Assembly: GCA_965198115.1 (NCBI GenBank)
Contig: OZ240241.1
Coordinates: 7,136,001-7,200,000, forward strand
Direction: 5' to 3'
DNA length: 64,000 nt
Source: Candidatus Latescibacterota bacterium
GTDB taxonomy: Bacteria; Latescibacterota; UBA2968
Positions 1 through 64,000 of this stretch are shown in pieces. The notes under the pieces were generated by a model, which saw nothing but the letters and a program-made list of their open reading frames with translations, was not told where the DNA came from and ran no database searches. A program made the position numbers and the translations under genes. Position 1 is the stretch's first letter, and each line of letters opens with the position of its first letter.

Positions 1-382
1 CACGCCTCGCCGTCGCGCCGGTAGGGATCGGCCTTGCGGTCGGGACACGCAACCGGCTTGCGATAAGTCCGCGCGTACTCGTTCCCGCCGGGGTCGCAAT
101 AGAAGTAGACGGCCTCGAAGTCCGTCGGAGGCTGACCGGCACCGGAGCACCTTCTCCCTGGCTGGAACCTTTCAGGTCCTTCTCCGCCGGTTTCATGCAG
201 ACGGCCGCGAGAATCGCTTTGTAATCGCAGCCCGCATGACAATGGACCAGGATCTTCCCGTTGTCACACTCGCGGATAGACAGGGACGGGGTCCTGTCAT
301 CGTGCGCAGGGCATTGAGCCGTCCATTTACGCTCGCCGACCGAGCGGACGCCTCTTAGCCGATCAAGAATCTGAAGGCTCAT
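1..382 (-). CDS. Phage/plasmid primase-type protein, N-terminal CHC2-like zinc finger (runs off window start)
   Basis: Manual minus-strand translation from ATG at 382: MSLQILDRLRGVRSVGERKWTAQCPAHDDRTPSLSIRECDNGKILVHCHAGC. The CPAHDD..PSLSI..HCHAGC motif is typical of mobile-element primases. Starts 2 nt after the alpA stop. Confidence 0.75.
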   Translation of the reverse strand, partial: MSLQILDRLRGVRSVGERKWTAQCPAHDDRTPSLSIRECDNGKILVHCHAGCDYKAILAAVCMKPAEKDLKGSSQGEGAPVPVSLRRTSRPSTSIATPAGTSTRGLIASRLRVPTARPIPTGATARR

Positions 383-384
383 GA

Positions 385-606
385 TCAGGCCGTCCTCCGC
401 CCGGGCGCGTGCACGTCTCGCGGGTCGGCTTCGGTCTGCTGTGCAATCCAGCGCTCGATGTCTTCTTCCCTCCACGCCACCGCCCGCTTGCCGACGCGGC
501 ACGGGCGAGGAAACGTCCCCTCGGTCATTTTCTGATAGATCGTGCCTCGGGACAGACCGGTGCGGGCTTCGACCTCGGGACGGCGTAAGAATCGTTGGTT
601 GATCAT
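385..606 (-). CDS. alpA: AlpA-family phage regulator/excisionase (HTH)
   Basis: FLRRPEVEARTGLSRGTIYQKM.EGTFPRP.RVG.RAVAW.E.DIE.WI matches the AlpA consensus; GGAGG-type RBS upstream. Confidence 0.9.
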   Translation of the reverse strand: MINQRFLRRPEVEARTGLSRGTIYQKMTEGTFPRPCRVGKRAVAWREEDIERWIAQQTEADPRDVHAPGRRTA

Positions 607-1019
607 CTCGGCTTTCCTCCTTCTTTAAGGGTTATTGGTTGTCATGCTCTCTTGGGGGGTTATTGACCACACTCCGATTGCCGTTACCAGTCGCCCTATT
701 TCTTCTTAACTACTTGTTGTACAGTGAATTATGCGATTCATGCGGCTGGCATCAGGACTGGATAAGCAAGGTGAAGCAGATGGCAAAGTTATTTTGTCTC
801 CTGCCGAGGGAAGAACTCGTGAGAGGATAGCTGCTTTGAGGTGATCGGAATATATCAGTATATTTATTATGTGAAGGGCCGACAGTACAAGGACGCCGAC
901 TAGAGACGGCGCCGTAGCAAAGGGGCTCCCCGAATCCACCTTCAGAGATAAGTTCCAGCGCCCCGGGGTTTTCTTGGACACTCCGTTGACCTACAGTAGG
1001 TCGAAAAGGAGGGTCCACC

Positions 1020-1403
1020 ATGAACAAGGCTACTAGGGGATCGGTTGGGGCGGAGCGAGCGAGAGCGAGCGGAGGCCCAGCCGATCCAAGCGCGACTTCG
1101 CAGGGTCGTTTCTCCGTGAAGAAGAAGGCCGAAGCCGTATTACGTGTGATGCGTGGCGAGAGCCTCGACAGCGTCTCTCGCGATCTGGGAGTAACGGCAG
1201 CTAAATTGAGCGAGTGGCGCGATCAGTTCCACTCTGGCGCCCAGGCCGCACTACGCTCTCGTCCGAGCGACGAGCGTGACGAGAGGGTCAAGGACCTCCA
1301 GGCGAAGATTGGCGAGCTCACGATGGACAACGAGCTGCTGCAACAAAGAATCGATCGTCTGGAAGCCCGCCGCCCTTTGGCGCATCGGAGGTCGCGGAAA
1401 TGA
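1020..1403 (+). CDS. IS3-family transposase OrfA (HTH)
   Basis: RFSVKKKAEAVLRVMRGESLDSVSRDLGVTAAKLSEWR HTH followed by a leucine-zipper-like LQAKIGELTMDNELL; ATGA overlap with OrfB. Confidence 0.85.
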   Translation: MNKATRGSVGAERARASGGPADPSATSQGRFSVKKKAEAVLRVMRGESLDSVSRDLGVTAAKLSEWRDQFHSGAQAALRSRPSDERDERVKDLQAKIGELTMDNELLQQRIDRLEARRPLAHRRSRK

Positions 1404-2293
1404 GTGAGGTCCTTTCGCCCTCCACGGGGAGACGCTACAGCATTAAACGCGTGTGCAAAGTGTGGCAGATACCCCGTTCCACGGTGCACAGCCAGCTTCG
1501 TCGTTCATCCGTAACCGATCTTCGGCAACCCCGGAAGCGAGGCCCGGTCGGAGCGGGTACCGATGAGGAATTGGTCTCCCTCATTCAGCAGGAGATCGAC
1601 GCGTCACCCTTCCACGGCGAAGGATACTGCAAGATCTGGGCCAGGCTTCGCTTTCACGGTATGCGGACGTCAAAGGATCGGGTCCGCCGGTTGATGCGTG
1701 AAAACGGGCTCCAGGCGCGTCCAGGACGGCGTCGCGAACGACGAGCCCACGATGGCACGATTACGACCGAGAAGCCCGATCAGATGTGGGGCACCGACCT
1801 GACTGTGACGCCCACGGTCGACGAGGGCAGAGCCTCCGTGTTTATCGCGATCGACCACTGCACGTGCGAGTGTGTGGGCATTCACGCCTCCAAGACGGCC
1901 AACCGCTTTGAGGCTCTCGAGCCGATCCGACAGGGCATCCGTGAACACTTCGGGGGCTTCGAAGAAAACATCGCCGAAGGACTGGAGCTCCGACACGATC
2001 ACGGGTCACAATACGTCTCTGACGACTTCCAGAACGAGATCGCATTCCTCGGCGTCCAAACATCGCCGAGTTTCGTGCGTGAGCCAGAAGGCAACGGATG
2101 CGCCGAGCGGTTCATCCGTACCCTCAAAGAAAACCTCCTGTGGGTTAGACACTTCAGTACCATCGAAGACCTGCGCCTCGCACTCCTTGAGTTTCGGGAC
2201 AGATACAACCACAGGTGGATCATCGAACGTCACGGCTACAAGACGCCCGAACAGGCTAGAAACGCACTCACGGCAACTCGAAAGGCCGCCTGA
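1400..2293 (+). CDS. IS3-family transposase OrfB (rve DDE integrase core)
   Basis: DDE motifs WGTD, RHDHGSQY, GNGCAERFIRTLKE; C-terminal YN.R...HGYKTP. Confidence 0.92.
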   Translation: MSEVLSPSTGRRYSIKRVCKVWQIPRSTVHSQLRRSSVTDLRQPRKRGPVGAGTDEELVSLIQQEIDASPFHGEGYCKIWARLRFHGMRTSKDRVRRLMRENGLQARPGRRRERRAHDGTITTEKPDQMWGTDLTVTPTVDEGRASVFIAIDHCTCECVGIHASKTANRFEALEPIRQGIREHFGGFEENIAEGLELRHDHGSQYVSDDFQNEIAFLGVQTSPSFVREPEGNGCAERFIRTLKENLLWVRHFSTIEDLRLALLEFRDRYNHRWIIERHGYKTPEQARNALTATRKAA

Positions 2294-2597
2294 ATACACT
2301 CACCCGAGTGTCCAGACAACCGCGGGCTTTACACCTTCAGAGATAAGTGCTCCGGAGGACGGTGCAGTAGATCTGCGAGTAGTAAGGCAGAACGGCAAGC
2401 CTCGCACAGCAGATCATTCGGACGACACTGTGAGAGTCAGGGATTTCAATGGTAACGAGGTCCTTGATCTGATCAAGGCTCCGTCATTTGGCACCATCGA
2501 TCTCAAAGAGGAATAGTAACGAACATCAAGATCATCGGCTCTGAGGAGTCGATCGACATGTCTGTGATTTAGGGTAACGAGGATCGGTTTATCCCGC

Positions 2598-2657
2598 GCC
2601 CGGATTTCAGGTTTGGGGTCCCCAAGACGACCCTTTCCTGGAGTTCGGGCTTTTTGT
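2598..2657 (+). terminator. Long stem-loop followed by a T-tract upstream of the 2731 gene (terminator/attenuator-like)
   Basis: GCCCGGATTTCAGG pairs with CCTGGAGTTCGGGC (with G-U pairs), inner GGGTC/GACCC, followed by TTTTT. Confidence 0.4.
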
Positions 2658-2730
2658 CTTGAGGGATTGATGAGACCGAGCGTTTTTAGTCAGTTCGCAA
2701 TCTTCGAAACTCAGAGCCCAAGGAGAGACC

Positions 2731-3990
2731 GTGGGAAAGAAGAGGCGGGCCACGTCGGGTCTGTGTGTGGCCGTTTCGGAGGACGTCAGAGCGATCCGCC
2801 AACTGATCGATCGGGTTGTCCGAACGGGCGAGCTTCCCCTTTCCGGCAACGACTCCCCACGTGTCCGGGAGGCTCTGCAGGAACGGGAAGACACTTGGCC
2901 ACGCGGCAGGCGGCGAGAAGAGGTGGGCAGACGTGCCATTGATTGGTGCAGGCGGCTGGTCGTCGCCGAGCTCTTCGCGCGGCCAACCGGCCTGCCGGCG
3001 ATCGCGAGGTCTGTGGAGGCGGATAGCGAGGTCGTGCAGGACGACCTGTCGGTGGTTTCGGCGTACCGGACTCTGGCCTTGGGACTTGGACAGGCCGACG
3101 CTGCACTTTCCAGGACCCGGAGACGAATCGAGAGACTGCAGGTAGACGCCTTCCAAAACTTGGCCGAGGCAGGCGGATTGGAGCCACGGCGGAGAATCAG
3201 GAACGAGATAACCGACCGGGAGGTGAAGCTCTGCGAATTGCTGATGAAGTTGGGGTTCCTCGGACCGATCGGGCGCTCCCTGCGGGAGGGGGAGTCCGAC
3301 GCGGAGCGTGGCGTGAGGGATCCCGCCGGTCCTCCACCAGGTACCGGCAAACCGTATCAAGGACAAGAGTACATCGCAGCGATCAGCCAGCTGACAGAGG
3401 CCGTGGTCTACCCAGATGAACTGCCCGTATACGGCGCCGGCTCCGTGCGCGTCCTGAAGATCCTACAACAGGGCGGGGACAAGTGGACCGCTGGAAGGAA
3501 GGAGCGAGGGTCGGATGAGCACATGGCCGTATGGGCGAGACGGCTGCTGGTCGCCGCACAGTTGGCCGAGGGAGTTGGACCTGCACACATCGCGGCGTCG
3601 GACGTAGACAGATCGGTCGTGTACAACGACATCAGGGCCCTCAACGAGCACGGACTCCTTATGCCTGGTCGCGAGCCGGCGAAGGATGTGATCGCCAAGA
3701 TCCTGATCCGCTTGGAGTACTTGCAGAGGGCTGCTTTCGAGGATCTGATCGATGCGGAGGAGGCAGAAGCTTTGCTACGGCTCAGGATACGGGTCGAGAT
3801 CGAGAAGAGGGAGCTTGCGACATTCGAGATCCTCAAGGAACTCGGGATCTTCGACTCGTTAGGTTGGCACCAAGAAAACCCAAGCGTGCTTCGAGGTCCT
3901 CGATGCTCTGCCGGCCGCACACAAACATTCAAGGTCGGTGCATGCACCTATCGGGTGAATTACATCCCATTCAAGGAGCAAGAAGCCTAG
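2731..3990 (+). CDS. Hypothetical protein with two tandem HTH + helical modules (terminase-small-subunit-like)
   Basis: Internal duplication: WCRRLVVAELF..IARSVEADSEVVQDDL..RIERLQVDAF..RIRNEITDRE..LMKLGFL versus WARRLLVAAQL..IAASDVDRSVVYNDI..RLEYLQRAAF..RIRVEIEKRE..LKELGIF. GGAGAG RBS upstream. Confidence 0.6.
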   Translation: MGKKRRATSGLCVAVSEDVRAIRQLIDRVVRTGELPLSGNDSPRVREALQEREDTWPRGRRREEVGRRAIDWCRRLVVAELFARPTGLPAIARSVEADSEVVQDDLSVVSAYRTLALGLGQADAALSRTRRRIERLQVDAFQNLAEAGGLEPRRRIRNEITDREVKLCELLMKLGFLGPIGRSLREGESDAERGVRDPAGPPPGTGKPYQGQEYIAAISQLTEAVVYPDELPVYGAGSVRVLKILQQGGDKWTAGRKERGSDEHMAVWARRLLVAAQLAEGVGPAHIAASDVDRSVVYNDIRALNEHGLLMPGREPAKDVIAKILIRLEYLQRAAFEDLIDAEEAEALLRLRIRVEIEKRELATFEILKELGIFDSLGWHQENPSVLRGPRCSAGRTQTFKVGACTYRVNYIPFKEQEA

Positions 3991-4199
3991 GTCCGGATAG
4001 GGGGGCACCCACCCCCGTACGGAGTTTTCAAGATGTCAACAAAGCATCGGGCTCAGACCCGCAGAGACAAGCGTCCAGCCAAGAAGCGGACAAGACGCAT
4101 CAAGGTTCGAGGTCGGACCTGTCGTGGAAGACAGAAGGAAGGCGCTAGGCCTGCCGTCCTTCTTCGAGGACAAGAAGCAGCTCGCCCAGGCGCGGCAGT

Positions 4200-4631
4200 G
4201 TGATCGAGACACGCGGCGTGAGCAGGCAGCAAGAGCGCAACACACTCTACGCATACCAAGCCTACACGGTGTTGGAGGGAGCGAAGGGAGCGGGACTATA
4301 CCCGAGGTACCGGTTTCTATGGGATGAGCTAGGCGCGGAGCAGACGTCGTGGGCAAAAAAGCCGACGCTGCTGGCAGAATTAGGACGTCTTAGGGACGCC
4401 AAGAAGATTCGGGACGTGGCGAAGGAATTGCTCTGCGAGTATCAGCCCAGCACAACCGTCGCGGTGACCGTCATTCGAGCAGTCCGCGTAGGACGTCGGG
4501 CGTTGTGGTCGCCAACGAGGATCCTCGACCGCGTCGAGCGCGAACTTGAGGGAGCCAGCCTCAAGGGTCAGTCTCGGAAACAGCGGCTTCGGTTCATCGC
4601 GAGTATCCTCGTTGCGAGTCCCGGAGATTGA
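4200..4631 (+). CDS. Hypothetical island protein (true start possibly in another frame near 4124)
   Basis: 143-aa ORF with protein-like composition (TLLAELGRL); no recognisable family. Confidence 0.4.
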   Translation: MIETRGVSRQQERNTLYAYQAYTVLEGAKGAGLYPRYRFLWDELGAEQTSWAKKPTLLAELGRLRDAKKIRDVAKELLCEYQPSTTVAVTVIRAVRVGRRALWSPTRILDRVERELEGASLKGQSRKQRLRFIASILVASPGD

Positions 4632-5057
4632 GCCACATGGTCTTAAGTTGAGAGCCTCAAAGTCCTTACCGATCAGTAGCCCTGCCACTGACAAGCTTCG
4701 CTCGGTCCCAGAATAGACGCTTGGATTCCGGGAGTTCTGCGTGCCTGATGCTACCTGCATGGTTTGGCGTCGGTTTCGTGCTCTTCGAGCATTCATCGAG
4801 GTCCTATCCCCAACCCACCAGGTACCAGCCATCAGGAGGATCAGTATGGCGGCCAGAACCCCAGCTTCCCGGCCAGAGAGTCGGAATCCCAGGCACCAGG
4901 AATATGACACTGCCCTTCACGATCCATTCGCCCCGTCTATAATCTCTGTTTAAACCTGCAACCACGTCATCGCATACCATAGATTTCTAACCGCTTCGTC
5001 TTCTTAGTCTTCTTGGCCTTCTTCGTGCGCTTCACCGGGTTCGACACGCATAAAAAT

Positions 5058-6477
5058 GGCTCTATCCGGGTTTCTCAACGGTGAAACTATAGAATGACAA
5101 GGTCATAGATCGTTCCCTACGCTTGGTTGTGTGTGTAGGACAATCAAAGCGAAGGGGGTGCGACCTATGACCGGGAGCAGATTACTATCGAAACTGCTGA
5201 GATTCAAGGGGTTCCGTGTTGTCAGCTGGTGGTTTGAGGGGAGAAGCTGTTTCGTCATCGCCGTAAAGCCACATAAGAATGGTTGTTGTTGTCCGGAGTG
5301 CGGCTGTCGAGGTAAAATCGTCCGCACAATGCCCCATCCGCGTCGGTGGCGTGACATTCCGGTGTGCGGGTGGAGGGTCTGGCTTCTCTACCATCCTCGG
5401 GAGATTCGGTGTCCTACCCACGGTCGTGTGGTCGAGGAGATTCCGTGGGCGGAGCGGTTCTCTCGGGTGACGTATCGCTTCGAGTATGCCATGCTGCGCT
5501 ACTGCCAGACCATGACGCAGAAGGCGGCGTCCGAGTTGCTGCGCATCTCTGCCTCGACGCTGTCGGATCTCCTTCACCGATCCATCACGCGGCTTCGTGA
5601 AGGTCATCGTATCCGAGGGCTCAAAACCATCGGGATCGACGAGATCTCCTACGCCAAGCGTCACAGGTACGCCACGCTCGTTTACGATCTGGACCGCTCC
5701 TGCGTGGTGTGGGTTGGCCGCGGCAGGGCGCGTAAAACGATCGATCGGTTCTTCACAGAGGCTCTCAGTCCCTACCGGAGATCCAAGATCGAGTGGGCCT
5801 GCTGCGACATGAGCGAAGCTTACATCGGAGCCATCCAGGAACACTGTCCGAATGCCAAGCTGGTCCTCGATCGCTTTCACATCGTCAAGGCTCTCAATGC
5901 CGCCGTTGACGAGGTCCGTAAGGACCAGTGGCGTAAAGCTGCCCCGGATGAGCGCAAAGCTATGAAGGGCCTCCGATGGCTCCTCTACCGGCACTCAGCG
6001 ACACGCTCCAGAGGGGATACTCGGACACTCAAAGCACTGGAGAAGGCGAACTACCGAATCTATAGAGCCTGGAGACTCAAGGACGAGTTCGAGCAGTTCT
6101 GGGAATACAAAGCGCCCTGGGCTGCCGAACGCTTCCTGAAATGCTGGACGACGTCCGCACTCAGAAGTCGACTTGAACCCCTGCGAAAGTTCGTCAGGAC
6201 CCTGCGACAGCACTTCTTCGGCGTCCTCGCATTCGTGAACACGCGTCTTACCAACGCCATCGCCGAAGGCCTCAACCGAATCGTCCAAATCGTCAAGAAC
6301 CGAGCCAGCGGATTCCGCACACTCGACGCATTCAACGATATGATCTTCCTTACCGTCGGAGACATAAACATCCCTGAGCAGATTCCGAAGAGGTTCCGCA
6401 CACTCTAACCGCGCCCCCATGCCAGGAACCACGGCACCTTCACCCACTTCATCTCGTTGAGAGATCCGGATATAGCC
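5058..6477 (+). mobile_element. ISL3-family insertion sequence, copy 1 (1420 bp)
   Basis: IRs GGCTCTATCCGGGTTTCTCAACG and CGTTGAGAGATCCGGATATAGCC; AT-rich duplication TAAAAAT at 5051-5057 and 6478-6484. Confidence 0.95.
5131..6408 (+). CDS. ISL3-family transposase
   Basis: Zn finger CPECG..CPTHG, IGIDEISY, ACCDMS, DRFH, TNAIAEGLN..RASGFR. Confidence 0.95.
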   Translation: MCRTIKAKGVRPMTGSRLLSKLLRFKGFRVVSWWFEGRSCFVIAVKPHKNGCCCPECGCRGKIVRTMPHPRRWRDIPVCGWRVWLLYHPREIRCPTHGRVVEEIPWAERFSRVTYRFEYAMLRYCQTMTQKAASELLRISASTLSDLLHRSITRLREGHRIRGLKTIGIDEISYAKRHRYATLVYDLDRSCVVWVGRGRARKTIDRFFTEALSPYRRSKIEWACCDMSEAYIGAIQEHCPNAKLVLDRFHIVKALNAAVDEVRKDQWRKAAPDERKAMKGLRWLLYRHSATRSRGDTRTLKALEKANYRIYRAWRLKDEFEQFWEYKAPWAAERFLKCWTTSALRSRLEPLRKFVRTLRQHFFGVLAFVNTRLTNAIAEGLNRIVQIVKNRASGFRTLDAFNDMIFLTVGDINIPEQIPKRFRTL

Positions 6478-6863
6478 TAAAAATAGGTCGCCGGGCTGGC
6501 ACTCGAAGAACCCACACAGACGCTCGAGCGCCTCGACGTCCAGTCGCTTCATCCGGCTGTGGTAGATGTCGGAAATAGTCGCAGGCCGAATCTTTGTGGC
6601 GTCCGCAACTTGCTTCTGATTCAACGGCCCGCCTTCGGCTCCCGCTTCGGGTTGCGGAATCCCCCCAAAACCTCCGAACACCTGGAGCTTGAACTGGCGC
6701 CCGAAAACTACCGGCTCAAGCTGAGTTCGCTGCCCAAGGTCTGCCCCGACAAGAACTTCAAGTTTCGGGTGACCGGACACCGGCATCCGCTCGAACTCGC
6801 CACGTAGCCCCGGTGGCCGTCGGATCGCCGGGACGATCCCCGGAAACCGGCCCGCCTACCGGC

Positions 6864-8126
6864 TCAGGGGCTGTATACGTAGACCACCGGCAGCTTGGAA
6901 ATGTCGGTGACGCTCCTGTCCGTGTGGTGGTAGATGTTCATCCGTCCCGTGCCGCAGTCGCCGAACCGGTCGCAGGATAGCGTCCCGACCAGGCCGCTCA
7001 TAGCGGTTGCCCCCACCTGCTCGCGCAGTGCCGCCCGGTCTATGTGCAGCCTGTCACCGTCCTCCACGGCAACGGCCTCGATGGCCGAGAGGAGGATGGT
7101 GGTCGCATCGTAGGTGTGCGCCCAATAGGGTGACCCGGGGAACCCGCCGTGCCTGGCCTCGAACGCGGCGAGAACCTGCTCCCCGCTCCGTCCTGTCACC
7201 TCGTTGACGTTTGAGCGAAAGTCCGATTCCGGCCCCGCGAAGTAGATCCCCTCCGACTGCGGCGTTTCCAGGAACGCGGAGACCAGCAGCGCGGCCGCTG
7301 AAATCAGGGTCGTCCCTTCAAGCCCGTCGAAGGCCCGGGCCTGCGCGGCAAAGGCCGATCCCTCCGTGATGAACAGCGGGAAGAAGATGGCGTCCGGGCT
7401 GGCGACCGCGAACTGCTCCAGAACCTCCGTCATGTCGGCGTCACCCTTCTCGATTTCTGCCTGGGCCGGCACTTTGCCCCCGAGGGCCGAAAACGCGTCG
7501 GCGAACGCCGCCACAAGGGCGGACGTGTAGGGGTCGCCGTCGTGAACGGTGGCCACGCTCCGCAGCTCCAGCTGGTTGTAGACGAAGTCCGAGAGGGCGC
7601 GTGCCTGGTGGAGGTCGTTGGACGACACGCGAAAGTAACCGGCGTGATAGTCGGGGTTCACGTTGCCGGCTAGGTCGGAGGTGAGCCGCGGCGAGGTGTT
7701 GCTCGGCGAAATCATGACCAGGCCCGCGTCGCTGATGACGGGCGACGCCGCCACGGCCGCGGCCGAGCAGTTTGTTCCGATGACGCCGGCCACCTGCGGG
7801 TCCCCGATGATTCCAAGCGCACCTCCGCGGCCGCCTTCCGGCGAACAACTGGTGTCAACCGGATCGCCCAGGTCGACCTGGCGCCCGTGAACGGGACCCA
7901 TGTCCTCGACGGCGAACTCGGCCCCGTGCCGGGACACGGCCCCCAGCGACGGCGCGACCGTGACCGAAAGCACCATGCGGATCCGCACGGCCTCGCCTGC
8001 CTCCAAAGTGACCGCACCCAGCGGCCCGGGCTCGAATTCCAGCGGTGTGGTTGGACTTTCTTTGCATCCCGGCGTCGCAAGAACGGCGATCAGCGCCGCG
8101 ACGGAAAAAACGATGCGCTTTCGCAT
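6864..8126 (-). CDS. Branched-chain amino-acid ABC transporter substrate-binding lipoprotein (LivK-like), no permeases nearby
   Basis: Lipobox-like LATPGC, DTSCSPEGG, VIGTNCSAAA, MISPSNTSPRLT, YFRVSSND, HTYDATT; start MRKR follows an AAGGAG RBS. Confidence 0.85.
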   Translation of the reverse strand: MRKRIVFSVAALIAVLATPGCKESPTTPLEFEPGPLGAVTLEAGEAVRIRMVLSVTVAPSLGAVSRHGAEFAVEDMGPVHGRQVDLGDPVDTSCSPEGGRGGALGIIGDPQVAGVIGTNCSAAAVAASPVISDAGLVMISPSNTSPRLTSDLAGNVNPDYHAGYFRVSSNDLHQARALSDFVYNQLELRSVATVHDGDPYTSALVAAFADAFSALGGKVPAQAEIEKGDADMTEVLEQFAVASPDAIFFPLFITEGSAFAAQARAFDGLEGTTLISAAALLVSAFLETPQSEGIYFAGPESDFRSNVNEVTGRSGEQVLAAFEARHGGFPGSPYWAHTYDATTILLSAIEAVAVEDGDRLHIDRAALREQVGATAMSGLVGTLSCDRFGDCGTGRMNIYHHTDRSVTDISKLPVVYVYSP

Positions 8127-8206
8127 GAGACCGACTCCTTCTTTTCTGTCATGTGTCGTGGGGTGACGGTCTATCCACCGGCGTGGACAGCCGCGCATCA
8201 CTAACG

Positions 8207-8578
8207 TTAAACCGCCGGTTCGGATCCCACCACTTCCGCCCAGCGAACTTCCCTCATGCCAGGCGTCGAGGGCCGGGCCTGTGCGCGTCTCTGCTGTAGG
8301 CTGCGAAAACCGCTCCGTTTGCGTCGTAGATGCAGGCTGTTGGTAATGTTCGCTTCGACGTTCAGGGACATCAGCAGCTGTTCGGCTGCCTGGTCATCCA
8401 TGAACAGTATCGTCGAAACGCTGTTCTCGCCGATGAGTGCGGCCGTCGAGGAGATCTGCTTGACGAGGTTCGATCGAAACAGTCCGACTTCCTGCTGAAC
8501 GAACACAGCGCTTCCCAACACGAGCACAGTGAAGGCCGTGAAGAGCTGAATCGTGATGAGCTTCTTTCTCATCGTCAT
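8207..8578 (-). pseudogene. N-terminal fragment of a CHASE-type sensor kinase/cyclase
   Basis: MRKKLITIQLFT + TM + LIGENSVSTILFMDDQAAEQLL.SL, typical of CHASE8-like periplasmic sensors; then frameshifts and ends. Confidence 0.6.
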
Positions 8579-8619
8579 TCCGTGTCTCTGCTGATTCGTC
8601 TACGTGTTCAGGTGAGGTC

Positions 8620-8722
8620 CCTATCCTAGTTGAAACTTAAAGGGCTCCTTTCTTACGGGTATACGCTCCTACACGTCTACCCAACGTAAGTTTGGAGCCC
8701 TTTAAGTTTCAACTAGGATAGG
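8620..8722. repeat. 103-bp hairpin element with perfect 29-bp terminal inverted repeats (MITE-like)
   Basis: CCTATCCTAGTTGAAACTTAAAGGGCTCC (8620-8648) is the exact reverse complement of 8694-8722; the interior also pairs (CTTACG/CGTAAG, GGGTA/TACCC). Confidence 0.85.
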
Positions 8723-9030
8723 CACAACACCAACCAATGGGTCATATTATATGAGAACGCGATCTGAGCGTCATTGCGGTCGGCCACCTGGTGGTAGATC
8801 TCGACCAACGCGCAATGGAGGTCAGGATTCGTCGGATACCGGAAATAGCTGGTTCCATAGAACGACACATCCGGCTCGTCCTGGGGGTCGGGACAGAGGA
8901 CCAGCTCGGGTTCGGGCCATTGACGAAAGTCATCGGTCCGGGTGAAGCCCGTCGCACGGCGTCCCCCACCTCGCCAATGATCGACCGTTTCTCGGACCGG
9001 GAGGTATCGGCCACTCCCCGCTCCGATCAC
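8723..9030 (-). pseudogene. Internal fragment of a glycoside-hydrolase-like beta-propeller protein
   Basis: TRTDDFRQWPEPELVLCPDPQDEPD.SFYG...DAQIAFSY resembles GH32/43-like propeller repeats; both ends truncated. Confidence 0.45.
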
Positions 9031-9101
9031 AATTCGTGAAGACGCTTCTTCAGGCCTGAGGGCTGCGATTCTCATGCTCGCCAAGGCGGCGGGGATGAGT
9101 A

Positions 9102-9136
9102 ACTTGTTGACACTGAACTGTACAAGTAACTATACT
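9102..9136 (+). promoter_or_regulatory. Sigma-70 promoter and operator of the toxin-antitoxin operon
   Basis: TTGACA (9107-9112), 18 bp, TATACT (9131-9136); overlapped by inverted repeat ACTTGT (9102-9107)/ACAAGT (9122-9127); ATG follows at 9147. Confidence 0.7.
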
Positions 9137-9146
9137 TTCAGGTGTC

Positions 9147-9410
9147 ATGAAAACTGTCAATGCTTTGGAGCTTCGCCAATCCCTCGGCAAGGTGCTTGAT
9201 CAGCTTGAGCGCGACGGAGCCCCCATTGTTGTGTGCCGTCGCCGGACTCCAGCCGCCGCTCTGGTGAGTCTCAAGGACTACCGAGAACGGTTTGTCGACC
9301 AAGAAGCCGACGAACGTCGGCGCGCCGTGGTCGCCAGGCTCAAGCAGCTCCAGTTCGAGCCCCCCCCCAGCGGCACCACCCTCGACATACTACGCGACTT
9401 GCGGTCGTGA
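9147..9410 (+). CDS. Phd/YefM-family antitoxin
   Basis: MKTVNALELRQSLGKVLDQLE..PIVVCRRRTPAAALVS matches the Phd N-terminal fold; GTGA overlap with the PIN gene. Confidence 0.88.
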   Translation: MKTVNALELRQSLGKVLDQLERDGAPIVVCRRRTPAAALVSLKDYRERFVDQEADERRRAVVARLKQLQFEPPPSGTTLDILRDLRS

Positions 9411-9817
9411 TCGTTCTCGATGCCTCGGTCGCGATCAAGTGGTTCGTGAGGGATGAACCGCTGACCGCCGAAGCCGGGCAGGTGCTCGACGCGATCGAAC
9501 TCGATCCGTCACCGTATTCGGTTCCAGACTTCTTCATGAATGAATTGCTCGCCGTGCTGTGCCGCCTTCCCGCCAGCCGGCCGGCACAAGTACAGGAAGC
9601 CTTGGCTCTCGTCGAGGCGCTAGGGATCACACGAGTTGGCAATGGACACGAGTTGCTGGCGCTCGCCGCTGACTTCGCCAGCCGGTGGAAGATCTCGGGC
9701 TACGACGCGGTGTACGTGGCGTTAGCCGCGCTGTCGGATGGCGTCTGGCTCACGGCCGATGCCCGGGCCGCCCGCCGCGTCGGCCGTGAGCATCTGGTGC
9801 GCGTGCTCGGATCATAG
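9407..9817 (+). CDS. vapC: VapC-family PIN-domain toxin
   Basis: GTG start at 9407; IVLDASVAIKWF, NEL, YDAVYVALA, LTAD PIN acidic motifs. Confidence 0.9.
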   Translation: MIVLDASVAIKWFVRDEPLTAEAGQVLDAIELDPSPYSVPDFFMNELLAVLCRLPASRPAQVQEALALVEALGITRVGNGHELLALAADFASRWKISGYDAVYVALAALSDGVWLTADARAARRVGREHLVRVLGS

Positions 9818-10309
9818 CCTCACATCAAAGCTGATTCGGCGGCGGCTCGATGGAGTGGACCACGGCAGCGGTTGGGTCGAGTTCGACGGGCAGGCTCACG
9901 GAAAAATGATGGCTCGGGTGAGAACGCTGGCTGTGTACCGCAACCGCCTGATCGGGCTGCTGCTTTCGAAATTGCGAGAGCGCTGGGGCGGTTAGGACTC
10001 CCACCTGAGCAGTCGATCGACGCTGTCTGCGGTGACGGTCGCGCCGCCGCCGAGGAAAACCTCGGGGATCCCGGCACCGAAGTAGCGGACGTTATCCGGC
10101 CTGAAGAGTTCGCGGGCGGCCAGGACGACCTCAGGCAAGCTGCTCATGATTTGGAAATCTTCGGGATAGAGCCATCGACTCTCGTAACCATCTCGCTTGT
10201 CCACTACGCTGCCACGATCTCAGCGGCAAGGGAGTTGAACGTGTGCACGACGAATAGCCGAGCCGTCGCAGGCAACAGTAGTCAATACATCACTATGAGA
10301 TAGGTCAGC

Positions 10310-10577
10310 ATGAAAACCGATCAACATGTCTTATCGCGGCCACCGTTGCCGTCGCGCTTACGGTTCCGGTGCATGCGCAAGTCGATTGCGCGGACTGGAA
10401 TACCAGAACCTTTTTCGACGCTGCAAGAGGGTCTGACGTGACTCGTTGTTTGCAGGCGGGCGCGGACCCGAACGCGCGACCCGAAAACGGCAACACCCCG
10501 CTGCATATGGCGACGTTCGGGGATAGCCGAAATTGTGACGGCACTGCTGGATGCGGGAGTGGACCCGATGACGCGGA
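10310..10577 (+). pseudogene. Secreted ankyrin-repeat protein fragment
   Basis: DCADWNTRTFF..DVTRCLQAGADPNARPENGNTPLHMA, then a frameshift to ALLDAGVDP; fused directly to the HsdR fragment. Confidence 0.7.
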
Positions 10578-11070
10578 ATGTTGGCCAAGCGCGACCCGGC
10601 CGATGCGCGACCCGAAGAGGAGTTGGATCATGCCGTCCGCCAGATCGTCTCCCGCGCGGTAGCCTCCGAAGACGTGATCGACATCTTCGCCGCCGCCGGC
10701 TTGGAGAAGCCCGATCTCTCGATCCTGTCCGAGGAGTTCCTTGCCGAGGTGCGGGGTATGCCGCAACGCAACCTGGCCGTCGAGCTGTTGCAAAAGCTCT
10801 TGAAAGGCGAGCTTGCCACCCGCCGCAAGAAAAACGTGGTGCAGGCGCGATCGTTCGCCCAGATGCTGGAGCAGACCCTCCGCCGCTATCAGAACCGCGC
10901 CGTCGAGGAGGTGATCGAGGAACTGATCCAGCTCGCCCGGGAATTGCGGGAGGCGAACGCCCGCGGCGAAAAGCTCAGACTAACGGAGGACGAGCTGGCC
11001 TTCTACGACGCGCTGGAGACCAATGACAGCGCCGTCCAGGTGCTGGGCGACGAAACTCTTCGAGAGAATA
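10578..11070 (+). pseudogene. hsdR: Type I restriction subunit R C-terminal (DUF3387) fragment
   Basis: [68 protein letters not shown]; nuclease and helicase domains absent. Confidence 0.85.
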
Positions 11071-11113
11071 TCAGTGAAGTAAGCAAATGGAACTCGCCAA
11101 GATTGCAGCGTGA

Positions 11114-11350
11114 ATGCGGAGAACGTATATGGACTCGATGACCGGGGAGGATCGAGAATCGTGGAGGAAGATCATGGTGGTAGTAGATTGCATAGATGAC
11201 CCTGCACCGTGTCCCAAGTGCGAGAAAAAAGCAATCAAGCAAACCTACCCGGTGCGACCAAGGCCCACCGCACCCGAGAACGGCGAAGACGTGTCTGATG
11301 CTTTAGGCCAAGTGTTCTGTGAAAGCTGTAACCAAACGTATAGCCCGTAG
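11114..11350 (+). CDS. Small zinc-ribbon protein
   Basis: CPKC ... CESC in a 78-aa ORF, followed by a hairpin and T-tract. Confidence 0.4.
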
Positions 11351-11364
11351 GCGGACGATCGCAG

Positions 11365-11407
11365 AAAACCCGACTTCAAGTCGGATCAAAAAAGATCGGG
11401 CTTTTTA
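11365..11407 (+). terminator. Probable intrinsic terminator
   Basis: AAAACCCGA...TCGGGCTTTTT, with an alternative CCGAC/GTCGG stem. Confidence 0.45.
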
Positions 11408-11615
11408 GATCGAGTTTCTCTATGCGAAGGAAGCAAAAGTTATTCGGAAGGCTTCAAAGAAGCGCTCCAGGCCAGATTGGTCACTGCATTCTGGGAGGTC
11501 AAATGGTCAGCCGAAGTTGGCTAGCGGTCCCCTCGATTGGTTTCACTGTTGCCGAAGGACTTCAAGCCCACCTCAACTCCCAGCTTCGTACGCAAGACAA
11601 AGCTCGGACACAACC

Positions 11616-14600
11616 GTGACGTACCTACACGCAATCCAGCGTCGTTACTATTGCGAAGACCTCGTACGCCTCCGTCGCGCCGACGACCGTCGGCGTCATG
11701 CCGCGTCTCAGCGTCGGGGTCGCATTGACCCGAACCCGCACCAGATCGATGCGGTGATGTTTGCGTTGCGCCGGATCCCCGAGGGTGGGTGCATCCTTGC
11801 CGACGAGGTCGGCCTCGGCAAGACTATCGAAGCCGGCTTGGTTATCGCGCAGCTTCTGGCCGAAGGTGCGATCCGCGTCCTGATCATCGTACCGCGCCCC
11901 CTACTGGGTCAATGGCAGAGCGAGCTTTACACCCTCTTTGGCATTGAGGCAATCGAGGCTGATACGGCCCCCAATGTGGAAGGTGCAGGCGTGTTCATTG
12001 CCGGCCGCGAGTATGCGGGCGGTAACCGAGGTTTCGCGCACCTAAGCACTACGCCTCCGTTCGATCTTTGCCTTATTGACGAAGCGCACGAGGTATTCGC
12101 CGGCATCTACAGGCGTTTCGACCGCTACGGGGCATACGAAGAGGATAGCCGTCACGCGAACACGGCCCATCGTGTAAGAAAAGTGATCGGAGCCTCGCCG
12201 GTCCTACTGCTGACTGCGACGCCAATACAGAACTCGTTAGCGGAGCTATGGGGGTTGGTGCAATACGTCGATCCGACCGGCACGCTACTGGGTTCAAGAT
12301 CGACATTCGAAGAACTTTTTTGCGAGGATAGCAATGGACGCAGTGTCGTCAGTGAGCAAGCAGTTGAGCTGCGTCGCCGATTGTCTAGCGTAGTGCAAAG
12401 GACGCTACGACGACAGGCACAGGAGTTCCTTGATAGGCCGTTCGTCGGCCGCCGTGCCCAGCTTTTCGAATACGGAATGAGTCCTGAAGAGCGTGCCCTC
12501 TATGATGACGTGACGGACTACCTTTTACGGCCTCAGCTGTGTGCGTTTCGGGGTCGGTCACGTCAGCTCTTGCTGCTGGGGTTCCATCGCCGCATGGCCT
12601 CATCTACGGCGGCACTTGCGCAGAGCCTTGAGCGTATTGCCGTACGGCTACGCCGAATGTTGCAGGGAGAATCTGAGACTGTCGCCAACGAGGAGGGCGA
12701 GGCGTTTCTGAGAGATCTCGAAGAAGAAGGAACACCCGAACAAACTGGAGATGCCCAGGCCGAATGGGTCGAGGTTCCGGGCGACGGATCCCCGCCGGAT
12801 CCAGGCGCCATACAGGCGGAGATCGACCTTGTGGAGACGTTCGTGCGCCGTGCGCGGTCCCTTCCCCACGATAGCAAGGCTGAAAGCCTAATTAGGGCCG
12901 TGCGCCTAGTTACCTCCCGTGATGAGGATCGACAAAAAGTCGTCATCTTCACGGAGTCACTCACAACACAAGATTACCTACGCAAACTGCTGGTCGAACA
13001 GGCCCGACTGCAAGACGAGGACATTACCCTTTTCCGCGGCACCAACGAATCACCCCGTGACATGCAAGCACTCTCCCAGTGGCGTGATGAGGTCGAGCGG
13101 GAGATTGCGCCTCATATGCGCCCCAGCTCTGACATCGCTGTCAGACTCGCCCTGGTCCACGAATTCCGTACTCGCACGAAAGTGATGATCTCTTCCGAAG
13201 CCGGCGCTAAGGGACTGAACCTACAATTCTGTGACACCCTGATTAATTACGATCTGCCCTGGAATCCACAGCGAATCGAGCAACGGATTGGACGTTGCCA
13301 CCGATATGGTCAGAGGCGAGATGTTACAGTTATCAACTTCCTCGCAAAAGACAATGAAGCGCAGCGTCTCACATTCGAAATCCTCAGCACCAAGCTCGAT
13401 CTGTTCGGGCAGGTGCTTGACAGCTCAGACGTAGTACTGCAAACGCCCCGCTCGGACTCTTCGGCGAGCTTGGCTTCGGCCCTTGGTCCCAACTTCGAAT
13501 CCGAACTTCGTCGGATTTGGGACCGAGCTCGTTCAGTGCAGGAGGTGGAAGAGGAGCTTCGGCAGCTACGCGACACAATGGAAGACCGCCGAATGGAGCT
13601 TGAACGGGTTCGCGAGCGGACCAATGGGCTGATCGAAACCGGTTTCGACGACTCCGTCAAAGACGTGTTCCGGAATATCCAATCCGAACTCCCGTCAACG
13701 CTTGCCGAACTTGACGGAGATCTCGAACGTGTTTTGACCGGGTATCTCGATGCGGTTGGCGTGTCCTGGGGGGTTGCGGACCGAGACGGGAAACGCATTG
13801 TCCACGTTGGTGCGTCGGCTCAATTTCCGGGTATGATGGCGGACGGCGGGTCGGTCACCCTCGGGCCAGCCCACGACCTAACTGACAATGAGTCGCTCCA
13901 CCCCTCGCACCCATTGATCGAAGCATCCGTGGCAGAAGCACGCGAAACGGGCGCAGGCACGTTCCACGTTCGGTTCCTGCTCAGCAACGATGCACCAGAG
14001 GCCCTGCGCAACCGCCGGGGAGACCGGGGACGGCTCGCATTGACTAAGGTGATGAGCCGTGGTTTCGAGCGGGAGGACCGGCTGATTGTAACGGTTATTT
14101 TCGAAAATGAGGAAGTGCTGCGTCCAGCAGAAGCGGCAGCCGAGTTACTAAAGCAGAGGTGCGAAGACGTCGACGAAATGACTCCGCCAGTAACTATCAG
14201 TCCGATCCACCTGGACGAGGTGGTGGACGAGGAGGTCTTTATAGATCAGTCAGCTGCTGGCGATGCTGAGCAGGAGACCTTCTGCAGAGCAATAGATCAG
14301 CTCGACCAGTACGTCGCCGACAGGGTTTTGGTTCTCAAACGAACACGCGAGAAACATCGCCGACGGTTAGTCGAGGCCGAACAACGCCGAGACGGAGCGC
14401 TTGGCCCGGATCGACGTGAGCGAGAGCAGATGCAAGTCAACTCAATTGAGCGTGTCCTGGATGATCTTGACTTACAAATAGACGCTTTGGAGTCACACCA
14501 GGACGTCGATTACGAGCGCTGGAAAGCTCACACTCTTGCTCGGAGATATACGCCTACACAGATTGAGCGTCTGTTACAGGCGGAGTTTTGCATTGAGTGA
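11616..14600 (+). CDS. SNF2/RapA-family SF2 helicase (DrmD-like / RM-associated clade)
   Basis: IDPNPHQIDA, LADEVGLGKTIEAG, IDEAH, LTATPIQN, SSEAGAKGLNLQ, NYDLPWNP.RIEQRIGRCHRYGQ; long C-terminal coiled-coil region. Probable start GTG 11616 (ORF open from 11517). Confidence 0.9.
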   Translation: MTYLHAIQRRYYCEDLVRLRRADDRRRHAASQRRGRIDPNPHQIDAVMFALRRIPEGGCILADEVGLGKTIEAGLVIAQLLAEGAIRVLIIVPRPLLGQWQSELYTLFGIEAIEADTAPNVEGAGVFIAGREYAGGNRGFAHLSTTPPFDLCLIDEAHEVFAGIYRRFDRYGAYEEDSRHANTAHRVRKVIGASPVLLLTATPIQNSLAELWGLVQYVDPTGTLLGSRSTFEELFCEDSNGRSVVSEQAVELRRRLSSVVQRTLRRQAQEFLDRPFVGRRAQLFEYGMSPEERALYDDVTDYLLRPQLCAFRGRSRQLLLLGFHRRMASSTAALAQSLERIAVRLRRMLQGESETVANEEGEAFLRDLEEEGTPEQTGDAQAEWVEVPGDGSPPDPGAIQAEIDLVETFVRRARSLPHDSKAESLIRAVRLVTSRDEDRQKVVIFTESLTTQDYLRKLLVEQARLQDEDITLFRGTNESPRDMQALSQWRDEVEREIAPHMRPSSDIAVRLALVHEFRTRTKVMISSEAGAKGLNLQFCDTLINYDLPWNPQRIEQRIGRCHRYGQRRDVTVINFLAKDNEAQRLTFEILSTKLDLFGQVLDSSDVVLQTPRSDSSASLASALGPNFESELRRIWDRARSVQEVEEELRQLRDTMEDRRMELERVRERTNGLIETGFDDSVKDVFRNIQSELPSTLAELDGDLERVLTGYLDAVGVSWGVADRDGKRIVHVGASAQFPGMMADGGSVTLGPAHDLTDNESLHPSHPLIEASVAEARETGAGTFHVRFLLSNDAPEALRNRRGDRGRLALTKVMSRGFEREDRLIVTVIFENEEVLRPAEAAAELLKQRCEDVDEMTPPVTISPIHLDEVVDEEVFIDQSAAGDAEQETFCRAIDQLDQYVADRVLVLKRTREKHRRRLVEAEQRRDGALGPDRREREQMQVNSIERVLDDLDLQIDALESHQDVDYERWKAHTLARRYTPTQIERLLQAEFCIE

Positions 14601-14646
14601 CTGTTCAGACCAAGAGCAGCTGGACCGACAACTACAGGACAGCGAA

Positions 14647-15780
14647 ATGGCATTGACAGTTCTACACACTGCGGACTGGCATCTCGGGCGACGCTTCCCG
14701 TCGTTTCGGCCGGAACAAGAATTGCGTCTTACGCGGGCACGGCTAGAAGTTGTTGGACGCATCCTCGATCTCGCGCACAGCCGTAACGTCGATGCAGTTT
14801 TGGCTGCAGGAGACCTGTTCGATGAATCCTCACCACCCAAAGAATGGTGGGGCGGTCTCTTGAAGGAATTCCAGCGACGCGACTGGGCTCGCCCGGTAGT
14901 ACTACTCCCCGGTAACCACGACCCCCTGATGGCGCGCTCTGTTTACCACCCAGACCACCCATTCCGTGCTGGGCTGCCAGAATACGTTCACGTCGTTGAC
15001 GAAGAAGGCTTTACACTCGAGCTCGATGATCGTGCAGTCGTCATCGCGAACCCTTGCCGATCACACGCCGGACAAACCGACATTGCATCATCCCTGCCAG
15101 ACCGCGAACCCAACGAGAGCCGTTTCAGAATCGGACTTGTCCATGGACAGACCTTCGACATCGAGGGCTATCAAACCAACTTTCCCATCGCTAGCGGTAT
15201 CGCCGCAGAGCGAGGTCTCGATTACCTCGCAATCGGTGACACGCATGCCTTTCGGGATGTTGAGCCAGAGGCTACTGCCCCTACGATCTATCCTGGTGCG
15301 CCTGAGGCAACAAATTTCGGAGAGAACGAAACTGGCTCCGTGGCAATCGTATTCTTCCCGCTTGATCGGGCGCGGAGACCGATAGTTCGGCGGGAGCAAG
15401 TCGGAACTTGGGAATGGCGAGAAGTAATCTGCAGATCGATGTCGGATCTTCGTTCGCTCGCTGGGGCTAGCGACCTACGCAAGACAGTACTTCGACTTAA
15501 GCTCGAAATGGTGGTTCCGATGGAAGAATACGACGAGGCGGAACGCATCTTGATCGAGCTCCGCGGTTCCCTCGCTGCTAATCCACGGGTAGGGGTCCTG
15601 TCCGAGGATCGCAACGGGTTACATCTCGCCACGGACACGCCCATCGAGTTCGGTAAAGAGCTGCCAGCGGTACTTCAATCGACGATCTCGCGTCTGCAGG
15701 ATAGAAGCGAATCTAATCCTAAGGTAGCTGAACGAGCTCTGCATCATCTGTACCGCCTAGTCAAGGAAGCAGCGAGTTAA
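14647..15780 (+). CDS. Mre11/SbcD(YhaO)-like metallophosphoesterase nuclease
   Basis: All five motifs present: TADWHLG, AGDLFD, PGNHD, VHG, GDTH; YPGAPE. Stop overlaps the next start (TAATG). Confidence 0.92.
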   Translation: MALTVLHTADWHLGRRFPSFRPEQELRLTRARLEVVGRILDLAHSRNVDAVLAAGDLFDESSPPKEWWGGLLKEFQRRDWARPVVLLPGNHDPLMARSVYHPDHPFRAGLPEYVHVVDEEGFTLELDDRAVVIANPCRSHAGQTDIASSLPDREPNESRFRIGLVHGQTFDIEGYQTNFPIASGIAAERGLDYLAIGDTHAFRDVEPEATAPTIYPGAPEATNFGENETGSVAIVFFPLDRARRPIVRREQVGTWEWREVICRSMSDLRSLAGASDLRKTVLRLKLEMVVPMEEYDEAERILIELRGSLAANPRVGVLSEDRNGLHLATDTPIEFGKELPAVLQSTISRLQDRSESNPKVAERALHHLYRLVKEAAS

Positions 15781-18700
15781 TGGCAATGTGGATCCAGAAA
15801 ATCGAAGTCACTGATCTTGCTGGTATAGCCAGCGCGAGCATCGACCTCGGGCCGGGCTTGAACATCCTCCACGGGCCAAACGAGATCGGTAAGTCGAACA
15901 TCGTGAAGGCGGTGCGTGCCTCACTGCTTCTGCCAGCGGGTTCAGTCGCAGCTGAATCGCTCCTCGATTGGAACACTGATGCGACGCCAAAGGTGTCTCT
16001 AACCTTTGAACAGGAGCCTCAACGCATTTGGCGCGTCCGGAAGAGCTATGGCAGCGGCCGCGATGCCTGGAGTTACCTCGAATTTTCCCGAGACGGACAC
16101 GACTTCACACAGGACAAAAGGGGCCGGGAGGTCGACGGTGCCCTTCAGGAAATTCTTAGGTGGGGAGTAGAGACACCTGGGGGTCGGGGTCGACGCAGAC
16201 GAGGTCTTCCAGAATCGTTCATAACCAAAGTCTTGATAGCCGATCAGAGCGACGTGGTAGCCATACTTAAGAAGAGCCTATCAGACGACGATGACGAATC
16301 AGGTCGACAGCGACTGACTGAGGCATTGCAGGCGATGGCCGAGGATCCGTTATTCAAGAGAATCATGTCGTCGGCTCAAGAGAAGGTAGACGAGGCGTTT
16401 ACCGGCACAGGTCGCCACAGATCTGGACGCGGGTCTCCTTGGGTCCGCGTACGAGACAAGCTTCAGGCCGCCCAACGACGAGAATCGGAGTTGAGGAGTC
16501 AACTTGAGGAAAGCGAAGGAACGCGACAGCGGGTCGATGAGCTACACCAGGAGCGGCTAACGGCACAAGCGCAAGAAGATAAGTGCAAGCAGGAACTGGA
16601 AGTCGCCGTCCGAGACATCGAGCGCAAGCGTGACCGCGAAGCCGCTATCGATGCACTCTCGGATGCCGAGAAGGAAATGGCTCGTATAGAGTCAGCTATG
16701 GGGGAATGCGAAACCAATGCGGCGGCCGTCGAGACAGCCCGTACCGAATTTACAGAAGCAGTGGAAGAGAGAGCTGAATCAGAGGGTGAGTTGTCCCAGT
16801 TGAAATCGAGCGTGGAAGAGGAGCGGATGCGAGTCTCTGAAATCGAGAGCGACGAGGCAGAGCAAAAGCGACGAATACGCGAGCAGGACGCACAGAACTC
16901 GCTCTTGCGGCTGGATGCAGAACATCAAGAATGTGAGAAGGCACGTCTTCAGGCAGAACGCGTCAAGGAATTAGCTGAGACGGCCGCCGTGCTAAGGGAG
17001 GAGATCGAATCGGAGGAAAAGATATCGGAGGAGACGAAGAAGCTGATCGAACAGACACAAGGCGTCCTCGATGCGGACAAGAAGGAGCTACAAGAATTCG
17101 ATCTGCAGCTAAGGTTCTGCAGATGGTCGGTCTCTGGTAAAAGGGTCGGATCCCTCAGAGGTCAATTCGAAGAATCGGCTGATAGCCACAAACGAGCTGA
17201 CGAGTTCTTGGCGAAAGCAGAGCGGAACCGAGACCAGGCTGACGCTGTGAGTACACCTGATGAGGACGATGTTGCAAAGCTGCGCAACATCGAGGCTGAT
17301 CTACGGGTGGCACAAGAAAGGTTGGCTGTCGGCCTCCTTGTATCGATGACACCTGAGAAGGATCTCCAAGTAAGCATAGAGATCGACGGTGAGTCTGTCG
17401 ACCATCGTCTAGTTGCAAGTGATACAACCGAGTTTGAGGCCGCCCGAGAGCTGCGCGTTGACATACCAGGATTCGGCGAGCTTCGTGTAATGGGGGGTAA
17501 CAAGGCCCTGGCTCGGGAAGTGCAGGAGGCGGAGGATCGGTGGGAGAAGGCCTGGGAGCCTATCATTGTGTCCACGGGTTGCCGAACGATCCCCGATCTC
17601 GAGATGCTCTTGCAGAGATGCAGAGAGCAGCTCTCAGAGGCGCAGGCTTTTGAACAGGAAGCCGCAATGTTGCAGGTCAAAGCAGGAAGCGTGGACGATC
17701 TCGAGCGCCAGGTTACCCTTGCCGAGGAGGAGGAGGCTCGGGCCAAAGATGATCTTGCCGTCGGGATTAAGGAATCGATCATCGATGGGCGTAGCCATCT
17801 GACTGCGGACGAGTACGTGGATAGCCTCAGGGAGAATCCCCCAGACATACGAAACGTTGAGGAAGCGATTGAAACTGTCGAGTCAAAGGTGAGCGAGCAG
17901 GAGCTGCTGTGCCATAAACTCGATTCAGGAATGTCTGGAAAGCGCGCCCGGCTTGAAGCTCAGCGTGAAGAACTCAACGAGAGAGAGAAGGAACTCGACC
18001 GTGAGAAGGGCAAGTTGAGTGGCGAGTGGCAGACCATACTGAGGTCATCCACCGAGGATCTTGAAAGAATCCAGAGAGACCGCATTAAAATCGACGATGA
18101 CCTCAAAGCAATCAACAAGGAAGCTGCCACTGATGTCGAGGAGGCACGTTCGTCGCTAGCAGCAGCTAAAGAGGAAATGACGAAAGCGGAGAAGGCCCTA
18201 TCGGAGGCCAATGAGGAGATCGACCGATGCCGAAGTGAACTTGCGCGACTCGAGGGCGAACTCACCATCCAGCGCAAGGCAGTCGAAACCGAAGATCACG
18301 AAGGTGCGAAGTCCCTTACCGACGAATGTGCGGCTCGCCTGGATTCCCTTCCGGAACCAGAAAACGAAGAGGTCGATGACGCCCTCCGGGTTAAGATGGA
18401 GGAGACCGCCGCACGAGCGTCGCGAAAGACCCAGGAACTCGAGAACGAACTCCGGCGTGTTGAGGGAGCTCTCGAACAGATCGGTGGAAGCTACATTGAG
18501 GAACAGGTGAATCAATCGCAAGAGGCGATCGAGGCCGTAAGACAGCAAGAGCTTGACCTCGAACTCGAATTCGGTGCTTGGCAACTATTGCGGGAGACAT
18601 TGGCTGAGGCCGAGCAGCAGGATTCGGTGCATTTGGGCAACGCTCTCGTTGAACCAGTCAGCGCACGAATGAGCACGCTGACTGGCGGGCGTTACGGGGA

Positions 18701-19034
18701 CATTGCGATCGGACCTCAGATGGACGCAACTGGCATCCACCTCGCAGGAAGCGAGCGTCAATTCGATAGCCTATCAGTCGGGACGCAAGAACAGGTCGCG
18801 CTTATGCTTCGGCTCTCAATTGCCGAAGCACTTGGAACCTTCCTAATCCTCGACGACCAGGCCACCCAGTCCGATCCTCAGCGGATGGAATGGATCCGGG
18901 ATGTGCTCGAGAGAGCTGCAGAAGAGATTCAGGTGGTGGTCATGACGTGTCATCAGGAAGATTATGTGGGTGAAGGACTACCTGTAGACTCACACGTTGT
19001 GGACCTGGCTGACTGTGTGGAGCGGACACCGTAG
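15780..19034 (+). CDS. Rad50/SbcC(YhaN)-like ABC ATPase with long coiled coil
   Basis: Walker A GPNEIGKS, signature LSVGTQEQ, Walker B/D-loop LILDDQATQSD, H-loop TCH; long coiled coils; no CxxC hook. Confidence 0.9.
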   Translation: MAMWIQKIEVTDLAGIASASIDLGPGLNILHGPNEIGKSNIVKAVRASLLLPAGSVAAESLLDWNTDATPKVSLTFEQEPQRIWRVRKSYGSGRDAWSYLEFSRDGHDFTQDKRGREVDGALQEILRWGVETPGGRGRRRRGLPESFITKVLIADQSDVVAILKKSLSDDDDESGRQRLTEALQAMAEDPLFKRIMSSAQEKVDEAFTGTGRHRSGRGSPWVRVRDKLQAAQRRESELRSQLEESEGTRQRVDELHQERLTAQAQEDKCKQELEVAVRDIERKRDREAAIDALSDAEKEMARIESAMGECETNAAAVETARTEFTEAVEERAESEGELSQLKSSVEEERMRVSEIESDEAEQKRRIREQDAQNSLLRLDAEHQECEKARLQAERVKELAETAAVLREEIESEEKISEETKKLIEQTQGVLDADKKELQEFDLQLRFCRWSVSGKRVGSLRGQFEESADSHKRADEFLAKAERNRDQADAVSTPDEDDVAKLRNIEADLRVAQERLAVGLLVSMTPEKDLQVSIEIDGESVDHRLVASDTTEFEAARELRVDIPGFGELRVMGGNKALAREVQEAEDRWEKAWEPIIVSTGCRTIPDLEMLLQRCREQLSEAQAFEQEAAMLQVKAGSVDDLERQVTLAEEEEARAKDDLAVGIKESIIDGRSHLTADEYVDSLRENPPDIRNVEEAIETVESKVSEQELLCHKLDSGMSGKRARLEAQREELNEREKELDREKGKLSGEWQTILRSSTEDLERIQRDRIKIDDDLKAINKEAATDVEEARSSLAAAKEEMTKAEKALSEANEEIDRCRSELARLEGELTIQRKAVETEDHEGAKSLTDECAARLDSLPEPENEEVDDALRVKMEETAARASRKTQELENELRRVEGALEQIGGSYIEEQVNQSQEAIEAVRQQELDLELEFGAWQLLRETLAEAEQQDSVHLGNALVEPVSARMSTLTGGRYGDIAIGPQMDATGIHLAGSERQFDSLSVGTQEQVALMLRLSIAEALGTFLILDDQATQSDPQRMEWIRDVLERAAEEIQVVVMTCHQEDYVGEGLPVDSHVVDLADCVERTP

Positions 19035-19068
19035 TGCAGAACGGTAGGCCCTGCCATAACTACCCCGT

Positions 19069-19130
19069 GGTAAGCCCCCGGCTCTGCCGGGGAGACTCCC
19101 AGAGTTTGACAGTTCGAGAAATATGTAAGA
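19069..19130 (+). mobile_element. Orphan IS200/IS605-type end hairpin (remnant)
   Basis: AAGCCCCCGGCTCTGCCGGGG hairpin followed by GACTCCCAGAGTTTGACAGTTC, resembling from memory the left ends of IS200-like tnpA elements; no tnpA follows. Confidence 0.5.
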
Positions 19131-19154
19131 GCGGCGCGTTCTCCGGGCGAATTA

Positions 19155-19355
19155 GTGAAGGGCGAGACATTCGAGGCCGTCCTTCTCGTCCTAAAGAGTA
19201 AGGGTATAGGGCCTTTCTACCGGACGATGTTGGGCGAGGGGAAGAGCGCAGCAGACCACGAAGAACTACGCATTGCATATTTTGGGTTTACTAGGCCCAG
19301 AAAGATCCTGTGCCTAGCTGTTTCTACTGAGGCTGATAGCGAGGGCTTGGGTTGA
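19155..19355 (+). pseudogene. UvrD/SF1 helicase extreme C-terminal fragment (GajB-like)
   Basis: (V)KGETFEAVLL...EELRIAYFGFTRPRKIL corresponds to SF1 motifs V and VI; everything upstream is missing. Confidence 0.7.
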
Positions 19356-19420
19356 ACGAATGAATCTGGACGCGGCGTACGCCGTCTAGGTCACTCTTGT
19401 AGGGTAGGGGTAATACTGCC

Positions 19421-19575
19421 TTGGAATACTTCCTTTTGCTGTGGGTCCTTCCCTCCGGAATAGCTGCCTGGATTGCGAATTCGAAAGGGCGCAGCGGGAC
19501 AGGAATCTTCTTCCTGTCGATGGTTGCGACGCCGTTGATCGGTCTCATTGTCGCTGCGGCTCTCAGTCCAGCGGT
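19421..19575 (+). pseudogene. Small phage-type membrane protein, 3'-truncated
   Basis: LLWVLPSGIAAWIANSKGRSGTGIFFLSMVATPLIGLIVAAAL (two TMs, KGRS motif); fuses into the recombinase remnant. Confidence 0.55.
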
Positions 19576-19849
19576 GGTCGGTGCCCGGGATCATCGACGA
19601 CGCCACCTGGCAAAAGGCACAGCCTGCGGCCAAGGACGGCAAGAAGTCGCAAGGCACCCGCACCGACGCGACCGAGTATCTGTTGGCAAGCTTCTTCGTT
19701 GCGGAGTCTGTCACGAAGAGGACCGAGGATACCGAGGGGGTGGACGGGGGATGTATGGCCAACGGTCGAACCTGATCGATGGCCGGCTCTACTGCAACGC
19801 CAGATTCGATCAGTTCGGAAAGAGGTGCAGCGCGCCCAGCCAAAAAATA

Positions 19850-21269
19850 GGCTATATCCGGATCTCTCAACGAGATGAAGTGGGTGAAGGTGCCGTGGTT
19901 CCTGGCATGGGGGCGCGGTTAGCGTGTGCGGAACCTCTTCGGAATCTGCTCAGGGATGTTTATGTCTCCGACGGTAAGGAAGATCATATCGTTGAATGCG
20001 TCGAGTGTGCGGAATCCGCTGGCTCGGTTCTTGACGATTTGGACGATTCGGTTGAGGCCTTCGGCGATGGCGTTGGTAAGACGCGTGTTCACGAATGCGA
20101 GGACGCCGAAGAAGTGCTGTCGCAGGGTCCTGACGAACTTTCGCAGGGGTTCACGTCGACTTCTGAGTGCGGACGTCGTCCAGCATTTCAGGAAGCGTTC
20201 GGCAGCCCAGGGCGCTTTGTATTCCCAGAACTGCTCGAACTCGTCCTTGAGTCTCCAGGCTCTATAGATTCGGTAGTTCGCCTTCTCCAGTGCTTTGAGT
20301 GTCCGAGTATCCCCTCTGGAGCGTGTCGCTGAGTGCCGGTAGAGGAGCCATCGGAGGCCCTTCATGGCTTTGCGCTCATCCGGGGCAGCTTTACGCCACT
20401 GGTCCTTACGGACCTCGTCAACGGCGGCATTGAGAGCCTTGACGATGTGAAAGCGATCGAGGACCAGCTTGGCATTCGGACAGTGTTCCTGGATGGCTCC
20501 GATGTAAGCTTCGCTCATGTCGCAGCAGGCCCACTCGATCTTGGATCTCTGGTAGGGACTGAGAGCCTCTGTGAAGAACCGATCGATCGTTTTACGCGCC
20601 CTGCCGCGGCCAACCCACACCACGCAGGAGCGGTCCAGATCGTAAACGAGCGTGGCGTACCTGTGACGCTTGGCGTAGGAGATCTCGTCGATCCCGATGG
20701 TTTTGAGCCCTCGGATACGATGACCTTCACGAAGCCGCGTGATGGATCGGTGAAGGAGATCCGACAGCGTCGAGGCAGAGATGCGCAGTAACTCGGACGC
20801 CGCCTTCTGCGTCATGGTCTGGCAGTAGCGCAGCATGGCATACTCGAAGCGATACGTCACCCGAGAGAACCGCTCCGCCCACGGAATCTCCTCGACCACA
20901 CGACCGTGGGTAGGACACCGAATCTCCCGAGGATGGTAGAGAAGCCAGACCCTCCACCCGCACACCGGAATGTCACGCCACCGACGCGGATGGGGCATTG
21001 TGCGGACGATTTTACCTCGACGGCCGCACTCCGGACAACAACAACCATTCTTATGTGGCTTTACGGCGATGACGAAACAGCTTCTCCCCTCAAACCACCA
21101 GCTGACAACACGGAACCCCTTGAATCTCAGCAGTTTCGATAGTAATCTGCTCCCGGTCATAGGTCGCACCCCCTTCGCTTTGATTGTCCTACACACACAA
21201 CCAAGCGTAGGGAACGATCTATGACCTTGTCATTCTATAGTTTCACCGTTGAGAAACCCGGATAGAGCC
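19850..21269 (-). mobile_element. ISL3-family insertion sequence, copy 2 (1420 bp)
   Basis: Same IRs as copy 1, inverted; 8-bp duplication AAAAAATA at 19842-19849 and 21270-21277. Confidence 0.95.
19919..21196 (-). CDS. ISL3-family transposase (near-identical to 5131..6408)
   Basis: Four amino-acid differences visible versus copy 1 (GCR/GRR, YRR/YQR, SRL/SRR, terminal L/R). Confidence 0.95.
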   Translation of the reverse strand: MCRTIKAKGVRPMTGSRLLSKLLRFKGFRVVSWWFEGRSCFVIAVKPHKNGCCCPECGRRGKIVRTMPHPRRWRDIPVCGWRVWLLYHPREIRCPTHGRVVEEIPWAERFSRVTYRFEYAMLRYCQTMTQKAASELLRISASTLSDLLHRSITRLREGHRIRGLKTIGIDEISYAKRHRYATLVYDLDRSCVVWVGRGRARKTIDRFFTEALSPYQRSKIEWACCDMSEAYIGAIQEHCPNAKLVLDRFHIVKALNAAVDEVRKDQWRKAAPDERKAMKGLRWLLYRHSATRSRGDTRTLKALEKANYRIYRAWRLKDEFEQFWEYKAPWAAERFLKCWTTSALRSRREPLRKFVRTLRQHFFGVLAFVNTRLTNAIAEGLNRIVQIVKNRASGFRTLDAFNDMIFLTVGDINIPEQIPKRFRTR

Positions 21270-21870
21270 AAAAAATATCGGACGTGAATCAGCGAGTGTC
21301 CGCACAAGTGCATCGGATGCTGATGAAGCCCGAGAAAATCCTGGCGATCTGGCAGGAACAGTTCGATTCAGAAGGCGGAGAAGCGATGGCGCAGCGACTC
21401 GAAAGTCTGAAAAAGAAGAGGGACGGTCTTGCAGGACATGTTGAGCGAGCGGATTTTGCGTACGTATCTGGAACGCTGACGGGAAGCCGGTATCAAAAGC
21501 AAGTGGACAGGATCCAAGCAGAAGGCGTGCACCTGGATCAAGAGATTCATCAGATAACTGCCAAGCTGGATGCGCGCGAGGGGGCCGACGCACTTAAGGA
21601 TGGTCTCGCCCACGCGCTGACGTTTGCGGGCGATGGAATCCTCTCGCTAGTCGATGTCGACGATACGGTTCCATCTTTTCTCGTAAAGAATAGAAGCTAC
21701 TCAGAGGATCAGCTTAAGCAGTTTCGAATGCGCAAGGCCATCATCCACGCCTGTGTCGAGCGGATTCATCTACATCCGGGGGGTGAGATGGTCTTGGATT
21801 ACCGGGTGAATCCACGTAAACTCTCGGCAGCCTTTCTCTCTGTCGATGGGTTTGAACATCCAACTGGTAC

Positions 21871-21983
21871 CAGACACCAAGACACCAAGAGAAGCGCGGA
21901 GGACGGGAGACAGTGGACGTCTCCAGAGCCAAGGCGACCAGTGGCCCGTAGAGGGTTGACGGTTGACAGTAGACGGAGACGGC
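21871..21983 (+). repeat. Host-type degenerate tandem repeats (8-mer GACACCAA; 7-mer GTTGACG-like)
   Basis: CA-GACACCAA-GACACCAA-GAG and GTAGAGG-GTTGACG-GTTGACA-GTAGACG; the same 8-mer class occurs at 45501-45565. Confidence 0.6.
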
Positions 21984-22065
21984 TTCGCCTTTGTGGATAT
22001 TGACAATGAGGACAGTGACTGCGGCTTCGTCTGTTTGTGGTTCCTTAAGACTGTTTGAGGTTTGA

Positions 22066-23043
22066 ATGTATCGGTTGAGTAAGCCAGAGGGTGCGTATCA
22101 GGTTGTTCTCGAGGATGTGCCGGTTCCGGAGATCGCATCGACCGAGGTACTGATTCGGGCGGAGACGTCGTTGATCAGCAGAGGTTCCGAGATCTGGCGA
22201 CGGTATGTGCGGACCGAGGCGCTCGATCCGAAGGTTATGGGATATTCGATGGTGGGTTCGATCGTTGCGGTGGGGGCCAACGTCGAGGGCGACTATTCGA
22301 TGGGGGATCGGGTCGCATCGCTGTCGCCGCACGCAGAGTACGTCGTGGTAGAAGTCAACGGTGCAAGAAATCAGCCGCCCCTAGTCGTGCTGCCCAACGA
22401 CGTCTCTACTGAGGCGGGTACCTTTTGGCCGCTCGGCACCAGTTCGGTTATGTGGATGGACGAACTGGATGTGTCGGACGATACGGTCGTGTTCATGGGG
22501 CAAGGTTTGGTCGGTAGTGGATGTCTCCAGGCTCTTCGTGCTCGCTCGAAAGCCAGATTGGTCGCCGTGGACGCTATCCCCGCCCGGTGTGAACTGGCCG
22601 GTCGTCTGGGGGCGGACGTCGTGATCGATGTGTCGAAAGAAGATCCGGTTGAAGTGGTGAACGGCCAGACGGACGGAAAGGGTGCCGATTTTTCGATCTA
22701 TGCCGTCGGTGGGCGGTCGGGTCCGAGGGCGTTCGAGCAGGCCCTCGAATTGACGCGGCGCGGGGGGATGGTCCAGGTCATCGGTCTGTATGAGGATGAT
22801 CCGCTGCCGCTGGATTCCGGCAAGATCCAGGGCAAACGGATCCTGGGTGGCTACACGGATTCCTCTCGGCGACCCGAAGCATCCGATCGCTGCATCCAAT
22901 ACCTGGCCGAAGGACGGTTCTCCGTGGAGGAGATGGTCACGCATCGCTTTCCGTACCAGGAGGTAGCTGAAGCTTTCGATCTGCTTTACAATCGTTTGCA
23001 CGAAGCGATGGCCGTGTTGCTGCAGTGGCAGGTTGATCAGTGA
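22066..23043 (+). CDS. Zinc-binding alcohol dehydrogenase (MDR) family
   Basis: SLISRGSE, GYSMVG, GQGLVG, GADVVID, VTHRFP. Confidence 0.9.
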   Translation: MYRLSKPEGAYQVVLEDVPVPEIASTEVLIRAETSLISRGSEIWRRYVRTEALDPKVMGYSMVGSIVAVGANVEGDYSMGDRVASLSPHAEYVVVEVNGARNQPPLVVLPNDVSTEAGTFWPLGTSSVMWMDELDVSDDTVVFMGQGLVGSGCLQALRARSKARLVAVDAIPARCELAGRLGADVVIDVSKEDPVEVVNGQTDGKGADFSIYAVGGRSGPRAFEQALELTRRGGMVQVIGLYEDDPLPLDSGKIQGKRILGGYTDSSRRPEASDRCIQYLAEGRFSVEEMVTHRFPYQEVAEAFDLLYNRLHEAMAVLLQWQVDQ

Positions 23044-23100
23044 AAAATGCAAAGTGACGAATGAAAATGGGATGCAGGGGACCGTGTTGATGGAGGCTGC

Positions 23101-23976
23101 ATGAGGAATGGGTTCTTCAAGGGGCACGGGTTGGGGAACGATTACATCGTGATGGATCCTCGCGATCTGGATTTCAAGCTGACACCCAAGAACATCCGTC
23201 TAATCTGTGATCGAAACTGGGGGATTGGGAGCGACGGGATTCTCACCCTCGAACGTTCGAAAGCGGCGCATTTTGGCTTTCGGATTTACAATCCCGACGG
23301 GAGTGAAGCGGAAAAATCGGGTAACGGGCTCCGCATCTTCGCGCGCTACCTTCACGCGACTCGGAAGACGAGGAGGAAGACGTTCACCGTGGATACAAAG
23401 GGCGGCCTAGTATCAATCGATCTTCAGGTGGATCGCTACGGTGACGCGAGTGCGGCGACGGTGGAAATGGGGCAGGCGACGTTCGCGCCGAAGGCATTGC
23501 CGTGCTCGTTGAAGGTCGACGAGCTGATCGAACAGCCCATCACTGCTGATAGGCAGAAGCTGACCTTCACGGGGGTGAGCGTGGGGAATCCTCATTGCGT
23601 CGTGTTCCGGCCAAGGGGGAAAAAGTGGTCACGGGAAGAATTGTTCACTCTGGGTCCGGAGCTCGAAAACCACAGGCTCTTTCCGCGACGAACGAACGTG
23701 CAGTTGGCGGTGCCGACGGGACCCCGCGAGATCTACATCCAGATCTGGGAGCGTGGGGCGGGTGAGACCCTGGCGTCGGGCTCGTCGTCGTGCGCGGCCG
23801 CGAGCGCGGCGGTCCGATTAGGACTGGTGAAATCACCCGTTCGAGTCAAAGCGCCGGGTGGCACGCTTAATATCGAGGTTGATGAGGACTACAACCTGAC
23901 GATGCGGGGACCCGTTGCCGAGGTGGGGCGCGGGCACCTGAGTGCGTCGCTCGTGAGGGAGTTGAATAGACGCTAA
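23101..23976 (+). CDS. dapF: Diaminopimelate epimerase
   Basis: FFKGHGLGNDY, GIGSDG, NPDGSEAEKSGNG, VGNPH, ERGAGETLASGSS. Both catalytic Cys positions read Ser. Confidence 0.88.
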   Translation: MRNGFFKGHGLGNDYIVMDPRDLDFKLTPKNIRLICDRNWGIGSDGILTLERSKAAHFGFRIYNPDGSEAEKSGNGLRIFARYLHATRKTRRKTFTVDTKGGLVSIDLQVDRYGDASAATVEMGQATFAPKALPCSLKVDELIEQPITADRQKLTFTGVSVGNPHCVVFRPRGKKWSREELFTLGPELENHRLFPRRTNVQLAVPTGPREIYIQIWERGAGETLASGSSSCAAASAAVRLGLVKSPVRVKAPGGTLNIEVDEDYNLTMRGPVAEVGRGHLSASLVRELNRR

Positions 23977-24030
23977 CCGCGAAGACTCGAAGATACCAAG
24001 AAAACCACAGCGTCCACGAAGACGCGAAGA

Positions 24031-25192
24031 ATGAAGGGACCTGACCCAGTCGAAGAGGTGTCCACTGAGCGCCGGAAGTCGGCAACTAGAGATCAACCTG
24101 CACCCAGGCGGCTTTAACGAACCTTCGGTTGAGCGAGAGGAAATCGCGGCTGCGCTGCACGAAGCGTGGGTCCGGAAACTGCTCGTTTGGTGGGACCATT
24201 ACAACGAGGCTTACCTCGATAGCGCGTTGAGCAGACCGGTGATTGTGCTGTCGGAGGCGACACACACTCTCGGTCACTGGGACCGGTCGCGTCGGTCGAT
24301 TGCAATTTCGAGCACGCACATCGCCTCCCACGCTTGGGAAGACGTGCTCGACACGCTTCGTCACGAGATGGCGCACCAGTATGTGGACGATGTCCTTCGT
24401 CCGGCCGACGAGCCCGCACACGGATCCGCCTTCAGAGAGGCCTGTCACGAGCTCCGGTGTTCGCCTCTCGCATCTACAGATTCGGAGGTGTTGGGACAGC
24501 AGGACGATCGTACGCTGCGTGTTGTGAAGAAGCTTCTGTCGCTGGCGGACAGTCCGAACGAGCACGAGGCGCAGGTGGCCGTTCAGAAGGCGCACAGGTT
24601 GCTCGTGAAATACAACATCGATCTGGTGAATCTGGATGCAGAACGCCGGTTCGAATCGCGCATTCTTGGTGAGGTCAAGGGGCGACATACGTCGGCCGAG
24701 ATCTGGCTGAGTGCGATTCTGAATCGGTTTTTCTTTGTCGAGGCCATATGGTCTCAGAGCTATGACGCTGTTCGGGATCGACAGGGAACGCGTTTACAAA
24801 TCTTCGGTACGCCTCAGAATCTGGATATGGCGGAGTATGTCCACGCCTATCTGATCGGCCTGATGCCACGCCTTTGGGAAAGCTACCGAGAGATGGAAGG
24901 GATTCGGGGCAACCGCGAGCGACAACGCTACTACACTGGCGTGCTGGAGGGTTTCCACTCGAAGCTGACCGAGCAGGAACGCCGGCTAGAGCGTGAACAC
25001 GCGCTGGTCTGGACGGGTGATGCGGCACTAAAACATTACTATCGCTACATCAACCCGAATGTTCATACCAGATACGGTGGGGGTGGACGGCGAAACGATG
25101 TCTATGACGCAGGTGTGGAAGAGGGCCGAAACGTGGACATCCACCGGCCGGTCGGAGAGAAAGGGTCCGGGACGAAGGGGTTGCTGACGTAG
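24031..25192 (+). CDS. SprT-like metalloprotease fused to DUF2786 (probable 5' frameshift)
   Basis: LRHEMAHQ (HExxH), AHGSAF, VKKLLSLADSPNEHEA. The frame stays open upstream of 24227 without a start; the ATG at 24031 is in another frame. Confidence 0.8.
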
Positions 25193-25255
25193 CAGCTTTG
25201 CGCCACACTCCCAGCAGGCGTCAAGTTCCTTCCCTTTCCGAAGGAGAACCAGGAT

Positions 25256-26368
25256 TCAGGAAACGCTGTACTTTTTGACGGTTTCTTCGTTAATGGTGAT
25301 GCCGAGCCCCGGAGCTTCAGGGACGTGAACGTGGCCATCGACAACCTCGAATACCTCGTTCGTGAGTTCGTGGCGGAGCGGGGATCCGGCCATGCAGAAT
25401 TCGAAAATGCTACCGTTCGGGCAGGCGGAGAGCGCGTGGAGTGAAGCGGCGATGGTGATACCACTCTTGAAGCTGTGGTTGACGACATTTCGGTGGTGGG
25501 CGTGGGCGAAGCGGCCGGCTTCGACAAAGGTGGAGATTCCGCAGCGGCCGGGATCTGGTTGTATCCAGTCGAGACCCCCGTCAGTGACAAGTCGCTGAAA
25601 GTCCTTGAGGCGTGATTCGGCTTCGCCCGTCGCGATGGGGACCGGGCTTTCGGCCGTCAGGTGGCTGTAGCCCTCCACATCCTCGGGATGTAGAGGTTCT
25701 TCGATCCAGAAGGGTCGAAACGGCAGGAACTGCTTCGCCCGCGTGTTCGCCGTCTTCCAGTCCCAGACCTGACCGGCGTCGATCAAGATGTCGACGTCTT
25801 CGCCGGCTCCAGCCCTTGCCTGTTCGACAAGAGCGGTATCGGTTGTCTCGTCTGTCCCCATCGGTCCCCAACCGAACTTGATGGCCGTGAATCCCTGGTC
25901 GGCGTGTCGTGCGGCGAGATCGTATGTCTCTTCGGGTGTGTCTCCGAACAGAATCGAACAATACGCACGGAATTTTGACTGGAGTGGGCCTCCGAGTAGC
26001 CGACTGATCGGTTGACCCACGGCCTTCCCCGCGATGTCCCAGAGGGCGATGTTGATCCCCGCCATGGCGTGGCTCCCCGCTCCGACGCGCCCGTAGTAGT
26101 TGGCGGCCTCATCCATCTTGAGCATACAGGCTTCGATGGCCAGCGGATCTTCTCCGACGAGGGCGTTGGCGAGACCGTTGCAGATCTGGTGAGACAGGGG
26201 AGCCTCGACGACGGCCTTTACGACGGTGGGGCACGAATCGACCTCGCCCCATCCGGTGATTCCTTCATCGGTGTCGATGCGAATCAGGCACGTGTCCTGC
26301 GTGCCGTCGCAGTCGGCGGTGACTTCGGGCAATCGTAGGACGGTGGCGGTGACGGATGTGATTTTCAC
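25256..26368 (-). CDS. Mandelate racemase/muconate lactonizing enzyme family
   Basis: TDEGITGWGE, IALWDIAGK, KFGWG, LIDAG, WIEEP, ATGE, QPDPG, PGLG. Confidence 0.92.
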   Translation of the reverse strand: MKITSVTATVLRLPEVTADCDGTQDTCLIRIDTDEGITGWGEVDSCPTVVKAVVEAPLSHQICNGLANALVGEDPLAIEACMLKMDEAANYYGRVGAGSHAMAGINIALWDIAGKAVGQPISRLLGGPLQSKFRAYCSILFGDTPEETYDLAARHADQGFTAIKFGWGPMGTDETTDTALVEQARAGAGEDVDILIDAGQVWDWKTANTRAKQFLPFRPFWIEEPLHPEDVEGYSHLTAESPVPIATGEAESRLKDFQRLVTDGGLDWIQPDPGRCGISTFVEAGRFAHAHHRNVVNHSFKSGITIAASLHALSACPNGSIFEFCMAGSPLRHELTNEVFEVVDGHVHVPEAPGLGITINEETVKKYSVS

Positions 26369-26562
26369 GATTTGGCTCCCGAAGGGGCTCGAACAACCAA
26401 GACTCCAAGATAGGAACGTACGAACGTGTGTGCCATACTGTGGTCGTCGTGTCGAAGGGAAGTTGTAGAACCGGTTTGCCGGGTAGAGGCTGCGAGCACA
26501 TCTTGTTGAGCGCAACAACCCAACCAGAGATCATTGGACGTGCATTGACAGGGGTAGACGCT

Positions 26563-27315
26563 ATGTCTGTGATGGATGACTACAAGGTGAACTACGAACG
26601 GGACGGCGTGTTGCCGAAGGTCGGTGTGTTCAGCCAGGAGGAAATCGATCGTTACCGCGCCGATTTCGATGAGCTAGAGGCGCGGGAGGGCAAAGAGAAC
26701 TGCCAGATCGGTCTCCAGGGCCGGCACACGAGCGAGCGGTTCATCTGGGAGCTCGCGACCGACGATCGGGTTCTGGACGTGATGGAGGCCGTGGTGGGCG
26801 ATGACGTGATGCTGTTGTCGACGCACTTCTTCTGCAAGTACCCCGACAAGGATGCTCGATCCTTCGTGGCCTGGCATCAGGATACCACCTACTGGGGGCT
26901 CGAACCACCAGAAGCCCATACGGCTTGGATCGCGGTCGACGACAGCGATGTCGAAAACGGCTGTATGCGTGTGATTCCGGGTTCGCACGCGGACGGCATC
27001 GTGACCCACGAGAAGTCCGATCGGGACGGTAATCTTTTGAGCATCAATCAAGAGATTCCAGATGAGCTGGTGGACAACAGTTCGGCGCTCGATCTGGAAC
27101 TGAAGGCAGGTCAGATGTCGGTTCACCACGGTCAGATTTTCCACGCCAGTATGCCGAACGGCTCGAACCGCCGTCGCTGCGGGTTGACAGTTCGGTTCGT
27201 GCCGCCCTACGTCCAACAAGCCGAGTTGAACTCCCTGAAACAGAACTGGCAGCCGATCGTGGTTCGGGGGAAGGATTCGTATGGGAACTTCGAGGAGACG
27301 CCAGCACCGTTTTGA
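26563..27315 (+). CDS. Phytanoyl-CoA dioxygenase (PhyH) family
   Basis: WHQD, NGCMRVIPGSH, HASMPN.SNRRR. Confidence 0.92.
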   Translation: MSVMDDYKVNYERDGVLPKVGVFSQEEIDRYRADFDELEAREGKENCQIGLQGRHTSERFIWELATDDRVLDVMEAVVGDDVMLLSTHFFCKYPDKDARSFVAWHQDTTYWGLEPPEAHTAWIAVDDSDVENGCMRVIPGSHADGIVTHEKSDRDGNLLSINQEIPDELVDNSSALDLELKAGQMSVHHGQIFHASMPNGSNRRRCGLTVRFVPPYVQQAELNSLKQNWQPIVVRGKDSYGNFEETPAPF

Positions 27316-27386
27316 GGATCGAACGTCGAGAACCGGGCTTGGAAGTCGAACCACCCATTCCGTTTTAGCTGAGTGAGGGGGGTGCA

Positions 27387-28454
27387 GTGGCGTTCGAGTG
27401 GCAGACGGATGATCCGGAAAACCAAGGCCTCGATCACGATCGATTGGCGGAGATGGAAACGGAGCTGGCCCGCCAGGGGACGAAGGGTTTCGTGGTCGCT
27501 CGGAACGATCGTGTTGTGTGGGAGTACTATGCCGAGGGCCACGGGTCGGATGTGAAGCATTATTCGGCGTCGCTGGCAAAGGCGCTCGTTGGAGGTACGT
27601 CCCTGATGTTCGCGATGGCCGACGGGCTGATCGACCCGGAAGACTGCACGTGTCGTTACGTACCCGAGTGGCAGGGCGATCCCACTCGTGAAGAGATTAC
27701 GATTCGTCACCTCGCGACCCACTCATCGGGTGTGCAGGACGCTGAGATTTATCAGAAGTCACACGAAGATCTGCCCGATTGGATGGGTGCTTTCTGGCGG
27801 CGTGAGCCCGATCCCTTCTCGATTTCGCGTGATCAGGCCCCCACGATCTTTCGTCCGGGAACGGATTACCACTACAGCAATCCGGGTATGGCGATGCTCG
27901 CCTACGCGGTCACGGCCAGTCTGAAGGATCAGCAGCACGGGGACATCCGGTCTCTCCTCCGGGCTCGACTGATGGAACCGCTTGGCATCGAAGACGGGGC
28001 GTGGTCCTGTGGCTACGGGCAGACTTTCGACGTCAACGGTCTTCCTCTGGTGGCGAATTGGGGTGGCGGCGGATTCACCGCACGGGCAGTTGCGTCGGTC
28101 GCGCGGTTGATGTTGCGCAGGGGGGATTGGGACGGAGAACGTGTGGTCGAATCCCGTTGGGTGGAGCGCGTTCTGGCCGATGCGGGTACGCCCGTGCCAC
28201 GACGACCAGACGGCAACTCGGCACCCGTCTGCGGGCTCGGCTGGTACACGAACGCCGACGGCAACTGGGTGAACGTGCCTCGGGATGCTTTTGCGGGCGC
28301 TGGCGCAGGCAATCAGGTCTTGATGGCGTCGCTTGAGTTGAACCTGATCCTGGTACGCAACGGGTCGCCCCTCGAACAGGGACCGGGCCGGGCGATGTCG
28401 TGGCGGAATGTCGAAAGGCATCTGTTCGATCCGCTGATGCAGGCCATTCACTGA
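27387..28454 (+). CDS. Serine hydrolase, AmpC/beta-lactamase family
   Basis: SLAK (SxxK), HLATHSSG, YHYSN, AGAG. Confidence 0.9.
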   Translation: MAFEWQTDDPENQGLDHDRLAEMETELARQGTKGFVVARNDRVVWEYYAEGHGSDVKHYSASLAKALVGGTSLMFAMADGLIDPEDCTCRYVPEWQGDPTREEITIRHLATHSSGVQDAEIYQKSHEDLPDWMGAFWRREPDPFSISRDQAPTIFRPGTDYHYSNPGMAMLAYAVTASLKDQQHGDIRSLLRARLMEPLGIEDGAWSCGYGQTFDVNGLPLVANWGGGGFTARAVASVARLMLRRGDWDGERVVESRWVERVLADAGTPVPRRPDGNSAPVCGLGWYTNADGNWVNVPRDAFAGAGAGNQVLMASLELNLILVRNGSPLEQGPGRAMSWRNVERHLFDPLMQAIH

Positions 28455-28482
28455 TGTCATACCACGTAAGCGGAGAGGACGC

Positions 28483-29414
28483 ATGGCGAAGCTGAGAGTC
28501 GTCGTCACCGGGGCGGCTGGGTATCTTGCCGGCCGCATGCTGCCTACGTTCAGAGAGCGCTACGATCTGACTCTGCTGGACGTGAAGACAACCAACCGCG
28601 AGGGCGAAGAGGTGGAGGGCGTCGTCGTTAGCGATCTGCTCGAGTCCGATCGAGATGCCTATCGATCGGACTTCGCAGGGGCCGATGTCGTGATGCACTG
28701 CGGTTTTACACGAGCCAGGATCGCGGAGGAGCCACCCGCACCAGCTTCCTCGTCGGGCAGTAGCGACATCCGTTTCCAGGGGCGCAGTGCGAATCGGGGG
28801 GGAGACGCGCGGTTCGAGTCCGAGATGGCGAACATCCGGATGACTTACAACGTCTATCAGACATGCGTCGAGGAAGGCGTCAGACGTGCCGTCGTGCTGA
28901 GCTCGAATCACGCGGCCGACTACTACGAGGTCCTCATCTGGAACAAGCAGATGGGGGGGCTCGTCACGCCAGACATGCCTGCGTATTCGGACAACTTCTA
29001 CGGATGGGCGAAAGTGCTTACGAGTCTCTAGGCTTTACCTATGCGACGGGCACGGTGTCGAACGGAAGGCCCCTCGAGGTCGTTCAGTTGCGTATTGGAG
29101 GGCCACGGGAAAGCGATGCAGAGAAATTCTCGCCGGATCGACCCGAGCAGATGCATCGCGGACTGGGGTGCTACCTGAGTCAACGAGATCAGACCCAACT
29201 GGCCGTGAAGAGTATCGAGACCGAAGACATTACGAACGAACTGGGAGTGCCATTCCAGATCTTCTACGGCATCAGCGACAACACACAGAAGTTCTGGGAT
29301 CTGTCGAATGCACGCAGGGTGATCGGATATGAACCGGAGGACGACAGTTCGGTGAAGTTCGGCGACAAGGTCGGTGAGGTATTGGACGCTGGACGAAAGC
29401 AGCGCTATCAGTGA
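28483..29414 (+). CDS. NAD-dependent epimerase/uronate-dehydrogenase-like SDR, frameshifted near 29015
   Basis: TGAAGYLA, SSNHAAD, FYGWAK; continues in another frame as AYESLG..RIG..FYGISDN; paralogue of the next gene. Confidence 0.85.
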
Positions 29415-29467
29415 ACAGGTCGAGACGGAAAGTGCATAGAGACGGTGGCACGTAAACGGGGATAAGG

Positions 29468-30325
29468 ATGGCGAAGCGGAAAGTGGTCTTAACGGGGGCG
29501 TGTGGGCACGTGGCGGGCAGGATGCTGGATGCGCTGAGGGAGCGCTACGACCTAACGCTGATCGATATCAAGACCACGACGACTGACGGGGTTGAGGTCG
29601 GCGGCGTGGAAGTGGCGGACCTGCTTAATCGGGATCGCGATTCGTATCGAGCGCTGTTCAAGGGAGCCGACGCGGTCGTCCACAGCGGATTCAAAGGTAC
29701 GGTGAACCACCGTCACACGGACTTTTGGAAAGAGCACGACAACGTGATGATGTGCTACAACGTGTATCAGACGTGTCTGGAAGAGGGGGTGCGTCGTGTG
29801 GTGACGATGAGTTCCAATCACGCGGCGGATTTCTACGAGCCGCTGATCTGGGAGGACAGAATCGAGACCGTTCGTACGACCGACTATCCGCTGACAGACA
29901 ATTTTTACGGGTGGGGCAAGATCTCCTACGAGGCACTGGGGTTCGTGTTCGCGACGGGATCGATGAACGAGGGTCGGAGACTCGAGGGCGTGATGATCCG
30001 CATCGGGGCGCCCCGCGACAGCGGTTTCGAAGTTCCGCCGAAGGATCTCAAGAAACTTCATCGTTCACAGGGTGCTTACTTCAGCGCACGCGATCAGGCG
30101 CAGCTCGTGACCAGGAGCATCGAGACGGACGATATTTCGAACGAGCACGGTGTGCCATTTCAGATTTTCTACGGCATCAGCGACAACACGCATCGGTTCT
30201 GGGAGATTGCGAACGCACGGCGCGTCGTCGGGTACGCGCCGGAGGATGACAGCGCGGTGATGTTCGCAGCTCAGGTGGCGTCGGTGATGACGGAGGCGCA
30301 GAAGGCGGAGTATGGTAAGAACTGA
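29468..30325 (+). CDS. NAD-dependent epimerase/uronate-dehydrogenase-like SDR
   Basis: TGACGHVA, SSNHAAD, YGWGK, FYGISDN, GYAPED. Confidence 0.88.
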   Translation: MAKRKVVLTGACGHVAGRMLDALRERYDLTLIDIKTTTTDGVEVGGVEVADLLNRDRDSYRALFKGADAVVHSGFKGTVNHRHTDFWKEHDNVMMCYNVYQTCLEEGVRRVVTMSSNHAADFYEPLIWEDRIETVRTTDYPLTDNFYGWGKISYEALGFVFATGSMNEGRRLEGVMIRIGAPRDSGFEVPPKDLKKLHRSQGAYFSARDQAQLVTRSIETDDISNEHGVPFQIFYGISDNTHRFWEIANARRVVGYAPEDDSAVMFAAQVASVMTEAQKAEYGKN

Positions 30326-30527
30326 AAAATCTGGACGGACCACACGGAATACACGGAAGGTGAGGTGGGGTTGAGGATTTGCGGCCCTATTCGGGGATTG
30401 GTTCGGGATGTGGGGAAGTTCGGGGTAGAGGAACGCGAAGACAGGAAGGCGCTAAGACGCGAAGAAAAGACAGCGAGGATACAGGGATGGCGATCCGGGG
30501 CCCCATAGATCTGGACAGGAGAGACGA

Positions 30528-31655
30528 GTGAAGATTACGAAGTTCGAGACGGTGCCGATCGAAGGTCGGGCGATGATTTTGAAGATGCAGACGGACGAGG
30601 GGCTGGTGGGGTTCGGCGAACCGATGAATTACGAACACTGGCGTGTCGTGGCCCAGGCCGTTGAGGACATGGCGGAGTACCTCATCGGGAAGGATCCGTT
30701 CCAGATCGAGGACCATTGGCAGGCGATGTATCGCTCGAGCTACGCCCGCAGCATGCCGATCCTCGTTGGGGCCCTGAGCGGGATCGAGATGGCCATGTGG
30801 GATGTGATGGGGAAGGCGTTGGGCGTTCCGGTCTGGAAGCTGTTCGGTGGATCGGTCCGACGACGGGTTCGGGTCTACACGGGAATCGGGGGTGGCGATT
30901 CACCGGAGTCTATTGCAGAGGTGGCGCGACAAAGGGTGGCCGAGGGGTTCACGGCCCTGAAGATGGGTGGGTCGCCCCGTCCGGTTCGATACGTCGACAA
31001 CGCGAAGACGGTCAAGGAAGTGGTGGGACGCGTGTCGGCCGTCCGGGAGGCCGTGGGGGACGAGGTGGACATTGCGGTCGATCTCCATCGCAGGTTCAGT
31101 CCCGCGATGGCTACGATCGTGGTCCGCGAGCTGGAGCCGTTTCATCTGCTGTTCGCGGAAGAGCCGTGTCATCCCGAGAACGACAAGCCGCTGCGCGACC
31201 TAGCCCGGTCGACGACGGTGCCGATTGCGACGGGTGAGCGCCATCTGACCCGCTGGGGATTCCGAGAAATCGTGGAAACGGAGGCGTGTGCTGTCCTTCA
31301 GCCCGATATTCGCCACTGCGGTGGGATGATGGAACTCAGAAAGATCGCGAATCTCGCGGAGACGCATTACATGGCGATCGCACCGCATAACGCGGCTGGG
31401 CCCGTGGGTGTCGCCGCGTCCGTTCATGTCATGGCCACGGTGCCGAATTTTCTGATCTGCGAGGGGGGTCACAAGCTGGGCCAAGGTCTGTTCAACACGC
31501 CGCTGACGTTCAAGGACGGGTTTATCGAGTTGCCGACGGCGCCGGGGTTGGGTGTTGACATGGAGGATGATGCACTGGAAGCGATGCGTGACGAGACGTA
31601 CCGAACACGCGGGATGTTCTGGCACGAGGATGATGGGTCCTTTGCGGACTTCTAG
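30528..31655 (+). CDS. dgoD: Galactonate dehydratase-like enolase-superfamily enzyme
   Basis: TDEGLVGFGEP, IEDHWQAMYR, AVDLH, FAEEP, IATGER, QPD, APHN, DDGSFADF. Confidence 0.75.
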   Translation: MKITKFETVPIEGRAMILKMQTDEGLVGFGEPMNYEHWRVVAQAVEDMAEYLIGKDPFQIEDHWQAMYRSSYARSMPILVGALSGIEMAMWDVMGKALGVPVWKLFGGSVRRRVRVYTGIGGGDSPESIAEVARQRVAEGFTALKMGGSPRPVRYVDNAKTVKEVVGRVSAVREAVGDEVDIAVDLHRRFSPAMATIVVRELEPFHLLFAEEPCHPENDKPLRDLARSTTVPIATGERHLTRWGFREIVETEACAVLQPDIRHCGGMMELRKIANLAETHYMAIAPHNAAGPVGVAASVHVMATVPNFLICEGGHKLGQGLFNTPLTFKDGFIELPTAPGLGVDMEDDALEAMRDETYRTRGMFWHEDDGSFADF

Positions 31656-31690
31656 TCCGCAAGGAAATGAAAAATGCAGAATGCAAAGTC

Positions 31691-32884
31691 GTGAAGTACA
31701 TCACTTTTGCGTTGGCTTTAATGGTTCCTCATACGGCGAGCGCAGTGGACGACAGGGCGCTGGCGCTGCGACGGGAGTACAACACGGTGGCGGCGGCGAT
31801 CGACAGCGTGGTTCGGACGATGGGAATGGATGACCGCGCCGCCCTCGACACATCGCGGCTTCCCAGAGAACGAGATGCTTCGGTCGTGCCTCAGGGCAGC
31901 GACGTGGTGATGATCTTTTGGGCGGATGACGAAGCAAAGGTCTGGGTGAACGACTATTTCGTGGGAGAGACTCGGCTGACGCCCGTCGAAGTCGTCGTGC
32001 CATCCCTTTATCTATCGGCAACCAACCGGATTCGTGTGCGGTGCTGGGATACCGACTGGGTGGAGAGCGGTCTGCTTCTGGGTCTGTATCTGCGGGACGA
32101 CAGCGGGGTGATGCACCCGATCGTGACGAGCGATGGAACGTGGGAAGGTGTGGGTGGGCCTGTGGAGGAGATCGCGTATGCGCACAGTTTGCCCGACATA
32201 CCGGGAGCAGAGGTCGTGTGGGGGCCGCGTGTGTTCGGTATCGTGGAGATGACGAAGACCTTCGACGGCGCCGCGGTGCGAAGTTCGGCGTCCACTGAAG
32301 GATCCGTGGCAGGAGGCGCATCTCGTGACATGCGTTACCACGAATTCGTGGCAAGGCTGGCTGTGCTAGAGTCAGAACGGAAACGTCTGTCGGAGGATCT
32401 CGCGCGTCTGGCAGTCCCATCTGCCGTGCCTGGATTCGTCGAGGGTGCGGTCGCACCGGGATTGACGCTGGGAAAGTCAGGGCCGTTGGAGGAGGACGTT
32501 TCGCACTCCATCTCCGAGGAGGTCGATCGTTGGGTCAAGACGCTGCCCCCTTCTGCCCGAGCGATGATGTATCCCGACAGACGACGGCTGCGTGGGGAGC
32601 GTGCGGCGACAGAGGCGGGCGGGTTACCGCCGTCGGCGGCCGAGCCGGGTGAACGCACCCAGAATTATCGCCCTCCGAGCGATCGCCCCAACACGCAGCC
32701 GGGCGCAGAAGCCGGGCGTGGTGCCCTCGCGGGTGTCGGATCGGGGGCGAGTGGCAGACCCGGGGCGCTCGGGGGCGGTGGTCGAGCGACGCGTCTCGGA
32801 CTCCTGATCCCGACGGTCATTCTGTCCGCCTACGTTCTGTTCGCGGTCGGTCACTTGCGAAGAGAACGCGGGGAGACCGCGTGA
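31691..32884 (+). CDS. Exported protein with galactose-binding-like beta-sandwich and C-terminal TM anchor
   Basis: Signal peptide ending ASA; WADDEAKVWVN..NRIRVRCWD..SGLL..SDGTW; coiled coil; Gly-rich linker; TM plus basic tail; GTGA overlap with the next gene. Confidence 0.6.
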   Translation: MKYITFALALMVPHTASAVDDRALALRREYNTVAAAIDSVVRTMGMDDRAALDTSRLPRERDASVVPQGSDVVMIFWADDEAKVWVNDYFVGETRLTPVEVVVPSLYLSATNRIRVRCWDTDWVESGLLLGLYLRDDSGVMHPIVTSDGTWEGVGGPVEEIAYAHSLPDIPGAEVVWGPRVFGIVEMTKTFDGAAVRSSASTEGSVAGGASRDMRYHEFVARLAVLESERKRLSEDLARLAVPSAVPGFVEGAVAPGLTLGKSGPLEEDVSHSISEEVDRWVKTLPPSARAMMYPDRRRLRGERAATEAGGLPPSAAEPGERTQNYRPPSDRPNTQPGAEAGRGALAGVGSGASGRPGALGGGGRATRLGLLIPTVILSAYVLFAVGHLRRERGETA

Positions 32885-33660
32885 ACTGGGTCGAAATCGT
32901 ACTGGCTGTGGTCTTCGTCGTGGCCTCTGCGATGGCCGGATCCATCGCCCTCATCCGGCGGGCCGAGCTGATCTGCCGTGACGAAGCACGATTCGGGCTG
33001 GTGAAAGGGAATGCCACTCTGATCGGCGCGATGATCGGAGGCCTGGCGGGTCTGTGCGCGGGGGTTTTGCTGGTTTTCTACACCTTCTCCACAGAGCGGC
33101 CGACCAGCTGGATCGAGTGGGCAGGACGGGGCTCGTATCTGTTGATCATCGGAGCGTTCGCCGGCCACCTGAACCTGCTGGTCCATAGTTGGCTCCGTGT
33201 GCTGGACGAAGAGGAGGCAATGAAAGGGTCAACGGGGGATTCGAAGCCTCAACAGCCGACGCTGACCGTCCTCCGTCTGAGCGAGTTCCGGCAACTGCTG
33301 GGAGCTGGATACGCTGAATCGGACTTTCGAACGCGTGATGACGAGGTGGTCGATCGGCTCATCTCCGTGATCGGCGACCGTGTGATCGACGGTCAGCGTG
33401 CCCTCAGTCGTCTCCCGTTCTACGGTTATCTGGGGACCGTCTGCGGTATCCTGCTCATGGCCAACGAGCTGACCCGACTGGATGAGGCGACGGAGTCGTT
33501 CCAGGTGCTGCGAGACATGGCGAGCGGCCTCGTCCTGGCGTTCCAAACGACGTTGGCTGCGCTGCTTGCCTACCTGCCGTTGCGCAAAGCGTTCGACGTT
33601 CTGTTGACGCACATCTCACAAGTGGAACGGGCGTGGCTGGTGATGCGGGATGAGGAGTGA
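32881..33660 (+). CDS. MotA/TolQ/ExbB proton-channel family protein
   Basis: LPFYGYLGTVCGI...GLVLAFQTTLAAL signature helices; three N-terminal TMs. Confidence 0.85.
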   Translation: MNWVEIVLAVVFVVASAMAGSIALIRRAELICRDEARFGLVKGNATLIGAMIGGLAGLCAGVLLVFYTFSTERPTSWIEWAGRGSYLLIIGAFAGHLNLLVHSWLRVLDEEEAMKGSTGDSKPQQPTLTVLRLSEFRQLLGAGYAESDFRTRDDEVVDRLISVIGDRVIDGQRALSRLPFYGYLGTVCGILLMANELTRLDEATESFQVLRDMASGLVLAFQTTLAALLAYLPLRKAFDVLLTHISQVERAWLVMRDEE

Positions 33661-33751
33661 GAGACATTAGGAAATTGGGAAATTAGGAAATTGCGGGGAG
33701 TCGGCGATCGGTTCGACTTCCTCGGCCGGATGACAGAATCCGAGGAGCGGA

Positions 33752-34174
33752 ATGCGGCAGCGGTTTTTGAAAAGGGCGGTGACGGAGCTTGAGGAACACG
33801 ACGTCAGCAAGGAGCTGTTCCTGGGGATAATGATGCTGATGTTGACGCTTGGTATCATGATCCTCAACGTCTCCCAGCCCGTATGGCGCGTGCATCATCA
33901 CGACCCGAATGAAGGTGACGCGGTTCTGATCTACACCTCTAAAGGCATCGGGGTTTCGGGGGATGGACAGAGTGTGAGACGGATGCTCAGACCAGGCGAA
34001 TACCGGACCATCGTGGACAATCTCGTTGCCAAGCCTGAGAGGAATCTGCATCTGTTCTTGAAGGGGGGAAGTCGGGAGCGCATGGTGAACGATGCAGCCT
34101 ACGCGGACTCATTGCTCTCCACGTCGGCGACGGGTGAAAAAGTGCGGCCGGCGGTCTTCGTACACATGTGGTAA
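33752..34174 (+). CDS. ExbD/TolR-like single-pass partner (atypical)
   Basis: Basic N-terminus, one TM (KELFLGIMMLMLTLGIMIL), small periplasmic domain; directly follows the MotA-like gene. Confidence 0.55.
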   Translation: MRQRFLKRAVTELEEHDVSKELFLGIMMLMLTLGIMILNVSQPVWRVHHHDPNEGDAVLIYTSKGIGVSGDGQSVRRMLRPGEYRTIVDNLVAKPERNLHLFLKGGSRERMVNDAAYADSLLSTSATGEKVRPAVFVHMW

Positions 34175-34204
34175 GGAACGAGATCCCGTGAAGAGCGAAC
34201 GGGA

Positions 34205-34345
34205 GAGCGGGTGTGGCGACGGCTTCGAGTAACCGGTGGGAGTGGCCGGACCCTGTCCCCGAGCGAAGTCGAGGGAGCCCGCGAACAAAAGCAGAGGACA
34301 GAAGACAGAGGACGGCAGGTTGACGGTGGGCGGGAACGACGGCTT
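34205..34345. repeat. REP-like and heptamer repeats between convergent genes
   Basis: TGTCCCCGAGCGAAGTCGAGGG and CAGAGGA-CAGAAGA-CAGAGGA-CGGCAGG. Confidence 0.5.
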
Positions 34346-34434
34346 CGCCCTCAGCCTCGTTGCGAATATGAATGTCAGCGGCCGGATCCATTTGGATCGC
34401 GGCCGCTTTTCCTTTTAGAGAAGTCGGGTTGCTG

Positions 34435-35316
34435 TCAGCTGCCGGATTTGACGACGGCGAGGATGCGCTGGCCCTGGAGGGTATCGTCGATGAACGTGAT
34501 CAGAGACTGTCCGGGCGGTCCCTTGCTGACCTCGTATTCTTTTCCTTTTTCGAGTTTGCCGTGACGGTCGCAAAGCGCCTCGAGTTCGCCGTTCAGAGCC
34601 AGCGTTTCGCCCAACGAGATTCGCATCACATCATTGCGGCCCTGACCGTCTAGAACGTCGGGGAATGACTCCACCCGGAAATTCTTCTTGAAGAGCGGGC
34701 GCCAGGTCTTGAGATACCCTTTCTGCTTCAGGTCGTCTTCGGTGCCCTGGATAACGAGCACGGACGTTGCTGCTTCTGAGAGCAACCGCTTTTCCTCGAG
34801 CGCCTGTTCAAGGCCGGATTCGAGGCGGACCAGGCGGACCGTCTTCGAGTAAAGAGCGGTGTTGAGGCTGTCGACTTCGGATTTGAGGGACCGAACCTCC
34901 TCTGTTGCCTGCTCACGTTCGGCCCGGACCTGTTTGAGCTCGTTGACCAGTCGTTCGTTCGCCTTCTTTTGCTCTCCATAGAGCCGTCGGTATTCCTTCA
35001 TCTCGTTCGTGACTTTGCGAAGCGAGCTGAGGAGTACTTTGTTGGACGCTCGTGCGCTGTCCATATGTGTTCGGAGGGTGTTGATCCGGTCGTTCAGGCC
35101 GATGACGACGTTGTCCATCGAATCGATCTGTGCGGTGTAGGTCGCGACCTCAGATTCGAGTTGAACGACGTAGGGATCGACTTCCGGTTCGTCGGGCAGG
35201 AGGGCGATGATGAAGACCACGGCGAGAATCACCGCGCCGATGCCGACGGCAACCAGAACCTTTTTGTTATCCAAACGGGCCTCCGAGAGCTGAACTGGGT
35301 TCCGGGGGTGGGCCAA
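34435..35316 (-). CDS. Membrane-anchored coiled-coil protein (possibly related to Bacteroidetes Cbp1-like proteins)
   Basis: N-terminal TM, long heptad region, C-terminal globular domain beginning VIQGTEDDLKQKGYL. Confidence 0.6.
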   Translation of the reverse strand: MAHPRNPVQLSEARLDNKKVLVAVGIGAVILAVVFIIALLPDEPEVDPYVVQLESEVATYTAQIDSMDNVVIGLNDRINTLRTHMDSARASNKVLLSSLRKVTNEMKEYRRLYGEQKKANERLVNELKQVRAEREQATEEVRSLKSEVDSLNTALYSKTVRLVRLESGLEQALEEKRLLSEAATSVLVIQGTEDDLKQKGYLKTWRPLFKKNFRVESFPDVLDGQGRNDVMRISLGETLALNGELEALCDRHGKLEKGKEYEVSKGPPGQSLITFIDDTLQGQRILAVVKSGS

Positions 35317-35351
35317 AATAAGGGGCCCACGACTTCGCGAGCAAGGACAAT

Positions 35352-36143
35352 TCAGTCGGTCGCGCCGACCGGCGCAACGCGAGGTCGTTTAAGCACCTTC
35401 CTGTAGACCGAGTCGATAGAGCTCTGCAGGATGACAAGCGCCTCGGTGTGCGCGGCAGTCTGGGATACCTGTCGCTTGAGTTGTTTGATGAAGTCCTTGT
35501 CGACCTTGGCCGCTCGATCGAGGTCTTTGCGGAGGGCTCGCAGGTCCTCTTCCTGGCGGTCGGCGACCGCGGTTTTTCCCGCCAGTTGTTTGGCTGTCTT
35601 ATCCAGGTTGGACCGCGTCTTTCGGTGGGCCCCTCTTTCGTCGTCGAGTACCGACATTGTATCGGAATGACGAGCGCGCTCCGTGTTGAGGCTGCCGCGA
35701 TAGGCCGTATGCGCGTCTCTTTCCCGGTCGCGGTCGTGCTCCACCCGCTTCAGGTTGTGATGTGTTTCGGTGAGCAGCCGCTGGGTGACGGCGTGTTCCG
35801 CCCTTTCCTGCTGCAAGTTCCCTCTGACTTCCATTTCAGATTGGGTCAGCTCGGCTTTCTCTTCGATCTGCCCCATCAGGCGCTCGGTGATTTCGCCCAG
35901 TCGAATACGAAAGTTATCCACCTGCTCGCTCAGCAGCGCCGTCGTATCGGAGAGCGCAGCCTTTTGCTGCGTCATCGAGGTGTTGATGACGAGAAAGATG
36001 AGCAACACCGTGACGACACTGAGGTACCCCCCCAACCAGAGGATGTGCTTTTCCTCGATCGGGCTGATCCATTTGAGCAGGGCTACAACACCCGCCCACA
36101 GGAGGACGAGTCCACCGAAGACTGTGAAGAGGATGACTTTCAT
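35352..36143 (-). CDS. Two-TM coiled-coil protein
   Basis: Two N-terminal TMs followed by coiled coil with recurring ER..H motifs. Confidence 0.65.
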   Translation of the reverse strand: MKVILFTVFGGLVLLWAGVVALLKWISPIEEKHILWLGGYLSVVTVLLIFLVINTSMTQQKAALSDTTALLSEQVDNFRIRLGEITERLMGQIEEKAELTQSEMEVRGNLQQERAEHAVTQRLLTETHHNLKRVEHDRDRERDAHTAYRGSLNTERARHSDTMSVLDDERGAHRKTRSNLDKTAKQLAGKTAVADRQEEDLRALRKDLDRAAKVDKDFIKQLKRQVSQTAAHTEALVILQSSIDSVYRKVLKRPRVAPVGATD

Positions 36144-36278
36144 TGACCTTCGCCGTGTCGGTCTACGCGCGACGTGTGAACAAACTTGGGCTAATTCTAC
36201 TTGAGGGTCAAGGTCTGCAAAGAACAAACGGGCAGCCGCATACTGCGACCACCCGTTGTGTCTTGATGGATGCGTGGA

Positions 36279-37124
36279 CTAGCCGAAGGTGGCCAGACGC
36301 CGCCCCTGCCGAGACTGCCGGATGCGCTCCAAGGCTTCTTCTTTGAGTTGGCGGACCCGTTCGCGGCTGACACCGAGTTCGGCTCCGATCTGCTGGTAAG
36401 TGCGCGGCGCGTGCCCATCCATTCCATAGTGTAGCGCGAGGATGTACCTCGACCGCGGGGCGAGGTTCTCCAAGGCGGCGAGGACTTCGCTCTTGAGGGC
36501 TTTTTCGAACACAGGGGTGTCGACGGGAGGGGCTTCCTCGTCGGCCATTGTTTCGACGAGGGGTACTTCGCCGTCTTCGTAGCGTAGCGTGTCCAGAGAG
36601 AGGCTCTGGTAGGTGGCCCCGAGGGTGTGTCGGATCTTGTCTTCGGTGAAGTCTGTGGCATCGGCCAATTCGCCCTCGGTGGGTTCGCGCTCCAGACGAT
36701 GTCGGAGGGCGACTTGTTCGCGACGGACCTGGGTGAGATCGTTGAGGACGTTGGCGGGAATACGCACGGATCGAGATTGTACTTCTAGGGCCTTTTTGAT
36801 GTTTTGCCGAACCCACCAGACCGCGTAGGTGATGAAGCGAACGCCCTTTTCGGCGTCGAACTTTTTGGCAGCCGTGAGCAGACCCAGGTTGCCCTCGTTG
36901 ATGAGGTCGGCCAGCGTGAGGCCGTGGTTCTGGAACCCCTTTGCGACGTGGATGACGAACCGCAGGTTGGATGCGACCAGCTTTTCGATAGCCAGGGGGT
37001 CGCCGCGGCTTACGCGTTTGACCAGAGCACGTTCTTCGTCGTGGGTGAGGAGCGGATAGCGATCGACATCCTTGTAGTAGGCAGCCAGGGCCCTGTCTTC
37101 GCTGGAACGGTGTCGGGATGTCAC
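36279..37124 (-). CDS. RNA polymerase sigma-70 factor, RpoD/RpoS-like group lacking region 1.1
   Basis: YPLLTHDEE, NLRFVIHVAK, DLINEGNLGL..AAKKFD..RFITYAVWW, ELGVSRERVRQ; GTG start after AAGGAG. Confidence 0.93.
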   Translation of the reverse strand: MTSRHRSSEDRALAAYYKDVDRYPLLTHDEERALVKRVSRGDPLAIEKLVASNLRFVIHVAKGFQNHGLTLADLINEGNLGLLTAAKKFDAEKGVRFITYAVWWVRQNIKKALEVQSRSVRIPANVLNDLTQVRREQVALRHRLEREPTEGELADATDFTEDKIRHTLGATYQSLSLDTLRYEDGEVPLVETMADEEAPPVDTPVFEKALKSEVLAALENLAPRSRYILALHYGMDGHAPRTYQQIGAELGVSRERVRQLKEEALERIRQSRQGRRLATFG

Positions 37125-37194
37125 TTTGGACTCCTTATATATGGTATGTGTGCCCTCGGGGCGTTGGTAGGGTGACCCCGAATGAACGGCCCAA

Positions 37195-37246
37195 AATATA
37201 CTGCACATACGTATAGGGGTCAACGAAAAAGTATACGTATGTGCAG
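37195..37246 (-). promoter_or_regulatory. Sigma-70 promoter of the sigma gene, bracketed by a perfect 15-bp inverted repeat
   Basis: Minus strand TTGACC (37223-37218), 17 bp, TATATT (37200-37195); arms CTGCACATACGTATA (37201-37215) and TATACGTATGTGCAG (37232-37246). Confidence 0.7.
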
Positions 37247-37419
37247 GTCATTTCTCGGGTGTCTCTTCACCTCGATTCGTACTCTTATTTTTTGTGTTAT
37301 CTATTTGTTTTTTAAGGAATAGCATGTCATACGTACAGACATCTACAGTGGGAGGCTGCGAGCTGAAGGAGCCAGATTCGGCGGGGGAGTGAAGGAGGTC
37401 CATTTCGCTGGGCGGATTG

Positions 37420-37449
37420 TTGACAGGTCCAAGCCAAGTGCCGTATGTT
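37420..37449 (+). promoter_or_regulatory. Probable sigma-70 promoter for the cytochrome/sensor operon
   Basis: TTGACA, 18 bp, TATGTT. Confidence 0.5.
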
Positions 37450-37527
37450 CACCTGGTTACAGCGGGAGGGACCTATCCACGTAAGTCTGCGAACGTCTGA
37501 TGACCTGTGACGTGCGGAGAACCAAGC

Positions 37528-38660
37528 ATGAAAAAGGCGATTGTTCTGGGTCTTCTGTTTGTGCAGATGGCCTCGTGCGGCGACGATGTGCTTGTCGTTA
37601 CCACAGTGATCCTCCCCACGGGCGAGCCCGATGCCATCGAGCTGGGCGAGCGTCTGGCGACGTCGGTCACGAGCCTGAATCTCGAAGGGCTATCGGCTTC
37701 GGAGATCAGCCAGGTGTATTTGGGAAGTACCTGGTGAACGGCACGTCCGGCTGCACGGGATGCCACAGATCTACGGCGGGTTACCTCGCGGGTGGCGCCG
37801 AGTTTTCTGCGGGGTTCTTGCCACCCGGGCAGAACGGAAACACGTCTGTCTTCGTTCGAAACCTCACACCGGACCCGGAAACGGGTTTGCGATTGAAGGA
37901 AGCCGATTTCATCGAGGCCATACGAACGGGGAAGGACTTTAAGGACAGCGAGGGAGACCACGTCGAACGGCTGATGTTCATGCCAACACACACCTATCGC
38001 TTTATGGGGACGGACGATCTCCGTGCGATCTATGCCTTTCTCAAGAGGATCCCGCCCGTCCGAAACCCATTGAGAACCGAGTATCTTCCATCGATTCCGT
38101 TCGCTCCGGTGCCGGCGCCGATCCTCCCTGAGGGCAATGTCGACAGAGGACTGGAAATCCCGAGAGTTTTTTCCTCGGGCCCGGAAGCCGATGACTTCGT
38201 TGCCTTCTACGATTCTACGTTGAGCACGCTGTCGTCGGCGGACCTCAACCGGCTGGGACGAGGGAGCTATCTGGTCAACGCCTTCGGTGACTGCAACGGA
38301 TGCCACACGGACGGCGTTCCCGACGGAGATCCCGACAACGGATTGATTCCTCAGTCCTTCGACGTCAATACCGCTCAGTATCTCGCCGGTGGTGTCAACC
38401 TCGGTCCCCGATCGCGTCTGCCGATCGACGTGTTCTCTCGCAACCTGACTCCGCATCTGGACACAGGTCTCAAGCTGAGCGAGGACCAGTTTTTCCAGGT
38501 GATTCGCTTCGGTGCCGATTTCACGAGACCTGGGGGATCGTTGAGGGTGAATCCTCATTTCCCCGCCCGTTTTCGTATGACCCTCGAAGACATTCAATCG
38601 GTCTACACCTTTCTCAGACACATTCCGCCCATCGACAACGACGTGATGGTCACGCCATAG
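37528..38660 (+). CDS. Di-heme cytochrome c lipoprotein (frameshift near 37725)
   Basis: MKKAIVLGLLFVQMASC lipoprotein signal; CTGCH and CNGCH; duplicated RNLTPD/H..TGL motifs. Confidence 0.85.
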
Positions 38661-38669
38661 AGGACTTGC

Positions 38670-39867
38670 ATGCCAAGGCTGATGACAATCCTTTCCGCAC
38701 TATGCTTGATGGGAATCGCTCGACCGTGCGTCGCCCAGGACAAGCTGATCGATCTGATTCCCGGGCTCTACGGGGGCGACGGCATCTTTCTGGCTACGGC
38801 GCAGGTGGCAAGCCACACTGCCCATTTTTCACTGCAGAGCGCGTCTAACATCAACCGATTGAACGAACAGATCGCGGCGGAAGTCGGTGGCTTTCCCTTC
38901 AGCTCGTCGGTCGGCGGCTTCTCCTTTGCCTGATCCAGCCCTCGGGGATTTCGTCGCGACAACGGGGTCACTCGGCCCGCTGATCGCCGAGTTGCCGACC
39001 ACATCGGGCAAGGGCAAACTCAGCGTCAACCTGTCCTATACGTATCTCAAATACAGCGAGTTCAGCGGACAGAGTCTGAACGCTTTCGCGGTCACGCCTG
39101 CCTTGCACCAGCCTACGGCGGTCGGATTTCCCGATACACGGGATCAGTTCGAGAATGATGTCGTTGAAATCGAGATGGATCTGGACATACGCAATCAGAT
39201 TTTCGCTTTTTCGGCCACCTATGGTCTACTCGACCGACTCGATGTGGGTGTGCTACTCCCATTCGCGTTCGTCAATGTAGACGTGCGGGGCGAGGCTCGC
39301 GTCGTCGAATCTACAGAGAACACACTGTTTCCCAACATCCACACCTTCGAAGGCGGCCCCGAACCTTCCGTCGACCGGGTCTCGGGGAGTTCTAACGGGC
39401 TCAGCGATCTGATCGTCCGGGCAAAGTACAACCTGTTCAAAGGTGAGCGCACGAGTCTTGCCCTGGCGACGCTCGGCCAGTTCGGGACGGCCGATCGCGA
39501 GGATTTCCTCGGTACGGGCGATGCTGCCATTCGCCCGTTTCTGATCGCGGCCCGGACTTTTGGCTCGATGACCCCGCACGTGAACGTGGGCTACGAATTC
39601 AACCTGGATCGAAGCGAGCGGAGTGCGCTCGAATACACGGTCGGTTTCGACATCGGAAGCAGCGAGTGGACCTTCGCGGGCGAGTTGCTCGGCAGCCACG
39701 AACTGGACGGGGACGGTATCGGGGACGACATCGTGGACACGGCGTGGGGGGTGAAGTGGAACCCCGTGGGCCGGTGGCTCCTGGCGCTGAACACGCGTCT
39801 GAGCATGAACGACGCGGGTCTGCGGTCGACATTCGTTTCCACGCTGAGCGTTGAACGCGGCTTCTGA
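38670..39867 (+). CDS. Outer-membrane beta-barrel protein (MetA-pathway/transporter-like), frameshift near 38930
   Basis: Signal peptide, amphipathic strands, GLSDLIVRAKY, PHVNVGY, terminal F. Confidence 0.7.
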
Positions 39868-40811
39868 TCCGGTTCTCCTTTCACGGTGGTACATGCCCGT
39901 TTCCTTTCCCAAACTCTATTGGGTTGTTCGGCTTCTTCTTCTGCTCGCGAGTCAGAGTATTGGAACAGCTCTGGCCGCGGCACAGCCGGTTGCCGTCGTC
40001 AGAAGTCTCGACATGGCCGCCTTCGATCAGGTTCTGGACAGCTTTCGCGAAAGTTGCCCAGACCAGATTGTTGAATTCAACCTGAAAGGCAAAAAGAGCA
40101 ACGGCAAGAAGGTCGCCGAGTCGATCCTCAAGGCGAATGCCAGGGTGGTGATTGTTGCTCGCCGCGCGCGTGATACAGGAAGAGTTGCCCGACACACCGC
40201 TGCTCTACTGTATGGTGTCCCGCTACGGGTTGGTCGGCGAAAATACGGTGGGCATCAGTCTCGACGTTCCGGGGGAGAAGCAGTTTTCTCTGTTCAAGGA
40301 CGTCGTACCCGGTCTCAAAACCATCGGGGTGCTTTACGATCCAGAGAAGAGTGGGATACTCGTGACGGATGCGGCCGAAGCTGCGGAAAAACTGGGGATC
40401 GACCTCCTGCGCGTGTCCGTTTCGTCACGAAAGAAAGTGCCTCAAGCTCTGAGAGGCATGCTGGGCAAGATCGACGTGCTCTGGATGGTGCCGGACGACA
40501 CCGTCCTTACGACGGATTCCTTCCGCTTTCTGCTCGTCACTTCTTTTGAAAACCGGCTGCCCCTGATGGCGATCTCTGACATTTTCGTCAAAGTGGGAGC
40601 CCTGGCTTCGATCACTCCAGATCCTGGTGAAATCGGTCGCCAGGCCTGTGAGATGGTTGCGCAGTATGATCGTGGCGAACTGAGCCTGTCGAGCGTTGAT
40701 GTGGTACCACCGACCGGAGCGAATCTGGTGATCAACGTGAAGACGGCAGAAAAGATCGGTCTGACCGTCTCGCCGGATGTGCTGGCGACGGCCAGTAAGG
40801 TCTACGAATGA
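39851..40811 (+). CDS. ABC-type substrate-binding sensor protein (frameshift near 40155)
   Basis: KTIGVLYDP, IDVLWMVPDDTV, VKVGALAS, LVINVKTAEKIGLTV. Confidence 0.8.
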
Positions 40812-40842
40812 CCACGATGTCTGGCAATTTCGGAGGAGGGGA

Positions 40843-43252
40843 ATGAACTCTCTGAAGTTCAAGGCGATGGCCTTCATTACCGTGGTCATCATGGTCGTCG
40901 GCGGGGCGCTGAGCTGGTATTTCCTTCGCGAGGGCGAGAAGGTCCTGAAAGAGGAACTGCAGGGGCGGGCGATCGCGTTGACGACCAACCTCGCCCACAA
41001 CAGCCGCTACGGCATCCTGACGGAGGATGAAATCATCCTTCAACGTTTGATCGACGGTTTGATCAGGGATGATGACGTGATCTACGTGGCCATACTGGAT
41101 ATCGACGGCGTGGTGCTGGCCGAACGGTTTAAGACCGGTATTGAGGGTTCGACACCCGATTCCGAAGACCTCGCGACCGACCTAGCCGAGCGAACGCGTG
41201 CGGGGTCCGAACCGTCGATCCGTCTCTACTGAACAGCAGATCTTCCCGATCTCGGGGATTTACCACGCCGTTGCTCCGGTTGTCGCCGAAGCGTCGTCGG
41301 AGAGCGCTCAAGAGGCCGAACTCGCCACAGCCCTGTCGATGCTGGGGGAAACGGCGGAAGAGGAAACCGGGCCGGACCAGTATGGCAGCGTGCAGGTGAT
41401 GCTCTCGCTCGAGGAGATGGAGCACGGCATCCAGCAGGCCCTGGTCGCCGGCGTCGGGTTGACGCTGGCCACGATGTTGATCGGAATACTGGGATCGTTC
41501 GTGTTCGTGGGCTATGCGCTCACACCGGTTCAGGCGATGGCCAGGGCCGCGAAGGAAATCGCTGGCGGCGATCTTTCGCAACGCGTGGGCGACCGTCGAT
41601 CGGACGACGAGATCGGCGTGCTGTCGACGGCCTTCAACGACATGACCCAGTCGTTGAGAGAGATGACGCGCGCGCAGCAGGAGCTCAACGCATCCCTCGA
41701 AGCGATGGTGGACGAGCGTACGCGAGAGCTGCTCGAGGCCAAGGAAGCGGCCGAAATCGCCAACCAGGCCAAGAGTGAATTCCTGGCGAACATGAGTCAC
41801 GAACTCCGGACACCGATGAACGCGATCATCGGCTACAGCGAGATGCTGATCGAGGACTCTGAAGATCTGGATGACGACGCCTTCGGTCCCGATCTCAAGA
41901 AGATCCGTGCCGCCGGTATCCATCTGCTGGGTCTGATCAACGATGTGCTCGATCTGTCCAAGGTGGAGTCGGGAAACATGGACCTCTTCCCGGAGTGGTT
42001 CGACCTGGGAGCTATGGTTCAGGAAGTCATTTCGACGCTCCAACCACTGGTGGAGCAGAACAACAATGTGTTAGACGTGGCTTGCCCGCCGAGTGTCGGA
42101 GAGATGTTCTCCGATCAGACCAAGGTCCGACAGATCTTGTTCAACCTCCTTGCGAATGCGTGCAAGTTTACGGAAAAGGGCACGATCACGGTCGACGTGA
42201 GCCGGGAGGAAGACGGGGAAAGGCCGAGCGTAGTGTTTCGCGTGGCGGATTCGGGGATCGGTATGGACGAGGAACAGATGGAGCGACTCTTCCAGCCCTT
42301 CACCCAGGCAGATTCCTCGACGACGCGAAGGTTTGGGGGAACCGGTCTGGGTCTGAGCATTTCCCGTCAATTTTGCCGTCTGCTGGGTGGGGAGATAGGG
42401 GTTCAGAGCGAGATTGACGAAGGCACGACCTTCACCGTGCACTTGCCTGCCCAGATGCTCACAATCGAACAGCGGGGGGCTCCCCCCGAACCCTCGGCTT
42501 CCGATTTGAGGACCGGGCCCTCTCTGCTCGTGATCGACGACGACCCGATCGCCCGCGATGTGGTGGAGCGCCTCATGCGACGGGAGGGTTTCCGCGTCGA
42601 GACGGCTTCGGGTGGCCACGCGGGGCTCGACCGGGCGAAGGCAATACGGCCGGATGTGATCATTCTGGATGTGATGATGCCTGACCTCGATGGGTGGTCG
42701 GTCCTCCAGCGGCTGAAGGTCGACCCGGCCCTTGCCGAGATCCCCGTGGTGATGTTGACGATGGTGGACGACAAGGGTCGTGGGTTCACCCTGGGCGCAT
42801 CCGACTATCTGACGAAACCGATCGATCGAGATCGGCTGTCCGCCGTCCTTCGGAAGCATATCAAGGAGCAACCGTTCAGCATTCTAGTCGTCGAGGATGA
42901 CGGGACGACGCAAGAAATGCTACGCAAGCTGTTGAACTCGGAGCCGTGCCAGCTGATGGAGGCAGAGAATGGCCGCGATGCCCTGCGGGTGATCGAGGAG
43001 AGCTCGCCGAACCTGATTCTTCTCGATCTGATGATGCCGGAGATGGATGGATTCGAAGTCGTCGACCGACTGCGGCACGACGAGCGCTGGCAATCGATTC
43101 CCATCGTCGTGGTCACGGCCAAAGACCTGACGAACGAAGACCGTGCGCGACTCAACGGCTACGTCGAGCAGGTGATTCAGAAGGGGTCCTACACGCAGGA
43201 ACAGATTCTCGAAGAGGTCCGAACCAGGGTGGCGGCACACATAGAGCATTGA
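40843..43252 (+). CDS. Hybrid sensor histidine kinase (HAMP-HisKA-HATPase-REC-REC), frameshift near 41225
   Basis: [48 protein letters not shown], two receiver domains (LDVMMP, LDLMMP). Confidence 0.92.
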
Positions 43253-43372
43253 AGATAGAACATCGAGAATTGTCGGTATGCGGAGTCCAAAATGAGAACC
43301 CCGCGGATCATTCAAATTGAATGTCTGCGGGGCCTGCTTTTACGCTCCATCTTCGTACTGCTTCCTTCTCAC

Positions 43373-44575
43373 TCAGACAGCAAAGATCGCCCGGTTCGAA
43401 ATGCCGCACGCGCAATCGGGCGTCATGAACCCGCCGACGAATTGGGCAGTACGACCGGCAGGGGCGACGCCTTCGTAGAAGGCCGAGAAGGATGTGTTGA
43501 AGTCGACGAGCCACTGACGGCTGGCCTCGTCCACGTCCTTCGCGACGATGTAGGCGTTGTTGAAGATGCCATTCTGGTGGAGGCCCTGGCCGCCGGCCGC
43601 TTTGACGTGGCCGTCGATCTGTCCCAGGATCGTCCCCGCGTCGTCGCCACCGACGCCGCTGATCATCACCTCTCGAACACCGGACTGGTTGAAGGCGACC
43701 CACGTGCTGAAGCCATCGACGATTTCGCCAGACCGCTCGATGTCGAGGTCATTGCCGACGACGACCCGGGGCTGCGGCTCGACGATCCCGTCGAGGTTTG
43801 GGATGCGTGAGACCGGGTAGATGAGTCCCGCGGGCCGGTTGTCGCCGAAGTAGTCAGCGATCACATCGTTCAACGTGTCGACACGTGACCAGGTCTGAGC
43901 CGGGTCGTCGTCAATGGCGACGAGAACTTCGAACCAGATCGTGCCCGTCTTGAAGTCGACGCCCTTTACGGCCATCGGTTTCTCGTACTGTTCGACGAGC
44001 ACGAATTCCATTTCCTTCCGAAGGTCATCGCCGAGGCTGGCAACGGTTTCACCCTCCGCATTCGTGTGCAACACCGAAGCCCCACTGGGCTGGTGGTCCT
44101 GCCATTGCCCGTAGTCGATCACACCGCCGCCGATGGTCACGCCGTCCCCTTTGACGGCCTTGATCTGAACCTCGAACAGGGCGGCGGGATCAGGGAATCC
44201 TTCCTGGTGCGTGAACCTCGCCATTCTGTTGGATCTGAGCCCACATCCGGTAACGGACTCGATCATCGCTCCGTAGACGGCGTTGAAGTCGTTCTTGTAC
44301 TCCTCACAGTCCTCTCGATCGGCCGAGGGTGTCGTCCATAGAACGTCGGTCTTGTAGACGTCCCCCCACGTGACACCACCCTTGAGCAGACCGGGGTTCA
44401 GGTTGTGGATCGTCCCGAACCATTGGGAACCCAGTTCTTCCGGATACTGTGTGCCGACGTTGCCGCTCGGCTCGACGTGACGCACGACGGAATGGTCGTC
44501 GTAGGTGATGACGGTCTCTGTGGTTCCGCTGAAGATCGCGATCGGGTTGTATCGAATGATGTTCACGCTGGCCAT
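43373..44575 (-). CDS. Tandem Rid (YjgF/RidA-fold) domain protein
   Basis: FSG..SQWFGTIHNL..GVTWGDVYKT..DFNAVY..RMARF..PAALFEVQIKA and MISG..ILGQI..FN..PAGRTAQFVGG follow the Rid pattern; AGGAG RBS. Confidence 0.55.
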   Translation of the reverse strand: MASVNIIRYNPIAIFSGTTETVITYDDHSVVRHVEPSGNVGTQYPEELGSQWFGTIHNLNPGLLKGGVTWGDVYKTDVLWTTPSADREDCEEYKNDFNAVYGAMIESVTGCGLRSNRMARFTHQEGFPDPAALFEVQIKAVKGDGVTIGGGVIDYGQWQDHQPSGASVLHTNAEGETVASLGDDLRKEMEFVLVEQYEKPMAVKGVDFKTGTIWFEVLVAIDDDPAQTWSRVDTLNDVIADYFGDNRPAGLIYPVSRIPNLDGIVEPQPRVVVGNDLDIERSGEIVDGFSTWVAFNQSGVREVMISGVGGDDAGTILGQIDGHVKAAGGQGLHQNGIFNNAYIVAKDVDEASRQWLVDFNTSFSAFYEGVAPAGRTAQFVGGFMTPDCACGISNRAIFAV

Positions 44576-44729
44576 CGTTTGGTGCTCCTCGTCCTGACTC
44601 GGGGCGGAAATCGCCGAACGCCCTGCAATGAATATCGAAGGGTCTTGGGCCTGGATCGCAGCGGTCCAGGGCGTGCCGTGGGGCCTGAAGATGCAGGAGA
44701 AAGGACGAATCTCCAACACCCAAGTTCGG

Positions 44730-45491
44730 TTATTCGCTGAACATTCTGCGCGCCTGCGCGAGGGATTCCGGATTGCCGATGTCGAGAATCGTTCCTTCGA
44801 TCTTGTGCGCGTAGACGGGTATGTGATCGAAGAGCCACTCGACGAACTGCCCCGGCGCGTCTCCCGAGCCCTGTTCCAGATAGTCATCGATCAGAGAAAC
44901 CGAGGATCGGGGGTAGATGTAAAAGGGGGGAACCGCCCAGTTCGATTTAGGTTCGGTCGGTTTTTCGACGAATTCTACGACGCGGTCGTCTGCGTCGAGA
45001 ACCGCGTTGCCCCGCTTCTTGAGGTCTTCGCGATCTTCTTCGTGACGGACGCAGATGTGGAACTCTCCGTTGCGCTTCCAGGTTTTGACGAGATCGTTCA
45101 ACTTCCACTGGAGGATGTTGTCAGCCGCACAGACGAGGAGGTCGTCGTCGGCGTCAGCGCGTGCGATGACGAAACGCAGATCGCCGATCGCCCCGAGACG
45201 ATCGTCGTTCGAGGTTGTGCCGTCGTCGTGGATCGTAATTCGCAGTCCCCGGTGGGCACGATCCTCGGCCTTCGCCGTACTGCCCCGTTCGGAGAGCCAG
45301 GTCTGAAAGTGACCGGCGAACCGACTGTTCGTGACGAGGTGGACGCGATCGATGTCGCCAATGTCCCTGATCTGGTCGACGAGGTGATCGAGAATGGTCT
45401 GGCCGCCGACTTCGAGCAGCGGCTTTGGGAAGTTCTTCGTGAGCGGGTAGAGCCGTGTGGCGTAGCCCGCGGCGAGGATGATGGCGTTCAT
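44730..45491 (-). CDS. Sugar-phosphate nucleotidyltransferase
   Basis: AIILAAGYATRLYPLT.NFPKPLL, EKP, DIG. Confidence 0.92.
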   Translation of the reverse strand: MNAIILAAGYATRLYPLTKNFPKPLLEVGGQTILDHLVDQIRDIGDIDRVHLVTNSRFAGHFQTWLSERGSTAKAEDRAHRGLRITIHDDGTTSNDDRLGAIGDLRFVIARADADDDLLVCAADNILQWKLNDLVKTWKRNGEFHICVRHEEDREDLKKRGNAVLDADDRVVEFVEKPTEPKSNWAVPPFYIYPRSSVSLIDDYLEQGSGDAPGQFVEWLFDHIPVYAHKIEGTILDIGNPESLAQARRMFSE

Positions 45492-45500
45492 AAAATTTGA

Positions 45501-45660
45501 ACCACCAAGACACCAAGACAACAAGAAGACCGGGCAACACGAAGACGCGAAGACGCGAAGAAAGTAGAATGGGGCATAGGTGTATGTGTTGTGCTGCCTG
45601 GGTTCCGTCTGGCTCCTGAAGTTAAGGTCGTGCCCCATTCGTGTTTATTCGTGTTCATTT
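45501..45660. repeat. Degenerate 8-mer and 10-mer tandem repeats
   Basis: ACACCAAG/ACAACAAG, ACACGAAG-ACGCGAAG-ACGCGAAG, CATTCGTGTT-TATTCGTGTT-CATTTG. Confidence 0.65.
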
Positions 45661-45711
45661 GCCTGCCCTGAGTAGCGGCTCCGGCCGCGTATCGAAGCGT
45701 GGTTCCCGGGT

Positions 45712-46890
45712 TTACAGAATCGCCGCGCCGTCGGCGGGGCGTGCGATGAGGACACCGTCGTTGTCGGCGCGTTCGGGATGTTTTTTGCGATACTGAGTTG
45801 CGACGCTTTCCGCAGCGATTTCGGCCTTTGCCGGGTCACACAAGGCGATGCTGCAGCCGCGAAACCCTGCCCCGCTGAACCGGGCGCCGTAAACGCCATC
45901 GGTTTCCACGAGGATGTGATAGAGATCGACGAGTGGTTCGGATCCGCACTCGTAGTTCTCGATAGAGCTACGTCCGGACGTGGATACGAGGTCGCCGAAC
46001 GTCACGAGGTCGCCTTCGTGCCAGGCTTCGATTCCCGCTCTGACGCGTGCGCACTCCGAGAAGAAATGCTCCGCTCGCTTTGCAGGATCCCCCTCAAGGA
46101 CGCCTCGATGCTCGGCATACTCCTGCGGTGTTACCTCTCCGAGAAGCGCCCGGGCTTCTCTTCCGGCGGCACGTAACAGATTCGTCGCAGCCGCCGCGCA
46201 TTCATCCACGCGCTGGTTGTAGCCCGTGCTGACAAGAGCCTGCTTGACACCGGAGAAGGCGACGAGGATCGCGTAGTCGGGCATCGAATCTGCCTGCGGG
46301 ATGAGTTCGTGGCTGACCGTGGCGCAGTCGATGACGGTGAGGTGCCTGTCTTTGGACAGGAGTATGGCGGATTGATCTAGGATTCCGTTCCGTAGGCCGA
46401 GATATTCGTTTTCGATCAGTCGGTCGAGTTCGATATTGTCTTCCACGGAGACGTCGAGGTCGTTGGCGGCTTCGAGCGCGAGCAGGTAGGCGCATCCGAC
46501 GGCGGCGGACGAGCTGAGCCCCCCTTCGGAGATCTGACCCGTCGTCACGCCGACGATGCCACGCCTGACGGTGTGGGCCGACTTGATCGCTTCGACCGCA
46601 CCGCGGGGGTAGTTGCCCCAGTCGTCGTCGCGTTTGGGCGGGACGGCCTCGACATCGAAATCGATTTCGCCCTCGAACGTGAGGCTGCGCAGCCGGACAC
46701 GACCGTCGTTCGAAGGGGCGAACGCCAGGTAGACGGCACGATCGATCGTCATTGCGGTCACGGGCCCCAGCTGGTGGTCGATGTGTGCGCCCATTGGGCA
46801 GATTCGGTAAGGTGATCGCACGACGCGGATGTCTCGACGGTCACATCCGTAGCGACGCACGGTTTCGTCGATGAGGGGGTCGATGTCCAT
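45712..46890 (-). CDS. galK: Galactokinase/galacturonokinase (GHMP)
   Basis: SPYRICPMGAHIDH, GGLSSSAA, GILDQ, GARFSGAGFRGC. Confidence 0.8.
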   Translation of the reverse strand: MDIDPLIDETVRRYGCDRRDIRVVRSPYRICPMGAHIDHQLGPVTAMTIDRAVYLAFAPSNDGRVRLRSLTFEGEIDFDVEAVPPKRDDDWGNYPRGAVEAIKSAHTVRRGIVGVTTGQISEGGLSSSAAVGCAYLLALEAANDLDVSVEDNIELDRLIENEYLGLRNGILDQSAILLSKDRHLTVIDCATVSHELIPQADSMPDYAILVAFSGVKQALVSTGYNQRVDECAAAATNLLRAAGREARALLGEVTPQEYAEHRGVLEGDPAKRAEHFFSECARVRAGIEAWHEGDLVTFGDLVSTSGRSSIENYECGSEPLVDLYHILVETDGVYGARFSGAGFRGCSIALCDPAKAEIAAESVATQYRKKHPERADNDGVLIARPADGAAIL

Positions 46891-47081
46891 TTCGGTCCAG
46901 AGCATAGGACAGGGGTCGGTGTGGCGCAAGCGGCGGATTTAGAGCTGACGCGCCCTTCCATAACGGTCGACGTTGCGCAGCGACGATGATAGGCAGACTG
47001 TTCTTTCGCCTGGCAAGATGGGTGTCAACGAGTCGATTGCTCGGACGGCTCATCGGGCTTGCGTTTGAGCGCGCGAGCTGA

Positions 47082-47651
47082 TTGCTCCCGATCACGCGTG
47101 TGTGTGAGAATGATCGTGCGATCGGGTTCGCCCATCCCAGCCCGACCTATCGAGATCACACTCTGTTGGTTCCCAGGAAAGCGATCCCGGACTTCCCAGC
47201 CCTGTTGACGTCGGATCACTTTTCCTATTTGGCCGAAATACTTGAGATGGCGCGGCAGGTTATCGATGACGGAGGGTGGACGGACTATTCCCTCGGCGTG
47301 AACGGTGGGCGGTATCAGGACGTGGCTCAGGTACATTTCCACCTTTACCGGGAGGTTCATCACTGGCGAGCCCTGACGGGTGAGGTGCCTTCCGAATCGC
47401 TGATAGAGGGTGATGGAATCCGTGTGTTTCACCATCCCCAACCCGCGCGAGAGATTCACGCGATTCTGCAACTCCCCTCGGGCGTGGATGGCGTCGCCAA
47501 GGCTTGCGCCACGCTTGACACCTTCCACACCGTTCTTGATGTCTACGGGCTCGCTCAGGGAGGCTATTCTGTGTTTGTCGAATTCCGTGCGTCACGAGAG
47601 CTGTTGTTGCACGTCGTGGCCGGTGAGGCTACTGAGAGTCATCGGGTCTGA
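47082..47651 (+). CDS. HIT-family protein
   Basis: FAHPSP..HTLLVPRK..VNGG.YQDV.QVHFHL; a second degenerate HIT-like half follows. Confidence 0.7.
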   Translation: MLPITRVCENDRAIGFAHPSPTYRDHTLLVPRKAIPDFPALLTSDHFSYLAEILEMARQVIDDGGWTDYSLGVNGGRYQDVAQVHFHLYREVHHWRALTGEVPSESLIEGDGIRVFHHPQPAREIHAILQLPSGVDGVAKACATLDTFHTVLDVYGLAQGGYSVFVEFRASRELLLHVVAGEATESHRV

Positions 47652-47726
47652 ACGAATGATGTCTCGTCGAAATCCTGGAAGGCAGATTCACAACCCTGCC
47701 CGTCGAATCAGAGGAGTCATGCGAGT

Positions 47727-48561
47727 GTGAACATCGTAGACCTCAGACACCAGCTCCGTTCTCCCTGGCCCGTGCTGGATTGTCACGTTCACCCCTTTGC
47801 TTGCTTCGGCTTTCGCGAACCGCGGTCGCCTGAGGAGGACGCAGCGCTTCTGGTCGCGTCGGGAGAGCGAGCGCGTGTGACGAAGATGGTGTTGTTCTCT
47901 CTGCACGAAAGCGTGCTTCGCGAACCGACGATGGCGGAATGCCGAGAAGCGAACGACTACGCCTTGGCGATGAAGGCGGCGGCGCCTGACACGTTCGTGC
48001 CACTCTGTTACGTGAATCCGATGTATCCTCACGAGTCGGTCGAGGAGATTGAACGTTGCGTGGGTATCGATCGGATGTGTGGGGTCAAGCTTTGGGTAGC
48101 ACGTCGTGCGACCGATCCGGGTTTGGACCCGATCCTTGAAAAAGCGGTGTCTCTGGATGTACCCGTCTTACAGCACGCCTGGATCAAGACCACAGGGAAT
48201 CTCGTCGGCGAGTCCTTTCCGGCTGACGTGGCTGCGCTGGCAAGACGCCACCCCGAGGCCAAGATCATCATGGCGCACCTCTATGGGTGCGGGCTTCGTG
48301 GCATTGAGGACTGCCCCAACATCTCGATCGACACGTCGGGAGGCGACCCCGAAAACGAGGTTATCGAGCAGGCGGTCGCTCGGATCGGTCACGATCGGGG
48401 TCGTCTACGGTTCGGATGCGCCGATTCGTCACTTTGGTGTGAGTGTGGGAAAAATTCTGGGTGCCGCCCTGACCGACGATCAGAAACGGGACATTCTGTG
48501 GAACAACACCGCTCGCCTCTTTCCGCCGTGGGCCGGTCTGACGACGATGGGCGATGCGTGA
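47727..48561 (+). CDS. Amidohydrolase-2 family (frameshift near 48395)
   Basis: DCHVH, GVKL, LQH, MAH, DTSG, then YGSDAP..ILWNN in another frame. Confidence 0.85.
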
Positions 48562-49308
48562 TGGTGACGGATCTCGCCGCCTTCTCCGGCGTGGCCGGCG
48601 CATCCTGTGCAGGGCCGACTCCAGGATGTGGTCGATTCGTTGACGCAGACAGGTGTCGAACGCATCGCCCTGTCGCCTCTCGACGCGGTCTGGTGTCGGA
48701 ATCCGCACGTTTACAACGCCGCCCTGATCGAGACGTGTTCGGTCGATGAGCACCTTTTACCTGTTCCCGTGATCGACCCGGGTGTTGCCAACTGGCGAAG
48801 TGAAGTGGCCACGGCCGTGGAGGCCGGCACCCGGTTGATTCGTCTCTTACCCAATTATCACGCGTATGGATTGACGGATGCGCACGATCTGCTCCGGGTG
48901 GCAGCGGAGGCCGAGGTGGGCGTCATCGTGCAGACGCGGATGGAAGACCCCCGTTGCCAGCATCCGCTCGCGATGGTCGAAGATGTCGTTCCCGCAGACA
49001 TTGTGGATGCCGCTACCCGCCATCCATCGCTCAGGTTGCTGATCGGAGGCGCGCGCGCCGGTGATCTTCGAGCTCTGAAGGATGCGATTCTCGCTGTCCG
49101 GAATCTCTATGCGGATGTGAGTCAGGTCGATGGGGCGGATGCGCTGAAGGTTCTCGTCGAGGAAGGGCTGGGCGAGCGGCTTGTTTTTGGCTCGCACGTG
49201 CCTTTGTTCAATGCGCACGCAGCGATGATGTGTGTGCTCACGGACCTGGCGGATGATGTTGTTGAGAAGATCCTGGCCGATAATGCTGCGCGGCTCTTGG
49301 GCGGGTGA
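48558..49308 (+). CDS. Amidohydrolase-like TIM-barrel partner protein (frameshift near 48590)
   Basis: RLLPNYHAY, RMEDPR, NLYADVS, LVFGSH.P, ILADNAARL. Confidence 0.8.
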
Positions 49309-49318
49309 ATGCCGCGCA

Positions 49319-49347
49319 CTGACCATTGACCCTTGACCAGTGACCAG
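49319..49347 (+). repeat. Heptamer tandem repeat
   Basis: CTGACCA-TTGACCC-TTGACCA-GTGACCA just after a stop codon. Confidence 0.6.
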
Positions 49348-49498
49348 AGCTGTGGCGTTACCTTTCGTGACGGCGCCAGGCTTTGCCTGTGGGATACACA
49401 GAACAGTTGAACGAAGTGTTCACTCGAGGACAGTTGGTGTAATCCCTGACCAACTTTGGTCACTTGTCAATGGTCCCTGACGTCACATCGGAGAGCCA

Positions 49499-50536
49499 AT
49501 GAGCTACGCGATCAAAGTAGGCAAAGGTCTCGGCGATATATCTGAGCCAACACTCACGTTCTTTCGACAAGTGGGTGTCGAGGCTCTCTCGATTCCGACA
49601 CGCTGGAACGAGCGGAAGGACGGCGTGGTGACGACGCGGCCGCTCGTGCCGCCGACACAGACGGGACCGGCTGGGACGATGGGGAAGCCGTGGGATAAGA
49701 CGGAGGTTTCGCGCGTGATCGAACGGGTGACGGACTACGGCTTCGAGATCGAAGGGGCCCGCCTGGGTCTGTCGGGCAACATCGTGATGGGAGAGAATGG
49801 TCGTGAGGCCGATGTCGATGTTGCCCGACGAAACATCGAGCTGGCAGGAGAGCTGGGGCTGAAAGTGCTCAACTACAATTTCACGGCGCTTCGCGCGTCG
49901 GAAGGCTACGGCTCTTTGCCCGGCGAGGGTCGCGGGGGAGCGGCGCTACGTGACTTCGACTACGACCGAATCAAGGATCTTCCTCCCCTCGAGACCGTGG
50001 GAACGCATTCGATGACAGCTATGCGGGAGCGCTACCACTGGTTCCTCGAGCAGGTGTTGCCGACAGCGGAATCGGCGGGCGTCAAATTTGCGGCGCACCC
50101 GAACGATCCTCCTGTGTCGGTCTACCGAGGCGTCGCCCAACCAACCGGTGACTTCGATGGCTACAAGAAGCTGATCGATCTTGTCGATAGCCCGTCGAAC
50201 TGCGTATTCTTCGACACGGGCGTGACGACGGAGATGGGCTACGACGCGGCCGAAGCCATTCGGTATTTCGGATCACGTGGACGGATCGGAACCGTTCACT
50301 TCCGGAACGTTCGCGTGATCGAGGATAGGTTTAAGTACATCGAAGTGTTCCACGACGATGGGGATGCGGACCTCGCCGAGTGCATGCGTGCGTTTCACGA
50401 AGTCGGTTACGAGGGCCTGATCGATCCGGATCACACGCCCTACCTCGTGGGGGACGACGAGGGGACACGCATCGGGTGGGCATTCGCCATCGGACAGATC
50501 GTGGGGCTGCGGAATGCTGTGGTGGGAGGTGCGTAA
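49499..50536 (+). CDS. uxuA: Mannonate dehydratase family
   Basis: LNYNF, AHPNDPP, DSPSN, VHFRNV, EVFHDDGD, PDHTP. Confidence 0.85.
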   Translation: MSYAIKVGKGLGDISEPTLTFFRQVGVEALSIPTRWNERKDGVVTTRPLVPPTQTGPAGTMGKPWDKTEVSRVIERVTDYGFEIEGARLGLSGNIVMGENGREADVDVARRNIELAGELGLKVLNYNFTALRASEGYGSLPGEGRGGAALRDFDYDRIKDLPPLETVGTHSMTAMRERYHWFLEQVLPTAESAGVKFAAHPNDPPVSVYRGVAQPTGDFDGYKKLIDLVDSPSNCVFFDTGVTTEMGYDAAEAIRYFGSRGRIGTVHFRNVRVIEDRFKYIEVFHDDGDADLAECMRAFHEVGYEGLIDPDHTPYLVGDDEGTRIGWAFAIGQIVGLRNAVVGGA

Positions 50537-50556
50537 GGGCGGACCTACGTTCCGCC
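50532..50556 (+). repeat. REP-like palindrome (RAYT-associated type)
   Basis: GTAA-GGGCGGA-CCTACGT-TCCGCCC, a GTAG-like tetranucleotide plus hairpin. Confidence 0.55.
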
Positions 50557-50582
50557 CAATTTGCATCGAGGCTATGGCAGCT

Positions 50583-51083
50583 TCAGGTGCCCGACTCTAT
50601 TGCACTGTCCTGCAAATGTCGAACGTAGGCACGCGCCAACCCCCCAATCCCGATAACCGCACAGGCCAGCACCGCTACGCGATAGGGGGCGACGTGGGCA
50701 TAGCGGAAGACGGCGCCAATGGCGCCCATCGTGACGATGAAGTAGACCGCCCAGAGCAGGCGGTTGCGGATTCGTTCGGGGACGACTGTGGAGACGACGA
50801 GTCCAGTCAGGGAGCTGTGGAAAAGAAGAAAACCCGCGTAGCCGTTGCGGGTGGCCGAGGCTATCTGCCAGCCGTAGTGGAAGTGCCAAACCAGTAGAAC
50901 GTGGGTGGCGATGACCAGCACGATCAGTCGCCACCAGATGGGCAATGTCCGACCTGACGCCGTAAGGAGCGCGATGGCGGTCAAACCGATGTAGCCCAAA
51001 ATGGCGAGGGGAAAGGTGAGAGAAGCTATTGTCACGGTCGGATATCCGATGAGGCAAGAAATTTCACTAGGGAGTCCCGGCAA
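50583..51083 (-). CDS. Hypothetical multi-pass membrane protein
   Basis: Five hydrophobic segments with several His residues. Confidence 0.6.
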   Translation of the reverse strand: MPGLPSEISCLIGYPTVTIASLTFPLAILGYIGLTAIALLTASGRTLPIWWRLIVLVIATHVLLVWHFHYGWQIASATRNGYAGFLLFHSSLTGLVVSTVVPERIRNRLLWAVYFIVTMGAIGAVFRYAHVAPYRVAVLACAVIGIGGLARAYVRHLQDSAIESGT

Positions 51084-51118
51084 ACGGAGAACGGCCCAAG
51101 GACAACGCCGTCATCTAA

Positions 51119-53185
51119 TTAGGCTGTAACCAACTCTACGAGTTCGCCCCCGTCCACCTTTGGCTTTCCCTTGATGCCGGTCGCTTCGATCGTGACTAGG
51201 CCGTCGTCCCAGACGATCGTTCCTGTCGCCATTCCCTTCAGGGTGACGGTGCCCTGAGGCGTGTCGAACGTGAGTGGCTTGGATGTTCTGCCGTGATAGC
51301 CGGCCGCCCAGAGTTTTTTCTTTTTGCACCCGTAGACCCACGCCGCCTGTTTGCCGCACTTCAGCTCGCCGCCCATCACCGCCACCTTGCCTTTCCTCAA
51401 CTGCTTCGCCACGGTCGACTGGAGCATCGGCCAGGATTCGTCGCCCACCTGCGTCCATCTTCGCCTCAGTTGCCAGGTCATCAGGTCGACTTCCAAACCG
51501 AACGATAAGTTGTCTCTCGCATATCCGACCTGCCAGATGCGTCGGTCGCCCTCGTGATACGTAGACGGGGGATCGCATTCGTCCAGCAAGAGCCCTTCCG
51601 AGACGCGCTCGCCGAATTCCAGCGCTCCGCTGTACTCTTCCCGCTCGCCGAGCTCGAGGTAAAACCCACACTGCGGCAACCCCTGGAAAAAGGATCCCGG
51701 ACAAGCCTGTTCCCAGAACGTCTTTTCAGGACCGTCATAATTGTAGAGTTCGAACAACAGGTTGCCGTGGCGTTCGACGAGACGGACGGGGGCGTCGATT
51801 CCAAGATCCGTGAGCGTCAGAAGTCGGATGCCGAAGTGTACGCCGCCACTCGTGACGATGACCGTCGCGTCACGGGGAACATCGTAGGGGAGATTCGAGA
51901 CTCGCTTTCCGTCGACGTGGATTTCGTCGATCAGGTCTTCGCGATCCCAGATCAGAGCCGCTTTGGCGCTCGAGCATCGTCGCCAGCCGTCGACGCCCGA
52001 GCCTTCTGCGTCGGGTGATCGAGGCGCATACAGGCCGATTGCGCGTGGTCCGTCCTGGACGCCGATGAAACGGCCCTCTTCGGCGAGCAGGCTGGCCGAG
52101 CGAGACGACGTCTGTCGGTAATCGCCGACCCAGTGGTCGTTCGTCAGGTAGCGTGTGGTGAAGAGCCCCGTAGGGGCGTCATCCCGCGTGTAGTGGGCGA
52201 TGCAGACGTTCGACTGGAGTGCGATGAAGCGATTGGCCTGTGTCGTCAGCTCCTGGGATGCGATACCGAAGTCGTAAACCGGTGTGTGATAGGTGGCGAT
52301 GGCGACCCCGTTCTTGGCGTCCGCGGTTTCCAGAACTCGCAGATGACTCGGCCGAACCCGCAGGATGATCTCCAGCCATTTCGGGAGCGTCCCATCTTCG
52401 AACCATTCGTGTGCCGTGTCGATTTCCTGTAGATCGGTGTTGAAAACGGTGTCGAGATAGGCTCTGCTGTAGGGTCCCGCGAGGCGTCCGGTTTTCGGAT
52501 TGAGATGGAGGACGTAGCTCAGGCCGAGTCGCGTGGCTGCGGTCCGCGCCCGAATTGCTGATTCACGATCCTTGGCAAGTCGGTAGAGCTGATGTAACAC
52601 GCGAATGGCAACGGCCGTGTAGCCTGGGCTGTTGTATTCGGATGGGATTCCGGATTCATCGGTCTGGGTGAGCCACCGGATCAGCTTGTTACGACCTCTT
52701 TTGAGAATTCTGCCGTCTTTGAGGAGCTCGCCGCCGAGTATGGAGTTCGCGATGTCTTTGAGGACGATGTTCGTGTAGGCGGGATGAACGTCGATGCGTT
52801 CGATCTCTTCGAGACCGAGTCTGATGCTGTCGCGCACGCGCGCGGCCAGGCTCTTGGAGAGCCGGTCTTCCCATTGGATCAGGATCGGAATGAGGTCGAG
52901 GAGGATGAATTGAACGGCGTTGAGATCCTCGACCGTCTCATCTTCCGGCTCCCAGAGGAAGTTTCCCCGATGGGGATGACCACTCCGCCGCTCCTGGCAG
53001 TCGAGAACGGCTCCGATCGTGCGTTCTGCCTGATCGAGGTCCCCTTGCGTGCCGTTTTTAACAAGGTCGCAGGCGAGCCGCATCGCGGGTATGGTTGCGT
53101 GGTAGACGGTTTCGTCGACTTCCCGCGCGAGCATGTGCGTTTCCGAATTCAATTCATCAGGAGGCGTCAAGGGGTGGTTAGGCAA
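51119..53185 (-). CDS. Hypothetical protein (helical N-terminus, beta-rich C-terminus; possibly lyase/heparinase-like)
   Basis: 688-aa ORF; YTNI, SEYNSPGY, AGPYSRAY motifs; family not certain. Confidence 0.65.
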   Translation of the reverse strand: MPNHPLTPPDELNSETHMLAREVDETVYHATIPAMRLACDLVKNGTQGDLDQAERTIGAVLDCQERRSGHPHRGNFLWEPEDETVEDLNAVQFILLDLIPILIQWEDRLSKSLAARVRDSIRLGLEEIERIDVHPAYTNIVLKDIANSILGGELLKDGRILKRGRNKLIRWLTQTDESGIPSEYNSPGYTAVAIRVLHQLYRLAKDRESAIRARTAATRLGLSYVLHLNPKTGRLAGPYSRAYLDTVFNTDLQEIDTAHEWFEDGTLPKWLEIILRVRPSHLRVLETADAKNGVAIATYHTPVYDFGIASQELTTQANRFIALQSNVCIAHYTRDDAPTGLFTTRYLTNDHWVGDYRQTSSRSASLLAEEGRFIGVQDGPRAIGLYAPRSPDAEGSGVDGWRRCSSAKAALIWDREDLIDEIHVDGKRVSNLPYDVPRDATVIVTSGGVHFGIRLLTLTDLGIDAPVRLVERHGNLLFELYNYDGPEKTFWEQACPGSFFQGLPQCGFYLELGEREEYSGALEFGERVSEGLLLDECDPPSTYHEGDRRIWQVGYARDNLSFGLEVDLMTWQLRRRWTQVGDESWPMLQSTVAKQLRKGKVAVMGGELKCGKQAAWVYGCKKKKLWAAGYHGRTSKPLTFDTPQGTVTLKGMATGTIVWDDGLVTIEATGIKGKPKVDGGELVELVTA

Positions 53186-53218
53186 GTTGAAAACTCCGAA
53201 TGCAAGAGTTGAATCGGA

Positions 53219-53554
53219 CTATCCAAACGCTTGTTCGAATCGTTCGTTCCAGAAGTCGCTGCCGTTCATCACCATACTCTGTTGGCTGACGACCATTCCC
53301 TTCACCCGTGGGAGATACTCGTTGACCCAGCGAGGATCGGTTCGAAAAGCGGGTCTGGCCGCCTCGAAGTGCGCGTAGTCACGGTAGGCCCAGATGTGAA
53401 CGACCCGGTGGAGTTTGCCGACGTCCGGCGTGTACCAGCCGGCGAGTCTGATACCCTGGTCTTCGCGAACGGGCAGCGCAACTTCACGCACAGCTTGCAT
53501 GTAGGCGGGAACGGATCCCGGTGTCAGGTCGTAGATTCGCATGTCGTAAATCAT
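53219..53554 (-). CDS. NIPSNAP family protein
   Basis: MIYDMRIYDLTPG...VGKLHRVVHIWAY.D...DPRW. Confidence 0.9.
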   Translation of the reverse strand: MIYDMRIYDLTPGSVPAYMQAVREVALPVREDQGIRLAGWYTPDVGKLHRVVHIWAYRDYAHFEAARPAFRTDPRWVNEYLPRVKGMVVSQQSMVMNGSDFWNERFEQAFG

Positions 53555-53751
53555 CTGATGCCTCGCAGTGACGCGGTGACGAATCTGGAGATTGCGGTCC
53601 CGTGTATTGACAACGCGGGTTGAAAATAAGACATTGGCCGGCCGCGGGAAAGGATACTGCGCCACTGAGATCACTGAGGAAGCTGAGGAGAATCCTGGGA
53701 ACCACCGTGATGCGCGGACGGTGGGAGTTTAAGACTCGAGGTGCTGGGTCT

Positions 53752-53800
53752 AGCCCCGGTAGGGACGTCACGACAATAGCCGGGGGCGTCAGCCCCCGGT
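53752..53800. repeat. REP-like palindromic element
   Basis: AGCCCCGGTAGGGACG..AATAGCCGGGGGCGTCAGCCCCCGG hairpin. Confidence 0.55.
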
Positions 53801-53977
53801 ACTCGGGCGACGGAATCACCTGCGCCGCTTCTGGTGATAGTTGTTTAGAGATCCACTCATTATCGGCGCACACTAGAGACGCCGATATCCAGGAACCGTG
53901 GGAACATCGATTCATTTATTCGAATGAGACCGGTTCTTGATTTCTGGATACGAAAAGGGATACGACGTGGAGGCAGA

Positions 53978-54712
53978 ATGGCAAAGAAGAAGGTGCTGAT
54001 CACGGGGGCCGCGGAGCGGATTGGACGCGTGCTACGTGATGGTCTCAAGGATCGATACGACATTCGCATTCTGTTCAATCGGAGTGTCACGGACACGACG
54101 CCGGATGAGGAGGTCTTTCAAGGGAATGTTACAGAACTCGCAAAGATGGAAGAGGCCGTGGATGGATGCGATGCGGTGATTCATATGGCCGGGAATCCGT
54201 CGACCAAGGCTACGTTCGAAGAGGTGCAGGAGGCGAATAGTCTGGGCACCCACAACATCTACGAAGCGTGTGTCCGCAAAGGCTGTCCACGCGTGATCTT
54301 CGCCAGCACGAATCACGTGACGGGAATGCACGAGAAGGAAAAGAGCGGTCCCATCTACACGACGTCCGAGATGCCCGTCCGTCCGGACAGTTTCTACGGT
54401 GCCAGCAAGGCGCACGGCGAGTCTCTGGGTCGCTACTACGCGGACAATCACGGTCTCGCCGTCATCTGCCTGCGCATCGGATCTTTCCAGCCAATCGAGA
54501 AGGTGAAGAATCGCGATTCCGATCGCATTCTGTCTTCGTGGCTGAGTTACAAGGACACAGTTCAACTCTGCTGGCGAGGGATCGAAGCGGAAGACGTCAC
54601 GTTCGGGATCTACTACGGGATATCGGGCAACACTCGCGCCTACTGGGACATTCAGAACGCACGTGAGGAACTGGGATACGAGCCGATCGACAATGCTGAA
54701 GATTGGGCGTAG
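53978..54712 (+). CDS. Uronate dehydrogenase-like NAD-dependent SDR
   Basis: LITGAAERIG, FASTNH, RPDSFYGASK, CLRIGSF, GYEP.D. Confidence 0.88.
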   Translation: MAKKKVLITGAAERIGRVLRDGLKDRYDIRILFNRSVTDTTPDEEVFQGNVTELAKMEEAVDGCDAVIHMAGNPSTKATFEEVQEANSLGTHNIYEACVRKGCPRVIFASTNHVTGMHEKEKSGPIYTTSEMPVRPDSFYGASKAHGESLGRYYADNHGLAVICLRIGSFQPIEKVKNRDSDRILSSWLSYKDTVQLCWRGIEAEDVTFGIYYGISGNTRAYWDIQNAREELGYEPIDNAEDWA

Positions 54713-54731
54713 GTAAAATCGAGGGTCATAG

Positions 54732-55367
54732 ATGACTGAAATCATTCCTGGTGTCCTTGACTGGGCGACCTATCACGCGCACATCAAACACGAGGTGCAC
54801 TCAACGCTCGTGTCGGCGACAGACCCGGCCGCCCTGATCGACCCGATGGAGCCGGACGTCGATGAGGCCTGGTTCGAAACACACGGAGAGCCGTCACACA
54901 TCCTGCTGACGAACCGCCTGCACGACCGGGGTTGTGCGTGGTTCGTGGAGCGTTTCGATTGCACGGTCTGGTGTCACGAAGCGGGGCTGCACGAGCAGGA
55001 GATGCAGGATCTGAAGGTAAGGGGATTCGAACACGGCGAGACACTGACGGGCGGAATCGAAGCTCTGCGAGTGGGCGTGTTGTGCCCTGAAGAGACGGCC
55101 TTCCTGATCCCAGTGGGGAAGGGTACGCTGGCTATCGGAGATGCCGTGATCCGCTACGAGGAGACGGCGGACGACAGCCGCGGTATTGGATTCGTCCCTG
55201 ACTTTCTGATGGGTGACGATCCGGAGGGCGTCAAGAAGGGGATGGTGGAAAACCTTCGTGGTCATCTCGATCGGTCGTTCGACACGCTCGTGATGGCTCA
55301 CGGCGCTCCCATTGCCACCGGAGGGAAGTCGGCGCTCAAGGCTTTTTTGGATGGAACTGGCTATTGA
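54732..55367 (+). CDS. Metallo-beta-lactamase-fold protein
   Basis: LIDP, LLTNRLHDR, IGD, MAHG. Confidence 0.7.
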   Translation: MTEIIPGVLDWATYHAHIKHEVHSTLVSATDPAALIDPMEPDVDEAWFETHGEPSHILLTNRLHDRGCAWFVERFDCTVWCHEAGLHEQEMQDLKVRGFEHGETLTGGIEALRVGVLCPEETAFLIPVGKGTLAIGDAVIRYEETADDSRGIGFVPDFLMGDDPEGVKKGMVENLRGHLDRSFDTLVMAHGAPIATGGKSALKAFLDGTGY

Positions 55368-55519
55368 TGATGCGGTGATTGCCTGGTTCTTGATGTTCAG
55401 CACACAATGAGAGATTTGAGTTTGGCCACGATGCTAAACGCAAGGATACCGACTTCCCGAGTGCCTCTCGGGGGTGCCGAGAGGTGTAACGAGGGACGGT
55501 GCTTACCGACCCCCTTGTC

Positions 55520-56545
55520 TCAATACTCCACGCGCATAGCCAATCCCTCATCCACCAGCATCTGATTCAAGAACCGGCCGCGATCGAGAATGCCCTGATC
55601 GCGGTCGTCTTCGTTGGGGACGAAGACGTCGACGAGGTAGCGATCGTAAGCATCCGGTTTCGTGGAGGTGATGCCGATCCAATCGTGGCCGTCCAGGATC
55701 TTCTCGACGAAGGTTTTCGACCGTTCACCGCCGGGGGAACCCATCTCTGGTGTATCGATGCCACGCAGACGGACCCGTTGACGGACAATCGTACGAATCG
55801 CCGTTCGGATCTGGAGAAGCAATGTGTCACCATCGATCACGCGCTCGACACGGGCGAGGTAGCTGTAGTGGACGGCTCTCTGGCTTCGTGTAGAATGAGC
55901 ATCATAACTCCTGCGCCCGCGTTGTTCGAGACGCGCACAACCCTTCGATACGCGTTCGATGCCGAGTTCATCGGGTGGATGGTAGACCGTGAAGCCTAAG
56001 TCGAGAACGCGTCCTCCCGGTGACGCCAGATCGACGACTTTGACAGTGTCGATAAGACCGCGGAGCGGGTCGAGCGGTGGGAGAGCCGGCTCGGCTGAAG
56101 GCTTTTCGGGACCGTCGCTCCGCGACGGAAGGCGTTCTCGGACCTGTTGTTCGAGCTCCCGTGTGGGCCAATGGTTTTCGGCAGCTTCGTTTTCGAGCAG
56201 GTTGCGATCGGTTTCGGACGGGATTCGAAGCAGGATGCGATAGTGCGTCCAACCCAATTCCGCACGCGCGTGCAGAATTGGATGCCAACGATACAGACCG
56301 AGCCCATCGCGCAGGAGACGCTCGGCGATTTCAAGGTCTTCGGCCAGCCGTTGGAAGAGTTTCTCGCCGTATTCGGGATTACCTCGCTCTCTAGCCAGAT
56401 GCCCCTCGATCAGACGTCCGACCTCGTGGTAGGTAGCTAATCGCTCCCGCTCGACGGCCCGCTCGGCGCGCATCCTGCCCTCGACAAGCTTATCGCGGAT
56501 GGTCCGAAGGAGTTGGTTGTAGGAGGCGGGCTGGAGACCTGGCAT
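55520..56545 (-). CDS. DUF1016 N-terminal domain fused to thermonuclease (SNase)
   Basis: YHEVGRLI..YGEKLFQRLAEDL..LGWTHYRILL..WPTREL plus VIDGDT, VRLRGIDTPE, DAYDRYL, LNQMLVDEGLA. Confidence 0.85.
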   Translation of the reverse strand: MPGLQPASYNQLLRTIRDKLVEGRMRAERAVERERLATYHEVGRLIEGHLARERGNPEYGEKLFQRLAEDLEIAERLLRDGLGLYRWHPILHARAELGWTHYRILLRIPSETDRNLLENEAAENHWPTRELEQQVRERLPSRSDGPEKPSAEPALPPLDPLRGLIDTVKVVDLASPGGRVLDLGFTVYHPPDELGIERVSKGCARLEQRGRRSYDAHSTRSQRAVHYSYLARVERVIDGDTLLLQIRTAIRTIVRQRVRLRGIDTPEMGSPGGERSKTFVEKILDGHDWIGITSTKPDAYDRYLVDVFVPNEDDRDQGILDRGRFLNQMLVDEGLAMRVEY

Positions 56546-56626
56546 CGACGAGTCCTTGGTGTGCGGCGGCGGTAAGGAATGTGATAGAGACGACGGGTTA
56601 GTGCGCGCGTTCGTTTGAATGGTTTT

Positions 56627-57484
56627 CTAACGTGATGCCTCAACCGTCACCAGCCGACAAGCGCCCTGAAATCCCGGAGCGGTGACGTATTGGCTCACCC
56701 GATCGTTGATCGTATCCACACGTTCTTCGTGAATGTGTCCGCAGAGGGTTGCGACGAGCGAGGGCGCCTCGATGACCCGCCTGACGAATGTTTCTGTGGA
56801 CAGGAGGTTGCCCCCCTTCGGCCAGCGGTCGCGACGTTCAGTCTCGAAGTTTGTGTCGGCGTCCCAACCCCATCGAGGGTCTCCACATACAGGTTTTTCG
56901 CGCTCACGCAGGTCGCCTACGCTCAGAGGAATGTGAGCCAGCAGGAGGACGGGCGTGTCGTCGGCGGTCTGGTCGTCGAAGAAAGCGAGCTGATCATCGT
57001 CGACCTGGAAGGTCGAGTTGTCGATCGCGACGATCCTGAGGCCCTTGATGTCGATGGATGACGTGTGTGGGTTTCGGCCTGCGTAAAGCGGTATTAGCGG
57101 CCTCCGCCATTGCTCGCGAAGAACAGGACCGTGGTCGGGAAGCCCTTCGTAGTGCCAGTCGTGGTTGCCTGCGGTGTAGATCCACGGCTTTCCTGTCGCC
57201 TCGAGACGTTCTACGAGAACGGCCACTGCTTTCTCGGACGGATAATTGACCTGATCACCGCCGAGGAGGATGAGATCGACATCCTCGTCGACAGCGACTG
57301 CGAGCTGATGCTCGAAGGATGTCAGCGTGTTGCGATCTTTGAAGGCGTTGTACATCCGAGATGCGTTTTCTGCGTAGTCGCCTTCGTCCACATCGATGCT
57401 GATGTGCGAATCCGTGATGTGAAGGATACGGACCGGGTGGTGGATTCTCGGGTCGGTTATCGCGGTCCGGGTGATGTCTGTCAT
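56627..57484 (-). CDS. Calcineurin-like metallophosphoesterase
   Basis: ITDSH, GGD, GNHD, AHIP, CGHIH. Confidence 0.9.
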   Translation of the reverse strand: MTDITRTAITDPRIHHPVRILHITDSHISIDVDEGDYAENASRMYNAFKDRNTLTSFEHQLAVAVDEDVDLILLGGDQVNYPSEKAVAVLVERLEATGKPWIYTAGNHDWHYEGLPDHGPVLREQWRRPLIPLYAGRNPHTSSIDIKGLRIVAIDNSTFQVDDDQLAFFDDQTADDTPVLLLAHIPLSVGDLREREKPVCGDPRWGWDADTNFETERRDRWPKGGNLLSTETFVRRVIEAPSLVATLCGHIHEERVDTINDRVSQYVTAPGFQGACRLVTVEASR

Positions 57485-57642
57485 TGGTGGATGTTGGGCG
57501 AATTCCATTCGTCCAAGGGCATTACGTCAATGTCATAGCCTCTGTGAGCGATCCAAGGATTCGGTCAGCCTGACTGTGGTCTTGCCCCTCGGTACACCCT
57601 CCTTGGCTCCGCTTCGGAGGGGACTCGGGATGAGCGGATGGG

Positions 57643-58305
57643 TCAAGTGAGCTCGATGGCTTCCAGTAACGAGTCTAAAATGCGGTCCGCCTGTGAATGG
57701 TCTTGATGTTCGGTGAAGAAGTGGGGCACGGCGAACACGGTCATCCCCGCTGACTTGCCTGCGATGACGCCAGCCTGGCTGTCTTCCAACACGAGACACC
57801 CTGCAGGTTCGACGTCGAGCTGGTTCGCTGCGAGAAGATAAATATCTGGAGCGGGTTTGCTGTGGACGATGTCGCTGCCGGAGAGGATCGCAGCGAAGAT
57901 CTCATCCAGAGTGTCGGCATCGAGGTGTGGCAGAAGTCCGTTGCGAAGCGTTTTCATCATCCGTGGACGCTTCGTCGAGGAGGCAATGCCGAGGGGATAT
58001 TTTTCGCGTACGTGGTTTATCAACTCGACGATGCCGGGCATCAGGGCGATCTGATCGGGGTCGGATATGGCCGTCTCAAATCGGTCCATCCAGGCATCAC
58101 AGAATGCGTCGACCGTCGTGTCGAGACGAAATTGTTTGACTGCACTGGCCGCATTCGTCTCGAGCGGAATGCCGACGCAGGAGGTGTACTCGTCTTGCCG
58201 AATCGATTCGCCGTAGTCGCCCAGCGTTTCGATGTAGGTCCGCGAGTAGAGCTCCTCCGTGTCGACGATCAATCCGTCGACGTCGAAGATAATGGCTGAG
58301 AACAT
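57643..58305 (-). CDS. HAD-superfamily phosphatase
   Basis: FDVDGLIVDTE, IASS, KPAPDIY, LEDS..G. Confidence 0.92.
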   Translation of the reverse strand: MFSAIIFDVDGLIVDTEELYSRTYIETLGDYGESIRQDEYTSCVGIPLETNAASAVKQFRLDTTVDAFCDAWMDRFETAISDPDQIALMPGIVELINHVREKYPLGIASSTKRPRMMKTLRNGLLPHLDADTLDEIFAAILSGSDIVHSKPAPDIYLLAANQLDVEPAGCLVLEDSQAGVIAGKSAGMTVFAVPHFFTEHQDHSQADRILDSLLEAIELT

Positions 58306-58453
58306 TTGATCGGGGTCCACGTCAACTGGATGCCGGAGTTCAAAGGGCAACAATGACACCGCATCGAGGCTTTGTCAAAGAAAAGGCGGCCATTCTCGTG
58401 TGCGAATGACCGCCTCTTGCCACCGTCCGTAGCAAGCCTTTCTGATGGAGGGT

Positions 58454-58482
58454 GTCTGACTTCTGACCTCTGTCCTCTGATC
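58454..58482. repeat. Heptamer tandem repeat
   Basis: TCTGACT-TCTGACC-TCTGTCC-TCTGATC immediately past the stop of the large secreted protein. Confidence 0.6.
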
Positions 58483-61400
58483 CTACTTAGCCAACACCAT
58501 CTTCCCCACCAGCTGCTCTCTGCCGGCCACCAGTCGATACAGATAAACGCCGCTGGACACCGGTCTCCCCAGTGCATCGCGACCGTCCCATCGGACGGAG
58601 TAGCGCCCCACACTCTTGACCTCGTCCACCAGACGACGCACTTCCTGTCCCAAGGCACTGTAAATCACCAACCGCACGTGCGATTCATCCGGCAATGAGT
58701 AGTTGATCGTCGTTACCGGGTTGAACGGATTCGGATGATTCGAGAGGGAGACCGTGCTAATCTCCGGCTCCGCCTCCAGACCGAAGTACGCCAAGGTCGG
58801 CTTGAGAACGCCACCACCGGTGCCGCCCGAACCGCCCGACTCATCGCTCGCCCCGAATCCACTCAGATGGTGCACCTTGGTTTTCTTACCGACGACGATG
58901 TCCTTTCCGATGAAGGCTCCCGTGTTCGTCGATTTTTGACGCAGATGAATTGTGCCGTTTGGCGCGTAGATGTTCGCATCGCAAACCGCCTTCTGACCCA
59001 CCTTAACGGCTTTGGGACTCGCCTTCAGACTCCCTGGCGACCCTCCACCGTCATCACCGTCGTCGTCATCACCGTCGTCGTCATCACCGTCGTCATCATC
59101 GCCGTCATCGTCCCCGCTGCCACCGGCTTTTCCGTTGACACCTTCCACGTAGACCAGAATGTCAGACGCGTCGATGCCCGATCCCGGCAAAGGACCGAAC
59201 GTCGTTTTCTGATCGATCGCCAGTTTGTCCGCGATCAACAGTGTCGTCGCAGCGGAGAATTCGATCGTGGCATTCTGGCCGATGTCCAGGTTCGCGATGT
59301 GATACTCGCCCCCTGCGAACGTCAACGTCCCCTTCTGTCTGACCCGAATCTCGTTGAATGGCCCATCCGTCGGGCTCAACGTGGCAGATTCGTTCTTCTT
59401 CACTTCCACGTCCACGACGCCGGGCGTGCGGCTTACGAACGCAGGCAGCCCCTGCCCGTCGCTGAACAGCGACCAATTAGCCGCCGCCACCTGTTCCTCG
59501 TTCGCGATCGTCGCGTTCTGCCCGACGTGTACGAGCTCGCTGTAGACCAGCGTCCCAAGAATATCGGCCCTCTGCTTCACGCGAACACGTGGGCCGTTGA
59601 CGCGCACGTTCACCGCTGTCTCCACCCTCTGGCCGACCACGAGTTCCACGCCGTCGGCCTGGAACGGTGGATCCCCGAAGTCTACGACGCCCACGTCCCC
59701 GCTGTGCACCGTCGCCTTCTGCTTGATGTGCATGCTGTGCGTGGCGATCAACGAATAGCGTGTCGCACTCTGCACGACCAAAACCACGACTTCGTCCGTC
59801 GCCGTGCCGCCGTTGCCGTCGTCCACCGTCAGCGTGATCGTGTGCGTACCCAGGGGCAGCGTCACAGTAGGACCTTCACCCGTCGCCGATCCGCCGCCTT
59901 CGGGGAACGCCCCCGTCCAGGTGAATGCCAGATCGTCGTCGTCCGGATCCGACGAGCCGGAGCCGTCCAGCGTGACCGAGGTCGGCCCGCCTGCCCACTC
60001 CACGCTCTGGTCCTCGCCGGCATCCGCCACCGGAGGCGCGTTGGTGGCTGGCAGCGGGCACGTGGAGAAATCATCGATCAGCGTTTGCCCGCTGATACCG
60101 GAGAATCTCACCCGTACGATCACGGGCGAGCCGGCGTCGACACCGATTGGATCCCACACCTGCAACGGGAGGCCTCCTGGAGGAGGCGGCAGAATGGCGT
60201 TCCCGGGTCCCGACGCGGAGGCGACCAGATTGCCTCCACTATCGAATGCCTCGAGCGTCACGGCAGGTATCGACGCGTAGGACATGCTTACGGTCGGAAC
60301 CGCATTGTCGAACGTCACTTCCCCGAAATCATGACCGCTGAAAAAGGCCACGACGCTGCCCGACGGGTTGTTCGAGAAGGGCCCGGAGGTCAGAGTACGC
60401 CATTCGCTTGAGAATCGGATATCTGTCCCGGGAACGGTCGTCCCTGGATAGTATTGCGCGCCCTGGATGCCGTCTTCGAAGTCGACCACTAGACATCCGT
60501 CAACCGTGATCTCCACTTCGGCGACGTCGCTGCAGCCCGAAATATCCGTAACTACGAGTAGAATCGTGTGCGTCCCCAACAGCAGCGTGACCGTCGGGCT
60601 CACACCGGTGATTGTTCCTCCGCCCTCAGGGAACGGGCCACTCCACATATAGGTAAGGCTTCCCCCGTCGGGGTCGGACGATCCGGAGCCGTCCAGCGTG
60701 ACCTGCGTGGAAGGGTCACCAGGGACCGCCTCGACGGTTTGGGAAGACCCGGCGTTCGCAATCGGCTGCGCGCTGGGAAGAGGGCCGATGCAAACGGTGA
60801 AATCATCGATAATCGTACTCAGGGGAAAACCTACCACTTCCACGCGAGCGATGCCGGGCGCACAGATCGACAAGAGGTCCCAATTGCTGAACTGGGGTGT
60901 GGATGGATTCGTATTTGTCGCACCGGTATCCAGACCTACAAGATCGCCGTTCCCGTCGTAGGCTCGAAGTGAAACGCCCACGAACGACGTGTAGCGGAGA
61001 CTGACCGATGAGACGACTTCGTCGAACGTCACTTCGGCAGGTACACCCTGCGGACCATTCATAAACAGGTAGGTGGTGCCGGACGGCAGGTTGGCTACAT
61101 TACTCAGCTCTTCCGATGTCTGCCAGCCAGAGCCTGGGGTGAAGTTGACGACGGAGCCGTCGACCGATCCTCCGCTACCCGGGGCGACCGGACCTTCGCC
61201 GCCCCCCTCGAACGTCAGGAGCTGACATTCTCGAGGCCCATCCTGCGTGATGATTACCTCATAACTCGAAGGCATCACGGAGATGGCGACTTGATCTCCA
61301 GCGCTACATCCGGTGTCTTCCTCGACCACGAGGCTGATCGAGTGCACACCCACCGGGAGCGTAACAGTCGGGTTCTGCCCGGTCACCGTGCCGCCGCCTT

Positions 61401-62070
61401 CCGAGAAGGGCCCGAACCACGTGTAGGTCAGTCCGCTGCCCGTTGAACCGGAGCCGTCCAGCGTCACCTGGATGGGGTTCCCACCGGAGGCGACCACCGT
61501 CTGAGCCGGTCCGGCCTCGGCGACGGGCGAACTGTCGGGTGGCCCGATACAGACCTTGAAATCGTCAATCATCGTGAATTCGGCGTCGCCGGTAAGGCGA
61601 ACGCTGCTGATGCCTATAGCGCACACCGCCAGAGGGTCCCAATTTCTGAAGAAAGGGTTGGAAGAAGCCAGGTTGCTCGGCCCGGAGTCGAAAGCGATGA
61701 GGTTACCGCTTACATCGAAGGCTTCGAGCCTGACGTCCGGGAATGAAGAGTAGAACAGCGTGACCGATGAGACCGGTTCGGTAAAGTTCACTACGCCGGA
61801 GGTGCCGGTCGCCCAGAAGGCGACTGTGGTCCCGGAGGGATTGTTTGCGAAGCTGCCGCTCGTGATCGTGAGCCAGCCGCTGTTCGTATCGAAATCCATC
61901 ACGGTTCCAGCGATCGTGAGTAACTGATTCCCGTGGCCTCCAGCTTCGAGTGTCGTTAGCTGGCACTCCCGAGGACCGTCCTGAGTGATGATCACTTCGT
62001 GCTGCGCCTCGACCCCGGATGTAAGCAGGAGTCCTGCCGCGACACACAAACTGCTGACCATTCGCCGCAT
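58483..62070 (-). CDS. Large secreted protein with three [beta-domain + PKD] modules and C-terminal FlgD-Ig/T9SS-type sorting domain
   Basis: Signal peptide; repeated VIITQDGPRECQL, A.AG..Q.V..VTLDGSGS; GDDDD tract; NHPNPFNP.T.I.YSLP..WDGRD..G..VSSGVY. Confidence 0.85.
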   Translation of the reverse strand: MRRMVSSLCVAAGLLLTSGVEAQHEVIITQDGPRECQLTTLEAGGHGNQLLTIAGTVMDFDTNSGWLTITSGSFANNPSGTTVAFWATGTSGVVNFTEPVSSVTLFYSSFPDVRLEAFDVSGNLIAFDSGPSNLASSNPFFRNWDPLAVCAIGISSVRLTGDAEFTMIDDFKVCIGPPDSSPVAEAGPAQTVVASGGNPIQVTLDGSGSTGSGLTYTWFGPFSEGGGTVTGQNPTVTLPVGVHSISLVVEEDTGCSAGDQVAISVMPSSYEVIITQDGPRECQLLTFEGGGEGPVAPGSGGSVDGSVVNFTPGSGWQTSEELSNVANLPSGTTYLFMNGPQGVPAEVTFDEVVSSVSLRYTSFVGVSLRAYDGNGDLVGLDTGATNTNPSTPQFSNWDLLSICAPGIARVEVVGFPLSTIIDDFTVCIGPLPSAQPIANAGSSQTVEAVPGDPSTQVTLDGSGSSDPDGGSLTYMWSGPFPEGGGTITGVSPTVTLLLGTHTILLVVTDISGCSDVAEVEITVDGCLVVDFEDGIQGAQYYPGTTVPGTDIRFSSEWRTLTSGPFSNNPSGSVVAFFSGHDFGEVTFDNAVPTVSMSYASIPAVTLEAFDSGGNLVASASGPGNAILPPPPGGLPLQVWDPIGVDAGSPVIVRVRFSGISGQTLIDDFSTCPLPATNAPPVADAGEDQSVEWAGGPTSVTLDGSGSSDPDDDDLAFTWTGAFPEGGGSATGEGPTVTLPLGTHTITLTVDDGNGGTATDEVVVLVVQSATRYSLIATHSMHIKQKATVHSGDVGVVDFGDPPFQADGVELVVGQRVETAVNVRVNGPRVRVKQRADILGTLVYSELVHVGQNATIANEEQVAAANWSLFSDGQGLPAFVSRTPGVVDVEVKKNESATLSPTDGPFNEIRVRQKGTLTFAGGEYHIANLDIGQNATIEFSAATTLLIADKLAIDQKTTFGPLPGSGIDASDILVYVEGVNGKAGGSGDDDGDDDDGDDDDGDDDDGDDGGGSPGSLKASPKAVKVGQKAVCDANIYAPNGTIHLRQKSTNTGAFIGKDIVVGKKTKVHHLSGFGASDESGGSGGTGGGVLKPTLAYFGLEAEPEISTVSLSNHPNPFNPVTTINYSLPDESHVRLVIYSALGQEVRRLVDEVKSVGRYSVRWDGRDALGRPVSSGVYLYRLVAGREQLVGKMVLAK
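59052..59111. repeat. 15-bp coding tandem repeat x4 (encodes GDDDD)
   Basis: CATCACCGTCGTCGT twice exactly, plus two variants. Confidence 0.85.
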
Positions 62071-62099
62071 CTTTACCGTAGACGTCGAGATGTGCTGCT

Positions 62100-63474
62100 G
62101 AGCTCAGGTCAATAGGTGTGTAAAAGAAATCAGGCGGCCATCTTCCCGGTTTCGACCTGCGGTCCGGTTGAGTGTTTCTGATCGTAGACTTGTTGTAGCA
62201 AGTGTGGCGCGGTGAGTTTCCTGAATCGGCTCTCTGCGACCTTGAGCGTACGCCAGATGAGAGCCGTGGCGTTCCTGACTTTCTTGAATCGCCTGGCGGC
62301 GTTTGTGCGAAGCCGAACGGAAGCAAAGGGGCTCTCGACGACGTTCGTGGTTCTCAGGTGTTTCCAGTGTTCCTTCGGGAAGTCGTAGAACGTGACCATC
62401 CGATCCCAGTCTCTTTCGAGCGTCTCCACGGCGGCAGGGAACTGTGAGCGATACCGTGCGGCAAAGCGTTTCCGGAGCTTCTCGGCCTCCTTTTTCGTGC
62501 CGGCATAGGGGATCTGGACGAGCAGTGCGCGGGCTTCAGCCTGTGCACGCTTGGCGACCTTGTCGAGCACGTTGAGGATCTTGTGGTTCCAGCACCGTTG
62601 TTGCCGGCTCTCTGGCCAGACCTGATCAACGGCCGCCCAGATGCCCATATTCCCGTCCGCGGCGATCAGGACAGGATGTTCGAGCCCGCGATCCCGGAGA
62701 TCCCGGAGCACCGTGAGCCAGGATTCTGTAGACTCTCGATAACCGGGTTCTATCGCCAGGATCTCCTTGCTGCCGTCGCTCATCGCGCCGATCACGACCA
62801 GCAGACACGCCTTCTCGCGCTCGAGCCCGGCTTTGACGTAGATGCCATCAGCCCAGGCGTAGACCAGTTCGCGATTATCCAGACGCCTTTCTTTCCAGTC
62901 CTGGAAGTCGACCTCCCACTTCCCTCGAAGACGAGCGATCGAGGTCGGCGAAAGCGGCGCGCCATCACCGAGCAGCGCACGCAAAGACAACTCGAAGTCG
63001 CCCTGGGAGAGACCGTGGAGATAAAGGTCGGGAAGCAGATCTCCAATGGCCCTGGTTCTCCGGGCGAACAGGGGGAGGATGCGGCTTTCAAACCGCTCTT
63101 CCAGACCACGAACCCGGGGACGCCGGACCTTGATCGTTCCGCAGCTCGTCGAGAGACGCCGGGGCTTGCCGTAGCCGTTCCTGTAGCCCGTGGAGCTATC
63201 GACCTCGGCTCGGCGCTCATACCACGACCGGCCCAAGAACGCGGTCGCCTCCTCCTCCAGAATGGACTGGAACCGGCCCTGGATCTCTTCACGGATCCAA
63301 TCGTCAACCGTCTCCCACGTCGGCATGGACTTCAATGGGGCTCTATGCGTATGTTCCTTCACGGCGATCCTCCTTCCCAACCGGGCCTCTCACCCGGTTT
63401 TGTGTGAATCAACTATCTCACGGGAAGGGTAGGGTCGCCCTTTCCTCTTTTTCCACACCTTTTGATTATAGCTC
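62100..63474 (-). mobile_element. IS256-family insertion sequence
   Basis: Imperfect IRs GAGCTCAGGTCAATAGGTGTGTAAAA and the reverse complement of the right end, GAGCTATAATCAAAAGGTGTGGAAAA; no flanking duplication. Confidence 0.88.
62130..63380 (-). CDS. IS256-family (Mutator) transposase
   Basis: YRNGYGKPR, WADGIY, AADG, QRCWNHK, RTTNVVES. Confidence 0.93.
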   Translation of the reverse strand: MGRRIAVKEHTHRAPLKSMPTWETVDDWIREEIQGRFQSILEEEATAFLGRSWYERRAEVDSSTGYRNGYGKPRRLSTSCGTIKVRRPRVRGLEERFESRILPLFARRTRAIGDLLPDLYLHGLSQGDFELSLRALLGDGAPLSPTSIARLRGKWEVDFQDWKERRLDNRELVYAWADGIYVKAGLEREKACLLVVIGAMSDGSKEILAIEPGYRESTESWLTVLRDLRDRGLEHPVLIAADGNMGIWAAVDQVWPESRQQRCWNHKILNVLDKVAKRAQAEARALLVQIPYAGTKKEAEKLRKRFAARYRSQFPAAVETLERDWDRMVTFYDFPKEHWKHLRTTNVVESPFASVRLRTNAARRFKKVRNATALIWRTLKVAESRFRKLTAPHLLQQVYDQKHSTGPQVETGKMAA

Positions 63475-64000
63475 CCGGAGATGACTACGATCAGCTGATG
63501 ACGGATGTGGATACAGCGGCGGAGATCGGGTCTCCACTTTTCCGGATCTTCAGTGGGCCGGTGCCGGAGGATGATAACGACCCGGCGTGGGGTAAGGCGA
63601 AGGCCGTGATCGATCGTGCCGAGGAAAACGGCATTGTGATCGCGCTCGAGAACTACGCGAATTCACCGGGTGGGACGCTGGCGGAGATCAGGACGGTGCT
63701 CGACCATTTCGACGTGCCGGCTCTCAAGACGAACATCGATACGGGGAATTATGCGGGATGGGATCAGGATGTCGTCGAGGCCATCGACGCGATTGGACTT
63801 CGAGCCGCATACGTGCACGTGAAAGACCCGGGAGGCGCCGGCACCAGCGTGCCGGGTGAGAGGGCGATCAGCCGATGAAGGATATCTTTGCAGCGCTGGA
63901 TGCGTTGCTTCAGAAGATCATTTACTGTTTCGAGTTTCCTGGCGGGGACGATCCGGACGATCGGATTCGGCGTGGGCTGGCGTGGGCTGGCGTGGATGGG
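63475..64000 (+). pseudogene. Sugar phosphate isomerase/epimerase (xylose-isomerase-like TIM barrel), 5'-truncated by IS256
   Basis: FRIFSG, IALEN, NIDTGN, YVHVKD; begins abruptly at the IS end; frameshift near 63860; 10-bp duplication GGCGTGGGCT near the window end. Confidence 0.75.

Follow-up and report, generated by a model that had tools for sequence, protein, structure and literature searches.

The stretch of DNA analysed here (the window) comprises 64,000 nucleotides from a Candidatus Latescibacterota bacterium (assembly GCA_965198115.1, contig OZ240241.1, positions 7,136,001 to 7,200,000 of the forward strand) and contains, at positions 11616 to 19034, three co-oriented open reading frames that an earlier note, made from the sequence alone, had proposed as a defence system. 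The first gene (11616..14600, + strand) begins with a GTG start and encodes an SNF2-family, RapA/DrmD-like ATPase motor of 994 amino acids; the second (14647..15780, + strand) encodes a 377-residue Mre11/SbcD-like metallophosphoesterase, a predicted nuclease; and the third (15780..19034, + strand) encodes a Rad50/SbcC-like coiled-coil ABC ATPase of 1084 residues that lacks a CxxC hook. All three genes are intact and, as that note had described, carry their catalytic motifs and are tightly packed, with 46 bp between the SNF2 and nuclease genes and a TAATG overlap at the nuclease-ATPase junction. A search for a sigma-70 promoter upstream of the module found none.

The SNF2 protein matches the Pfam families SNF2-rel_dom and Helicase_C and contains the motifs DPNPHQ (residues 38 to 43), LADEVGLGKT (with Lys69), DEAH (155 to 158) and QRIGRCHRYGQ, all of which are conserved. 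Its top PADLOC match is DrmD (412 bits) and NCBIfam DrmD_b scores 414 bits. The AlphaFold2 model (pLDDT 86.4, pTM 0.86) predicts a helical N-terminus without a Tudor domain and, at the C-terminus, an α/β region and a long coiled-coil hairpin (about residues 863 to 959); a fold search with this model returned RapA as the closest solved fold. No nuclease of its own is recognisable in the SNF2 protein. The separate nuclease matches Pfam Metallophos, and its DWH (residues 10 to 12), GD (55 to 56), GNHD (89 to 92), His166 and His200 are invariant or nearly so. Mre11/SbcD proteins are its top PDB sequence matches, and no PADLOC family was matched at E 0.001. Against TIGR00619 it scores 65.3 bits, below the SbcD cut-off of 77.65, whereas the genome's own SbcD scores 142. 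Motif V is GDTH, the form found in 42 of 47 module nucleases; the genome's own SbcD has GHIH.

The ATPase contains the motifs GPNEIGKS, LSVGT, LILDDQ and TCH. Its Walker B motif ends in DD, in contrast to DE in the genome's own SbcC, and given this difference and the frequent arginine in the H-loop, ATP hydrolysis by the module ATPase is considered putative. The best VIA-align matches of its AlphaFold2 model (pLDDT 82.8) were Rad50 (Z 27.1, rmsd 20.5, 342 residues aligned) and again Rad50 (Z 26.1, rmsd 5.0, 330 residues aligned), with SbcC (Z 22.5) and Lamassu LmuB (Z 20.1) further down. At the apex of the coiled coil, in the place of the zinc hook, the model predicts a six-stranded β domain (residues 519 to 571 by DSSP; 17334..17492, + strand), which an alignment of 43 ATPases indicates is common to the SNF2-less relatives described below. 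None of 50 module ATPases has a CxxC hook, nor has any of five encoded in split operons; the genome's own SbcC has its hook (CPVC) at residue 511. Atlas matches of the apex scoring 0.95 or above were unnamed clusters only; leads to MksF/DUF3584 scored just 0.81 to 0.82 and were given no weight. A hydrophobic central stretch occurs in three module ATPases. A fused effector was considered for ATPases of 1,213 and 1,786 amino acids and rejected, the extra length being longer coiled coils and the hydrophobic stretch.

The arrangement recurs in other genomes, spanning several bacterial phyla. In genome draws the SNF2 gene lies immediately upstream of the clade nuclease at 38 of 38 loci, and in metagenomes at 39 of 44, the other five being decayed (two) or at contig ends (three); upstream of 36 weaker relatives it was never found. 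At E 1e-60 the nuclease family numbers 1,965 proteins. Because of these counts, the link between the three genes is not a matter of chance. Pairwise distances of the three genes also correlate (rho 0.72 to 0.78 across 26 loci), so that the conserved triplet anticipated in the earlier note is borne out. No conserved fourth gene accompanies it; this idea was rejected, the commonest neighbouring family occurring at only 6 of 37 loci. The SNF2 proteins of the module (n = 32) form one clade with support 97, and in the sister clade type III Mod or Res genes adjoin at 55 of 65 loci. Mod or Res genes were found at none of 57 module loci in the first set, and no methylase accompanies the module at the loci scanned, in keeping with the proposal that it is methylase-free. 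The nuclease and ATPase fall inside a family of hook-less, SbcEF-like pairs, which may be the Rv1277/Rv1278 family; this pair is widespread without SNF2. A canonical SbcCD is encoded elsewhere in the host genome, apart from the module, and its motifs differ, which upholds the distinction from housekeeping SbcCD.

The module is flanked by remnants of defence genes, as the earlier note had recognised: the C-terminal part of a type I RM HsdR (10578..11141, + strand; Pfam T1RH-like_C, E 4.5e-62) upstream and that of a GajB-like UvrD (19110..19355, + strand; PADLOC, E 5e-16) downstream. Of the toxin-antitoxin pair claimed nearby (9147..9817, + strand), the PIN toxin (9407 to 9817) stands (Pfam, E 3.6e-12), while the overlapping small ORF ahead of it (9147 to 9410) resembles a Phd-type antitoxin by eye only and has no PADLOC match. 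IS3 and ISL3 elements lie close by. Defence neighbours were found at 15 of 32 first-found loci, with most positives from one subclade. The proposed enrichment in defence islands is only partly supported, being strong in this set but not in whole-phylum genome draws, where 7 of 33 loci had a defence gene within 6 kb, as did 2 of 14 control windows taken from those genomes (Fisher's test, one-sided, p 0.46); pooling gives 22 of 65 loci (p 0.13 against control windows), and SNF2-less pair loci were positive at 3 of 18. At all seven positives of the genome draw the defence gene is less than 1 kb from the module. The neighbours include Zorya I, overlapping the module (L107), Gabija (L006, L129), Avs2 (L108), type I RM (L012), BREX (L230, L234), Wadjet (L246) and Hhe-like helicases. 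AddAB-like or MgsA genes flank the module at L001, L010 and L013.

The distribution of the module is sporadic: it occurs in 2 of 168 genomes of one phylum, 9 of 401 of a second and 31 of 401 of a third (roughly 1 to 8 per 100), and none of 60 relatives of the host carries a close nuclease. Searches of plasmids and viral contigs yielded no close copy. The host assembly, listed at 5.1% contamination, contains elsewhere a second copy that is 99.9% identical by blastn and split by an IS256-like element; an 8-bp word (14543..14550 in the window) is duplicated at both junctions of this element. In the broken copy the nuclease gene is whole, the ATPase gene is cut and an SNF2 fragment lies far off. 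The G177 copy is frameshifted and, in addition, IS-split. In several Acidobacteriota and Myxococcota lineages the module occupies fixed sites among ordinary genes, related genomes sharing the same neighbours (L228/L231/L233; L244/L247/L251/L252/L254; L241/L243/L248/L250). Five Myxococcota genomes have a split operon, in which SNF2 and nuclease genes are adjacent and a full-length ATPase is encoded elsewhere; on the tree the ATPase has moved away at least three separate times. For these five, a settled cellular role fits better than a mobile cassette. The module nuclease is the sole SbcD-like match in 3 of 10 hosts checked, these being incomplete MAGs.

The triplet matches no named system in PADLOC-DB 2.0.0 (2023) or in the openly accessible literature searched; the earlier note, too, named none. 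With SbcCD/Mre11-Rad50 it shares a nuclease gene followed by a translationally coupled ATPase gene, calcineurin-like phosphoesterase motifs I to V, and a split ABC ATPase with a Rad50-type head fold; it differs in the β apex in place of the CxxC hook, the GDTH and DD motifs, the obligatory SNF2 partner and its sporadic occurrence. Bacillus subtilis SbcE/SbcF is described as active in break repair and as lacking CxxC, with a unique domain in its centre (PMC2811018). By that description, SbcF-SbcE (YhaO-YhaN) resembles the module: in both, an SbcC-like ATPase that lacks the hook, deviates in its motifs and has a special domain at its centre is encoded next to an SbcD-like gene. The window ATPase has no AAA_27 (YhaN) match (other module ATPases scanned fall below the cut-off and several pair relatives above it), and our trees contain no YhaN sequence; the module also differs from SbcEF in having an SNF2 partner and no YhaM among its conserved neighbours. 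Lamassu derives from SbcCD, and its SbcC-derived, SMC-like ATPase is proposed to sense DNA ends in defence (PMC12663957). The module ATPase shares the LmuB fold noted above, but the module has an intact SbcD-like nuclease in place of LmuA and LmuC, plus the SNF2 motor; LmuB models match only ATPase residues 1 to 90 (the Walker A region), and LmuA and LmuC models match neither the nuclease nor its neighbours.

The SNF2 protein belongs to the same broad lineage as class 1 DISARM DrmD and the SNF2 proteins of type III RM and ietHAS, which are add-on motors to defence effectors. Of the kinship to DISARM and RM suggested earlier, the trees bear out the sister relation to helicases of type III RM operons; the protein itself falls below the DrmD family cut-offs (414 against 950 bits and 215 against 610 bits). 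No drmMI, drmA, drmB or drmC was found among the module neighbours scanned, and the host's single MZB (DrmB-type) gene lies 3.5 Mb away. In contrast to these systems, the module has no drmABC, methylase, Res or protease adjoining, its partner being the nuclease/ATPase pair. An SNF2 protein called DrmD-like is reported to be essential for ietHAS anti-phage activity, and mutation of ietH to render ietHAS toxic (PMC13069673). Hma (HmaABC; PMC11232893) couples an SNF2 helicase to a nuclease in phage defence; HmaA has a fused nuclease (NOV_C) and HmaB is a methylase, whereas the module nuclease is separate and Mre11-type and no methylase is present. Term searches of the ARMADA and BREX papers gave no description of the triplet.

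The three products likely assemble into one unnamed machine. We favour, at a probability of about 0.55, the reading that this methylase-free module is a nuclease machine attacking DNA ends, mainly those of invading DNA; the DNA cut at free ends would probably belong to invaders, and in repair it may also be the cell's own. In the mechanism that we propose, the ATPase and nuclease would together make up a head of the Mre11-Rad50 type, which would scan DNA and close when it meets a free end or a hairpin; the β apex would substitute for the zinc hook. The SNF2 protein, from a lineage that serves restriction, would bind the nuclease side, translocate on duplex DNA and strip off end-blocking or transcribing proteins, making cutting processive. 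Self and non-self would be distinguished by the structure of the DNA, namely linear ends, hairpins and replication intermediates, rather than by methylation. In some lineages the module, settled at fixed sites, may serve as a repair aid as well. The points that we counted for this reading are the linkage, the co-divergence, the restriction-linked sister clade of the SNF2 protein, the ietHAS and Lamassu precedents, the sporadic spread, the IS turnover, the defence neighbours and the separate host SbcCD. Counted against it are the weak defence excess in the draws, the fixed synteny, the split operons and the lack of close copies on the plasmids and viral contigs searched. The AddAB-like and MgsA flanks, the hosts in which the module nuclease is the sole SbcD-like match, and the Walker B DD with the H-loop arginine were counted on the same side.

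Alternatively, the module could serve accessory genome maintenance, with an SbcEF-like end-processing pair that would have recruited a duplex translocase to free breaks and stalled forks of proteins or RNA polymerase. HerA partners Mre11-Rad50 in archaea, an analogy for such a role. We consider this less likely than the end-attack reading, though a serious contender. The break-repair activity described for the similarly hook-less SbcE/SbcF (PMC2811018), the fixed synteny and split operons of some lineages, the AddAB-like or MgsA neighbours at three loci, RapA as the closest solved fold of the motor and a genome draw in which defence genes show no clear surplus all point towards it. However, a repair function sits poorly with the rarity of the module in the sampled phyla and its absence from the 60 relatives of the host examined, with copies that are decayed or disrupted by IS elements, with the restriction-linked SNF2 sister clade, with retention of canonical SbcCD by the host, and with different defence systems repeatedly found within 1 kb.

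We consider it improbable that the module is an abortive system, in which the nuclease/ATPase would be a latent toxin degrading host DNA upon encountering phage ends and the SNF2 protein would restrain or license it, by analogy with IetH. The toxicity of ietHAS on mutation of ietH (PMC13069673) and the adjacency of SNF2 and nuclease genes, kept even where the ATPase has left, are consistent with this idea; that the broken second copy retains its nuclease gene whole, with its SNF2 fragment distant and its ATPase cut, speaks against it, albeit weakly because the intact copy could cover for the loss. That an orphan helicase from a DISARM or type III RM system merely hitch-hikes by chance beside an SbcEF-like pair is very unlikely: DrmD models do give the SNF2 protein its best scores and the pair is widespread without SNF2, but this is largely refuted by the linkage counts, and co-divergence, the single SNF2 clade, the absence of Mod and Res at every module locus of the first set and the distant MZB gene also argue against it.

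If the end-attack reading is correct, Lamassu, the one worked-out case in which SbcCD gave rise to immunity, would have a counterpart. There the SbcD nuclease was lost, and here it is kept. We would give even odds to the further claim of a new immune architecture, in which a Mre11-Rad50-like complex, kept whole where Lamassu rebuilt it and driven by a restriction-derived SNF2 motor, destroys invader DNA from its ends without a methylation mark, and which would be caught midway, with defence islands on one side and split, domesticated operons on the other, as a second, independent route between repair and immunity. The module adds an SNF2 motor, and the part that the lineage of this motor plays in DISARM and type III RM operons still lacks an explanation; with three genes and no methylase, the module makes that role directly testable. 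Should repair prove to be its function, the module would still be an undescribed bacterial Mre11-Rad50 machine that is coupled to a motor and whose apex lacks the hook.

The window encodes three intact, same-strand genes, as the earlier note had described: an SNF2 ATPase (11616-14600), a metallophosphoesterase nearest to Mre11/SbcD (14647-15780) that follows after 46 bp, and a coiled-coil ABC ATPase (15780-19034) that overlaps it through TAATG. The best profiles for the SNF2 protein are those of DrmD (PADLOC, 412 bits; NCBIfam DrmD_b, 414, where the cut-off is 950), and RapA is the closest fold to its model. The nuclease matches no PADLOC family and scores below the SbcD cut-off, and the ATPase model aligns best with Rad50 heads. 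The catalytic motifs were correctly reported for all three proteins, although some are deviant: the nuclease motif is GDTH in 42 of 47 module nucleases versus GHIH in the host's own SbcCD, Walker B of the ATPase is DD versus DE, and CxxC (CPVC in the genome's own SbcCD) occurs in none of the 50 module ATPases examined. The ATPase apex is predicted to be a six-stranded beta domain. Arm length varies about twofold among module ATPases, and in those of L116:11119-14757, L118:7163-12520 and L121:8466-13814 (1,213 to 1,786 aa) a strongly hydrophobic central stretch replaces the beta apex, as in SbcE.

The HsdR remnant, GajB remnant and PIN gene noted beside the module are all real. Elsewhere, the proposed defence-island enrichment was seen in our first set of loci and not clearly in a later draw of genomes from whole phyla. 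In the first set, 32 loci had at least 3 kb of flank, and 15 of them carried at least one defence gene (Zorya I, Gabija, Avs2, type I and IIG RM, GmrSD-like, Hma-like, AbiE, CRISPR III-B, Hhe-like helicases) no more than about 6 kb away, compared with 3/18 SNF2-less pair loci (one-sided p 0.03). The first-set scan took 95 hand-picked ORFs out of 196 neighbours, two positives were Pfam-based while the pair loci were scanned without Pfam, and the loci are non-independent, nine positives coming from one subclade. Generic kinase, sigma-54, Hsp70 and AddA matches were removed by hand from the defence counts. In the genome draw (236/255 neighbours scanned, E 1e-35), 7/33 loci were positive (Acidobacteriota 3/7, Myxococcota 4/26) against 2/14 control windows of the same genomes (one of 15 dropped; p 0.46), and pooling both sets against the control windows gave p 0.13; all seven draw positives lie <1 kb from the module, a closeness to which the 12-kb control window is blind. 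In three groups of related genomes the module is kept among the same ordinary genes. Given the first-set excess, the lack of a clear draw excess and these fixed neighbours, the defence-context evidence is lineage-dependent. We place a putative anti-invader use of the module at a probability of about 0.55, and accessory repair is a possible, more tentative reading.

Mre11-Rad50/SbcCD complexes recognise and cleave DNA ends and hairpins; SNF2 motors translocate along duplex DNA. In anti-invader use, the nuclease/ATPase pair would load onto DNA ends, the SNF2 protein would remove blocks and power processive cutting, and the target would be marked by DNA structure instead of methylation. Lamassu re-employs Mre11-Rad50/SbcCD end sensing for immunity (PMC12663957), and ietHAS needs a DrmD-like SNF2 that also restrains its toxicity (PMC13069673). 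That the module acts in abortive regulation appears unlikely.

A chance association of the three genes is scarcely credible. The SNF2-query scan of GTDB genomes gave at least 78 loci; among those listed, 11 had an SNF2 of at least 50% identity, ten with nuclease and ATPase directly 3' and one ending within SNF2. L012 and L013 (31-36% identity) have the same arrangement, and the remaining 65 listed loci lack the downstream pair. Searching metagenomes the other way round, with the nuclease as query, gave 80 loci, 44 of them within the nuclease clade: SNF2 lies upstream in 39 (HMM), a decayed remnant in two (by eye), and three begin at a contig end. In 35 the ATPase comes next, and the other nine stop within 160 bp. 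The 36 weaker nuclease relatives in metagenomes (26 with >1 kb of upstream sequence) all lacked an SNF2. Two phyla, sampled at 401 genomes each, added 38 loci, all with upstream SNF2; downstream lies the ATPase in 32, a contig end in one and another gene in five. In these five split genomes (Myxococcota; L253, L257-L260, L266-L270) the ATPase, full-length and with its Walker motifs intact, is encoded away from the adjacent SNF2 and nuclease genes, so the SNF2-nuclease link is the tightest; the tree requires at least three separate operon splits. The triplet is conserved across genomes, a check that the earlier note had proposed. Pairwise distances of the three genes correlate (Spearman 0.72-0.78, 26 loci; 0/300 shuffles as high), which indicates co-inheritance only, since kin share history. 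No conserved fourth gene was found among module neighbours.

The module occurs in 2/168 genomes of the host's phylum and in 9/401 and 31/401 of the phyla of two other hosts, G062 and G068, each count including the centre genome; a search of 60 relatives of the host gave no close nuclease (best E 9e-24). Named records, all MAGs, are from Acidobacteriota, Pseudomonadota, Myxococcota, Spirochaetota and Melainabacteria, and no close copy was found in the plasmids or viral contigs searched. A second SbcD-like match was present in 7/10 other hosts checked (three above cut-off, one very weak). The host genome carries a second module copy as two 99.9% identical fragments (G000:C1:378282-379625 and 4998656-5000384; L216, L217). 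Both abut the same IS256-like element, of which there are >60 full copies, and an 8-bp sequence is duplicated there; the ATPase fragment continues into a repeat with similarity to window 2731-3990. Either a second copy was disrupted and dispersed, or more than one strain was combined in the assembly. The copy in another host, G177, is frameshifted and IS-split.

IS expansion in the host is unusually large. The 8.4-Mb genome has >200 nearly complete copies of an ISL3 element (window 5050-6500 and 19800-21300) and about 14 of an IS3 (1020-2293). Short repeats at 8600-8700 (~82 copies), resembling the IS256-like end, and 19050-19120 (~48 copies), resembling an IS200/IS605-type end, also recur. 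Repeated ORFs of 419 and 205 aa at 2731-4148, with no Pfam match and related copies elsewhere in the genome, are possibly an unclassified mobile element. A 239-aa coiled-coil ORF (21284-22003), interrupted by ISL3 and present in several copies, resembles by eye a large serine recombinase C-terminus, with no Pfam or PADLOC match. Elsewhere, at L002:2104-8972 and L131:143-7008, a DUF4011/MTES_1575 SF1 helicase takes the place of ZorCD/ZorE after ZorA-like and OmpA/ZorB-like genes, and a TrwC relaxase lies alongside; these loci may represent a Zorya variant on an integrative element.

No PADLOC 2.0.0 system has this composition, as the earlier note had supposed, and none of the literature found names it in the article passages searched, which included those of PMC12839542, PMC12458937, PMC11232893, PMC2811018, PMC12663957, PMC13069673 and 10.1101/2022.05.11.491447.

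The 32 module SNF2s form one clade (FastTree, support 97; about half of the sister-clade rows included), with L012 and L013 on long branches. Their sister SNF2s lie with type III Mod or Res genes in 55/65 loci, and an annotated plasmid has the order SNF2, cargo, methylase, Res. At L014-L078 sister SNF2s lie ahead of type III mod/res and the content of the cargo slot varies (AIPR, PHP-ATPase, AAA_21 pair, Abi), so that these loci may be a defence hotspot. The module nucleases (45 rows) and ATPase heads (27 rows) each group with support 100, nested within a broader family of hook-less gene pairs with the same beta apex; the placement of L012 and L013 in these trees is not settled. Members of the SNF2-less family adjoin capHP, an Hhe-like helicase and an Ssp/BrxL cluster (L143, L145, L214). 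On viral contigs, SbcD-like domains start open frames of about 1,240-1,290 aa (L190, L192, L198-L200, L210-L212), possibly fused Mre11-Rad50 proteins. B. subtilis SbcF-SbcE resembles the pair family, as judged by its description in PMC2811018. The parts, linkage and ancestry of the module are established, its parts and logic are of known kinds, and the trees suggest that a restriction-linked motor probably joined an SbcEF-like pair, once.
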